Assembly: GCA_028826165.1 (NCBI GenBank)
Contig: JAPDFW010000080.1
Coordinates: forward strand, 186,001 to 250,000
Source: Anaeramoeba ignava BMAN
Lineage: Eukaryota; Protista; Anaeramoebae
Length of the DNA: 64,000 nt
Direction of reading: 5' to 3'
Every line of letters starts with the position of its first letter. The first letter of the stretch is position 1. Position numbers and translations under genes: made by a program. Under the pieces are notes generated by a model. The model made no database searches. It was not told the origin of the DNA and was given only the letters and a program-made list of their open reading frames with translations. This document shows positions 1-64,000 of the stretch, in pieces.

Positions 1-1736
1 TAATTTTGGATCTTGATTTGAATTTTCTTTTTGAGAAACTGCTTTAACTTTTATATCAATATAAGCATTTGGACCAAAAAAGTGATTTTCATCTAAAGAA
101 AGTTTCCAATAACTTGCATAACGTCCTGGTTCTTCATGTGCAAAAAATACAAGACTCACATCTTTAAATTCATTTGGAAAAATTTCTCCAACTTCAATTG
201 GTTTTATATCGTGGAAAATATCTCCTGTTTTATAACATAATTTGGTTGTTTTTGGAAGTGGTTCTCGTGATTGGTTCGTTATTCGCCATTTTTGTAGAGA
301 TTGATCTCCTGGTTTTAGTATAAATTTATCTTTCACTAATGTCTCGATTTTCACTGAGAATTCTGTTATTGTTGATTCGTTCATTTGTGTAGAATCTAGT
401 ATTATTCTGTTATCATTATTTTTTGATTTGGATTTTTTGATCTCTATCAAATGAATTATTATTTTAATTTTGATTTTAATTTTGATTTTGATTTTGAATT
501 TGATTTTGATTTTGATTTTGATTTTGATTTTAATTTTAATTTTGATTTTGATTTTGATTTTGATTTTGATTTTAAATTTGATTTTGATTTTGATTTTGAT
601 TTTGATTTTGATTTTGATTTTGAATTTGATTTTGATTTTGAATTTGAATTTGATTTTAATTTTGATTTTGATTTTGATTTTGATTTTGATTTTGATTTTG
701 ATTTAAATTTGATTTAGATTTTGATTTTGAATTTGATTTTGATTTTGATTTTGATTTTGATTTTGATTTTGATTTTGATTTTGATTTTGATTTTAATTTT
801 AATTTTGATTTTGATTTTAATTTTGATTTTGAATTTGATTTTAATTTTAATTTTAATTTTGATTTTGATTTTGATTTATATTTTGATTTTTGATTTTGAT
901 TTTGATTTTGATTTTTGATTTTTGAATTTGATTTTTGATTTTGATTTTGATTTTGATTTTGATTTTTGATTTTTGATTTTGATTTTGATTTTGAATTTTG
1001 ATTTTGATTTTGATTTTGATTTTGATTTTGATTTTGATTTTGATTTTGATTTTGATTTTGATTTTGAATTTGATTTTGATTTTGATTTTTGATTTTGATT
1101 TTGATTTTGATTTTGATTTTTTGATTTTGATTTTTGATTTTGATTTTGATTTTGATTTGATTTTGATTTTTGATTTTTTTAATTTTGATTTTAATTTTGA
1201 TTTTTAATTTTGATTTTATTTTGATTTTGATTTTGATTTCTTTGATTTTTTGATTTTGATTTTGATTTTGATTTTGATTTTGATTTTGATTTTGATTTTG
1301 ATTTTTGATTTTGATTTTGATTTTGATTTTGATTTTGATTTTGATTTTGATTTTGATTTTTGATTTTGATTTTGATTTTGATTTTGATTTTGATTTTGAT
1401 TTTGATTTTGATTTTAATTTTAATTTTGATTTTGATTTTAATTTTAATTTTAATTTTGATTTTAAATTTGGAACTAAAAGAAAAAAAAAAGTTTTGTTTA
1501 ATAAAAAATTTACTAAGAAATAAAATATCAAATTTTGTTAAAGAATCTTTTAAATCACTTTGTTTTGTTATCCTAATCCAATCACCTTCAGAATCCTTAT
1601 AAAAAATAGATTTAATTTCTGAACAAGAAATTAAATTTGAAATTTTTTCAAAAAAATCTTTTAAAGAAATTTCTGAATTAATTTCCGTTGAAAATTCTTG
1701 ATTTTCAAATTGAATAATTGAGGGAATTGCTTGCAT
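1..1736 (-). CDS. NBR1-like autophagy receptor (N-terminal PB1 domain + NBR1 FW/Ig-like domain), 3' end runs off the window; exons 1736-1514 and 443-<1
   Basis: Exon 1 has the PB1 motif IFYKDSEGDWIRI. A GT..AG intron (1513-444) filled with ATTTTG hexamers joins in frame to exon 2, reading ...LKPGDQSLQKWRITNQSREPLPKTTKLCY..., which resembles the NBR1 FW domain. Confidence 0.7.
455..1470. repeat. (ATTTTG/ATTTTA)n hexamer microsatellite filling the NBR1-like intron
   Basis: Directly visible tandem hexamers over ~1 kb; they give rise to the spurious FD/IL/NQ ORFs. Confidence 0.95.
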
Positions 1737-1873
1737 TTTTTATTTATATTTTTATTTCTGTTTTTATTTATGTTCTTATTTGTTTTATTTTGCTTTTTAA
1801 AAAAAGAAAAAAGAAAAAAAATGAAAAAATAAATTTTTATTATTTTTCTTTTTTAAATTCGATTTATTCTTAA

Positions 1874-3294
1874 ATGGAAAATAAAAAATCCTTTAATTTT
1901 AATAAATCTAAAAATTTTCAATTCAAAAAAAGAAATTTTCAATTTAAAAAAAAAAGAAATTCCAAATTTAAAAATCGGAAACTAAAATTTACAGAAGAAA
2001 ATATTAATGATCAAAAAAATAATAAAAAAAATAATATTTCCAATAATACACTTAAAGGAACATGTGAAGAAATGTGTCCTAAAAACGAATATATTCTTAG
2101 AAATAGAATTAAAGATTTTAGTTTTTTCGAAACTGATATAAAAACATTAAATACAAAAACTCCCAAAATGGACATAAATTTGGCTGTAAAAAAATATCCT
2201 AAAACAGGGAAAAAACCTGATCCAAAAAATATAAGAACTTTAGCTACTTTAAATAATACAATGAATTATTTAATTGATAGAATTCTTGATCGAGAAGATC
2301 GATCATTTCATGAAGTTTATTCTTTTCTTCGTGACAGAATTAGAGGTGTTATTCAAGATGTGACTTGCCAAAATATTAGAGGGAAATATGCCATTTCCAT
2401 TTATGAACAAGCGATTAGATTTCGTATAATTTTTTAATTGATATTTTTTGATCCAAAAAAAAATAATTATCAAAATGTTTAATAATTTTTTTTTCTTGTT
2501 TTTTTTTTTGAAATAAAAATATATTTATATAAAAAGATATTTTATCTGATTATGAACTTTGTGAAAGAAATCAAGATGAATTTGATCAAATACAAAATAC
2601 AGATTTAATAATGAAATATTTGATATCTTTGATGGAATTATATGATTTCAACAGAAAAAATAAAGAAAATCAAAATCAAAATCAAAATCAAAATCAAAAT
2701 CAAAATCTAAATCTAAATCAAAATCAAAATCAAAATAATATAAATCAGAATGAAGCAGAATTTAGAGCATATCATTTACTTATTGTTGCAAATTCAACAG
2801 AAATTAATTATTTAAATATTCCAAAAGAAATACTTGTTTCAGAACAATTTCAATTTGCACTTGAAATTTACTCACATTTTCATAATTTAAATTTATTCCA
2901 ATTTTTTAAACTTAAAAATAAATCAACATTTCTTCAAATGTGTTTGATAAATCGATTATCAAATGAATTAAGAATAAATGGAATAAAAATACTGAAAAAA
3001 GCAACATATTATTCAAGATGTAAATGGTTTCCAATTCAAGATCTTTTAGAATTACTTGGATTTGAACAGAAAAAAGAAATGATTATTTTTTTAAATTCAA
3101 TTGGAATCAAAGAAATGGATGAAAAATCTGTAAATATTTATCAATTTAATTCAAATGAAGCTAATTTCCCAGTTTGTTTAAGATTTTTTGATTTCAAATT
3201 ATTGGGATTGAAAAGAAGTGATATTATAAAGAAAGAATATAAGATAATAATTTCTTCAAAGATGAAATGGATTGAAGAAAATTCCATTTTTTGA
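1874..3294 (+). CDS. SAC3/GANP family protein (~435 aa); exons 1874-2423, 2537-3294
   Basis: Motifs GTCEEMCP..E, AVKKY, FLRDRIR..QD and EAEFRAY. The GT-AG intron 2424-2536 restores IRFHIL, and the total CDS length is divisible by 3. Confidence 0.85.
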
Positions 3295-3400
3295 AAAGAA
3301 AATAAAGAATAATATTAAATATTAGAATTGTGAATGAATTTTTAATTTTTAATTTGAAAAAAAAAAGAAAAAAAAAAGAAGAAGATTAAGTTATTAATTT

Positions 3401-5182
3401 TTAAATGAAATAAGTTTCAAGTTCTTCAACTTTCCATTTATGATAGGAACCAGCTAGATAATTATTAGCAGGAATAGTTCCATGACGAATTCCATCAGGG
3501 AGATTATAACTACAACCAAAATGAGCCCAACCAGGTTGCAAATCAGTACTTAAAAAAATATCACCTTGACTTGAATAACCGAAATTAGGTCCATATTTTG
3601 AGTTATATCGAATAGCTGTTTCTTCATATCCCTTTTTGATTGTGAATTTCTCAGGGTTTCTATTATTTTTATCATTTCTGAGCGTAAAAATGAATGCATT
3701 TGAATCAACAACATATCCCGCTAAAGATTGAGTAGATCTTGTATCTTTTTTCCATTTTGATTTGTCTGTTGTCCATCCAACTTCTGTAAATCCCCCAAAA
3801 ACAAAATTATCTGTTGTTTTGATGATCACTAATGTTTTTCCTTTGTTGTCGCAAATTTCATGCCATTTTTGTGAATCAAATCCGTCTCTTTTTGCGGAAT
3901 ATCCTAATTTCATTTTGGAAAAGAACACATCATCATTGATCCATTCTTTTAATTTCTTGAAATGCTCTTTTTCTTGAACTATTGATGATTTGAATTTGAG
4001 TCTGAATCGTGATTTGAAGATGAGACAATTTTGAATTTGAATTTGAATTTGATTTTGAATTTGATTTTGATTTTGATTTTGATTTTGATTTTGATTTTGA
4101 TTTTGATTTTGATTTAGATTTTGAATTTGATTTTGATTTTGATTTTGATTTTGATTTAGATTTTGAATTTGATTTTGAATTTGAATTTGATTTAGATTTT
4201 GAATTTGATTTTGATTTTGATTTTGATTTTGATTTTGATTTTGAATTTGATTTATATTTAGATTTTGATTTAGATTTAGATTTAGATTTTGATTTTGATT
4301 TTGATTTAGATTTATATTTAGATTTAGATTTTGATTTTCTTTTTCTTTTTGGAGAAATTCCTGTAATTCCTTTTTATTTTCTGGAGTATTTCGGAAAAAT
4401 TGATATTGAGTTAATTTTTTTGAAATTTCGATTGGAAGGATATCTTCTTTCAAAGTTAAATCAAGTTCCTTTCTTGAAAAATCAATAAACCGAATTTTGG
4501 TGATAATATTTGAGAGCCGATCTTGTATTTTCTCGTTACCTTTTTGGAGAGTCGTATTGATTTTATTTTTCCCCCATTTGATTAATGCTTGAAAAAGCTC
4601 AAATTCATAAGTTTGAATTTCATCATTTGATAAAATGAAATTTAAATGTTTTTCTTCAAGTCCAAGAAAAAATGGAGTTTTGATAAATTCATTCAAATTT
4701 TCCAAGATGAATTGATAAGAAGAAAGTGTTAAACGAGATAAGTTCATTGATTCGGATAATTTAAGAATATCAACAACAGTTTCAAATTGCAATATTTTTT
4801 TGATAAAATTCAAAGAAAATTCAATTAGTTCCTCAATTAGATATCTTGAAGAAAAAACCAAAATCTCAATTGCATTTTCTAAATTAATATTAATTTTTCC
4901 TGAATAAAAGTAATTCAGAATTGAGGGGATAATTGGAGTTGAATAATCTTGTAAAATCAATTTGTTTTCTTTGAAATTTTCGGTTTTTGAATTGAAAAGA
5001 GATTTAAAATATTGACTTCTTGAAGAAAGAATTGATTTGTGGCATTTGAATGAAATTTGTTTTACTTCTTTGTTTTGTTGGCAAACTATTTCAAAATCAA
5101 AATGGTTTTCTTGTTGATTTTGGTTTTGGAATAAATTTTTGAAATCGTTAGAGAGTTTTTCTAAATTTGAATAAGTTTGCAT
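3401..5182 (-). CDS. BTB-BACK-TLDc domain protein with NQ low-complexity linker
   Basis: BTB motif FKCHKSILSSRSQYFKSLF, BACK motif ELFQALIKW, TLDc motifs YSAKRDGF..WHEICDNKGKT..FGGFT..GPNFG..ELETY. Confidence 0.9.
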   Translation of the reverse strand: MQTYSNLEKLSNDFKNLFQNQNQQENHFDFEIVCQQNKEVKQISFKCHKSILSSRSQYFKSLFNSKTENFKENKLILQDYSTPIIPSILNYFYSGKININLENAIEILVFSSRYLIEELIEFSLNFIKKILQFETVVDILKLSESMNLSRLTLSSYQFILENLNEFIKTPFFLGLEEKHLNFILSNDEIQTYEFELFQALIKWGKNKINTTLQKGNEKIQDRLSNIITKIRFIDFSRKELDLTLKEDILPIEISKKLTQYQFFRNTPENKKELQEFLQKEKENQNLNLNINLNQNQNQNLNLNLNQNLNINQIQNQNQNQNQNQNQIQNLNQIQIQNQIQNLNQNQNQNQNQIQNLNQNQNQNQNQNQNQNQNQIQNQIQIQIQNCLIFKSRFRLKFKSSIVQEKEHFKKLKEWINDDVFFSKMKLGYSAKRDGFDSQKWHEICDNKGKTLVIIKTTDNFVFGGFTEVGWTTDKSKWKKDTRSTQSLAGYVVDSNAFIFTLRNDKNNRNPEKFTIKKGYEETAIRYNSKYGPNFGYSSQGDIFLSTDLQPGWAHFGCSYNLPDGIRHGTIPANNYLAGSYHKWKVEELETYFI

Positions 5183-5472
5183 TTTTGGTTTGGCAAAGAA
5201 AAAAGAAAAAAGAAAAAAGAAAAAGAAAAAGAAAAAGATTTGGTTTATTTTTTTTTTTTGATAAAAATGAAAATGAAAATGAAAATGAAAATGAAAATGA
5301 AAATGAAAAAAAATTTTGTTTTGTTTTGTTTTGTTTTGTTTTGTTTTATTTTTTGTTTTTTATTTGTTTTGAATGTTTAATTTTGATTTGTATTTTGATT
5401 GGTAATAATTATTAAGAAACAAAAAGAAAAAGAAAAAGAAAAAGAAAAAGAAAAAAACGGATTTTTTGGATT

Positions 5473-7018
5473 TTATTTGAGATCGTTAAAATAGGAATGT
5501 TTCATAGCTTCATTTGCAGAAAGTCTTTTTGAATGATCATAAACAAGAAGACGAGAAAGAAGATCAACAGCATCAGAAGAACAAAGATGAGAATTAGAAT
5601 CTGAAATGAAGGAAGACCATTCCTTTTTTGGAAAAGCCTTCAATTTAGAAGAGTATTGTTGAGGAAGTTTAATTTTGAATTTTTCAAGATATTCAAAAAA
5701 TTCTTCAGTTCCAAGAATTTTATTAATTTGTTCAAGTTGATCGTTATTGTCAGATCCTTTAAAAAGTGGAATTGTACGAAAAATGATAGAACCAAGTAAA
5801 CAACCAAAAGCCCACATATCAACGGAATAATCGTAACGAGTGAACCCAGCAAGAAGCTCTGGGGCCTTGAAGTATCTTGAGGCAACACGGACGTTGTACT
5901 CCTTACCGGGGTGGTAGAACTCAGCTAAGCCCCAGTCGATGATGCGCAAGACATCCTTGCTTGGGTTATACATGATGTTATGCGGCTTGATGTCGCGGTG
6001 CATGATGCCATGTGAGTGGGCATATTCAATGGCTTTTAGGACTTCAAATAAATATTTTTTTGCTTGATGATCAGTGAAATTGTCATATAACTCTTTGTAA
6101 TCCTCATTTTCTAAATGTTCCAGAATTAGTGCTCGTGTGGAGCAATGTTCGTCACGAACAATGTCGATTAGTTCTACTATATTGGGTCCGCCTCTTAGGT
6201 TCTCTAAAACTTTCACTTCTCTTTTCATTTTGTTTTTTCTTACTGGTTTTAATGCTTTAATTATGCATTTATTTCCTGTTGTTTTGTCAAATCCTTCAAA
6301 TACATCGCTGTATTTCCCTCTTCCAACATAATCATTTATCTCAAAGTTTGATGTTTTCCCCCATTTTATTGAATAGTTCTCGTAATCCCAATAATCTTTT
6401 GGTTGTTGAGTATTCACATCCGGATACACTCTTGAAACATCTATTTTCCAAATTATATATTTATTTACATATTTATTTATATATTTATTTATATATTTAT
6501 TTATATATTTATTTATTAATTTATTTATATAATTATTTATATATTTATTTATATAATTATTTATATAATTATTTATATATTTATTTATATATTTATTTAT
6601 ATATTTATTTATATATTTATTTATAAATTTATTTATATATTTATTTATATAATTATTTATATATCTATATATTTATTTATATATCTATATATTTATTTAT
6701 ATATCTATATATTTATTTATATATTAATTTATATATTTATTTATATATTTATTTATATAATTATTTATATATTTATTTATATATTTATTTATATATTTAT
6801 TTATATATTTATTTATATATTTATTTATATATTTATTTATACATTTATTTATTTATTTATTTATATATTTATTTATATATTTATTTATATATTAATTTAT
6901 ATATTTATTTATAAATTTATTTATAAATTTATTTATTAATTTATTTATATATTTATTTATTAATTTATTTATATATTTATTTAGAAATCAATCTTAATTC
7001 TAATTTCTTACACATCAT
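5473..7018 (-). CDS. CSNK2A: Casein kinase II catalytic alpha subunit (~324 aa); 7-nt first exon 7018-7012, second exon 6440-5473
   Basis: [41 protein letters not shown]. Splicing ATGATGT|GTAAGA...AAATAG|ATGTTTCAAGA gives [12 protein letters not shown], matching the CK2 SRVY.DVN N-terminus. Confidence 0.93.
6455..6985. repeat. 12-bp (ATATTTATTTAT)-type minisatellite in the CK2 intron
   Basis: Visible tandem 12-mers. Confidence 0.9.
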
Positions 7019-7140
7019 TTTTTTTAGCTTTAAATTTTAATTGAGTTTTTTTTTTGTAAATTGTTTAATTAAAAAAGGGAAAAAAAATGAAAAAAATGAA
7101 AAATTTATTTTTTATTTTCTTTTTTTTTATTTAAATAAAA

Positions 7141-8775
7141 ATGTTAAATCAAACATTTTCAAATTATAATAAACTTTCTGAAGATCTAAAACAACTCTTA
7201 TCAACATCTAACAGAGAAAATAAATACAGTGATTTTGAAATTATCATTTCACAAGCACAAAAAACACAGAAAACAAACACAGAATTCAAAAAAACAATTT
7301 TTAAATGTCACCGTTCAATTTTAAGTATAAGAAGTGAATATTTTCAAGGTTTATTTCGAAGTGGAATGAAGGAATCCCAAGAAGGCTGTGTAGAATTGCA
7401 TTCTATTTCTCCAGAAATAATGGAATCTATTCTTGGTTTTATTTATACAGGAAACATCAAAATTACTCATGATGACGCACTGGAAATTTTAATTGCTTTT
7501 CGACAGCTATTGATTCTTGATGAAAATTTATTTGATTTTCTTATAAACTATATAAAAACAAATTTGGATTGCAATAATGTTTTACAAGTTTTGAGTTTTG
7601 CTCAGAATTTTAATTTTGTTGATCTTTATAATATTTGCTTTGATTTTATTAAAGAAAACATTCTTGGTTTAATTCAATCACAAGAATTTTTACATTTCAA
7701 TCCTGAATTATTAAAAAATGTTCTTGAATCAGATGATTTAAGAATTGTGGAAGAAATGGATTTGTTTAATGCACTTGTTAATTGGGGAAAAAATCAGGAA
7801 TTATTAAATCCGATTGTTGATTCTATTAATTCTGAAAAGAGTCTGAAAAAAAGAATTCAGGATTTTATATATTTGATTCGTTTTTGTGATATTGATCAGG
7901 ATAATATGAAGCAAATATATGAAAATAAATTAGTATCAAAAAAGATTAAGGAAGAGATTAAAAAATATGAAGAAAATAAAAATCAAAATGAAAATGAAAA
8001 TGAAAATAAAAATCAAAATGAAAATGAAAATCAAAATATAAATCAAAATGAAAATGAAAATCAAAATGAAAATGAAAATCAAAATCAAAATCAAAATCAA
8101 ATTGAAAATCAAAATCAAAATCAAAATCAAAATCAAAATATAAATAAAATGTTTTATTCAAGAAAAATTCTTGCAAATATAAGCTCGATTCTAAAAAATA
8201 TTGAAAACAAATATCATCGCATTCTTAGAGTATGGATTAATAACGATGATTTTCTAAAAAATATAGAATTAGTATATTCAGCAAAAAGAGATGGTTTTAA
8301 TGGATTAGCGTTTCATTCACGTTGTGATGGAAGAGGAAAATCACTTGTATTATATAAAACAGTGAGTGGTTTTATTTTTGGAGGATTTACAAATAAAGGA
8401 TGGTCAAAATCAGCAGATAAAAATAATGCTTCAAGATATATTACTGACAAACATGCATTTATATTCAGCTTGAAAAGTGGAAAAGATCCAAATAGAAAAC
8501 CCCAAAAATTCTGTATAAAAAAAGGTTATGAAGACGGTGCTATTTTTTATGGAATGGATCATGGTCCGCAATTTAGTATTGATATTGGCTTATATCAAAA
8601 TGAAAGAAATCCCTCAAAAAATTATAATATTTTGTTCTCAAGATTTGGATACCGTTATGAATTACCAGAAGGTTTTAAAGAAAATGGAAAGGAAGCTCAA
8701 TGTTATTTTGCTGGAAAAGAAAATGATTGGGGTTTATTAGAAATTGAAGTTTTCCAAGAAAAGATTCAAAAATGA
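7141..8775 (+). CDS. BTB-BACK-TLDc domain protein
   Basis: FKCHRSILSIRSEYFQGLFRSGMKES, EMDLFNALVNWG, YSAKRDGFNGLAFHSRCDGRG..FGGFT..EIEVF. Confidence 0.9.
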   Translation: MLNQTFSNYNKLSEDLKQLLSTSNRENKYSDFEIIISQAQKTQKTNTEFKKTIFKCHRSILSIRSEYFQGLFRSGMKESQEGCVELHSISPEIMESILGFIYTGNIKITHDDALEILIAFRQLLILDENLFDFLINYIKTNLDCNNVLQVLSFAQNFNFVDLYNICFDFIKENILGLIQSQEFLHFNPELLKNVLESDDLRIVEEMDLFNALVNWGKNQELLNPIVDSINSEKSLKKRIQDFIYLIRFCDIDQDNMKQIYENKLVSKKIKEEIKKYEENKNQNENENENKNQNENENQNINQNENENQNENENQNQNQNQIENQNQNQNQNQNINKMFYSRKILANISSILKNIENKYHRILRVWINNDDFLKNIELVYSAKRDGFNGLAFHSRCDGRGKSLVLYKTVSGFIFGGFTNKGWSKSADKNNASRYITDKHAFIFSLKSGKDPNRKPQKFCIKKGYEDGAIFYGMDHGPQFSIDIGLYQNERNPSKNYNILFSRFGYRYELPEGFKENGKEAQCYFAGKENDWGLLEIEVFQEKIQK

Positions 8776-8810
8776 AAAATAAAAATAATTAAAATCACTT
8801 TTGATTTTGT

Positions 8811-11223
8811 TTAAATAAAATGTTTTCCATTCAATTTCTTAAGTCGATTTTCGCAAATAATAACACATTTAATCAAAGGAAACCATTTCATTTTTGAAAT
8901 CTTTAAGATCTTTCTTAAATTAAAATAAAATTCTTCTTCTTTTTCTTCTTTTTCTTCTTCTTTTTCTTTTTGAAAATTTAAAAAGATTTGATAAACTTCA
9001 ATAAATTTTTCAATTCCAAGATTTTTTTCAATATAATAACGAACTTTTTCAAGTTTATTAAAAATAGTATCTGAATCTGTTATTCCAATTATTTTCATTT
9101 CTTCCTCAATTCCATATTTTTCTTCTCCATTTTTTAAGGAAATTCGATATTGATTCCCATAATTTAATGCTTGTTTTATTGCATTAACAAATTCTTTATC
9201 AAGATTTTTTTTGTAATTTAATTTTGAATTTGATTTTGGATTTGGAATTGGAATTGAATTTAAATTTGAAATTGAAATATTGCTTTCTTTTGTTTTCAAA
9301 GAAGAAAATCCATAATCTTCTTCAATTTTCTTTTTAAAAAGATTAATTTTGTTCATTTGTTTTTCCTCCTCTTTTTCATTTGATTTTTTTTCTTGTATTT
9401 TAATTTCATTCTTTTTCTTTTGGTAATATTTTTTGGGATTTGAATTCAAATCATTTTGAAATTTTTGATTGAGTAAAAATGGATTTTCTTTTTTAAATTT
9501 GAATTGATTTTCTTTTTTAATTTGGAATTGATTTTCTTTTTTAGATTTGAATTGATTTTCTTTTTTAAATTGGAATTGATTTTCTTTTTTAGATTTGAAT
9601 TGATTTTCTTTTTTAAATTGGAATTGATTTTCTTTTTTAAATTGGAATTGATTTTCTTTTTTAAATTGGAATTGATTTTCTTTTTTAAATTGGAATTGAT
9701 TTTTTTTGGGATAATGATCAACAACAGAAGGATTTGAATGAGAATTTTGTTTTAAATCTAAAAGAGAAATTGGTTGATTTTGATTTTGATTTTGATTTTG
9801 ATATTGATATTCATTTTTTGATCTTAATTTTTGTTTTTGATTTGGTTCTGATTTATGTTTTTTTAAATATAGGAAACTATTTTCAATAAAATCTTCTTGA
9901 CTTCTAGATAATTTTCTTTCTCTTTTTTCAATATTTTGATTTTGAATTTGATTTTGAATAATTTTTGGATGAGAATCTAAACTTTGAAGAAGATTATTAG
10001 AGTCTTCAAACCAAGAAGGTGATTGAAAAAGCATATCTAAGTTATTTTGATTTTGATTTTGATTTTGATTTTGATTTTGATTTTGATTTTGATTTTGATT
10101 TTGATTTTGATTTTGATTTTCAAATTGATTTTGAAATTGATTTTCATTTTGATTTTGATTTTCATTTTCTTCAAGATCATCAGAAGTGAATCTGATCCTA
10201 TTAATTGAAGATTGAGGAAGTAAATTAATTTTTTCTTGAATAAAAGAAGAATTTAGAATTTGATCAATAGAAGGTCTTTTATCTTCATTTTTAGATAAAA
10301 GAGAATCAACTAAAGAAATCAAAGATTTTGAATAAATTTTTGGTAAAGGAGGATATTTAGAACGAAGAATTTTAAGAACTAGATCATACATATTTTTAGC
10401 TTGGAAAGCATGTTTTAAAGAGCAAATTTCATAAAGAACAACTCCCATTGACCAAATATCACTTTTATAAGAATAAGCTTTATTTCTACAAATTTCGGGA
10501 CTTAAATAAAAAGGTGTTCCAATTATTGTTTTTGCTCTTTCAAATGTATTTTTCAAAATTCTACTTATCCCAAAATCTCCTATTTTGATTGTATTTTTTG
10601 ATGATAAAAAAATATTTGCTGATTTCAAATCTCGATGAATTATTTTGTGATCATGAATATGTTTTAATCCAAGTGCTATTTGAATAAAGATGTTCATTAT
10701 TTCTTCTTCTGTAAAATAATTTTCAGTTTTTTGTCTTTTTTTAATTTGTTCTCTAAGATCACCAGATGAAGCATATTCCATAACTAAACAAAATTGAGAT
10801 TTTTTTTTATCATAAAAAGTGTCATAATCTAATTAAATTTAAAAAGAATTATTTTTAAATAAGATCTAATTGATTTTTAAAAAGATCTAATTGATTATAT
10901 TTTTTAAAAAGAATTATTTTTAAAAAGAATTATTTGATTATATTTTTTAAATAAGATCTAATTGATTAAATTTGGATCAATTTGATCAAATCTTTTTTTT
11001 ATTTCTTTTATTTATTTGGGATTTTACATGCAATTATATTTGGATGATGAAGCATTCTTAATATTTTTGCTTCTTTTTTTGTGTTTTCACATTCTATTTT
11101 AGTCATATTTTTTGTATCAATTTGTTTTATAACACATCTTTCTCCTGTTTTATTATTTCTAACAAGATAAACAACTCCATAAGCACCTTTTCCAAGTTTA
11201 CTTTCAATTGTATAATTTTCCAT
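8811..11223 (-). CDS. NEK/NIMA family Ser/Thr kinase (~737 aa); exons 11223-11028, 10828-8811
   Basis: GKGAYG, HRDLKSANIFL, DFGISR, IGTPFYLSPE. The C-terminal LE..R.Y.E..LG.E.F.EVY motif is as in NEK1/4/11-type kinases. The GT-AG intron 11027-10829 joins in frame. Confidence 0.9.
9480..9705 (-). repeat. 24-bp coding tandem repeat (NQFQFKKE)n, ~9 copies, in the NEK tail
   Basis: Seen in the translation: KKENQFQF repeats. Confidence 0.9.
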
Positions 11224-11269
11224 TTAAATTTATAAAAACAAATAATGATTGAAAAATGAAAAATTAAAA

Positions 11270-12135
11270 AATCAAAAAAAGTGGAATAAATTTAAAAATA
11301 AATTTAAAAATAAAATGATGAAATTTCTTTGTAAATTGAAATCAAAATAAATCAAAAAAAAAAAGTGGAATAAATTTAAAAATAAATTTAGAAAGAAATT
11401 TAAAAATAATTTTAAAAATAAATTGTTGAAATTTTTTTTTAAATTGAAATCAAAATAAATCAAAAAAAAAAGTGGAATAAATTTAAAAATAAATTTAAAA
11501 ATAAATTTAAAAATAAATTTAAAAATAAATTTAAAAATAAATTTAGAAATAAATTTAAAAATAAATTTAAAAATAAATTGATGAAATTTCTTTGTAAATT
11601 GAAATCAAAATAAATCAAAAAAAAAAAGTGGAATAAATTTAGAAATAAATTTAAAAATAAATTTAAAAATAAATTTAAAAATAAATTTAAAAATAAATCA
11701 AAAAAAAAAGTGGAATAAATTTAAAAATAAATTTAAAAATAAATTTAAAAATAAATTTAAAAATAAATTTAAAAATAAATTTAAAAATAAATTTAAAAAT
11801 AAATTTAAAAATAAATTTAAAAATAAATTTAAAAATAAATTTAAAAATAAATTTAAAAATAAATTTAGAAATAAATTTAGGAATAAATTTAAAAATAAAT
11901 TTAAAAATAAATTGATGAAATTTCTTTGTAAATTGAAATCAAAATAAATCAAAAAAAAAAGTGGAATAAATTTAGAAATAAATTTAAGAATAAATGAAGA
12001 AATTTAAAAATAAATTTAAAAATAAATTTAGAAAGAAATTTAAAAATAAATTTAGAAAGAAATTTAAAAATAAATTTAGGAATAAATTTAAAAAGAAATT
12101 TAAAAATAAAATGATGAAATTTCTTTGTAAATTTG
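11270..12135. repeat. Higher-order intergenic repeat: ~55-bp units separated by variable arrays of AAAAATAAATTT
   Basis: The unit GATGAAATTTCTTTGTAAATTGAAATCAAAATAAATCAAAAAAAAAAAGTGGAAT recurs near 11317, 11430 (degenerate), 11580 and 11914, with partial copies near 11695 and 12113. Confidence 0.85.
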
Positions 12136-12263
12136 TTGACAAATTGAAAAAAAAAAGTGAAAGAAATTTTTTTTCATTTTTTCATTTTTTCATTTTTTCA
12201 TTTTTCTTTTTTTTTTTAATTTATAAATAAAAAAAAATTATCAATTAGTTCATTAATTAAGAA

Positions 12264-13204
12264 ATGTCAACAGAAAAAATTGAATATACTTATGAAGAAG
12301 CAAAAGAAAAAATTGAAGAAATAAAAAGAGAAACAATAAAAACATATGAAAAAAGAATAGAAAACATACGAATATCACATGAAAAAGAAATATCATTATT
12401 TGAAAAAAAAATAGAAGGATTAGAAAGTAACGATCTTAACGATCTTAAAAGAATTACAAAACTTTCCAAAAAAAACTAAAAAAAAACTAAAAAAAAACTT
12501 AAAAGAAAATTTAACTAAAAATTTAACTAAAAATTTAACTAAAAATTTAACTGAAAATTTAACTAAAAATTTAACTAAAAATTTAACTAAAAATTTAACT
12601 AAAAATTTAACTGAAAAATATTTTATTCTTATTTTAATTTTAATTTTAATTTTAATTTTATAAATGAATTTTAATTTTATAAATGAATTTTAATTTTATA
12701 AATGAATTTTAATTTTATAAATGAATTTTAATAATAAACAAATAAAAAGACCAACTTGAACGTCGTTCACTAGCTTTAAAACAAGCAAAATCTTTAAAAA
12801 AAGACTTAGATGTTGAAAAGAAAAAATATCTGGAGGAAAATTCTGATTTTAAAAAAAAAATTGATTCACAAACAATGGATTTACTTGAAATTATGAATCA
12901 AAATAGAGACTTAAGATTTCAATTAGAAAAAAGTGAAGAAAAAGAAAAAGAAGAAAATCATAATATGAATGATGCAAATTTACAAAATTTAAGGAGTTCA
13001 ATTTCGGAGAAAAATATCTCACATTCACGTTCTTTGAATCCTGTTAGTAAAACTCAAAATCTTGTAAAACCAGATCCTCCTGTTATTCAAATTTCAAAAT
13101 CTAATAAAAGCAAAAATGAAAATCCTCAAAAAGAATCCCAAAATCAAACAAAAAAAAACAAAAAACGATTTTTATTTTGGAGGAAAAATTCAAAAAAGAA
13201 ATGA
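12264..13204 (+). CDS. Hypothetical coiled-coil protein (~205 aa) with basic C-terminus; exons 12264-12426, 12750-13204
   Basis: A GT-AG intron (12427-12749) joins the two ORF fragments in frame; the product is E/K-rich with heptad character. Confidence 0.65.
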
Positions 13205-13339
13205 TTTCAAATTCTGTATTATTTTCTTTGCAGAAAAATATTTCCTTAAATTCAAAATTAAATATTTTTTTTTTAATTTCATTTTTTCATTTTTTTCTTT
13301 AAAAATTAAAAATTAAAAAAAAGAAAAAGAAAAAGAAAA

Positions 13340-15094
13340 ATGAATGAAATTTTATTTTTTGGTTCAAATAAATTTCCAAAACTTTTCAAAAATGAACAAG
13401 ATTCAATAACAAAACCAATTCAATTTAAATTTGAAAATGAAAATGAAAATGAAAATGAAAAACAAATTAAACAAATTTCATCAGGTTATTTTGGAATAAT
13501 TTTTCTTTTTAAAAATGGAAAAGCAATAGAATATTTAAAAGAAAATAATTTAAAACAAAATCCTCAAAAAATCCAAATTGAAGAAAATATTCAAAAAGTA
13601 ACTGTTGGTGTTCAAAATGAAGCTATTTTAACATTAGAAGGAAATGTATTTGCCAAAGGAAAAGATATTAATTCAAAAAATCCAAATGAATTTATCAATA
13701 TTTCATCATTAATTAAAAATAAAAAAGATAGAATAATTGAAGATATTGTTTCTGGAAGAAATTCAATTTATTTATTAACTTCAAATCGAAATACTTATGG
13801 AATTGGTTCAAATAGATATGGTCAAATTGGTTATAAATCAAAAAAAACAGAAAAACCAATTTTAATGATGAAAAATGTTTCTAAAATATTTTCAGGAAAT
13901 ACATCATTTCATGTTTTTCTTTTAAATTCAAATCAAGAATTATTTGGATGCGGATATAATTATTATGGTCAACTTGGATTAGGAGAATCAAAAAAAGAAA
14001 TAAGCATCAAAAAATTAACCAAAATCCAAAATATTCCAAAAGGCAAAATAATTGATATTCAATGTGGAAATACTTATTCAATAATGTTGATTGAAAATGA
14101 AAATGAAAATCCAAAAAGAAAACTTTATTCATGTGGATTTTATAAATATAATGGACTTGGCAAAAATCAAAATATCTATGAATTTACTGAAATCAAATCA
14201 TCTTTATTTGAAAAAAATGATAATATTCTTGATTTTTCTGTTGGAAATTATCATACTTTGATTTTAACAGAAAAAGGGAAATTGATAGTATTTGGGTTAA
14301 ATGATTATGGTGAATTAGGAACTGGAGATACAAATAATCAATCAATTCCAATTCAAATTGAACTTCCTAAATTAAGATTTAATGAAGATATTTCCAATTA
14401 TCATGTTCTTTGTGCATATTACAATTCATTTCTTTATTATTCTCCTTCTTCTTTTTCTAATCTTGAAGAAGATTTGATAAAATTATTTGAAAGAAAAGAA
14501 TTTTGTGATATTTCATTTAAAACCAAAAATGGAGAAATAATTGAAGCTCATAAATTAATATTGAAATATAGACTAAATCAAAATGAAATTGAAATTGAAA
14601 AACTTCAAGAAATTATTTCAAAAAAATTAATTAAAGAATCAAATCAAATATTTGAAATGATTTATTCAAACAGAATAATAAATCCAAAATTATATTCTGA
14701 AATTAAAGAAATTATAAATTCAAATGAAAAAATTGAAGAAACAATGAAAAGAATTTATTTAAATGAAAATGAAAAAGATTTTATTATTGAAAGAAAAGAA
14801 AAACAATATAAATTTCCTAAATTAATATTAATAATGAGAAGTGAATTATATCGAGGAATGTTTTTATCTGTAACTGAAGATACTTCTAATAAAGTTACAG
14901 ATTATAGTGAATTAAGTAATAAATCATTTCAAATATTTGAATATTGGATTTATTCAAATCAAATTAAAAATGGAATTGAAATTACACAACAAATTATTAA
15001 TGAGATTAAAATTGGAATTGATTATTTTCAATTAAATCAAACAAATCCAAATTTAGTTGATTTATTAATTAAGAAATTTAATAATCAAAATTAA
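13340..15094 (+). CDS. RCC1-repeat (RLD) + BTB domain protein
   Basis: G.N.YGQLG repeats, SVGNYHTLILT..G, and BTB-like IEAHKLIL and FPKLILIMRSELYRGMF. Confidence 0.88.
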   Translation: MNEILFFGSNKFPKLFKNEQDSITKPIQFKFENENENENEKQIKQISSGYFGIIFLFKNGKAIEYLKENNLKQNPQKIQIEENIQKVTVGVQNEAILTLEGNVFAKGKDINSKNPNEFINISSLIKNKKDRIIEDIVSGRNSIYLLTSNRNTYGIGSNRYGQIGYKSKKTEKPILMMKNVSKIFSGNTSFHVFLLNSNQELFGCGYNYYGQLGLGESKKEISIKKLTKIQNIPKGKIIDIQCGNTYSIMLIENENENPKRKLYSCGFYKYNGLGKNQNIYEFTEIKSSLFEKNDNILDFSVGNYHTLILTEKGKLIVFGLNDYGELGTGDTNNQSIPIQIELPKLRFNEDISNYHVLCAYYNSFLYYSPSSFSNLEEDLIKLFERKEFCDISFKTKNGEIIEAHKLILKYRLNQNEIEIEKLQEIISKKLIKESNQIFEMIYSNRIINPKLYSEIKEIINSNEKIEETMKRIYLNENEKDFIIERKEKQYKFPKLILIMRSELYRGMFLSVTEDTSNKVTDYSELSNKSFQIFEYWIYSNQIKNGIEITQQIINEIKIGIDYFQLNQTNPNLVDLLIKKFNNQN

Positions 15095-15183
15095 AAATTA
15101 AAAAATTTTTATTCAAATATTCATTTATTCATGGAAATTTCTAAAAAAAAAAAGTGAATTTGGATTTGATATTAAAAATTAAA

Positions 15184-18100
15184 TTATCTTCCAGTTTCCT
15201 TTTTTCTTGTTCTGGAAAGAAAGTAAATTGAAAGAATCCAACAAATACCAACAAAAGCAAGTAAAATTCCTGCATTTTCCCAATAATTCACATTATAATA
15301 ACCTTTTTGTTTGAGGTATTGCTCTCCACTTGTAATAGGACAAATACCTTCAACCAATTCAGACTGAGAACAAGTAAATGTAAGACCAGTATATTCATTT
15401 TTGACAGCAGCAAGAAATGAATACTTAAGAGGATCAATATATTGGATCCAAGAAAGAGCTTTAGTGATATTGTTGAGATTAATCATAAATCCACAAAACA
15501 TTGTCATAGGAACAAGTAAAATGGGGGCAATAGAAAGTGCAATTTCAGGAAGTCTGACAGCAGCTGAAATCATGAATCCAAATCCACTTCCTGCAAATGA
15601 TTGAAGAATGCAAAACCCAACAAGTGTAAATAAAGGTTTTGGATTCATTTGCAATCCTGCTATTGCAGATATTATTATCGTGAAGATTGTCGGAACAATA
15701 ACAGAAAATGGTAATTCAATTAGAACTTTGGAAATGAAAAATGAAAATGTTGAATATGCTGAGTCCATTGATTCCCGAAGAAAAATTGCCTTTTCTTTGG
15801 CTAGTTCAAATAAAACAACATTCATTGATAACATCATTTGACTCATAATTGCAAAAAATAAAATCCCCATCCGATCATTCAATCCACTTTGCTTGTCTGA
15901 AACTCCTGTGAAAATCCATCCTACTAAACATGCTAATAATGTTGGTTGGAGCACTCTTTGCACTAGATAATTTTTTTGGTTTCTTACTCCATAAAATCCT
16001 CTTTTTGTTAGAATCCATGTCTTTTTGAATGGATTTGCTGTTGGTTCCAAATGGAGATTTAATTTCTCTTTTGGGATTTCCATTGATAATGCCGCTTTCA
16101 TTAGATCCGATTTATTGAAATGGCTAACAAGTGATTTGATGAATTCTAATGTCCCAACTTCTCCTTTTACTACCCCATTTGAGTTGTTTTTGATTGGATC
16201 TGTACTTTTTAATTTATTGACAGTAATCTCTTCAAAATCATTTGGAATATCTTCAGTATCTAAATCATCATCATTATTTGGATTTTGTTTTTCATTTTGA
16301 TTCATCTTTCCGTTTGACATTTCATTTATTTTATTTTCATCATTTTCATTATTATCATCTAACTGAATTTCATCCTTTTGATAAATTGATAATGCTTTAC
16401 TTAATTTATTAATTGTTTCTTCTTTTTGGAGTTCTTCTTCAGGAAGTGAAACTAAATCAATTAACCAATCTGCAAGATTTGTATTTCTTGGTGGGAAAAA
16501 ATTAATATTAGAGAAATAATTTTCAATTTCATTAATAGGTCCAAAATAAACTAATTTTCCATGTGAAAGAAGAACTAAATAATCAAATAATTCAAAAATT
16601 GATTGTCTTGGTTGATGGATTGTTGAAATGATTGTTCTTCCTTCTTTAGTTAAATCTTTTAAAATTGAAGTGCATAAATAAGCTGTTTGAGCATCTAATC
16701 CACTTTTTTGTTTTTTTTTTAAAAGATAAATAAAGAATTTTAAATTTTAAATTTTTTCATTTTTTCAAAATTTACGAAGTTGGTTCATCAACAAGAATAA
16801 CACTTGGATTTGTAACAAGTCCCATTCCAATATTAACTCTTTTCATTTCTCCTCCACTAATTCCTCTTTTAATTCCTGTTTCTGGTGAACCAACAACTAT
16901 ATCAGCACAATGTTCAATTTGTAAACTTTTCAAAATATTTCCAACAATTTGATTCTTTTCTTCGTCTTTTATTCTTTTTGGGAGTCTTAAATCAGCACCA
17001 AATTTCAAAATTTGACGAGGAGTTAAATTAGTATGCATTGTATCTTGTTGAGTAACATATGAAAGAATTTTATTGATATTACTTGAATATGGTTCATTTC
17101 CAAATAAAATTGAACCTTCAGATTTTCCTGAAAGTCTTCCAGCGATTGAATTTAAAAGAGTTGTTTTCCCTTTTTTTTTTATTTATCAAACAAAATTAAA
17201 TCAAAATCAAAATTAAATTAAAATCAAATTAAATCAAATCAAAATCAAAATCAAAATCAAAATCAAAATCAAAATCAAAATCAAAATCAAAATCAAATTC
17301 AAAATTAAATTTAAAATCAAAATCAAAATCAAAATCAAAATCAAAATCAAAATCAAAATCAAAATCAAAATCAAAATCAAATCAAATCAAATCAAAATCA
17401 AAATTAAATCAAAATCAAATTAAATCAAATTAAATCAATTCAATATTCAATATTCAATATTCAAAATCAATAATCAATATTTAATAATCAATATTTAATA
17501 ATCAATAATTAATATTCAATATTTAATATTCAATATTCAATAATGAATAATCAATAATCAATAATTAATAATTAATAATTAATATTCAATAATCAATAAT
17601 CAATAATCAATAATCAATAATCAATATTCAATAATCAATAATCAATAATCAATAATTAATAATTAATATTCAATATTTAATAATCAATAATTAATATTCA
17701 ATATTCAATATTCAATATTCAATAATCAATAATCAATAATTAATAATCAATAATCAATAATCAATCAATATTCAATAATCAATAATTAATATTCAATATT
17801 CAATAATCAATAATCAATAATCAATAATCAATAATTAATATTCAATAATCAATATTTAATATTCAACAATCAATAATCAATAATCAATAATCAAATCAAA
17901 ATCAAATCAAAATCAAAATCAATATTCAATAATCAATAATCAATAATCAATATTTAATAATCAATATTTAATATTCAATAATCAATAATCAATATTCAAT
18001 AATCAATATTCAATAATCAATAATCAATAATCAATAATCAATAATCAATATTTAATAATCAATATTCAATAATTAATATTCAATAATCAATAATCAATAA

Positions 18101-18571
18101 TCAATAATCAATATTCAATAATTAATATTCAATATTCAATAATTAATAATCAATATTCAATAATCAATATTTAATATTCAATAATTAATATTCAATATTC
18201 AATAATCAAAATTCAATAATTAATATTCAATATTTAATAATCAATAATCAATAATCAATAATCAATAATTAATAATTAATAATTAATATTCAATAATCAA
18301 TAATCAATAATCAATAATCAATAATCAATAATCAATAATCAATATTTAATATTCAATAATCAATAATTAATAATCAATATTTAATATTCAAAATCAATAA
18401 TCAAAAGCAAATAAATTATTTACCTGCACCAGAAGCACCAATTATTGCAACTAAAGAACCAGAAGGAATCGATAAATTAATATGATCCAAAATTGTTTTA
18501 GAACCTTTCTTTGTTTTAACACTAAAAGAAAAATCTCTAACAAATATTGGAATCTTTGTTATTTCAGTCAT
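15184..18571 (-). CDS. ABCG (White-like) half transporter (~686 aa); exons 18571-18424, 17169-16776, 16702-15184
   Basis: Walker A GASGA|GKTT is split by intron 18423-17170. Signature ISGGEMKRV is present, Walker B VILVDEPTS|GLD spans intron 16775-16703, and there is a C-terminal ABC2 membrane domain. Length is divisible by 3. Confidence 0.92.
17195..18405. repeat. Compound microsatellite (AAAATC hexamer, then AATAATC/AATATTC heptamers) in ABCG intron 1
   Basis: Directly visible. Confidence 0.9.
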
Positions 18572-19254
18572 TTTTTAATTGTTTTTGTTTTTGTTTTTGT
18601 TTTTGTTTTTGTTTTTGTTTTTGTTTTTTGGTTTTTTTTGAAAGAAATCAAAAAAAAAAAATAATGAAATCTAGAAAAAAATTTTTTTTTCTTAAAAATC
18701 AATTCAAAATACGTGGCAAATTTATTTTTTAAGATCTAATAGAATAATTAAAAAAAACCAAAACTTTCATAAAAAGAAAGCAATTTTAAATTTCGAAAAG
18801 AAAAAAGAAAGAAAATTAAAAAGACAAAAAAAAAAAAAACCAACACGTAATCAAATTTCTTTTAAAAATTTAAGTTATTTTTTTAATTATTTATTGATCA
18901 AATTGATTTAAATTTAATTTAATAAATTAATAATTTAATAATTTTTATAAATATAAAGAGTTCTTCTAAAAATTCAATTTCGATCTTTTTTTGTTTTTTT
19001 TTTTGTTTTATTAAATTTTTTCAAATAACAAAAATTAACATGAAAAAAAAAAAATTTTTTACTCTTGATAATTCAGGCAAAATAAAAAAAAGGGAAGCTT
19101 TTCTAAATATTATTTTAAAATAAAAATTATTAATAATCCAAATTTAAATTTAATTTAAAAATGAAAATTTTATAAAGAGGAAACTGACACGTAATTTGAA
19201 AAATAAATTTTTTGACAATAAAAATCAAAGAAAAACAAAAAAAAACAATTTGGA

Positions 19255-19507
19255 ATTTCTTATTAAATTTGTTATTAAAATTCTTATTAAATTTCTTATT
19301 AAATTTCTTATTAAAATTGTTATTAAAATTTGTTATTAAATTTCTTATTAAATTTGTTATTAAATTTGTTATTAAAATTGTTATTAAAATTGTTATTAAA
19401 TTTGTTATTAAAATTGTTATTAAATTTGTTATTAAATTTGTTATTAAATTTGTTATTAAATTTGTTATTAAATTTGTTATTAAATTTGTTATTAAATTTC
19501 TTATTAA
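19255..19507. repeat. 12-bp (AAATTTGTTATT)n intergenic minisatellite
   Basis: About 20 tandem copies visible. Confidence 0.9.
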
Positions 19508-19647
19508 AAAAACAAAAAAAAGGAAATTTGGAATTTTGACTTTATTCTTTTTTTTTTGGATTTTAAATCAAAAGTAAAAAAAAAACAGAAACAGAAACAG
19601 AAAAAGAAAAAAAAGATTTGAAAAAAAGAAAAAGGAAAAGAAAAAGA

Positions 19648-22600
19648 TTAGATTTTAGTAAATTCTCTTCTAATAGGTTCTCCCATTGTTTCAATCATTG
19701 ATTCTAATTTTTCTTTTAATTCTTTATCATTCTCTTCCAAATATCCCAAAAGTCTGTCTTTATTGAAACAGATATATCTATGAATAATTGCGAGAGAGCT
19801 TAAAACAACATTTTGAGGATATTTAATTTGTTTCAATTCATCATTTTCATCTCTAACAACAGGCGAAGCAAGAAGATCAAAAAACTATCAAAAAATTTAA
19901 AATTAAAATTAAAATTAAAATCAAAATTAAAATTAAAATTAAAATTAAAATTAAAATCAAAATTAAAATTAAAATCAAAATTAAAATCAAATTTAAAATT
20001 AAAATTAAAATCAAATTTAAAATTAAAATTAAAATTAAAATTAAAATCAAAATTAAAATCAAAATTAAAATTAAAATTAAAATTAAAATTAAAATTAAAA
20101 TTAAAATTAAAATTAAAATTAAAATTAAAATTAAAATTAAAATTAAAATTAATATCAAAAAATTACCTCATAAGCTTTTTGTTTGTTTGTAGTAATAAAA
20201 ACTGAAAGATCTTCAAATCCAGCTTCTCTAAAATTAGTTCCATTAGCTACATTCTGAAGAATTTTTGCAACAAGAATCAAATGTCTTCTTGCAGTATCTG
20301 ATGGTTTTCTTCTCACAAGTCCATATGATTCAGGGGCAGTAATAGCTGGACAAACAAATCGAAGGAAAAAGAAAGATCCAACTGAAATATTTTTTGATTG
20401 TGGAAACTTCTCATTTACATTTTTCTGGAGTAATCGACTAATCTCTCTAAATTCGATAGGAACAAAATCCAAGGATTTGGATAATCGATAAAGAACTTTT
20501 TGAGCTGAAAGAAGTAATCTCCATCTATTAACATCAACTGAATTGATTTCTCGATCACTTGAATCATCACTATCATCTGGATTCTTACTCTTATTGTTAT
20601 TGTTATTGTTGTTATTGCTTGATTGTAACAACTTTACCTCGCTTACTTCAACTGGATCTGTTAATTCTTTGCAAATTTGATAAATTTCAATTCCAATTGT
20701 TTTATAAAGATAAGGAAGTCCATAAAGTTTGGAGTAAATTGCAAGAAATTTACTTGCAAAGCTATTACTTCTGAAAAGTGTTCCTGGATCTGTTATCAAG
20801 CCAACCTCATGAATAATTCTTTCTTTGATTAAATCAAGTGCAGAATTTTGGGATTCATTTTCAAGAAGATAAATCAACGCTCGACAAAGAGAATCAGCAT
20901 CAGCTGGACGAATCACACTGAATAAAGCTTTGATGACTTTTTTGTCAGGATGAATAACCAATTTGCGAAGTTCTTCCATTCCCGAAAGTTGTTTTTTTTG
21001 TCTTCTTGAGAATTCGGCATCGTAAATATCTCCAAACATATAAGGAGTGAAATCAGGAGGAGGAGGAAGTTTGACTTTGAATTTTCTTTTCATGTAAACA
21101 ACAACAAGAATAGCAATAATAGCCACCGTTCCAAGAGAAACACCCAATCCAACTCCCAAAGCAACTTTGGTATTTGCTTTTGTTTTGGTTGTTTTCGAAT
21201 CACTCCAAGGACCTGCTCCCAGAGGATTCACAGCACAAACTTTGATTGTGTAATCTGTTGAGGCAGAAAGATCACCAAGTGTCATTTGTGTTGCATAAGA
21301 CAACACTTGTGCTGAACCTTTACTTGATTCTTGGTCTATGATGTAATATGATATTTCTGAACCTTGTGGATCTGGTGCATCCCATTGAACTGATACTGTA
21401 GTATCGCTTGATGATTCCACTTTCAATCCTGTGACTTCTGTTGGATGTGATGCCGATGTTTTGAAAATAACAGGCTTGCTGAAGTTACTTTGGTAGCCAT
21501 CAAACTCTGATTGAATTTGGATAGTTTGTTCTGTAAATGGTGCCAAGTTATCAATTCTTTTACTTATTGTCATGATTCCTGAATAAGAAATGCTTTCGTT
21601 CACAAGAAGTGTGTACATGTCATTTTCGGAGTTTGGTGGATACCATCCAACATTGATTGATGTGTTTGTTATTTGTTGTGCGTAAATATAGGTAATTGTT
21701 TTTGGAGCAGGTGAACCTGTTGATAAAGAAATGGACACAGCATTTCCATAACCAATTTCGTTATGTGGTTCAACATATACGGTGTATTCAGTTAAATAGG
21801 AAAGGCCTGTGATTGTGAAGGGTGTGGTTGTTGTATTTGCAGTGTTTGTGGAAGAATCTTGTAAATGGATTTTTTCAATTTTTTGGATTTGAAAGGAGGA
21901 TGATGTTGTTGTGTTATTCCAAGAAACTCGATAATAATCAATTTCTGCTCCTCCGTTAGATTTAGGTTCAAGCCATTCCATAACTAATGCATTTCCATCT
22001 GGTGTCCCTGTTAAATTGACAACTTCTGTTGGGAGAACTGGAGGTAATGTTTCAACATAAACACCTTGTCCCAGAGTAGAACTTGGACCTATATCATTAT
22101 ATGCCTTCATACGAACATAGTATTCCCCTGAAAGCAATCCAGTAACATTAAACATTGTGTTGTTATTTGAAGTATTAAGATATGTAACTCCTCCTTTTGA
22201 TACAGAGGTGTACACAATCGTATAAGTAATAATAGAAGAACCTCCTGTATCAGGTTGTTTCCATTCAAGTTCGAATGAAGTTGGTGAATCTGAAGTTGCA
22301 TTCAAAATTTCAACAGTACCTGGTGTTTGTGGATATTCTGTTGTGCCTGAAGTATCAGCTGGAAGTGATTTTCCTACAGAATTAAATGCCCAAACAGTAA
22401 TAGTATATGTTCCAGTAAATAAGCCATCACACACAAATAATATATAATCATTATAATTAATTGATGCTGATGAAGTGTAATTATAGATTGCTCCGTTAGC
22501 TTGATTTTGAGCTGATATATTATACCCCAAAATAGGAGCGCCATTGGGTGAGGAAGGAGCCCAATAAATTGTGATACTTGATGAAGAAGTACCTGTAACT

Positions 22601-25600
22601 TGAAGTGAGGAAACTTGAGATGGAACTTCTGCTTCAGCTTCAGTTATACAAAATGTTGTTGCAATTGTTCCATTTCCAGCCTCATTTTGAGCTGTTACAT
22701 TAACAGTATAATTTGAGACTAAAACATTGTTAAAAGTATATTCAGTGTAATTTCCAATTGATACTGAATCAGTTGTTCCATAGGATTCAGATTCATAAGA
22801 AATGAAATATCCTGTGATTTTGCTTCCTCCATTATACAACGGGGGTTCCCAAGTAACATATAGTTGAGAAATCATTGATGAGTTTTGAGTTGCTGTGAGT
22901 GATTGAACTTGAGATGGGGTTGTTGCATTCAATGTTTGAACATCTATTAAATCACTCCTCAAACCTATTCCATGTTTGTTTTGAGCTGCAATTTGAATGG
23001 AATATTCTCCAGACAAAAGACCATCCATCAAATAAGTAGTTTCATTATTGTTAGTTGTGAGGGATTGATTTACTTCATTGAATCCGTAATAGATGATATA
23101 TTTTTCAATCCAAGCTCCATTTTCATTTGGTGCAATCCAACTCAAAGAAAAATTTGTTGATGTAATATTACTTGAACTAACATTCGTTACTTGTCCAGGA
23201 ACACCTGTTTGTGTTGTTGAAGCGTTAATTTCGTTGCTGTAATTTGAATATCCAATGGAATTATTTGCTCTGACTTTAATTATATAAGTACCACCTGGAA
23301 CAGATAAATTGTATTGAGTAACATAGCTAGTTTCGTTATAGTATTGAGAGTCGCTGATTTCCCTATATGTGATTTCGTAGGCAATAATCGGTCTTCCTCC
23401 ATCTGATACTGGTTCTGACCATATCAAATCAATCCAACTTGTGTCTCCACTTTGTTTGTAAAGATCGATTACTGGAGAAGGTACTTGAGGTTGTTGAGTA
23501 TTAAATGTGAAATTTTGTGATATATCTCCTGATCCATTTATGTTTTCTGCTGATATTCTGATATCATATGTTCCACTCTCAAGATTTGTTAAATTTTTTG
23601 AAGTTGTTATTGATGTCAAAGTTGTCCAATCAGTACATCCTTCTTCACAAAAATAAATAGTGTAATAATTAATCAAAGCTCCATTATTTGAAGGTTCTTC
23701 CCATTCAATGTCCAATGATGTCGATGTTGCTCCAATTAAACTTATATTTGTGATTATTCCTGGTCGTTCTGAGGATGATGTGTTCATTGTTTTGGAAGTA
23801 TAGGAGCTGTAATAACCATTATATGCTCGAATACTGACACTGTATGATCCTGAGAGTAAATTAGTAGCATTGGCTTGGAAAGTGGTATTACTCACATTAA
23901 ATTCTTCTGTGATTTGTCCAACTAATTTGATGTTATATAATAATATTAATTTTCCTCCATTTGATGATGGTTCAGTCCAACTGAAGAGAATACTATCACA
24001 AGTGGAACTTTGTTGTTCTAAGTCAAGAACTGATGATGGACTAATAAACGGTTGTGTATATACTTTAAGTGATTTAGAATATGAACTTGAGTTAGTTGCT
24101 GTGATACTTCGACCAATTACATAATATTCGCCTGAAAGAAGATCTGTTGCTGTGTAACTTGTTGAATTTCCTGTAACATTAACTGATGTGTTTTGCGAGC
24201 CATTTCTCCAATAAATTATTTCATATTCAATGATCTCTTCTCCTCCATCATAAGGATATTTCCAAATAATTTCCCATGATGTTGAAGTGTTTTTGTTTTC
24301 ATGAAATTGAGGAGGATCTGGAGCAACTGGCGGGAGTGTTTTTATTACAATTTCGGTTATTACTCCTGGACCTTGATTGTTTATTCCTTGTATTCTTACC
24401 TTATATGTTCCTGATTTTGTCACATTAACTGGGAGATTTGTATAGTTTGCTGATAAAGTTGAGTGGTTCCAATTATCTGTTCCATTTAGTGCATAGGATA
24501 CTTTATATGAAGTAACTCCAAATTGAGAAGGAGGTTGCCATGTAACTGTGAAATTAGTTGGTCCAATGTATGATGATTGAAAATTGTTTACTTGAGGTGG
24601 GGTACATTGATAACTTCCTTTAAAAAAAAATGAAAATATTTATTTTAATATTCATTTCATGTTTTTGGAAAAATTTTTATTTACCATTATTAGAAGTTGT
24701 ATTAATAGGACAATCAATACATTCAGTGGATGCATAATAAGGAGTATAAGTATTACTAGAACAAGGAGAACAACTTGAAGATTTTATAGTATTGCTATAA
24801 GTACCAGGATCACAAGGAAGACAAGAGCTATTAGTAGCAGAACGGTAATATCCAGCTTGACAAAAACAACTACCAGTAGGATAACAAAATCCACCATTTC
24901 CACATTCTGTACAATTTCCAAGATAACCTTGTGAATAATTACAAGCTGGTCCTGATCTTCCATTTGCAAAATGCTTATAGGCATCGTAAATATTGTCTGC
25001 TCCATTTCCAGCTAAATTAGAAAATATATTTGTGTTTTTAAATGTTATCATTGCTTGTGTTGATGATGAACTCGGTAAATCACAATAAAATCCTCCTCCT
25101 TCGTTAATTGCTCTATTATTAATGATGTTTGTTCCTTCAAAATTTAAATTACATCCTGCATTATAAATTGCTCCTCCATCTATTCCAGTATTATTTTCAA
25201 ATAAACAATTTTTAATAGTTGCAGAATCTTGACCATAACAAGTTAATTGAATTCCACCAGCTATTTTGATTTTGATTTAAATTTTAATTTTAATTTTAAT
25301 TTTAAATTTTAATTTTAATTTTAATTTTAAATTTTAAATTTTAATTTTAATTTTAATTTTAAATTTTAATTTTAATTTTAGAAAAAAATAGTTTACCTTT
25401 ATCATTTCCATCAGTTCCATTTCCTTGACAATTTATTATAGTCAAACCTTCAATTGAAAATGAATGGCCATTTAATGTAAAATTAAAGCAAATTATACCT
25501 CCACCATCAATAATAGTTTTTTCATATCCATCAGTTGAAAATATATTAACAGAGAAACCAGTAAAATTTACACTTTCACTAAGCCAATAATTACCAGGAG

Positions 25601-25901
25601 CAACAGAAATATTCAGTTCATTTATGTGATTTATGTAATTATTCTTGCTAATTTCTTTAGCTGCTTTGTTGATTGCTGAAAAAGTTTTGCAAGGTTGAGA
25701 AGCTCTCCTACAATGATTTGAACGTGTCCCACCACTCCATTTTATTGTATCTGTTCCATTGACTGAATTAACATATAAATTTCTAATTTTATTGAAAGAT
25801 TGATATGGAGTTGGAGTTGGACTCCAACCTCCAGACAGAGATTGTGTTGAAGTAAAAGAAAAGAGTAAGATCAAAAAGAAAATTGTTAAGATTTTTAACA
25901 T
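19648..25901 (-). CDS. Type-I membrane receptor with cytoplasmic RasGAP domain (~1922 aa); exons 25901-25397, 25260-24685, 24617-20167, 19884-19648
   Basis: Signal peptide MLKILTIFFLILLFSFTST; GGAI/GGG beta-helix repeats; EGF-like CGNGGFC..CFCQAGY; Cys-rich CLPCDPGTY..CSPC; 12 FN3 repeats; TM VALGVGLGVSLGTVAIIAILVVVYM; RasGAP motifs TLFRSNS, FFLRFVCPAI and KILQNVAN. All three GT-AG introns join in frame. Confidence 0.88.
19895..20155. repeat. (AAAATT)n hexamer microsatellite in the last intron of the RasGAP receptor
   Basis: Directly visible. Confidence 0.9.
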
Positions 25902-26340
25902 TTACTAAATCAAAAAAAAAATAGAAAGAAATATTTTGAAAGATGTAAAAAAAAAACTGAAATTAACATCATGCAAAAAAAAAATTTTTTTTTTTAAATG
26001 ATCAAAAACGAAAAAAACAAAAAACAAAACAAAAACAAAATTTTAAAAAAGAAATTGATTATTAATAAAATCAACTTATATTTGTTTTAAATTAATTGTT
26101 TTTCAGTTTAAAATGATGTTTTAAAATGGTTAATTTGTTTTATTTTTATTTTTATTTTTGGAAAATTGTTTTTGGAAATAAAATAAAAATAAAGGAAAAA
26201 ATTATTAGATTTACCTCATAAAATTTATTTGTAAAAACCCTTTTAAAGATCATTTTCCCATTCAAAAAGAAATTCTATTTAAATTTTTTTCTTCCATTTT
26301 TATCCTTTTATTCTTTTTTCCAATTAAAAATCTTAAAAAA

Positions 26341-27170
26341 TATTTATTTATAAAATAATAATAAAATCAAATAGATTTAATTTAATATTTAATTTAAAAA
26401 TTTATTAAAATAATATTTAAATTAAATTTAATGTTTAAAATAATATTTTAATGTATTAGAAATAAAAATTTTATTAATTAAAAATATCTATTTATAAAAT
26501 AATAATAAAATAAAATAGATTTAATTTAATATTTAATTTAGAAATTTATTTAAAATATTATTTAAATTAAATTTAATGTTTAAAATAATATTTTAATGTA
26601 TTAGAAATTAAAATTTTATTAATTAAAAATATTTATTTATAAAATAATAATAAAATTAAATATATTTAATTTAATACTTAATTTATAAATTTATTTAAAA
26701 TATTATTTAAATTAAATTTAATGTTTAAAATAATATTTTAATGTATTAGAAATTAAAATTTTATTAATTAAAATATCTATTTATAAAATAATAATAAAAT
26801 AAAATAGATTTAATTTAATATTTAATTTAAAAATTTATTTAGAAATATTATTTAAATTAAATTTAATGTTTAAAATAATATTTTTAATGTATTAGAAATT
26901 AAAATTTTATTAATTAAAAATATTTATTTATAAAATAATAATAAAATTAAATAGATTTAATTTAATATTTAATTTAGAAATTTATTTAAAATATTATTTA
27001 AATTAAATTTAATGTTTAAAATAATATTTTAATGTATTAGAAATAAAAATTTTATTAATTAAAAATATTTATTTATAAAATAATAATAAAATTAAATAGA
27101 TTTAATTTAATATTTAATTTAAAAATTTATTTAAAAATATTATTTAAATTAAATTTAATGTTTAGAAAAA
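26341..27170. repeat. Tandem satellite, ~144-147-bp unit, ~5.7 copies, almost pure A/T
   Basis: The unit start TATTTATTTATAAAATAATAATAAAA (or the TATCTA variant) recurs at ~26341, 26485, 26630, 26774, 26921 and 27066. Confidence 0.9.
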
Positions 27171-27214
27171 TATTTTATTGTTTTATTTGGGAAAGAAATG
27201 TAAAAAAAAAAGAT

Positions 27215-27871
27215 TCAAATATGTTTAAATTCAGGTTTCAATTCCCAATTATGTTTGAAATCACCCTTTTTATGATAATAAGCAATTTCCCCCAAAACCT
27301 TTTTCAAAAAATCTTCAGGTTGATTTACTTTGGAATTGATTTCATCCAAAGCCCAAAATTCTTTTTGTTTAAAACAATCAAAAAGTTCTTGTCTCAAATC
27401 TTCTTCTTTCATTCTAAATCTACGATTTTGTTTTTTTGTTTTATCTTGGCTTTTTTTCTGAGGCATAACAGGCTTTTCTGTCTCAGGATCAAATTCTGAA
27501 ATTGCTCTTCTTGGTTCTTGAATTTTATTTTTTTGTCGTTGAATTTGTTGAAATTTTTTAAGATTTCCAACAGATAATGAACCCTTGTTTCTAACTGAAC
27601 CAACAAAAGAGAATTCCTTTGTCTTTGTATTTTCTGCGACAATATATCCGTCTCTCACGATATCTTGTTCCATTTTGATTTCGTATTTTGTTTTTTCTTG
27701 TTTTTCTTGTGATTCAAGAATTAATGAAAATTCACTTAAATTTTTGTTATATTGAATTGAACCAATTACTGCATTTGGGTTTTTTTCAATTTCTGAACGA
27801 ATAGAATTAGGGATTTTTACTAACAAAATTTTATTATCAATTTGTGATTTTTCAGCAATTTTAAATTCCAT
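27215..27871 (-). CDS. GTF2F2: Transcription initiation factor IIF beta subunit (RAP30-like)
   Basis: C-terminal winged-helix motif LF..F...FW.L..I...VNQPE.FLK.VL.EIA.Y.KKG.....WELKPEF. Likely start is MEFKIAEK at 27871. Confidence 0.8.
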   Translation of the reverse strand: MEFKIAEKSQIDNKILLVKIPNSIRSEIEKNPNAVIGSIQYNKNLSEFSLILESQEKQEKTKYEIKMEQDIVRDGYIVAENTKTKEFSFVGSVRNKGSLSVGNLKKFQQIQRQKNKIQEPRRAISEFDPETEKPVMPQKKSQDKTKKQNRRFRMKEEDLRQELFDCFKQKEFWALDEINSKVNQPEDFLKKVLGEIAYYHKKGDFKHNWELKPEFKHI

Positions 27872-28110
27872 TTTGAAAGAGAAAAATGAAAACTTTTCAA
27901 AAAATAAAAAAAAAAATTTATATTTTTGATAAAAAAAAATCATTCCACTTTTTTCTTTTGAATGAAAAAAAACCTTTTGAATTTTGTTTTTCGATATTTT
28001 TATTTTAATGAGAAGCTTAACAAATAAGTGTTAAATTCTCCAAAAAAATATTTTGAGAAAGAAATATAAAAGAATAAGAGTAAAAAAAGTAAAAAAGTAA
28101 AAGAAAAAAA

Positions 28111-30100
28111 TCAATTGCAACATCCACGCTTTAATTCTTTTCGAGAATGAGCGGATGTTTGTTTTAAATCAATTGTAGTTTTTGATTTAGACTGATTTTC
28201 TGTTAAATCGTTTTGTTCTTTTCGGTTTAAAATATCTTTTGTAATTGAAAGAAAAGATTCTTCAACATTTATATTATCTTTTGCAGAAGTTTCAAAAAAA
28301 GGAATTCCAATTTCTTCTGCTAGTTCAATTCCTTTTGATGTTTCAATTTTTCTTCCTTCTTTCATATCTATTTTATTTCCTAATAAAATTTTACTGACAT
28401 TTTCATTTGCATTCATTTGAATATTTTTTAACCAATTTGAAATATTTCCAAATGAGTTTGCATCTGTTACATCATAAACAAGCATAATTCCCATTGCATT
28501 TCGATAATAAGCTTTTTGTTTTTTTTTTTTAAATTAGTTATTTTTTTTTATAAAATATTTTAGATGTAATTTTGTTTTACCAGCAGTTATTGTTCGGAAT
28601 CTTTCTTGACCTGCTGTATCCTTTATTTTTCGAAATAAATTTTAATTTCAATATCAAAATGAATTTTAATTTCAAAATGAATTTTAATTTTAATTTTAAT
28701 TTTAATTTTGATTTTAATTTTAATTTCAATTTCAAAATGAATTTCAATTTCAATTTTAATTTTAATTTTAATTTTAATTTTAATTTTAATTTTAATTTTA
28801 ATTTTAATTTTAATTTTAATTTTAAAATGAATTTCAATTTTAATTTTAATTTCAAAATGAATTTCAATTTTAATTTCAAAATGAATTTTAATTTCAAAAT
28901 GAATTTCAATTTTAATTTCAAAATGAATTTTAATTTCAAAATGAATTTTAATTTCAAAATGAATTTTAATTTCAAAATGAATTTCAATTTTAAAATGAAT
29001 TTTAATTTCAAAATGAATTTTAATTTCAAAATGAATTTTAATTTTAATTTTAATTTTAATTTTAATTTTAATTTTAATTTTAATTTTAATTTTAATTTTA
29101 ATTTTAATTTTAATTTTAATTTCAATTTTAATTTTAATTTCAAAATGAATTTTAATTTCAAAATCAATTTTAATTTTAATTTTAATTTTAATTTTAATTT
29201 CAATTTTAATTTTAATTTCAAAATGAATTTTAATTTTAATTTTAATTTTAATTTTAATTTTAATTTTAATTTCAAAATGAATTTTAATTTTAATTTTAAT
29301 TTTAATTTCAAAATGAATTTTAATTTCAAAATGAATTTTAATTTTAATTTTAATTTTAATTTTAATTTCAATTTTAATTTTAATTTCGAAATGAATTTTA
29401 ATTTCAATTTCAATATCAAAATGAATTTTAATTTTAATTTTAATTTTAATTTTAATTTCAAAATGAATTTTAATTTTAATTTAAAAATGAATTTCAATTT
29501 CAAAATGAATTTTAATTTTAATTTAAAAATGAATTTCAATTTCAAAATGAATTTTAATTTCAAAATGAATTTTAATTTTAACTCTCTTGTAATATTAAAA
29601 GGATAATTTCTTTAAATAATAGTCCAAATTTTTGTTTTTTTCTTGATTTAAACTAAAATACCCAAATTTGTAACTTAATTTTTTTATCTTCTAATTCAAT
29701 TAAACGAGTTTTAAAATCAATTCTAAAAGAAAAGAAAAGCAAAAAAAATAATAATAATAATAATAATAAAAAAGAAAAAAAAACGTTTTAAGTAAATAAA
29801 AAGAGCAAATCAAAGAGAAAAATCAAAATAAATTAAAAATACCCAATTGTAGAAATGAAAGTTGGAGAAAATTTATCATCCTAAATTAAAAAATAAATTA
29901 GAAAATAAATTAAAAAATAAATTAGAAAATAAATTAAAAAATAAATTAGAAAATAAATTAAAAAATAAATTAAAAAATTAATTAAAAAATTAATTAAAAA
30001 ATAAAAATACAGAAAAACGGAGGAGAAGTGAAGATTTGCCAACACCACTATCTCCAATCATTAATAAATTAATTAAATAATCATATTCTGAATCTTCCAT
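28111..30100 (-). CDS. RAB8: Rab8/Sec4-like small GTPase (~209 aa); exons 30100-30011, 29880-29843, 29722-29662, 28620-28581, 28511-28111
   Basis: [29 protein letters not shown]|[30 protein letters not shown] and C-terminal GCCN. Four GT-AG introns join in frame. Confidence 0.9.
28635..29580. repeat. AATTTT/AATTTC/AAAATG hexamer-based microsatellite in Rab8 intron 3
   Basis: Directly visible; source of the spurious NF and LK ORFs. Confidence 0.92.
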
Positions 30101-30360
30101 TTGATTTTAGATTAAAAAAAAATTTTTTAAATTAAATTAAATTAAATTAAAAAAAAAAAACCGAAATTTTTTTGTTTGTTTTGTTTGTTATAAAAAATCA
30201 AAAAATTAAAGAAAGAATTTAAAGAAAGTTTTTAAAAGATTGGAAAAGCAAATAAAACAAAGAAAATAAAGAAAAAAAATGAAATGAAAAAATATTAAAA
30301 ATTTAAAAAAATTTTTTCATTTTTTTTTCATTTTTTTTTCCCTTTTTATTTTTTCTTTTA

Positions 30361-33300
30361 ATGGATTGGCTTTATACACCTTTAAAACAATACCAATATT
30401 CAAAATGGATTTTTGTTAAATTACTTTCTGTTAAAGATTTAAATTTAGAAAATCCAGAAGGTAAATTTTAAATAATATTTTTATTTCAAAAAAAAAAATG
30501 CAAAAAAAAATTTTTTAAATTATTCTCTTTTTAAAATATAAAAAGTAAACAATGATTTTTATTGTAAACTTTATGTTGAGCATCAATTATATCAAACAAG
30601 AGCAATATTTGGAACTCAATCACCAGAATTTAATCAAGTAATTTTTCATCAAAAAAAAAAAAAAACAAATTAAAAAAAAATAATAAAAATTTCTTTTTTA
30701 AAATTTATTTAGACATTTAGATTTGGTTTAATGAATAAGAAAAAAAAACTTACGATTGAAATTTATCAATTCAAATCCTTTATAAAGTCTGTTTATTTTC
30801 AATTTATAAAATTAAAATTAAAATTCATTTATAAAATTAAAATTATAATTTAATTTTGTTTAGCGATATTAAATACGGATCTGTTTTTGTTACTCTTCAA
30901 GGATTAAAACATGAACAAAGCAATAAATTTGCTTTTGATATCCCAGTATTTTTTTTAAAAAAATTTCCAAAAAAAAAAAATCAAAATTTAATTTTAAAAT
31001 TTAATTTGAAATAAGAATGCTTCATCTGGAAAAGTTTTTATTGAGTTAACTTACATTTCATTTGCGAAAATTAATTTAAGCGATGTTTGTTGAAAAAAAT
31101 CAAATTTAAAAAAATCAAATTAAAAAAATCAAATTTAAAAAAAATCAAATTTAAAAAAGTTCCATTTATTTCAATATTCTTCGACTTCTCATGACAAATC
31201 TTCTATTTTATCCCGAAGAAAATCTATAACTGGAATTAGTGATACAGAAACAGAATATGAAGAAAATGAAAATCAAAATATATCAGATCAAATGGAAAAT
31301 CAAGATAAAATTTCAGAAAAAGAAATAACAAATAAAGATCAAGAAAATAAGAATAAAAAAAGTGATTTTAGTGATGATCAATTTGAAGATTTTGATTTCA
31401 TTAATGGGGAAAATCAAAATGAAAATGAAAATGAAAATGAAAATGAAAATCAAAATCAAAATCAAAATCAATTTGAAAATGAAAAAGATGATCAACCATT
31501 AACACTTGATTTTATTTATGGATATCATGGATGGGAAGGAAGAAATAATCTTCATTTTATTTCTGAAAAAGAAATCATTTATACAGCATCAACAAGAGGA
31601 ATAATTTACAATATGAAGACACACAAACAAGAATTTTTACAATATCATGAATCAGATATTTATTGGTAAAAAGAGAAAAAATCAATTATTTATTTTTTTT
31701 TATAATTTGAATCAACCAATCAAAAAATTTTTTCATTTATTTCTCAAATTTTGATTACTTTTAAGTGATGCTATTAATTATGATAAAACTTTATTTTGTA
31801 CTGCAGAAATGAAAGATAATCCTTTAATATGTGTTTGGGATATTAAAGAAAGAAAATTATTATCATCTTTTTTTACTCAAAATGAAAATGGAATTGAATA
31901 TATTACTTTTTCTGAAGAAGGTACAAGATTAGTTACTGTAGGATCAGATTCTAAACACACAATTTCGTTATATGATTGGAAAAAAAGACAATTAATATGT
32001 TCACATATTGGTGATGAAAATAACAAAGTAGAAAATTAAAAATGAAAATTCAAAATTAAAAATTAAAAATTCAAAATGAAAATTAAAAATTATCTTTAGA
32101 TTTTTTATGCTCAATTTAATTCATTTTCACAAACAGAATTTATAACTTGTGGTTTTATGCATTTGACATTTTGGAGTTATGATGCAAATTCAAATTCTCT
32201 AATTTTTAAAAAACCTGAAATGGGAAAAAAAGAAACTAAATATATGTTTCTTTCTTTATTATTAATGAATAATCATATTTTTTGTGGGAATAAAAAAGGA
32301 GATATACTTATTTTTAATTACCAAACTCATCAATTAATTAATACTTTAAGAGCTCATAATGTAAAAATTTAAAATATAAATATAAATATAAATATAAATA
32401 TAAATATAAATATAAATCTAAATATAAATATAAATATAAATATAAATATAAATATAAATATAAATATAAATCAAAAATATAAATATAAATATAAATATAA
32501 ATATAAATATAAATATAAAATATAAATATAAATATAAATATAAATATAAATATAAATATAAATATAAATATAAATATAAATATAAATATAAATATAAATA
32601 TAAATATAAATATAAATATAAATATAAATATAAATATAAATATAAATATAAATATAAATATAAATATAAATATAAATATAAATATAAATATAAATATAAA
32701 TATAAATATAAATATAAATATAAATATAAATATAAATATAAATATAAATATAAATATAAATATAAATATAAATATAAATATAAATATAAATATAAATATA
32801 AATATTTAAATTAAATTTTAATTAGGGTCCTTGTTTTCTTTTGAAAAGAATGAATGACGAAATATTTTTTACTTGTGGAAAAGATGGAAAAATGTTAATT
32901 TTTAGTTCATTAAATTTCCAAAAGAATTCACAAATACAATTAGGAATTGGATCTATTCGTTCTGCAGATTGTTTTAATAATCAAATGATTTTTGGAAATT
33001 TAAAAAATCAAATTTGGGAAATGGATTTAGAAACTAAAAAACCAAATTTAGTTCTTTTTGTATAAAAATTAAAATTAAAATTAAAATCAAAATTAAAATT
33101 AAAATTAAAATTAAAATTAAAATTAAAATAAATATTAAAATTAAAATTAAAATCAAAATTAAAATCAAAATTAAAATTAAAATTAAAATTAAAATTAAAA
33201 TTAAAATTAAAATTAAAATTAAAATTAAAATTAATATTAAAATTAAAATTTAAATCAAAATTAAAATTAAAATTTAAATTAAAATTAAAATTAAAATTAA

Positions 33301-35533
33301 AATTAAAATTAAAATTAATATTTAAAATTAAAATTAAAATAAATATTAAAATTAAAATTAAAATTAAAATTAAAATCAAAAATTAAAATTAAAATTTAAA
33401 TCAAAATTAAAATTAAAATTAAAATTAAAATTAAAATTAAAATTAAAATTAAAATCAAAAATTAAAATTAAAATTAAAATTAAAATTAAAATTAAAATTA
33501 ATATTAAAATTAATATTTAAATCAAAATTAAAATTAAAATTAAAATTAAAATCAAAATTAATATTATAATTAAAATTAAAATTAAAATTAAAATTAAAAT
33601 CAAAATTAAAATTAAAATTAAAATTAAAATCAAAATTAAAATTAAAATTAAAATTAAAATTAATATTAAAATTAAAATTAAAATTAATATTTAAATTAAA
33701 ATCAAAATTAATATTATAATTAAAATTAAAATTAAAATTAAAATTAAAATCAAAATTAAAATTAAAATTTAAATCAAAATTAAAATTAAAATTAAAATTA
33801 AAATTAAAATTAAAATTAAAATTAAAATTAAAATTAAAATTAAAATTAAAATTAAAATTAAAATTAAAATTAAAATTAAAATTAAAATTAATATTAAAAT
33901 TAATAATTAAAAAGGGAAATATTGAGCCTGTTTATGGACTCGCAGTTCATCCAAAAAAAAAAGAATTCCTTACAGCATGTGATGATAGAACACTTCGGTT
34001 ATGGGATTCAACAACACACTCTGAAATATCTAAGAAAAGTATAAATGGACAACCAAGACTTGTTATTTTTTCAGATGATGGAGAATATATTGCTTTAGTT
34101 CTTCGAGATGGAGAATTTTATATTTTGAGATCTGATAATTATAAACATATTTCTAACAGAAAAGATACAACTTCTTTTGCTTCAACAATGTCTTTTTCTC
34201 CTGATTCTCGTTATTTTGCAATGGCTTATTTTGATGGGAAAATTGATATTTATGATTCAAATACTGGTTTTAGAAAAAATCAATCAATAAAAATTGATTT
34301 AAAAAAAATTGATATTGAAGAAAGTAAACAAAATCAATTTAGTATTCAATATTCAATTCAATATTTAATTCAATTCAATATTTAATTCAATATTTAATAT
34401 TTAATATTTAATATTTAATTCAATTTAATATTTAATTCAATATTTAATTTAATATTTAATTCAATATTGAATTTAATTTAATATTTAATTCAATTTAATA
34501 TTTAATTTAATATTTAATTTAATATTCAATATAATTCAATATTTAATTCAATATTCAATTTAATATTTAATTCAATATTGAATTTAGTATTCAATATTTA
34601 ATTTAGTATTCAATATTTAATTTTAATATTTAATTCAATTCAATATTTAATTCAATATTCAATTTAATATTTAATTCAATATTGAATTTAGTATTCAATA
34701 TTTAATTTAGTATTCAATATTTAATTCAATTCAATATTTAATTTAGTATTCAATTTAATTCAATTCAATTTAATTCAATTTAATTTAATATTTAGTTCAA
34801 TATTTAATTCAATATTTAATATTTAATATTTAATTCAATATTCAATTCAATATTTAATTCAATATTTAATTTAATATTTAGTTCAATATTTAATTTAATA
34901 TTCAATATAATTCAATATTTAATTCAATATTTAATTTAATATTCAATTTAGTATTCAATTTAATTCAATATTCAATATTCAATTTAATTCAATATAATTT
35001 AATATTTAATTCAATTTAATATTCAATTTAATATTCAATTTAATATTTAATTTAATATTCAATTTAATTCAATATTCAATATTTAATATTAATTATTGAA
35101 AAAATTAGGAGATATCAAAGCTTTAAATTGGTCAAGTGATTCAAAATATCTTCAAATCCTTCAAATTCCTATTAAAATTTCTACATTCAGTTTTGAAACA
35201 AATAAATTATTATCAAAAGAAGAAGAGGAAGAACTAAAAACACAAAATATTCAATGGAAAGGAAATCGATTTCAAAATATTCAACAATTTCAAGATTATT
35301 CAGAATCATTTTCTCAAGTTCAATATCCAGAACATAAAAACTTATTTGTTGCTCTTGATAGATCAAACAAAATGAAACTTTTTTCTTTACCTTTAGATCC
35401 AAATAAAATCAAAACTTATAATGCTCATGATACTCCAATTGCTCAAGTTGATTTTATTCAAGATTCTCATGTTCTTTCAGTTGGTGGTGAAGATCGTTGC
35501 ATTTTTCAATGGAAATTAAACACAAAAATTTAA
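30361..35533 (+). CDS. C2-domain + HELP/WD40 (EMAP/EML-like) protein, multi-exon
   Basis: Spliced N-terminal exons read ..IFVKLLSVKDL..FYCKLYVEHQLYQTRAIFGTQSPEFNQTFRF..LTIEIY..G.V.V.L.., which is C2-like. These are followed by the HELP motif LTLDFIYGYHGWEGRNNLHF and WD40 repeats, ending SVGGEDRCIFQWK as in EML proteins. Confidence 0.78.
32372..32803. repeat. Near-perfect (AAATAT)n microsatellite in an EML intron
   Basis: About 70 tandem hexamers visible. Confidence 0.95.
33065..33905. repeat. (AAAATT)n microsatellite in an EML intron
   Basis: Directly visible. Confidence 0.92.
34335..35095. repeat. Degenerate AATATTT/AATTC repeat in an EML intron
   Basis: Directly visible. Confidence 0.85.
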
Positions 35534-35686
35534 TTTTAATTAACAAAATCAAAATCAAAATCAAAATCAAAATCAAAATTAATTTCAAAATCGGAAAAAA
35601 ATTTAATTAAAAAATTTAATTCAACAAAAAACAACATTTCCTTCTTATTTCAATTTAATTTCATTTCTTTATTTTATAATTTAATT

Positions 35687-38600
35687 TTAATTCAAATAAT
35701 TCATCATAATTGAATGAACTTCATGAAGAATTGAAAGAAATTCTGGTTGCTTTAAAGAAAATATTTTCGATATTAAAATATGAAAAAATTCTTGAATTGA
35801 AAAAATAGATTCAGTTTTTTCATATAAAATAATTGATTCATCAAAAATACTCCAATACTCAAGAAAATCACTTTCATTTTTAGTCAATTCTGCAAAAGAA
35901 GAACGAAATTCTCCAATTTGTTTGTTAATCAAATCTGGATCGTTTTTTCTGAAAAAATTATATTTGAAATGTTCATTTGATTCATTGCTTAAAATTTGAC
36001 ATGAGTCCAAAAACTTTTCCATAAATAAACGAAGTAAAAATTGACAAAATCGAACATCTTGAAAATTAAAGCGATAAAATTTACTATCAAAATCCTGATT
36101 CATATTCCCAATATCTTTTGATTTCTCGCTTTTTTCTTCAAGATAACGAACAAGATCCAAAGAAAAATTTTTTTGTTTTAAAACAAAAGATTCTGATTCT
36201 GATGGCAATGATGATTGAAGCAAAATAAACCAAGCATCAATAAAAAAGAAGGATTTAACCTGTTCCAAACCAATCAATTTTGTTGAGAAAATCCAGCGAA
36301 TGATTTCATCAAGCAACAAACTCAAAAAAGCAACTTTGTTTTCTTTTTGAGATTGCGAATATTTTTCAAGTCTTTTGATCAGTGTGATAATTAAAATGAA
36401 AACAGAACCTGTTAACAACAAATAAGAAATTTCTGTTGAATCCTTATATTTTTCTGTGAAGTTTTCTGGGATCATTTCATTCAAACTTTTAAAAGATTTC
36501 CCATAACTTAATAAATATTTCGTTAAACAAGTTTCAAAAAGAATCGAGAATGTTGTTTTGGATTCAATATCTGTTTCAAGTAGAGATGTGATTGCCATCC
36601 CAATATCAAATATTTCCGATAATTCAATGCAAGTTTTGGTTTTGATTGTGACGAAAGTTAAGTTTGATTCTGAGAAGTAGTTGAAATGCCTAAAAAAATA
36701 TTCAAAAACATTCATTTGTCTTTCACGAACCAGATTATGTTGGTCAATCAACTCCACCAGATTTATCACGATCATTGAGACATCATTTGGAGTTATGCCG
36801 CTACACAATTTCAAAGAAAAAGAATCGAGAGTGTTTTTGTTGAATTTGTTTTCATTTGCTTTTCCAGAAAGAAAGAATTTTGGTTGGATCACTGTCTGTT
36901 TTTCTTCCACTTTTATTTTTGGATCGTGTTGTTCATTGGAAAGATTAGAAAATTGTTCCTTGCTTGTTAAATCTTTGAATAGCACATACTCTTCTTTGTT
37001 GATTTCTGGGAATGAAAAGCGGATAATGTTCATTGCAAACGAAAGATAGGCCAAAAATTTATCAATGTTTTTTTGCTTGTCAATCATCCCTATTGACTGT
37101 ATAAATTGGAGAGAAAACGGAATATCATGAGATTTATGCAAATGCTCTTGGAACCTATTGCTCTTCTCAAACAACGTTAAAGAAAGTGAATTATCTGTGA
37201 TTTTTTTCAGTTCTATTTTTTCAAACTTTATGAAAACATCCTCAAGAACTTGCGTATATGTTTCTGTTTCAAGACATTCCCAGTTGAATTGCTGCATAAT
37301 TTTCGAGAGGAAATACGAATATTTCTTTTGAGATGAATTGCTTGTTCTTTCATCTTCAAATTTGATTAGCGGATACAGTGCCAACCGGAAAAGAATTCCA
37401 TTAAATCTTGGGTTATCTTTACTTTTTTTATCAATATTTTCCCATCTAAATAAACCAAAAATCTCAGAAATTAATTGGAATTGTATATGCTTATGAACTT
37501 CGAGAATTTTCAAAAGTAGCTCTTCTGAAACTACAACATCTCTCCACGGCAATCTCAATATAAAAATATTGATAAAAGAGTCTGAGAACATATACTCTTC
37601 TTCCATTAGATCCAGAAAATTAAACAGAAAGTTTGTCATGATTTGAGGGTTTTCCTTTTTGAATTGCAATCTTGAAATAAAACTGCAAAGCAACTCGATT
37701 ATATTTTGTTCATTTTTCTCAATAATTTTAATAGAATTGGGACTTATTGTGTAGTCTCCAATTTTTTTCTGGTTTGAAGCAATGATAAACCACTTGAAAA
37801 TTTTCCAAACAAACAAAAAATGTAACCTTAGTTTCTCATTTATTCCCGAAACACTTATCATTGATTCTTCTGTGTTTGTTGGATATTCCCTTTCGAAATG
37901 AACAAGTATTTTGTTGAAAAATGGGACAAAATATCTGAGTTGATTTGATAAATATGAATAAATTTCAATCGGAATTTGTATTTTAGTAGAGCATTTCTCC
38001 AAAAAATTTGCAAACATTTCTGCAAATTGATCAAGAATTTTAGGGAAGCAAATATAATGAGCATGATCCTGGATAAACATCCAGATATCTGGACTTATTT
38101 GGGGATCGGTTGTCATATCGAAAAGAAACTGGAAAACATCCATAAATTTTGTGTTCATAATCTTTTTGAAAAGATGGCGAAGACTTTGGGAAATGTGTCC
38201 AAACAAAGAAGGGAATTTCTCTTTCAAATCAATAGTGCATAGTATAATTAAATTTTTCGCAGATTCAAAATAGAAATTGTCATCCATTTGACTTTTTTTG
38301 ATCCACGGTTTGAAACTGAAAAAATTCCACAAAGTACCCAATGCACTTACATTTGTATTATTTTTTTTTTGAATCACAGAATCGATGAGAATTCTATAAA
38401 GTTGAAAAAATTTTTCACCCTCGTTTTGTGGGTCAAATTGGGTGATCAAATAAGGGAGAGAATTTGGATACTGAATTGTATACTTGAGAATTTGACCTGA
38501 ATCCTTGATAAATGTTTTGTAAAGTTTGGGAATTGTCTTAGTGAAAAGAATATCAAAAAACGGATCGCAAAGCGCAACATCCTTTTGATATTCAAGAAGA

Positions 38601-41600
38601 GTTTTGAACCATTTCAAGCCAATTTCTTGGAAATTTTTGATTTTATCCATTCTATTGGTTTTATTTGTATTTACAATTTCAAGAGATTCATTTTTTATTG
38701 ATCGTCCTCCTTTTGATTTCATAATCTTTCTTAAACCGCTTAAAAAAAGCTCAATTTGGATAATTGCAGCTGCGATAGAAATTGGAAGTCTGTGATCTGG
38801 ATTTGATTTAACTTCCACAAACTTTCTCACTCTATTTCGATTTTTATGAACTAACTCAGCAATATTTTTGACTGGGAAATATTCAAATGAATTGGCAATA
38901 AAGCTTTCCTTTTCGGGTTTTTTGGATGTTGTAACAGGTATTTGCACTTCTTTTGTGGGAAGTTTGATAAATAGGTTTGATAAAAGTTTCACATAAATAT
39001 CATCTAATTGAGTGTGAAATGAAAGTCTTTCCTGGAAATTATTTGATGAAACTCGGATCAATTCTAAAAATTTGGTGATTTTTCGTTCCATTTGGTTTAA
39101 TTTTGAATTTTCAAATTCAAGAAAAATAATATCATTATCAAATAGATAATGTGAAGAAATCAAATCAACAGGCTCAAATGTTGGTTTAGCTTGTATTTTT
39201 TTGCCAATATATTTGCGAATGAAATGATTTTGTTGGTCATTTTGAAATGTTTGAAGATTTTGCAAATTGGGGAGTTGTTGATTTTTCATACTTTTTATAC
39301 TTTTTATATTTTTCATACTTTTTACATTTTTCATACTTTTTACATTTTTCATATTTTTCATACTTTTCATATTTTTCATATTTTTCATACTTTTTATACT
39401 TTTTATATTTTTGGGACTATTTTTTTGTTTTTGCTCTTTTATTTTTATGTTTTTCGGATTTCGTACAATTTCTATTCCTTTGCTAATACTAATATTATTA
39501 TTGTTATTATTATTATTGTTATTATTAGTATTTTGATCATCTAAATTCAATGATTCGTTTTGTATTTGGTTTTCTAATTTTTCATTTATTATTGGTTCAG
39601 AAATTTGATTTCCTAATTGGTTTAATTTATTATCCGATTTCCGAGATTTTGATTCATTTGCATCACTATCAGGATCAACCTTGAAAATATTTTGATTCAA
39701 ATCTAACAATAATGGCTTCCGAATTTTAAATTGAGAATGGAAAAAGAACGATGCTTTTTCTTCTATAGAAGAAATAATTGCATTTTTTGGGATCAGTTCT
39801 CTCCAACAAGCAGAATCAAGAAACAACAAACTTTTGAGCTGTTTGAAATTATAAATGTCCATGTTGTTTCTGAAATATTTTTCGGAAGTTTCGAATAATT
39901 CCTCGATATCATTTGTTAGCCAATGTTTCATTGTTGAAAAAAAGATTGATTTATCGTTCTTTTTCCCCCAAGAAGGATTGCTTTTCAAGAAATCCAAATG
40001 CGCATTAAGTAAATCAATCACATTATCAGAATATCCGCATAATTCAAATAATTGTTTGCCAAACCAGGACTTATTGCTAGGTATTGATGTTGAAGGTTTT
40101 GAACTAGTATCTGTAGAGAAATATAGTTTGAAAAGTACTTGCCAAATTAATGGAGACAAATCTGAGTCGCATTTCAATGCAAATTCGATCCACCAAAGTA
40201 AGTAATTTAAATGCTTGATGATTGTTTTGTCCTTCCTCAGTTCTTGGACGGTTTTCCCTGAATTTTGAATAATTTGCCCAATCACTTGCAAAACATCCCT
40301 TTCGATTTCCGTTTCTGAAAGCAAAATTTCAAAGAGAAAATACGAGGAATCTTTGATGATTTGCGCACGCAAACTGGCAGGGGTTTTTGAGAAGGGAAGA
40401 AATGATGTATAATCGTATAAATTTGAGTAAATGTGATGTATTTTGATATGGTAATTTTTGTTCCAGAGCTCTTTTAAATTGATTGAATTTTTCTTGTTTT
40501 GCTTTAATTCTTGAAACCGAAAAAATTGTGAATATAAAAAATCACGGATAACCTCGTGGAATTCAAATGCAAATCCGACTTGGAAAAGAGTATCCATTGT
40601 TTTGAAACATGCCTCTGTTGAATACCAATTTGGAATGTTGGAGAAAAGATGGAGCCAAAAATGAAGCATGTCTTCTCCCTTGCAAAACAATCTTTTTTCA
40701 AGATTTTGATATTCGTTTTGGAAGTTCTGGTTGCTAATATTTGATTCGCAAGTTTTTCTTTTTTCCATTGTTATTTTTTCTCTTTCTCTTCGATAGATCA
40801 TCGAGACAGCCATGAGCTCCAGTATCTCGTATGGATGAGAATATGAAGTTGTTGATGAAAGAGAAGACTGTGATTTTATACGCGGAATTTCGCTTATATT
40901 TTGTGTCAATCTGCTTGGGTTGGTATCTAATAATAGCTCGTCATCCTCGTTAATGTTTTCCGAATATAATCCTAAAGCTTCAGAAAGATATTTGTTCAAC
41001 ATTTGAAGAAGCCAAAAGGATTCCAAACACGAATGTGCATATTCACTTGCTCGAATTATATTGATTAGATTGTTGTCGACTTTCCGACTTTTCGGATAAA
41101 TTTTTTCTCTTATTTTCTTCTGTTGTTTCGGTGTAATTGGTGGATTTTGATAGATGAATAAATGAAGAATTTGAGGAACAAAAGGATAAAGTATTTTAGA
41201 GAAATGGATGAATTCTCCATACTGGACAAAGGACTTGAAAACTTGTTGGCGCAATTTATCAAGACTGCTATTCTTGAGTGCTTCAACACTGATCAGATTT
41301 GTTGTAGCTGCGATTGTATAAGATACAAGGGCGTCCGCTTTTCTTTTGCCAAGAATATAATTTTTGAGGAAGTTGATTTCTGAGTTTTTGTTGATTTTAA
41401 CCAGTATATCAAATGGAGGCAATCGAGGCTCTCCAAATTCAGTGAATAAATTTAGCGAGAAAACAAATTTCCTGCATTCTTCAATAATTTCCTTCGTTTT
41501 GGGAGAAATATTCTGGGGTTTTTCTTTAGTCATACTCACAAACTTGATCCAAAACTCTGTCACAATAAACAAAGACAACCGATGATAAATCGGTTCAATA

Positions 41601-43675
41601 ACAAGTCTTTTGCATTTCCCATCAATCATTTCAACTAGTTTTTGTGGAATTTTCACATTCCCATTATCACTTTCATTCGGATTTATTTTAAGGTTTTCTA
41701 TTTTTGATTCCTCGATTGTGTTGATACACTCTAAATTTTCCTCCTTTTTCTTTTTAGATCCTCTTCTAAATCCAAAATTCAATTTCTGCAAAATATTTCT
41801 TGCCAATTTGGACAGGTATTCTGTAGTGGGCGCCAAATTAAGGATCCATTCTCTTATCAAAAGAAATTCCTGTTTGCTTGGAATCCATCGTTCAATAGGA
41901 AGATTAAGAAATTGTTGCAAACGCTCCTTTTCGATTAAAGGCTGGAAATGAAAGAAAAACCTGAAAACTTGAGAGATGTGTTTCGGGTATTTTGAGCAAA
42001 TGTCTTTGATGTGCTCGACAATAGTTTCAAGATAGACGTCCTTCGTTTCAGAAAAAATAAACCCCACAAAACAGAGCTCGTTTATAATACAATTTGTTAA
42101 TTCTCCTTGGCTTTCTAAGGCAATCTTGCTTAGTGAAAATATCATAAAATGCCCGTTTGTATCAAGAGAATGAGCAAAAATTTTCCTTCTTTCTGTTTTG
42201 TGAAGAGATTCAGAAGGAGGAAATTGACTGAATAAATGAAGACTTGGTTGTTTAGTTTTTTTGGATTTCGGGATTTCTTGATAAACAGATTTTTCCCATT
42301 GTTTAAACGAATTGATTTTGATATTTGGATCGCCCAAATAAATTAGAAAGAAAATTTTCCATAATCCATTTTCAGATAAAAATTGGTAAGGAAGATTGAC
42401 CAATAAAAACTTTGCGGTTCTGCTTTTGCATTGCAGGATATGCGAGATACCCAGAACCATTACATGCTCCATCAAAATGTATTTTGAAATGCTAATCTCC
42501 TCAATTATTGACGAGGAATAGGCTCTGTTCAGGAAGAATCCCATTTGGGTAATTGAATAAGTCATTAATTTTGAGATTTGCAGAATATTTTCTTCCTCGT
42601 CAAAATGAGGAAGCATCGATGCAAATAAACTGAATAATCGGTATATAATTTGAATAACCGTTATCGGTTCGAATGGGGATTCTTTTGAGAAGATAAAATG
42701 AAAAAATTCGACAAAAGGCAAGTTTTGGAAAGCATGTAAAAATAGAGGTTCAAATTGGGAAGTTTTTTCCAATTCGGTTAATTCTTGATCTTGATCTTGA
42801 TCTTGATCTTGATCTTCTTTTTGATTTTCATTTTCTTTTTGATTTTGATTTTGTGAAAATGCATTCACTATTATTTTCCGTTTTGTGGATTTGATATTCT
42901 GGACTTTTTCTCTCAAAGAATGAGAAAGCATTTCAATTGTTATCAAGAAGAAATTTGCAGAATCAACGTCCCATTTTTCAGGAACTTGGATAAGAGAACT
43001 AGTAAACGCAACGGAAGAGGAAAAATTCATCAGGCAAACTTGAAGAAAAAGCAGCTGGGTTTTGAGGTTCATTTTAATCAAAATTTTGGAGAGTAGCTTG
43101 ATCCAATTTTGGATATACTCGATAATTTTTTGATAGACAATATCATTTTCTTTGTCAAGCGCTTCTTGTTGTTCTGATTTGGATTTGTTTTTTAATATTT
43201 TTAAATTTGCCTGATATTTTGATTGTCTTTCAAATGAATATTGCTTTTCAAGCATAAAAAACTCCTTTGTCAGGCTCATTATAAAATATTGTTTCTTTGT
43301 GGCATCAATTTCGTTTTCAAAAGAAGTATTATTTGGAACAAGTAATTTGGTAAAATATTGGGCAATATAAATTTCAATGCGAAAATATGATAATGTTTTT
43401 TCAGCCGAAAGAAGAAGAAGTTCAGTGTGAGTTTTTTGTCTAAAAAGCTCCATGATATTTTTCAAATGCTCCAGATCACCGGAAGCAAGTGTTTCTTCTG
43501 AGCTGATTTCTGTGTCAACATTTTGTGAAGAATCAAGAGAACGAGATGAAAATTTTTGCTCTGTATTTTCTATTTGCCACAATAAAGTTGATAAATTTAA
43601 TATTTCTTTATATAATTCTGGAATTTCATTTTTCAGTTTTTTTCTTGATAGACTCGCTAAAAAAAGCGAGCGCAT
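35687..43675 (-). CDS. EPG5: EPG5-like large helical autophagy tether (>=2662 aa); a short upstream exon probably starts at 43882
   Basis: Single 8-kb ORF containing LNLPIERWIPS..E...I.EW and LARNILQKLNFG, which resemble the conserved EPG5 segment. The size matches EPG5. Family call is by recognition only. Confidence 0.6.
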   Translation of the reverse strand: MRSLFLASLSRKKLKNEIPELYKEILNLSTLLWQIENTEQKFSSRSLDSSQNVDTEISSEETLASGDLEHLKNIMELFRQKTHTELLLLSAEKTLSYFRIEIYIAQYFTKLLVPNNTSFENEIDATKKQYFIMSLTKEFFMLEKQYSFERQSKYQANLKILKNKSKSEQQEALDKENDIVYQKIIEYIQNWIKLLSKILIKMNLKTQLLFLQVCLMNFSSSVAFTSSLIQVPEKWDVDSANFFLITIEMLSHSLREKVQNIKSTKRKIIVNAFSQNQNQKENENQKEDQDQDQDQDQELTELEKTSQFEPLFLHAFQNLPFVEFFHFIFSKESPFEPITVIQIIYRLFSLFASMLPHFDEEENILQISKLMTYSITQMGFFLNRAYSSSIIEEISISKYILMEHVMVLGISHILQCKSRTAKFLLVNLPYQFLSENGLWKIFFLIYLGDPNIKINSFKQWEKSVYQEIPKSKKTKQPSLHLFSQFPPSESLHKTERRKIFAHSLDTNGHFMIFSLSKIALESQGELTNCIINELCFVGFIFSETKDVYLETIVEHIKDICSKYPKHISQVFRFFFHFQPLIEKERLQQFLNLPIERWIPSKQEFLLIREWILNLAPTTEYLSKLARNILQKLNFGFRRGSKKKKEENLECINTIEESKIENLKINPNESDNGNVKIPQKLVEMIDGKCKRLVIEPIYHRLSLFIVTEFWIKFVSMTKEKPQNISPKTKEIIEECRKFVFSLNLFTEFGEPRLPPFDILVKINKNSEINFLKNYILGKRKADALVSYTIAATTNLISVEALKNSSLDKLRQQVFKSFVQYGEFIHFSKILYPFVPQILHLFIYQNPPITPKQQKKIREKIYPKSRKVDNNLINIIRASEYAHSCLESFWLLQMLNKYLSEALGLYSENINEDDELLLDTNPSRLTQNISEIPRIKSQSSLSSTTSYSHPYEILELMAVSMIYRREREKITMEKRKTCESNISNQNFQNEYQNLEKRLFCKGEDMLHFWLHLFSNIPNWYSTEACFKTMDTLFQVGFAFEFHEVIRDFLYSQFFRFQELKQNKKNSINLKELWNKNYHIKIHHIYSNLYDYTSFLPFSKTPASLRAQIIKDSSYFLFEILLSETEIERDVLQVIGQIIQNSGKTVQELRKDKTIIKHLNYLLWWIEFALKCDSDLSPLIWQVLFKLYFSTDTSSKPSTSIPSNKSWFGKQLFELCGYSDNVIDLLNAHLDFLKSNPSWGKKNDKSIFFSTMKHWLTNDIEELFETSEKYFRNNMDIYNFKQLKSLLFLDSACWRELIPKNAIISSIEEKASFFFHSQFKIRKPLLLDLNQNIFKVDPDSDANESKSRKSDNKLNQLGNQISEPIINEKLENQIQNESLNLDDQNTNNNNNNNNNNNISISKGIEIVRNPKNIKIKEQKQKNSPKNIKSIKSMKNMKNMKSMKNMKNVKSMKNVKSMKNIKSIKSMKNQQLPNLQNLQTFQNDQQNHFIRKYIGKKIQAKPTFEPVDLISSHYLFDNDIIFLEFENSKLNQMERKITKFLELIRVSSNNFQERLSFHTQLDDIYVKLLSNLFIKLPTKEVQIPVTTSKKPEKESFIANSFEYFPVKNIAELVHKNRNRVRKFVEVKSNPDHRLPISIAAAIIQIELFLSGLRKIMKSKGGRSIKNESLEIVNTNKTNRMDKIKNFQEIGLKWFKTLLEYQKDVALCDPFFDILFTKTIPKLYKTFIKDSGQILKYTIQYPNSLPYLITQFDPQNEGEKFFQLYRILIDSVIQKKNNTNVSALGTLWNFFSFKPWIKKSQMDDNFYFESAKNLIILCTIDLKEKFPSLFGHISQSLRHLFKKIMNTKFMDVFQFLFDMTTDPQISPDIWMFIQDHAHYICFPKILDQFAEMFANFLEKCSTKIQIPIEIYSYLSNQLRYFVPFFNKILVHFEREYPTNTEESMISVSGINEKLRLHFLFVWKIFKWFIIASNQKKIGDYTISPNSIKIIEKNEQNIIELLCSFISRLQFKKENPQIMTNFLFNFLDLMEEEYMFSDSFINIFILRLPWRDVVVSEELLLKILEVHKHIQFQLISEIFGLFRWENIDKKSKDNPRFNGILFRLALYPLIKFEDERTSNSSQKKYSYFLSKIMQQFNWECLETETYTQVLEDVFIKFEKIELKKITDNSLSLTLFEKSNRFQEHLHKSHDIPFSLQFIQSIGMIDKQKNIDKFLAYLSFAMNIIRFSFPEINKEEYVLFKDLTSKEQFSNLSNEQHDPKIKVEEKQTVIQPKFFLSGKANENKFNKNTLDSFSLKLCSGITPNDVSMIVINLVELIDQHNLVRERQMNVFEYFFRHFNYFSESNLTFVTIKTKTCIELSEIFDIGMAITSLLETDIESKTTFSILFETCLTKYLLSYGKSFKSLNEMIPENFTEKYKDSTEISYLLLTGSVFILIITLIKRLEKYSQSQKENKVAFLSLLLDEIIRWIFSTKLIGLEQVKSFFFIDAWFILLQSSLPSESESFVLKQKNFSLDLVRYLEEKSEKSKDIGNMNQDFDSKFYRFNFQDVRFCQFLLRLFMEKFLDSCQILSNESNEHFKYNFFRKNDPDLINKQIGEFRSSFAELTKNESDFLEYWSIFDESIILYEKTESIFSIQEFFHILISKIFSLKQPEFLSILHEVHSIMMNYLN

Positions 43676-44042
43676 TAATTTTGTAAGTTTTGTATTTTTT
43701 GGCTGTTTAATCTAATTTATTTTATTATTATTATTTTTTTTGTATCCAAAACCGTTTATTTTTTTATTATTATTTTTTTTATTTTATTTTATTTTTACAT
43801 TTTTATACGAAATTAAAGCTGTTTGAAGAACTGATTGAAAAGGATTTTCATATTTTAATTTGTCTTCAATGCTTTTCTCCATTTATTTATTTATTTATTT
43901 ATTTAAAAAAAATTAAAAAAAATGAAAATGAAAATGAAAAAAAATGAAAAATTTTTTTGTAATTTTTTTTTCCTTTTTAGAAAAATTTTTGGAAACAAAA
44001 CTTTCCAAAAAATCAAATCAATTTAAATCATCTTTTCATTTC

Positions 44043-47000
44043 TTATTTTAAAATAAGTGGATTAAAATATGGAAGATCTTCAAAACGAAAAATTGAATAC
44101 CAATCAACACGATATTTCAATTTAAAAAATTGCAATAAATTGTTTTGTTTTCCCAAATCAAAAGGATTTAAAAAAATGCCATCTTTCCAAAAGAATTGGT
44201 ATCTTTTCAAATTGATTCTTTCATTTGTTGTGATATTATGCAAAATGTTAAAAATTTGATAATATAAAATATTAATTTCCCAAGAAAAATAGAACAAAGT
44301 TTGCAAACAAACCGACAATAACCAAGGATAATAATGATATATTGAACTAATAAAAGATGGTATTGATGAAAAAGTTAATTTGGGAATTTCTGGATTTGAA
44401 CTGGCAAAAAGATAACTAAAAAATATAAAAATCAATTGAGTTATTGGCATTGCAATTTCATAAATAATGAAGATAATGTGATTTTTATCTCCAACAACAT
44501 TAAGTGTCCATGGACAAAAATGATCAAATTTCGCCACACATCGATTCGATTTTGCATCGTGTTTCGATCGAAGTGGCTTTAAAGATTGACATGTTGCACA
44601 AAAATTCCCATCGCTTATCGAAACTTTTGGTTTTGTTTCTGGTTTTTTTTTCATTCTTTTTTCGTTTTTTTCAATTTCTTCTGTGATTTTTTTTTCAATG
44701 TTTAATGGTTTTTGTTGTATAAATCCCGGATCTTTTAAAATTAAAATTGAAAACATCCACATCATGATTACATTTGGAAAAATAAATAAGATTGTTGATT
44801 TCGGATAAATTTTGATTGTAGGTAATTAATAAGAATGCAAAATGAAAAATAAAAAAAAATATTATTTTTCAAATACATGAAAAGTCAAGTAAAATTTTTT
44901 ATCCGATTTTAAAAAATTTAATTTTATAAATGAATTTTAATTTTATAAATGAATTTTAATTTTATAAATGAATTTTAATTTTAATTTTATAAATGAATAT
45001 TAATTTTAATTTTAATATTAATTTTAATTTTAATTTTATAAATGAATTTTAATATTAATTTTAATTTTAATTTTATAAATGAATTTTAATATTAATTTTA
45101 ATTTTATAAATGAATTTTAATAAAGGATATTTGGCAGAACTTGAAAGAAATATGTTAGATAATCAATCAAATACATTGCAGTAACAGTTCCAAAAACAAT
45201 AGGTGATTGTCCTTTGATTTTTGATGGATATTTTTTCCCAATCTTCAAGAAAAGATAAATTATCAAAGGAATTGAGAAAAGTGAAAGTGCAAATGGAAAA
45301 TTGGAAAAAATTAAATTCATAATTAAAAATGTAAATAAAGGGAAAAAACCAAATAAAATTTTTAAATGAGATCTAATAAATGGATTTTGTAATATTTGTA
45401 ATTCTTTTTTGACACTTTCTAAAAATTCAGAAATATAAAACATTCTTTTCTCTCTTGCAATTTGGATTGGTGTTTTTTGTGATTTATCCTCAATATTAAT
45501 TTTTGCTCCATGTTGAACAAGAATTTTTACTGCTTCAAGATTTCCTGAAATTACAGCATAATGAAGTGGTGTTCTACCGAAAGAATCTATTGTATTTGGT
45601 GAACTACCTAAAGATATTAAATATCTGATAATTTCTACACTTCCAGAACCACATGCATGATGAAGTGCTTTTGATTTTAATTTTGATTTTAATTTATATT
45701 TTGATTTTGATTTTTTATTTTAATTTATATTTTGATTTTGATTTTGATTTTGATTTTGATTTTGATTTTAATTTTGATTTTGATTTTGATTTTAATTTTG
45801 ATTTTGATTTTAATTTTGATTTTGATTTTAATTTTAATTTTAATTTTGATTTTGATTTTAATTTTGATTTTGATTTTAATTTTGATTTTGATTTTAATTT
45901 TAATTTTGATTTTAATTTTGATTTTGATTTTGATTTTGATTTTAATTTTGATTTTGATTTTAATTTTGATTTTGATTTTAATTTTGATTTTAATTTTGAT
46001 TTTGATTTTGATTTTAATTTTGATTTTGATTTTGATTTTAAATTTTTATTTTAATTTTGATTTTGATTTTGATTTTGAATTTGATTTATATTTTGATTTT
46101 GATTTTGATTTTGATTTTGATTTTAATTTTGATTTTCATTTTGATTTTGATTTTGATTTTCATTTTGAATTTTGATTTTAATTTTGATTTTAATTTTGAT
46201 TTTGATTTATATTTTGATTTTGATTTTGATTTTGATTTTGATTTTGATTTTTGGGTTTTAATTTTGATTTTGATTTTGATTTTAATTTTAATTTTAATTT
46301 TAATTTTGATTTTGATTTTGATTTTGATTTTGATTTTGATTTTGATTTTAATTTTGATTTTGATTTTGATTTTAAATTTTTATTTTAATTTTGATTTTGA
46401 ATTTGATTTTAAATTTTAATTTTGATTTTGATTTTGATTTTGATTTTGATTTTGATTTTGATTTTGATTTTGATTTTAATTTTGATTTTAATTTTGATTT
46501 TGATTTTGATTTTTGGGTTTTAATTTTGATTTTGATTTTGATTTTGATTTTAATTTTAATTTTAATTTTGATTTTGATTTTTGGGTTTTACTTGTTCTTC
46601 CACTATCATCTAAAAGATCATAAGGAACTCCTCGTTCAATTAAGTAATGACACATCAATAAACGTTTATGTCTTCCTGAATGATGAATAGGTGATAATCC
46701 TATTGAATCTTTCTATTAAAAAATTAAATGGAAAAATTAAATTGAAAAATTAAATTGAAAAATTAAATGGAAAATTACTTGATAAAGATTTGCATGGTTA
46801 TTAACTAATACTTGGGAAAACATAATTGCTTGAGAAACAACTGCCCAAATTAATGGTGATTGTTTTCTTGGTCCACCTGGAGTATTTATATTTGCTCCTT
46901 TTGAAATTAAAATTTTTGCAATATGAAAACTATCTTTTGCAGCACACCAATGAAGAGCTGTTGCATCTAAAAGAAAAATTAAATTAAAAACGTTTTCAAT

Positions 47001-47321
47001 TTCTTTTCCATTTTTCCTTCTTTTTTGATATTTAATAAAATTTAGTAAAATTTAATAAAATTTACTTCTTGAATCTAAAGTATTAACATCAAAACCACTT
47101 TCAATTATTTCTTTAACTAATTTAAAATTTCCATGTTTTGTTGCTTCACTTAAAACATGAAGTTTTTCCATTTGATAATATCGATTTTGATTTATATTTT
47201 GATTTATATTTATATTTTCATTTTGATTTGTATTTATATTTTCATTTTGATTTGTATTTTCATTTTGATTTAAATTTATATTTTCATTTAAATTTATATT
47301 TTGATTTGTATTTTCATTCAT
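44043..47321 (-). CDS. Akr1/ZDHHC17-type ankyrin-repeat palmitoyltransferase (~626 aa); exons 47321-47066, 46966-46779, 46712-46592, 45667-45131, 44821-44043
   Basis: Ankyrin repeats (TALHWCA, SPLIWA, TPLHYA), TM helices, DPG, CATCQ..KPLRSKH, DHFC (Akr1-like DHHC variant) and TTNE. Total length is divisible by 3 when the AT-AC intron is used. Confidence 0.88.
44822..45130 (-). other. AT-AC intron with U12-type 5' splice site (309 bp)
   Basis: Donor CCAA|ATATCCTTTA and acceptor TAATTAC|CTACA. It is the only junction found that restores the frame and keeps the TM helix before DPG. Confidence 0.75.
45670..46585. repeat. (ATTTTG/ATTTTA)n microsatellite in DHHC intron 3
   Basis: Directly visible. 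Confidence 0.93.
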
Positions 47322-47382
47322 TTTTGGATTTGGAGAAGAAAATGAAAAAGAAAAAAATAATTTTCCATTTTTTTTGTTTTTT

Positions 47383-50300
47383 TCAATTTTTCTTTTGGAT
47401 TTCATTTAAAAATTTCAAAATATCTCCATTTTTACAATCAAAATTCATAAATTTTTCAACTATTGATTTTTGTTTTTCTTGTTGATAAAAATTTTCTTCA
47501 GGATTTAAAGGAAGAATTTCACCATTAGAATGAATTATTTTTGCAATTTCAATACTTCTTTGAATTAATCTATCAGGAAATCCTGCCATTTTTGCAATAT
47601 ATGTACCATAACTAGTTAAAGAACGACCTGGTTTTGTTCTAAAAAAAAAATCAAATAATCAACAAAAAAATATTTAATCCCAAAAAAAAAATTCAAATTC
47701 TTACCGATAAACAAACACAATATTTTCTGGTATTTTGCTTTTTTCAATCTCTGATTTTTCATTCCTCATTTGAAAATTTGAATCTTGGATGATTACTTCC
47801 ATACAAAAAAATGAAATTCCTTTTTCAGGTAATAATTTCATTTCAAAAAGTTCCATAAAATGAGTTGTAATGATTGATCTTGGGCATAATTTTTCTCTTC
47901 GAGTTAAATGATTGATCACAGAGGCAAGAAGAGCAATTCCTTCATTTGTATTTGTTCCTTTTCCAAATTCATCAATCAAAACAAGAGATTTTGAAGTTGA
48001 ATTAGCGAGCATTTGAGAAATTTGAGACAAATCAAGCATAAAAGAACTTTGATCAACAGATACGGATTCGTTACTGTTAATTCTGGTGAAAAATCTATCT
48101 ACTAATCCAATTTTTGCTGATTCTGCTGGAACAAAAGATCCAATATGCGCTAAGAAAATAATTAACCCAACTTGCTTGAGATATGTTGAATTATGACTTA
48201 CAAATCCGTTTGCAATGTATGAATGATCTTCATTTTTCATTGAGAGATCATAAACATTTATTTCTTTATCCAATTTCTTTATCATTTTAACTTGATCCAA
48301 AAATAGCTCAGGTTTTACCAAAAAAATATTTCGTTTTTCAAGGGTTGAAATCAAATTCGTAAATTTCCTCCAATTTCCAGAACAAAACTCAATTTGGCTA
48401 CATTTGTTGGGAAGATATTTCCTTTTTAAAATAATTCCTAAATTGAGAAATATGAGTTGAATTTGGTTTGATAATTTTAAGGAATTAATTTCTATTGAAA
48501 TGCGATCATTTTCAGTTGTAAATAGCAATTTCCTATTGATTTCTTCAATAAAAAACCCTTTTAGAAATGAAATAATAAGATGAGAAGGAGATTGGAGAAT
48601 AAAAGAAGGGATCATCCTCCTTTTTAATTTCCTTTTTTTCCGTTCCTTTTTTCCGTTTGCAAATAATTTCCTCATTTCTTCGTTCATTTCAAGGAAATTT
48701 TGAGTTGTTCTATTTTCCATTTCACAATAATATAAATGATGATCTTTCCAAAATTTCATTTTGATTTGATTTTCAGGAACCAATTTTGTGAAAAGAGCTG
48801 AAAATCTTGATAAGCATTCCTTTTTTTTGGTATTGAAAACTATTTTCTGATCCAACATAATTTGGCAGTTATTTGAGAGAAGAATTCCAAACAATTCTGC
48901 AAGATCTGTTGTTATTTTGAAAGAGGAATTTTCATTTTGTTTTGATTTAATCTGAATTCGATTATTCTTTCCCCAAATTTGAGAGTTATTCATTAAAACT
49001 ATCCAATCTCCTTTTCTAATGTCTGAAAACTTCTTCCAATGAAATAAAAATTTTGAGTAACAAAGAATTTTATGATCTTGCGTTCCTTGAATTTGGAATC
49101 CCTTTTTCGAAAATATTTTAATCGTGCTAGAGACATTTCTCTGGAAAAAAAAAAGAGGTTCATTTTGCCCAGTATAAGATTGAATTTGAATTTGAATTTG
49201 AATAGGAGAAAATTGATCCATTTTTGCTTGTTGAGGCTTGAGTTCCGATAATTCCAAAATTCCAAATTGTGAAAAAAGAAGAGTATCTCCAACTAAGCAT
49301 TTTCCAGAACTGTTTGGACCAGTGATTAATTGTATTAAACCTTGATCTCCAGAGATGGATGTGTCATTGGGAATAAATGAATCAGGAACACATAATTCTT
49401 GAAGAGGATGTCTTCCCTTTTGGATGTTTATCACAGGTTCTTGAGTTAATTGAGGTCTGGAAAAATTATTTTCGTGAGAAACAATAGAAAGTGAAATTAA
49501 ACAATCAAGTTCAGTTGAAATATCTGTAATCTCAATCAATATTTTGGAATTTAACAGAAGAAAGCTTTCCAAACTCCGAACAATAGAGGTTTCTAAATCA
49601 ATTATTTCTCCATAAATATCTCCAATGACTCGATCTAATTCTCTTGTTCGTGAACTTTTAAAGTAGCTGTTTTCTTCAGTGCTAAACTGAAATTCAAAAT
49701 GAGGAATTTGCAAATAATCAATAGTAGAGCTCTCTTTTGTGGGAGAAACACTTGTGAGAGTTTCTCCCTGTTTTGATACTGTTTGGAGGATTGTGGAAGA
49801 ATATGTCTGATAGTTCTCCTCTTGATTCGAAGAAATTGATGATTTTTCAGCGAAACTTGTTTTCATTTCTGAATCATTTGGATGACTTACTTGATCAGAA
49901 ACAAAACAAGATCTTGGAATTGCAACAAGATATCCAAGTTGAGGGAAATATACAATATGCAATTCCTGTATATTAAGTTGAGGAGGGATTGTAGCAATTT
50001 CTTGTGAACCAATCTCAGTGAGTAAATCTCCTAAACTTTCATAAATATCCTTTGCACGATCCAACTTTTCATTGATTCCTTTGCGAACAGCAACACGATC
50101 ATTCTTTTTAGATTCCACAAAATCAAGTGTGGAAGTGAGTTCTCGGAAGATTTGATCAGTTTTCTGATAAGGAAAGTTCGAAAGTTTTTGGAAAATTTTA
50201 AGATTTTGTGCTTTTTGTGATTTTTTCGTTGCTTTTCTTTTTTTACTTCTTCTTGATTCATTCGATTTCTTCTCTTCTTCATCTTCTTCAAAATTGGAAA

Positions 50301-51384
50301 AGGATTCAGAAGTGAAAGAAGGGGATTGACTTGATTGAGAAGAGAGATCCGAGTCCTCCATATTTAATCCAAAATGATGGAAAGATATCTGAAGAATTTG
50401 ACGAAAATGAAAAAGAGTTCGATAGAAGGCAACCCAATCTTTGGTTGTGTTTTGAGACAACCTCATTTTCTTTATCATTTCTCGAAGATCTTTGATATGT
50501 TTTATGGAAGGAACAAGTTTGTTAATAAGCTCCATTCCATCAAAGGATAAGAAATAATCAATAGAATTAAGACGATCTTGAAGAATTTGAAGATCTATTA
50601 TTGGATTCATCATCCAAGATTTGAGCAATCTTTTACTAGAAACTGAAGAAGTGCGATTCAGCAAACTGAAAAGTGATAAACCCTCCTTTGCATGACCAAT
50701 TCCTTGAAAACTTGGATGATTTTCTGTATTGAATATGGAAAGAGCCTTATAAGATGTCTGATCCATAAGCAGAATTCCATCTAAAGTGATCATTTGAAGA
50801 TCCAAAATGGGAAGATCTTCTTCATCATCATCAAGTTCAAAATCAATTCTATTTCTAATTAGAAAGAGGAGAAGTGCCCCGATAGCTTGAATCATTAACT
50901 TATTAGAAAAGTCAAGAAGAGAAGAAAGATATATTTTTTTCTTCAAATCAGATTTGGGTGCTGAAGCTAAATTAAGGTTTAAAATTCTTTTTTTTGCTGA
51001 TTGATAATCGAAATCTGCTTGTTTCATAAAAATAATTTTGGAATTTGTTTCATCAATTTCCTCTTCGTCTGCTCCTAAAAGTAAAGAAGGATTATTTTCA
51101 TTATTATTTTGATTATTTTCATTATTTTCATTATTTTCTTTATTTTCTTTTTTTGATTTCCATTTTCCTCGAAGAATTTGAATAAAATTTTCTTCTGCTC
51201 TTGAATTTGTGATGATTTTCCATGGATTTGTTTTGAAAAGAAGAAGTTTGAGAACTGAAAAATCTTCTTTGTTTTCTTGAGTTTCTAGACTCTTGATTAT
51301 TGATGTTCTTGAATTATAAAATGCTATTCCTAATTTTTTGGTTTGATAAATTGTAACAAAATAAATTTGATCAATTTCTTCCAT
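47383..51384 (-). CDS. MSH5: MutS homologue MSH5 precursor (~1311 aa including intein; ~941 aa mature); exons 51384-47705, 47638-47383
   Basis: MSH5-typical motifs KEGLSLFSLLNRT, VYFPQLGYL, GRHPLQELCV..FIPND, ITGPNSSGK/STYLKQVGLI.FLAHIGSFVPA, LVLIDEFGKGT, THF and SYG..IA.MAG. Confidence 0.9.
48190..49299 (-). mobile_element. Intein (370 aa) with degenerate LAGLIDADG homing-endonuclease domain inserted in the MSH5 Walker A motif
   Basis: Block A CLVGDT, block B GTQDHKIL, blocks F/G VYDLSM..DHSYIANGFVSHN, followed by +1 Ser. Removing it restores GPNSSGK-STYLKQ. Confidence 0.95.
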
Positions 51385-51562
51385 TTTTTTTTTAAACAAA
51401 AAAAGAAAATAAAAGTGAAAGATCTTGTTTTTGTTTTTTTTTTTGAAGTTTTTTTATAAATTTTGCCTGAAAAAAAAAAAAGATAAACTTGAAGGAAAAG
51501 AAAAAAAAAACAAATTGACATTGACAAATTTTTTTTTTCAATTCCAATCATTTTAATTGTTT

Positions 51563-54500
51563 TCAATAATTATCAGATTCAAAACTATCAAAATCAATTG
51601 ATTTTTCGTTTTCATTATCAGAATCAAAGCTATTAAAATTAATTGAGTCGTCATCACTATCTTTATCTTTATCTTTATCTTTATCTTTATCTTTATCATT
51701 ATCATTATTTTTATTTTTATTTTTATCTTTATCAGATTCATTATCAGATTCATTATTAGATTCATTATTAGATTCATTATTAGATTCATTATTAGATTCA
51801 TTATTAGATTCATTATCATTATCATTATCATTATCAGATTCAGAACTATCGAAATTAATTGATTTTTCTTTTTTATTATCTTTATCATTATCATTATCTT
51901 TATCTTTATCTTTATCTTTATTAGATTCATTATTAGATTCATTATTAGATTCATTATCAGATTCATTATTAGATTCATTATTAGATTCATTATTAGATTC
52001 ATTATTAGATTCATTATTAGATTCATTATTAGATTCATTATTAGATTCATTATTAGATTCATTATTAGATTCATTATTAGATTCATTATTAGATTCATTA
52101 TTAGATTCATTATTAGATTCATTATTAGATTCATTATCAGATTCATTATTAGATTCATTATTAGATTCAGATTCAGATTCATTATTAGATTCATTATCAT
52201 TATCATTATCATTATCATTATCATTATCATTATCATTATCAGATTCAGAACTATCGAAATTAATTGATTTTTCTTTTTTATTATCTTTATCATTATCATT
52301 ATCTTTATCTTTATCTTTATCTTTATCATTATCAGATTCATTATTAGATTCATTATTAGATTCATTATTAGATTCATTATTAGATTCATTATTAGATTCA
52401 TTATTAGATTCATTATTAGATTCATTACTAGATTCATTACTAGATTCATTATTAGATTCATTATTAGATTCAGAACTATCGAAATTAATTGATTTTTCTT
52501 TTTTATTATCTTTATCTTTATCTTTATCTTTATCTTTATCTTTATCATTATCATTATCTTTATCTTTATCTTTATCATTATCATTATCATTATCAGATTC
52601 AGAACTATCAAAATTAATTGATTTTTCTTTTTTATTATCTTTATCTTTATCTTTATCTTTATCTTTATCTTTATCTTTATCTTTATCTTTATCTTTATCT
52701 TTATTAGATTCATTATTAGATTCATTATCAGATTCATTATTAGATTCATTATTAGATTCATTATTAGATTCATTATTAGATTCATTATCATTATCATTAT
52801 CATTATCATTATCAGATTCAGAACTATCAAAATTAATTGATTTTTCTTTTTTTTTATCTTTATCTTTATCTTTATCTTTATCTTTATCTTTATCTTTATC
52901 ATTATCTTTATCTTTATCTTTATCTTTATCATTATCATTATCATTATCTTTATCTTTATCTTTATTTTTATCTTTATCTTTATCATTATCTTTATCTTTA
53001 TCAGATTCAGAACTATCAAAATTGATTGATTTTTCTTTTTTTTTATCTTTATCTTTATCTTTATCATTATCTTTATCTTTATCTTTATTTTTATCTTTAT
53101 CTTTATCTTTATCTTTATTTTTATCAGATTCAGATTCATTATCATTATCAGATTCAGAACTATCAAAATTAATTGATTTTTCTTTTTTATTATCTTTATC
53201 TTTATCTTTATCTTTATCTTTATCTTTATCTTTATCTTTATCTTTATCTTTATCTTTATCTTTATCTTTATCTTTATCTTTATCATTATCTTTATCATTA
53301 TTATTATCTTTATCTTTATCTTTATCATTATCTTTATCATTATCATTATCTTTATCTTTATCTTTATCATTATCATTATCATTATCATTATCAGATTCAG
53401 ATTCATTATCAGATTCAGAACTATCAAAATTAATTGATTTTTCTTTTTTATTATCTTTATCTTTATCTTTATCTTTATCTTTATCTTTATCTTTATCTTT
53501 ATCATTATCATTATCATTATCATTACCATTATCATTATCTTTATCTTTATCTTTATCTTTATCTTTATCTTTATCATTATCATTATCAGATTCAGAACTA
53601 TCAAAATTAATTGATTTTTCATCATCTTTATTTTTTTTGTTATCTTTCTTTTCATTATCTTTTAAACTAGAAAGATCAACTTCAATTTTAGTAAAATTTT
53701 CGATCGATTTCCGAAAAATTTCATTTGGTTTAAAAATTGTAACAGTTTCAACATATTGATTAATATCAAAAACTTCAAAAATCAAATTTAATCCAATAAA
53801 AATATAAAATTTTGTTTGTAAAAATTGTTCATTCCAATCTGTTGAGTGAACAATCGGTTTTTCAGGATTTCCAAGAATTTCACAAATTTCATTAAACTAA
53901 AAAGAAAGAAATGAATAAATAAATAAATGAAAGAAATGGTTTGCGATGAATACCTTCATTAAAGAATTGATTTTTAAGGAATTAATTTTAATTTCCCACT
54001 TATTTTGATGATATCTTTTCAAATAAAATGAATTTTTGTTTGATTAAACTACTTCTTGTTTGAAAAATAAATAAAATTAATTCAAAACTTACAAATTAAA
54101 GTTACTGTGAGTCAAAAAATTGGAATGAATAACAAATTTTTTAATCAAATGAGTCTCTTGATCAAATAATATGTCTAATCCTTTTTGGAAATAATTATAA
54201 AAATAATCATGAGAACTCATTTGAAATTCTTTTTCTTCTAAATTATCAAAAATAGAACCTGTAAAAAAAAAAAGAAGAAGAATAAGAATAAGAATAAGAA
54301 GAAGAATGAAAGAAATCAAACTTACTTTGTTTAAAAAGGATTTGATCAGGTGAACCTAAAGATAAAAGTGTGTCTTGAACAGAATCGCCAAAATTTAATT
54401 TAAATTGATTTAAAATGGAAATGGATTTTAAAGGCTAAAAAAGGAAAATAAAAAAGAGAATGAAAAGGGAAAAGAATTTTGAATTAATTTTTCTTGAGTT

Positions 54501-55201
54501 GATCATTTGGAAACCAATTTAATTTTTTACATCAATTTCAATTAAATTTCCATTTGAAGTTGAAAAGGGAAAAATTTCATTTGTTTCAACTTGGTGGATA
54601 AATAATTGAGAAACAAATAATTCTGATTTTTGCAAATGCTTGGTTTCAATCTTAACTTTATTTTTCTTTAATTTTTCAGGGATATTATAAACTAAAATAA
54701 GACCAGGTCTCCTTTAAAAATTTTTGCAAATAAAAAATAGCCGAATTTAAAAACGCGAAAAATATTTAAATTAAATCACTTTGGTTAATACTTGTGGAAA
54801 TAAATATTCCTCTCTTCATCAAATTGAATATCTCTAGATGGGCCAAACACCTGGAAAGTATGACTCATAGAGATAGAACCTGATTGTGAATTCGATAATA
54901 AAACATTTTTGTTATTTGTAAATTGAGTTGCAGTTAAAATCAATTTTTGGAAATGGAAAATATTTGCAAATATTAGAGTTTGATTAAAAGGATTGAAAAC
55001 TAATCTAATCCCAACTTCGTTCATAATTAATTCAATAGTTTTTTCAAATGGATTTAAAGGATCAAAAACAAAATCAACATTCCCAATTTGAAAATAATTT
55101 TCTTGAATAAATTTAATTGCATTTTGTAATTTCATTCCAATAAAAAAAGGGCCAATAGATTTTCCAGGTTTTAAGTTTAATTTTAATTTTAATTTTTGCA
55201 T
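51563..55201 (-). CDS. PHAF1: UPF0183/PHAF1 (C16orf70)-like protein with ~700-aa D/K/N/E/S repeat tail, multi-exon
   Basis: PGKSIGPFFIGM, FGDSVQDTLLSLGSPD, DYFYNYFQKGLDILFD..TH.IKKFVIHSNF..H..FN and LIFEV. Canonical GT-AG introns join the fragments. Confidence 0.78.
51650..53615 (-). repeat. Coding compound repeat: (DK)n, (DN)n and (NNES)n arrays punctuated by EKSINFDSSES
   Basis: Visible in the 740-aa ORF; 9 exact motif copies plus 2 degenerate C-terminal copies. Confidence 0.9.
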
Positions 55202-55359
55202 TTTATAAAAAAAGGAAAAAAAATGAAAAAAAAGGAAAAAAAATGAAAAATAAAAAATGAAAAATGAAAAATAAAAAGTGGAACAAAAATTGATAGAACA
55301 TTTTTTTGTTGTTTTCTTTTAATAAAATGAAATAAAATGGAATAAATCTTTTAGTTAAT

Positions 55360-58300
55360 TTAATAAATTTGGGATTCAAATTTATCAATTTGGAAATTTA
55401 ATAATTTGCTGTCATCTTCAAAATGTTTAATTTTTTCATTCATTTCTCGAATTTGATTAAGATTCATTTCCCAAAAAACTTGGCATTTACGAAGATCTCG
55501 ATTTTCTGATTCAATTTTTTGAAGAATTTCTTGTTTTTCTTGAGCTAAAGAAGTTAATTTTTCAAGAACATCGTTTATATCTTCAATAAAAATAGTTTCG
55601 CCTCTAATCAAAAAGGAGAAATTTTGATTGGAAGAGTCATTATAATCATCTTCAGATTTCATTAAGCTATGAGATCTAGTTAATTTCTTTTGGAGAACTT
55701 CAGATTTTGAAGAAGATAGAGAAGTTTTTCGAAATTTAAGAGTTTGGAAACTTTTTTGATGATTCAATAATTTTTTTGATATTTGATTTTCATTTTGATT
55801 TTGATTTTGATTTTGATTTTTTTGAGGTGATTTTTGTGTATTTCCTAAAATAACTGGATCTAAATATTGTTTTTGAAGATTTTCGAGAAATTGGAACCGC
55901 TCAATTTCTGATGCTAAATGATCCATTTTTTCCTGTTGTGTTTTTAATTTACGATTAAGATCTTGTGTTTCTTGATCTGTGAAAAGAATTTGTTGCATTT
56001 GATGTTCTTTTTTTCTAACTGAGAATTCTTGTTGAAGCTGGGAATATTTCTCTGAAATTTGAGAGAAAATGTTATCAATTTGCTTGATTTTTTGCTCTTC
56101 AGAAGAAATGGATCTTTTGAGTGATTCCATGATTTCAATATGAGAATTAAGTGTTTTTGAAACAGAATCATAATCTTTGTGCATTTTATCGATGGATATT
56201 TTTTGTTCTTCATATTTTTTGCGGAAAGTAGAAAGATCTTCATGAACAATTCTCATTTCCTTGCTTTTTTTTGTTTTCTTTTTGTGATGTTGAGCCTCGA
56301 CTTCTTCGACTAAAGCTATTTCTTGTTTTAAATCTTCGTTGAATTTAGTTCGAAGATCTTTGATATCCATTTCGATAATTGCGTTTATTTTTTGCATGTT
56401 TTGGATTCTCATCTGTTCTCTTTCAATCTCTTCTTTCTTTTGCTGAAGTATTTCATTTTGCAATGTGTCTTGTGCGCTTAATTTTGTGGCTACTTTTTGC
56501 AGTTTTTCCTGAATGTCTCGAAGATTCTCATTCTTTTGGAAAATAAACGTTGAAAGTTCGCTAATTTTGGTTGATTTCTTTTGGATTTCTTTTTCTTGTT
56601 TTTCTGCCTCATTTTCTTTATCTTTACGAAGTTCTTCGTATTTTTTCTTGAGTTCTTCAATGGAAAACGTGTTGTTTCCTGATTCTTTGCGGATGTTTTC
56701 TTTGATTTCGTTGATTTTTTGTTCCGAATTTTGGATTTGCGTATTTATCAACTCAAATTGTTCTTGGCGTTTTTGCTCCATTTTTTGGAATTTTTCGATT
56801 TGGGATAATCGGCTTTGAATTTGTGTGCTTTCTTTTTGGAGAGTATCGATATAATAATTTGCATTATCCGCAAAATGGTCTTCATCTTGAACATATTTGG
56901 TTAATGTATCAAATTCTTGTGTTGATTTTTTTAGTTCCATTTCAAGTTGTTCGATTTCTTCATCATATGTTTTGCTTTTTTCGGTTACTTCTTTCTCTTC
57001 TTTATTTAAGGCCAAAAACAATTCTTGAATTTTGGCTTTTTCATCGCGAGATTTCTGCTCCTCTTTTAATTTGAGTGCTAAAATTTCTTGCTTTTCTTTT
57101 TCTAGTTTCTGGGACTTTTCAAGAAGAGGCGTGATTTTGCTTTCCATTTTTTTTGTTTTATACACAATGTGCTCGTTTTTTAACCGCAATCTAGAAACAA
57201 TATCCTTTTTCTCAACATTTTCTGTATTTGGATTGCTGTTCAATTCCTTTTCAATATTTTGAATAGTGGATTGCAAAATTTTATTCTCCTCTTCGAGCTC
57301 ATTTTGCTCTTCTTTATATTTTGCTTGAATATTTCCAGAAAGCTCATGAAATTCCATTCTAATATTCTCCAGTCGCGACGCTTTGAGGTGTTTTACCTCT
57401 AAAAATGTTTGCATTTTTTGCTGGTTTTCGTTTGTTTGATCTTCAAGTGATTTTAGCACATTTTCAAACTGAACTTTCAATGCTCCATTTTCATCAATTA
57501 AATCCTGTAAATATTCAATATTTTGAGCGTGAGAATCCTTTTTTGAAGAGTCTCGAGTTTTTTCTTTGTTTTCTTGTTTATGAACAAGAAAAGAATATTC
57601 CTTTTTTAATTTATCATGTTCTAATTGTGCTTGTTTTAGCTGATGATAAAGTGGTTCAATTTTCTCTCGAAATTCTGCATGTGCTTGTTCAGAAATTGCA
57701 GTGAATTTCCGGTTGACTTTTTTGGATGGATTCAAATAAACAGATGTGTTGATTGTTGTTTGATTTGAATTGGGAAGTGCTGTTACTCTTGAAAATCGTG
57801 AGACGTTTTGCTTAAGAAATTTAGAAAATGGTTCTATTTTTTCATTAAGTTGTTCAAGCTATTAAAATGAAAATTAACAATCAATTTTAAATTTTTTGTT
57901 GGGAATTTTGATTTTTGGAAAAAGATGTCAAACATCATTTTTATTAATTAATTTATGATAAGCTTCGGCTAAATAAACCATGCAAGAAATTTCTTCAATT
58001 CCATTTTGTAAAATATCTGATACATCAAGAACTGATGGAATACTATACAGTTCTCCAGCTTCAAATGCACGAACAAATCTTTCTTTTTTATCCATCTATA
58101 ATATATTTTTTTTATAAATATATTTAAATACAAATTAATCAATTAATTAATTAATTACAGATTCAAAAACTTTAGAAGGAAGTGTTCCGGGTTTTGCTGA
58201 ATCGATGATTGCGCAAAATGCTCTTCCATCAAAAAAGCTTATAATTAATTTAATTTAAATTTTGATTTAATTTGAATTTTAATTTAATTTAAATTTTAAT

Positions 58301-59307
58301 TTAAATTTTGATTTAATTTAATTTAATTTAATTTAATTTAAATTTTGATTTAATTTAAATTTTTTAAATTTTGATTTAATTTATATTTTAATTTATATTT
58401 AATTTAATTTATATTTATATTTTAATTTAATTTGAATTTTGATTTAATTTAAATTTTAATTTATATTTTAATTTAATTTAAATTTTAATTTATATTTTGA
58501 TTTAATTTAAATTTTAATTTAATTTATATTTTAATTTAATTTAAATTTTGATTTAATTTTGATTTAATTTATATTTTAAATATTTATATTTATTTGGATA
58601 AAAACCTATTAGAAAAATCAGTTATTTTAATATTATATTTTGATGTGACAACTTCACTCCATAATAATAAAATATCATTTGGTTCATATTCTCCATCTGG
58701 TATGTCTTCCAACCGAAAAAACATTATAAGTTGCCACATCATTTCTAATACATTAATTAATTTTTTGGCTACAACATCTTTTGGTGATATTGTAATTGGA
58801 ATTCCAATTCTTTTCGCAAATAAAATTGTAATTCGAATATTTTCATATTTTTCTTGTTTTGATTTTGGATTTATATTATATTTTTTTAAACTGAATTTTG
58901 TTGAATTTTGTTGAATTTTGTTGAATTTTTATTAACTTTTTGTTTCTTTTATATTTTTTACGTTTTTCCACTTAGTTTTTGAATTAATTGAATAAAAGCC
59001 CCATCTTCAAATGCTGTAAAAAGACTTTTAAAACGAATTTGTGTTGGTAAAGTTTTTTTAATCCAAATTTTAATTGTCTATTTAATTTAATTATAAATTA
59101 TTGAGTTTTTCTTTTTTTATATTTTTATTGTTTTTTTTTTTAAATTTTTTTTTTTACTTTTTTTAATAATTTCTTTTGTAAGTTTGCGGCTTTTTCTGCT
59201 TCTCTTTTAAACATAAATCCTCCTAAACTCAATGATCTCCTTTTATCTTGATTTATTGATTGTTGAAGTTGAATTGTTGTATTTGATTTTAGAGTTAAAT
59301 TAGCCAT
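55360..59307 (-). CDS. Tandem calponin-homology (actin-binding) domain + long coiled-coil protein, multi-exon
   Basis: Spliced 5' exons read TIKIWI..LFTAFEDGAFIQLIQKLS..YENIRI..MMWQLI..LLLWSE..ITDFSNSFFDGRAFCAII..AFEAGE..IPSVLDVSD (alpha-actinin/filamin-type CH1-CH2), then an 800-aa heptad region. Confidence 0.75.
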
Positions 59308-59458
59308 TTTTTTAAAAAGAAGAAAAAAAATAAAAATAAAAAAAAATGAAAAAAAATGATTTTTAAATTTTTATTCCTATTTCTTTCTTTTTTTTTTTTA
59401 ATAAGAAAATTTTTGAAATAATTGAAGAAAGAGAAAATTTTTAAATTTGAATTGTTTT

Positions 59459-62400
59459 TTAATAAAAATGTTTTTCTTCAAATTTAGATAAAAGTTTTGA
59501 AATTAAAATCAAAATTTCATCATCATTGAATTTGTTTTGCATCCAAGAAAATGCTTTTGGTTTTGGTAAATTTGAAATTAATTCTTGATTCCATTTTTGA
59601 TTTTCTGAATTTATCATTGAAATAATATTCAAAAAATTTAATGATTTCTTTAAATTTGGAATATTTATTTTATAGTTATAAAGATGTTCATTTTCAATCT
59701 TTTCATAAATTTTTCCAAATAATTCTTTTAATATCTTCATTGATTGTGATTTTTGTAATTTTTTTACTATTAAATTAATATAAGATTCAAAAAATTCTTG
59801 TAATTCATCTTTTAAAATAACAATTGATTTTTGATCAAAAATTCTTCCAAAAATTGTAATGAAATCTTTTTGAATATTTATCATAATTTCTTCATCAATA
59901 AAATTTTCAAACTCTTTTGTTTTCTTTAAAATAATTAGGATTAATTTTGTATGATAATCTGGAGAATTAACTGTTTCATTGAGGATAAGGAACATAAATT
60001 TAAAGAAATGTTGAATATTTTTTTTGTTAATTATAATTTTTTTCATTTCATTCTCAATTTCATTCTTAATTTCATTCTTAATTTCATCTTGTTTTTCATC
60101 TTGTTTTTCATTTTGTTTTTCATTTTGTTTTTCATTTTCATTTTGTTTTTCATTTTGTTTTTCATTTTCATTTTGTTTTTCATTTTCATTTTGTTTTTCA
60201 TTTTGTTTTTCATTTTGTTTTTCATTTTGTTTTTCATTTTGTTTTTCATTTTCATCTTGTTTTTCATTTTGTTTTTCATTTTGTTTTTCATTTTCATTTT
60301 GTTTTTCATCTTGTTTTTCATTTTGTTTTTCATTTTCATTTTGCTTTTCATTTTCATTTTGTTTTTCATTTTGTTTTTCATTTTGTTTTTCATTTTCATT
60401 TTGTTTTTCATTTTGTTTTTCATTTTGCTTTTCATTTTCATTTTGTTTTTCATTTTGTTTTTCATTTTCATTTTCATTTTCATTTTCATTTTCATTTTCA
60501 TTTTCATTTTCATTTTCATTTTTCATTTTGTTTTTTTTTTTTTTTTCATTTTGTTTTTCATTTTGTTTTTCATTTTGTTTTTCATTTTTGTTTTTATTTT
60601 GTTTTTCATTTTGTTTTTCATTTTCATTTTCATTTTCATTTTCATTTTCATTTTCATTTTCATTTTCATTTTCATTTTCATTTTGTTTTTCATCTTGTTT
60701 TTCATTTTGTTTTTCATTTTGTTTTTCATTTTCATTTTCATTTTGTTTTTCATTTTGTTTTTCATTTTGTTTTTCATTTTGTTTTTCATTTTGTTTTTCA
60801 TTTTCATTCTTAATTTCATTTTCATTCTTAATTTCACTTTCTTTCTTATTTTCATCTTGTTCCTTAATTAAAACTTCACCAATATAATCAATAAATTCAA
60901 TATATTCTTGTAATGAAAATATTTCTGTTGCTTTTAATCCTTCATTTCCTCTAAATGAAAATTTTTCAAATTCAAGATGAGAATCCAAATTCTTCTTATG
61001 AATTTTTGCTAAATTTACCAAAATCAAATTTGCCAATTTAGGATTTGTTTTGATTAATAATTTAGCAACTTCAATTATAATTTTAGCAAGATCTTCATTG
61101 TTCTTTCTTATTGTATTTAAAGCATTAAATAAAGAAGTAAATAGTTTATCATTTCCTTTTTCATCTCTATCAATTTTCAATTTTTGAATTAGAACTTCAG
61201 TAACTTTTTTGTAAATAATTAACGATTCCTTAATAACATCCACTAAATACTTTATATTATCAGTATCACGAGTTCCAACTCTCATAACACTATTGAAACT
61301 CGATTGTTTGTTTAAATCTTCAATTTTATCTGCTTCAATTACTGAAATATCTTGAAGTAATCGATAAGAAGAGTTTGATAAATAAAATGAAGAATAATCA
61401 TCTTCATCCCTTAATATTTCACCAACTAACTTCAATGCATTTAAAGGGGAATGTGATAAAAATAAATGGAAATTCCCATAAATCTTGTTTAACATTTGGG
61501 TTCGATATTTTTTTGAATTTGCTAGATATTTGTTAACTTTCAATACAATTAAATCAAGTCCTGGATAGTCTTTTGTATTTGCTAAAAGATTCTCTGTTGC
61601 CCAAGAAAATGTTGATTCTTTTTCCAAACTATTTCGATAAATCTCATATCTTTTCGCACATTTTTTTACTAATCCATAGTAATAAATCAAAGATGTTCGA
61701 TTGTAATAAATATAAGTATCAGTGTTGTTAGTCACAATATAATAAGAATTTAATTTTTTGATCCGTTCTTCATTTAAAACTAATAATTTGAGTTGGTCTT
61801 TTCTTTGACTCAGACATTTATCAAAAAGCATAAAAATATGTTTCTTATTAAGATCACAAGAAAATCGATACTTGTCGATTTTTAGGTATAAATCCCAAAA
61901 CTGTTCAAAATTATCAAAAAATATATCTAAAAGTAGATCATGTCTTGGCAAAATATCTTTAAGGAAATCGAAATAGGTTGTTAATTTAAAGAAATCAGAA
62001 CCAAAAGGATCATTTGAAAATACTGATGGTTTTTCTTCTATTTGTTTTCCTCTGTAAGTTTCTTCATTGATACGCGGCAATAAATTTATCATATCCTTTG
62101 CCATTTTTATCAATAAAGTTAATTTTGTATCATCAATTTCTTCTTTTTCTTTTGGGAGTGAATTCATTAAAAGATTTGATGCAAATTCACGAATGATTGT
62201 TGAACTCGAATTGATAAACCAATTATACACCCATTGTTCTGTGTTTGTATGAAACCATTCGTTAACTTTTGGATTGGATTCCATTAATTCTTTCAAATAT
62301 TGGAATGAAATTTTTGTTGCAGCATCGTATCGTGCATTTTTATCGAACACTTGAATCATCTTTCGGATTGTATAATCTATATGTTCTTTATTATTTTCAT

Positions 62401-64000
62401 CTTCAATGTTCATCATTTCCGTTAAAATGGGGAAATATTTCCCAAAATCTGTATAATTTCTTCGATCAATTTGTTCAAGTAAGAAGTCAACAATTTCTCG
62501 AGTAAATGCTGAATTTCCTGTGCAAATTTGTTTGAGGAGTTTTGCTGTAGCTTCAGAATCAACAGCATCTTCGATTAATTTTTTTATGAATTTTTGATTT
62601 AGTAGCAATTCTGAATCCAGTTGTGATAATTGCAAATCTTTTTCATTTTCATTTTCATTTTCTTTATTTTCTTTTGAAGAACTGCAAATATTTAGAAGTG
62701 TTTCAATAACAGTAAAAACTTTTGCATATTGTTGACGCATATACTCATCTTGATCTCCCATTCCGATATAATCATTTGACATATTAGATAATTTTTGACT
62801 TTTTCTTAATGGAGATTTATCGCCAAGAAATCCATCAATAAGTCTTGCTATCAAATTGTATTTAAGTAAAAATTTGCGAATAAGATGTCCTGTTGCAATA
62901 ATGTCTTTCAAAATATCAAAATATTCAGACAAGAAATTAAAATGAAATTGTGCCATTGGTAATAATCTTAGGATAACTTTCACAACTCTTAAGGAAAGTG
63001 ATTTTTCATTTTGCTTATCGGAAACAATTTTCTCTAGTTGTTCTTCCTCACTTTGACTTGATACCCAATAATCATATATTTCTTCCTTTTTCATTTTCTG
63101 CACAATATTCATTTTTTCCTCTTCGTTTATGATTTCTATTGCAATCAAATCTTTTTCTGGTTCAATTAGTAATTTACTTGCATAAATCATTAAAGAAATT
63201 ATCATATTTCTAAATTGTGGGATTGGTTGCATTTTAAGAACATGTCTTGAAAACAAATTACTTTTGGTTTCTTCATCGCTATCAATCATCTTCTTCAAAA
63301 AATTATGTGGTAATTCTAAATCCTTCTCAAAATTTGCTTTAATTAATTCAATCCATTTCTCAGCTTTATCTTTTGCCTTCATTCTAGCTAAAATATTAAT
63401 AACAAAATCAACCATAAAATTTGTCAATTCTATGAAGAAATCTTTTTGTGTTTTGTATGATATTGTTTCTGAACAAAGTTGGAAAAAATTGAACAAGAAA
63501 TCAAAATAGGAATTATCAAAGAAATACTTTTTTTGGAGAAGATTGATATTATTGTTGATGACTTGTGAGTAAATTCCAGAGGGAATAGACATTTTATCAT
63601 TGAATGTCAATTGAAATTGATTCCTTAAACTGTTCAATTTCTCATCATTTTCAGAAAGTATTTGATTAGTTTGTGAATCAACTGATGTTTGATTTAATAA
63701 CTTTTCTGTTTCCAAATAGGAAAGTTCTGTTTCATCTTCAATTCTTTGATAAAATAACATATAAGCAGAATATCTTTTTTCTGCAAGTTCTTCAGTTTGT
63801 CTTCCAAAATTATCTGTTGTAATCATTGGTGCTTTTCCTCCAAAAGAATCAAAAGGAATGTTATTTGGATTGAAATCTGTGATGATTTTATCTTCAAATC
63901 TAAGCCATCTATATCCCAAATTAGCTTCAAATGGTTCTCTTTCTTTAATAAATGAATAATAATGACCAGATTCTGTTGATCCATAATGAACAATTATTCC
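59459..64000 (-). CDS. Large ubiquitin-specific protease (USP9X/24/34-like), C-terminal part; 5' end is outside the window
   Basis: His box GIIVHYGSTESGHYYSFIK..W..FED..SAYMLFYQR, followed by a long helical C-terminal region. Confidence 0.8.
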   Translation of the reverse strand, partial: GIIVHYGSTESGHYYSFIKEREPFEANLGYRWLRFEDKIITDFNPNNIPFDSFGGKAPMITTDNFGRQTEELAEKRYSAYMLFYQRIEDETELSYLETEKLLNQTSVDSQTNQILSENDEKLNSLRNQFQLTFNDKMSIPSGIYSQVINNNINLLQKKYFFDNSYFDFLFNFFQLCSETISYKTQKDFFIELTNFMVDFVINILARMKAKDKAEKWIELIKANFEKDLELPHNFLKKMIDSDEETKSNLFSRHVLKMQPIPQFRNMIISLMIYASKLLIEPEKDLIAIEIINEEEKMNIVQKMKKEEIYDYWVSSQSEEEQLEKIVSDKQNEKSLSLRVVKVILRLLPMAQFHFNFLSEYFDILKDIIATGHLIRKFLLKYNLIARLIDGFLGDKSPLRKSQKLSNMSNDYIGMGDQDEYMRQQYAKVFTVIETLLNICSSSKENKENENENEKDLQLSQLDSELLLNQKFIKKLIEDAVDSEATAKLLKQICTGNSAFTREIVDFLLEQIDRRNYTDFGKYFPILTEMMNIEDENNKEHIDYTIRKMIQVFDKNARYDAATKISFQYLKELMESNPKVNEWFHTNTEQWVYNWFINSSSTIIREFASNLLMNSLPKEKEEIDDTKLTLLIKMAKDMINLLPRINEETYRGKQIEEKPSVFSNDPFGSDFFKLTTYFDFLKDILPRHDLLLDIFFDNFEQFWDLYLKIDKYRFSCDLNKKHIFMLFDKCLSQRKDQLKLLVLNEERIKKLNSYYIVTNNTDTYIYYNRTSLIYYYGLVKKCAKRYEIYRNSLEKESTFSWATENLLANTKDYPGLDLIVLKVNKYLANSKKYRTQMLNKIYGNFHLFLSHSPLNALKLVGEILRDEDDYSSFYLSNSSYRLLQDISVIEADKIEDLNKQSSFNSVMRVGTRDTDNIKYLVDVIKESLIIYKKVTEVLIQKLKIDRDEKGNDKLFTSLFNALNTIRKNNEDLAKIIIEVAKLLIKTNPKLANLILVNLAKIHKKNLDSHLEFEKFSFRGNEGLKATEIFSLQEYIEFIDYIGEVLIKEQDENKKESEIKNENEIKNENEKQNEKQNEKQNEKQNEKQNENENEKQNEKQNEKQDEKQNENENENENENENENENENENEKQNEKQNKNKNEKQNEKQNEKQNEKKKKNKMKNENENENENENENENENENEKQNEKQNENEKQNEKQNEKQNENEKQNEKQNEKQNENEKQNENEKQNEKQDEKQNENEKQNEKQNEKQDENEKQNEKQNEKQNEKQNEKQNENEKQNENEKQNEKQNENEKQNEKQNEKQDEKQDEIKNEIKNEIENEMKKIIINKKNIQHFFKFMFLILNETVNSPDYHTKLILIILKKTKEFENFIDEEIMINIQKDFITIFGRIFDQKSIVILKDELQEFFESYINLIVKKLQKSQSMKILKELFGKIYEKIENEHLYNYKINIPNLKKSLNFLNIISMINSENQKWNQELISNLPKPKAFSWMQNKFNDDEILILISKLLSKFEEKHFY
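60045..60835 (-). repeat. Coding (NEKQ)n/(NE)n repeat, ~260 aa, within the USP
   Basis: 12-bp and 6-bp tandem units in frame. Confidence 0.9.

What the first reader, a model, noticed from the sequence alone, without database searches (positions are those of the whole stretch)
48190..49299. Intein inside the Walker A motif of the meiotic crossover gene MSH5
Seen: a 370-aa in-frame insert starting CLVGDT, with TxxH (TQDH) and ending VYDLSM..YIANGFVSHN, sits exactly between K and S of GPNSSGK/S. Established: these are canonical class-1 intein splicing blocks, P-loops are favoured intein sites, and nuclear inteins are rare in eukaryotes (mostly fungal VMA1/PRP8; Anaeramoeba is known to be unusually intein-rich). 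Inference: MutS-gamma ATPase activity depends on protein splicing, so the intein could gate meiosis post-translationally. Intein homing needs heterozygous alleles, so its presence in a meiosis gene also hints at sex.
Basis: partly seen in the sequence, partly recalled or inferred. Interest (0 to 1): 0.8.

Follow-up and report, generated by a model that had tools for sequence, protein, structure and literature searches.

The report
Published intein in Anaeramoeba MSH5
A real self-splicing protein insert (intein) interrupts the ATP-binding loop of the MSH5 gene of the amoeba Anaeramoeba ignava, but NCBI already labels it as such, a 2023 survey of this genome covers the Msh-family inteins, and its mobility enzyme looks dead, so it is an ordinary member of a described set.

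Summary
Window 48190-49299 (minus strand) encodes a 370-residue insert with no stop codon, lying between K and S of GPNSSGK|STYLKQ in a MutS-family gene. It passes Pfam's Intein_splicing cut-off and keeps every class-1 splicing residue. It folds confidently (pLDDT 89.8) as a Hint domain plus a LAGLIDADG domain, like the VMA inteins and PI-PfuI.

The host is MSH5. It has a MutS5_N domain and no MutS_I or MutS_II, and it is the reciprocal best match to a fungal MSH5.

It is not new. The exact protein is KAJ5072732.1, [quoted passage not shown]. Gallot-Lavallee et al. 2023 (PMC10710043) treat the Msh2-6 inteins and introns of this genome.

MSH2 and an MSH4-like paralogue carry related inteins at the same site, and the three form one clade. 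Two intein-free paralogues have an intron 4 nt upstream of the site. Many bacterial MutS proteins carry an intein at the identical site.

The endonuclease is degenerate: the motif-1 Asp is Asn and both motif glycines are lost. The argument from homing to sex is therefore weak, and nothing supports gating of meiosis. No RNA run was available.

This scan had already reported the MSH2 intein on other DNA (s1-698174).

The parts
49300..51384 (-). N-extein of MSH5 (695 aa, ATG at 51384). It holds MutS5_N, MutS_III and MutS_IV and ends in GPNSSGK of Walker A.
48190..49299 (-). Intein, 370 aa. The Hint splicing domain is split by a LAGLIDADG-fold domain. Splicing residues are C1, T73/H76, D351, H369-N370 and +1 Ser.
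48535..48903 (-). Degenerate LAGLIDADG endonuclease core (about intein residues 133-255). Motif 1 is LAELFGILLSNN (acid replaced by Asn143, Gly replaced by Asn144). Motif 2 is FLKGFFIEEI (acid kept as Glu253, Gly replaced by Ile254).
   Evidence: Pfam LAGLIDADG_3 E=0.15, below its cut-off
47705..48189 (-). C-extein, first part. It starts with STYLKQVG, which completes Walker A, and holds Walker B (LIDEFGKGT) and TTHF.
47639..47704 (-). 66-nt GT-AG spliceosomal intron (phase 2) near the 3' end of the gene.
   Evidence: removing it gives exactly the deposited 1311-aa protein P0004
47383..47638 (-). Last exon (84 aa plus stop), the C-terminal helix-turn-helix part of MutS domain V.

Best explanation
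This is the already annotated intein of Anaeramoeba ignava MSH5. It is a class-1 intein that contains a LAGLIDADG domain, and it is inserted between Lys and Ser of the Walker A loop. The gene is translated as a 1311-residue precursor. The intein then most likely excises itself by the standard four steps: an N-S acyl shift at Cys1, trans-esterification to the +1 Ser, cyclisation of Asn370, and an O-N shift. This would restore GPNSSGKSTYLK and a working MutS ATPase. The splicing chemistry is inferred from conserved residues and was not shown here. The endonuclease domain keeps its fold but has lost key catalytic and structural motif residues. The element is therefore most likely a fixed, immobile passenger that splices constitutively. 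It belongs to one intein lineage that also occupies the same site in MSH2 and in an MSH4-like paralogue of this genome. Its arrival by spread between paralogues is inferred, and was published in 2023.
For: Intein_splicing scores above Pfam's cut-off. An exhaustive HMMER search gave 1230 relatives, 173 of them at E<=1e-10. Of 140 full-length intein matches among the listed top hits, 85 follow a Lys and 125 have Ser or Thr at +1. Ten representative bacterial MutS proteins carry an intein at the identical GPNMxGK|C...HN|ST site. All splicing-block residues match columns that are invariant or nearly invariant across 74 relatives. The AlphaFold model has pLDDT 89.8 and pTM 0.90. Its best PDB matches are the TliVMA and PhoVMA inteins, PI-PfuI, PI-SceI and I-DmoI. 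Host identity rests on a fungal MSH5 best hit at E 3.5e-45, a reciprocal best match in the window's own genome, and precomputed MutS5_N on the protein. The exact protein is named 'intein-containing muts protein precursor [Anaeramoeba ignava]', KAJ5072732.1. PMC10710043 covers the Msh2-6 inteins, the homologous inteins in Msh paralogues and the introns at empty sites. Paralogous inteins are seen, and the three form a clade with SH-aLRT 99.
Against: Splicing of this particular intein has not been shown. The 2023 paper confirmed splicing for only three other Anaeramoeba inteins. No RNA run was on record, so transcription of the insert was not checked. I could not read the paper's Dataset S1, so the intein's entry in that table is inferred from the NCBI product name and the legend of Fig. 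5A. The clade of the three Anaeramoeba inteins could be inflated by their shared A+T-driven amino-acid composition, which the tree tool flagged. Glu253 in motif 2 leaves open a residual nicking activity.
Confidence: 0.9

Rival explanations
1. The intein is a conditional switch. Its splicing is held back until a signal such as redox state, temperature or DNA damage arrives, and this gates MutS-gamma (MSH4-MSH5) activity and so meiotic crossing-over.
For: ATP binding is impossible before splicing because Walker A is split. The MSH4-like partner carries a related intein at the same site. Conditional protein splicing is known for some prokaryotic inteins (my own knowledge).
Against: No sequence feature found here points to regulation. 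MSH2, which is not a meiosis gene, has the same intein lineage at the same site. The genome holds about 100 inteins, mostly in housekeeping replication and repair proteins, which fits selfish passengers. Site choice is explained by a preference for P-loops.
Confidence: 0.04
2. The intein is still an active homing element, and its endonuclease cuts empty MSH5 or other MSH alleles. Its persistence would then imply outcrossing sex in Anaeramoeba.
For: The LAGLIDADG fold is retained at high model confidence. Motif 2 keeps an acidic residue, Glu253. Related inteins in three paralogues show past mobility.
Against: The motif-1 catalytic position is Asn, where 60 of 74 relatives have Asp or Glu. The glycines that follow both motifs (70/74 and 59/74 in relatives) are lost. 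Pfam LAGLIDADG_3 gives E=0.15 here, against 1e-10 to 1e-25 in the bacterial MutS inteins. The three paralogous inteins are only 28-39% identical, so any transfers are old. No intein-free allele appeared in the DNA contigs, which is weak evidence.
Confidence: 0.05
3. The insert is removed at the RNA level as an intron, or the gene is a pseudogene whose intein no longer splices.
For: No RNA data could be obtained. The genome is known to hold some pseudogenised inteins.
Against: The boundaries are not GT..AG. The frame is open for 370 codons in very A+T-rich DNA. All splicing residues and all extein ATPase motifs (Walker A, Walker B, TTHF) are intact. The deposited gene model keeps the insert as coding sequence.
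Confidence: 0.02

Closest known systems
Anaeramoeba ignava Msh-family inteins (Gallot-Lavallee et al. 2023, PNAS, PMC10710043; NCBI KAJ5072732.1)
   Same: This is the same protein, with an exact sequence match. [quoted passage not shown] It states that several A. ignava Msh paralogues have homologous inteins and that introns sit at or near empty sites. I reproduced all of this.
   Different: Nothing substantive differs. I add only a residue-level reading of the degenerate endonuclease motifs and a fold model.
Bacterial MutS Walker-A inteins (for example MutS of Fimbriimonadales/Armatimonadota, cluster of P0021)
   Same: The insertion point is identical: GPNMxGK|C...GFVSHN|STY. The N-terminus CLVGDT is the same in P0021. 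The architecture is also Hint plus LAGLIDADG.
   Different: Identity is only 22-28%. The bacterial inteins have strong LAGLIDADG_3 matches with GDG and DTDG motifs. In the quick tree they form their own clade, and it is not sister to the Anaeramoeba Msh inteins.
Archaeal VMA inteins with homing endonuclease (TliVMA and PhoVMA, PDB 7qsu/7qss/7qst), PI-PfuI (1dq3), PI-SceI (1vde)
   Same: They share the two-domain fold, with TM 0.70 to 7qsu and Foldseek E 2.7e-20. They are also class-1 Cys1...HN inteins.
   Different: They sit in different host proteins and sites. Sequence identity is 9-19%. PI-SceI and PI-PfuI are active endonucleases (my own knowledge), whereas this one lacks the motif-1 acid.
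Anaeramoeba 'cluster 1' P-loop inteins (Fig. 6B of PMC10710043)
   Same: They are inserted in Walker A loops of unrelated ATPases. Of 140 full-length relatives found here, 47 follow a Walker-A-like [AG]xxxx[GS]K.
   Different: I could not see which network cluster the paper assigns to the MSH5 intein, because the supplement is not held.

Membership tests
Class-1 intein (Hint/Intein_splicing) | Profile match above the curated threshold | tested here: met
   PF14890 scores 50.9 bits against a cut-off of 35.8. It is also precomputed on P0004.
Class-1 intein (Hint/Intein_splicing) | Nucleophilic Cys or Ser at position 1, a block B TxxH, a block F Asp, a terminal His-Asn, and a +1 Ser, Thr or Cys | tested here: met
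   C1, T73-Q-D-H76, D351, H369-N370 and +1 Ser are present. H76, H369 and N370 are invariant in 74 relatives.
Class-1 intein (Hint/Intein_splicing) | In-frame insertion in a conserved host motif whose halves rejoin to the consensus | tested here: met
   GPNSSGK|STYLKQ rejoins to the same motif as intein-free GPNMSGK-STFSRM in paralogue C82 and as bacterial MutS.
Class-1 intein (Hint/Intein_splicing) | Hint fold | tested here: met
   The model has pLDDT 89.8. Top PDB hits are inteins, including the GyrA mini-intein 1am2 for the splicing domain.
Class-1 intein (Hint/Intein_splicing) | Demonstrated protein splicing | not testable with these tools
   This needs a reporter assay or a junction peptide. 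The 2023 paper tested three other inteins.
Active LAGLIDADG homing endonuclease | Two LAGLIDADG helices in an alpha-beta-beta-alpha-beta-beta-alpha fold | tested here: met
   Helices 131-141 and 239-249 are followed by beta hairpins. I-DmoI matches at E about 1e-5.
Active LAGLIDADG homing endonuclease | An acidic catalytic residue at the end of each motif, followed by Gly | tested here: not met
   Motif 1 has Asn143-Asn144, where relatives have D/E in 60/74 and G in 70/74. Motif 2 has Glu253-Ile254, where relatives have D/E in 68/74 and G in 59/74.
Active LAGLIDADG homing endonuclease | Profile match above threshold | tested here: not met
   PF14528 gives E=0.15 and 12.8 bits against a cut-off of 22.5.
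MSH5 (MutS-gamma subunit) | MSH5-specific N-terminal domain (Pfam MutS5_N, PF27035) | tested here: met
   It is precomputed on P0004. It is also present on the best outside hit, P0001.
MSH5 (MutS-gamma subunit) | No mismatch-binding domain I, and a MutS III/IV/V core present | tested here: met
   Only MutS_III, MutS_IV and MutS_V were found at E<=1.
MSH5 (MutS-gamma subunit) | Reciprocal best match to a known MSH5 among the genome's MutS paralogues | tested here: met
   Fungal MSH5 P0001 hits this gene best. This is the only paralogue it matches outside the ATPase domain.
MSH5 (MutS-gamma subunit) | Placement inside the MSH5 clade in a tree with named MSH2-6 references | not tested
   No set of named eukaryotic references was on hand. 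The 2023 paper assigns Msh2-6 in Anaeramoeba.
Allelic family of MutS Walker-A inteins | Same insertion site as the bacterial MutS inteins | tested here: met
Allelic family of MutS Walker-A inteins | Groups with the bacterial MutS inteins rather than with inteins of other hosts | tested here: inconclusive
   In the quick tree the bacterial MutS inteins form one clade (99) and the three Anaeramoeba inteins form another (99). The link between the two is not resolved, and there are warnings for long branches and composition.

The most novel reading that the evidence does not exclude
MSH5 and the MSH4-like paralogue taken to be its MutS-gamma partner, together with MSH2, carry one intein lineage at the same Walker A position. 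If splicing of these inteins were conditional, one signal could switch crossover and mismatch-repair ATPases on together in an organism whose sexual cycle is unknown and that reportedly lacks DMC1 (PMC12722695).
Probability: 0.03. Interest if true: 0.7.

Novelty: already known. Interest (0 to 1): 0.12.

Why it matters
The finding adds little. It confirms one published entry in the intein catalogue of the most intein-rich eukaryote known. The useful points are modest. MSH5, the MSH4-like paralogue and MSH2 all need protein splicing at the same loop. The MSH5 endonuclease is degenerate at the residue level, so the intein cannot be used as evidence for ongoing sex. Bacterial MutS proteins carry an intein at the identical site, but a direct relationship to the Anaeramoeba inteins is unresolved.

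Tried and rejected
RNA evidence: the single run search returned only DNA-type or unknown runs kept as contigs. Laying four of them showed the DNA contiguous across the intein. The only joints were repeat artefacts in low-complexity stretches, with at most 24 letters on the shorter side. No contig lacked the intein or the 66-nt intron.

Supplement of PMC10710043: it is not held, so the Dataset S1 row could not be read.

The word-index search with the N-extein gave only 3 hits, and the same search on the intein region did not recover the genome's own MSH2 and MSH4 proteins. These blanks say nothing. The A. flamelloides MSH5 orthologue was not retrieved. That it lacks this intein rests only on the paper's list of eight shared sites.

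The feature-based Atlas search gave generic MutS clusters, with an MSH5 cluster only at rank 6. That is weak evidence and I did not rely on it.

Solved structures by sequence matched only the MutS core of MSH3, MutS, MSH2 and MSH6, which does not decide orthology.

The mature (joined) MSH5 was not built or searched. 

Full report
**Observation.** The window holds a long minus-strand ORF at 47701..51399. Within it GPNSSGK is followed directly by CLVGDT. After 370 residues the insert ends ...VYDLSMKNEDHSYIANGFVSHN, followed by STYLKQVG. This maps to exactly 48190-49299, so the coordinates and all quoted motifs are right. The insert scores 50.9 bits on Pfam Intein_splicing (cut-off 35.8). On LAGLIDADG_3 it gives only E=0.15. 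Its boundaries are AAA|TGC and AAT|TCA, which are not GT..AG. A 370-codon open frame in about 28% G+C DNA is very unlikely by chance.

**Gene model and organism.** An exhaustive HMMER search with the intein returned a 1311-residue protein that is 100% identical over the query, P0004, with the intein at residues 696-1065. P0004 equals exon 1 (ATG at 51384, down to 47705) plus a last exon (47383-47638), after removal of a 66-nt GT-AG intron at 47639-47704. The exact-sequence look-up names it KAJ5072732.1 / UniRef100_A0A9Q0RA43, [quoted passage not shown]. The genome is 42.8 Mb in 147 contigs and gives at least 38 six-frame matches to the intein profile. This fits the 103 inteins reported for A. 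ignava BMAN.

**Host identity.**
- Pfam finds MutS_III, MutS_IV and MutS_V but no MutS_I or MutS_II.
- The best outside hit of the N-extein is a fungal MSH5 carrying MutS5_N (E 3.5e-45, 77% coverage). The next hits are at 1e-8.
- Searched back against the window's own genome, that fungal MSH5 hits this gene best. This is the only one of six MutS paralogues it matches outside the ATPase domain.
- The precomputed Pfam list of P0004 includes PF27035 (MutS5_N).
- Walker A (once rejoined), Walker B (DEFGKGT) and TTHF are all intact.

MSH5 is therefore well supported, although I did not build a tree with named references.

**The intein itself.** I aligned it with 73 relatives (A2). Every splicing position in the window matches an invariant or near-invariant column: C1, G72-T73, H76, D351, N364-G365, H369, N370 and +1 Ser. 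AlphaFold2 on this alignment gives pLDDT 89.8 and pTM 0.90. Foldseek places the model with the endonuclease-bearing TliVMA and PhoVMA inteins (E 2.7e-20, TM 0.70), PI-PfuI and PI-SceI. The inner domain matches I-DmoI. The architecture is thus a Hint domain split by a LAGLIDADG fold.

The endonuclease motifs are degenerate. Motif 1 reads LAELFGILLSNN, with Asn143 where 60 of 74 relatives have Asp or Glu, and Asn144 where 70 of 74 have Gly. Motif 2 reads FLKGFFIEEI, with Glu253 keeping the acid but Ile254 replacing the Gly found in 59 of 74 relatives. The most likely reading is a splicing-competent intein with an inactive, or at best crippled, endonuclease.

**Relatives.** Among the listed top hits, 140 full-length intein matches were found. 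Of these, 85 follow a Lys, 47 follow a Walker-A-like motif, and 125 have Ser or Thr at +1. The lineage is therefore common at P-loops. Ten representative bacterial MutS proteins (with MutS_I to V and strong LAGLIDADG_3) carry an intein at exactly GPNMxGK|C...HN|ST. One cluster is named MutS of Fimbriimonadales/Armatimonadota and even shares the CLVGDT start.

Within the A. ignava genome two paralogues carry related inteins at the same site:
- MSH2 on contig 59: GPNMFGK|CIVGDS...GFVSHN|STF, 447 aa.
- An MSH4-like gene on contig 123: GPNMAGK|CVLGNT...GMISHN|STY.

In a quick maximum-likelihood tree the three Anaeramoeba inteins form a clade (SH-aLRT 99) and the bacterial MutS inteins form another (99). 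The link between the two clades is unresolved, and the tool warns of long branches and odd composition.

Of the three other MutS paralogues, one (contig 82) has an uninterrupted P-loop. Two (contigs 75 and 89) have a phase-1 intron in the Gly codon of GK, 4 nt upstream of the intein site.

**What is known.** Gallot-Lavallee et al. 2023 (PMC10710043) report several relevant points:
- A. ignava BMAN has 103 inteins.
- Fig. [quoted passage not shown] - Introns lie at or near empty intein sites in paralogues.
- Inteins home to P-loops of non-homologous proteins.
- Only eight insertion sites are shared with A. flamelloides, and none is in an Msh protein.

Everything I found reproduces these statements. 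I could not read Dataset S1. An earlier report of this scan reached the same verdict for the MSH2 intein (s1-698174).

It follows from the split Walker A that ATPase activity requires splicing. That splicing gates meiosis has no support. The same intein lineage sits in non-meiotic MSH2, and the genome is full of inteins in housekeeping enzymes. The argument that homing implies heterozygosity and therefore sex is weakened by two things: the degenerate endonuclease, and the low identity (28-39%) among the three paralogous inteins, which points to old events. PMC12722695 notes that A. ignava lacks a detectable DMC1 and that its sexual cycle is unknown. The biology remains open, but this intein does not inform it.

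**Limits.** No RNA run was available. The laid runs were contigs. They showed only that the DNA is contiguous and that no contig lacks the intein. The mature joined MSH5 was not assembled or searched, and the exteins were handled apart by reference.

**Verdict.** This is a real intein that is correctly described but already annotated and published. Interest is low.

Noticed in passing
L007:5931-6042 (G000:C123, about 132930-133040, minus strand): The related intein in the MSH4-like paralogue has a frame break inside its endonuclease domain. One ORF ends ...PKEYLIYFYFQF*, and the rest (IFDIFLLSVLENDEDEG...GMISHN|STYLQQ) continues in another frame. It could be a one-base error in a T run, a real frameshift, or a 47-nt GTATTT...TTTCAG intron, which would restore the frame. 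If the break is real and uncorrected, the presumed partner of MSH5 would be truncated.
   Followed up: partly
L008 (G000:C75, about 244430-244520, minus) and L010 (G000:C89, about 183960-184810, minus): Two intein-free MutS paralogues (GPNMAG^GKSTLLRQ) have a phase-1 GT-AG intron in the Gly codon of the Walker A GK, 4 nt upstream of the intein site. The intron is 77 nt in C75. In C89 it is about 0.87 kb, made almost wholly of AAATCAAAATC-type satellite. This reproduces the published intron-at-empty-site pattern.
   Followed up: partly
L009 (G000:C82, minus strand, about 635400): A further MutS paralogue has an uninterrupted P-loop (GPNMSGKSTFSRM), with neither intein nor intron.
   Followed up: no
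L006:6016-7356 (MSH2 intein) and window 49180-49205: Microsatellite-coded low-complexity runs sit inside the inteins: NLNQKNSK repeats and FDFNFNFN in the MSH2 intein, and IQIQIQIQ in the MSH5 intein. They lie in regions where the bacterial relatives have gaps. The genome's A+T-rich repeats expand even inside Hint domains.
   Followed up: no
window 51553-53785 (minus) and 45653-46690 (plus): Long ORFs made of DKDK/NESN-type repeats are punctuated by a recurring KKEKSINFDSSESD unit. Next to them lies ILIL/FDFN satellite-like DNA. It is unclear whether any of it is coding.
   Followed up: no
window 47052-47405 (minus): A small ORF directly downstream of MSH5 ends in a sequence that looks like an ankyrin repeat (GNFKLVKEIIESGFDVN), after an N/Q-rich repeat. 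This may be the last exon of a neighbouring gene.
   Followed up: no
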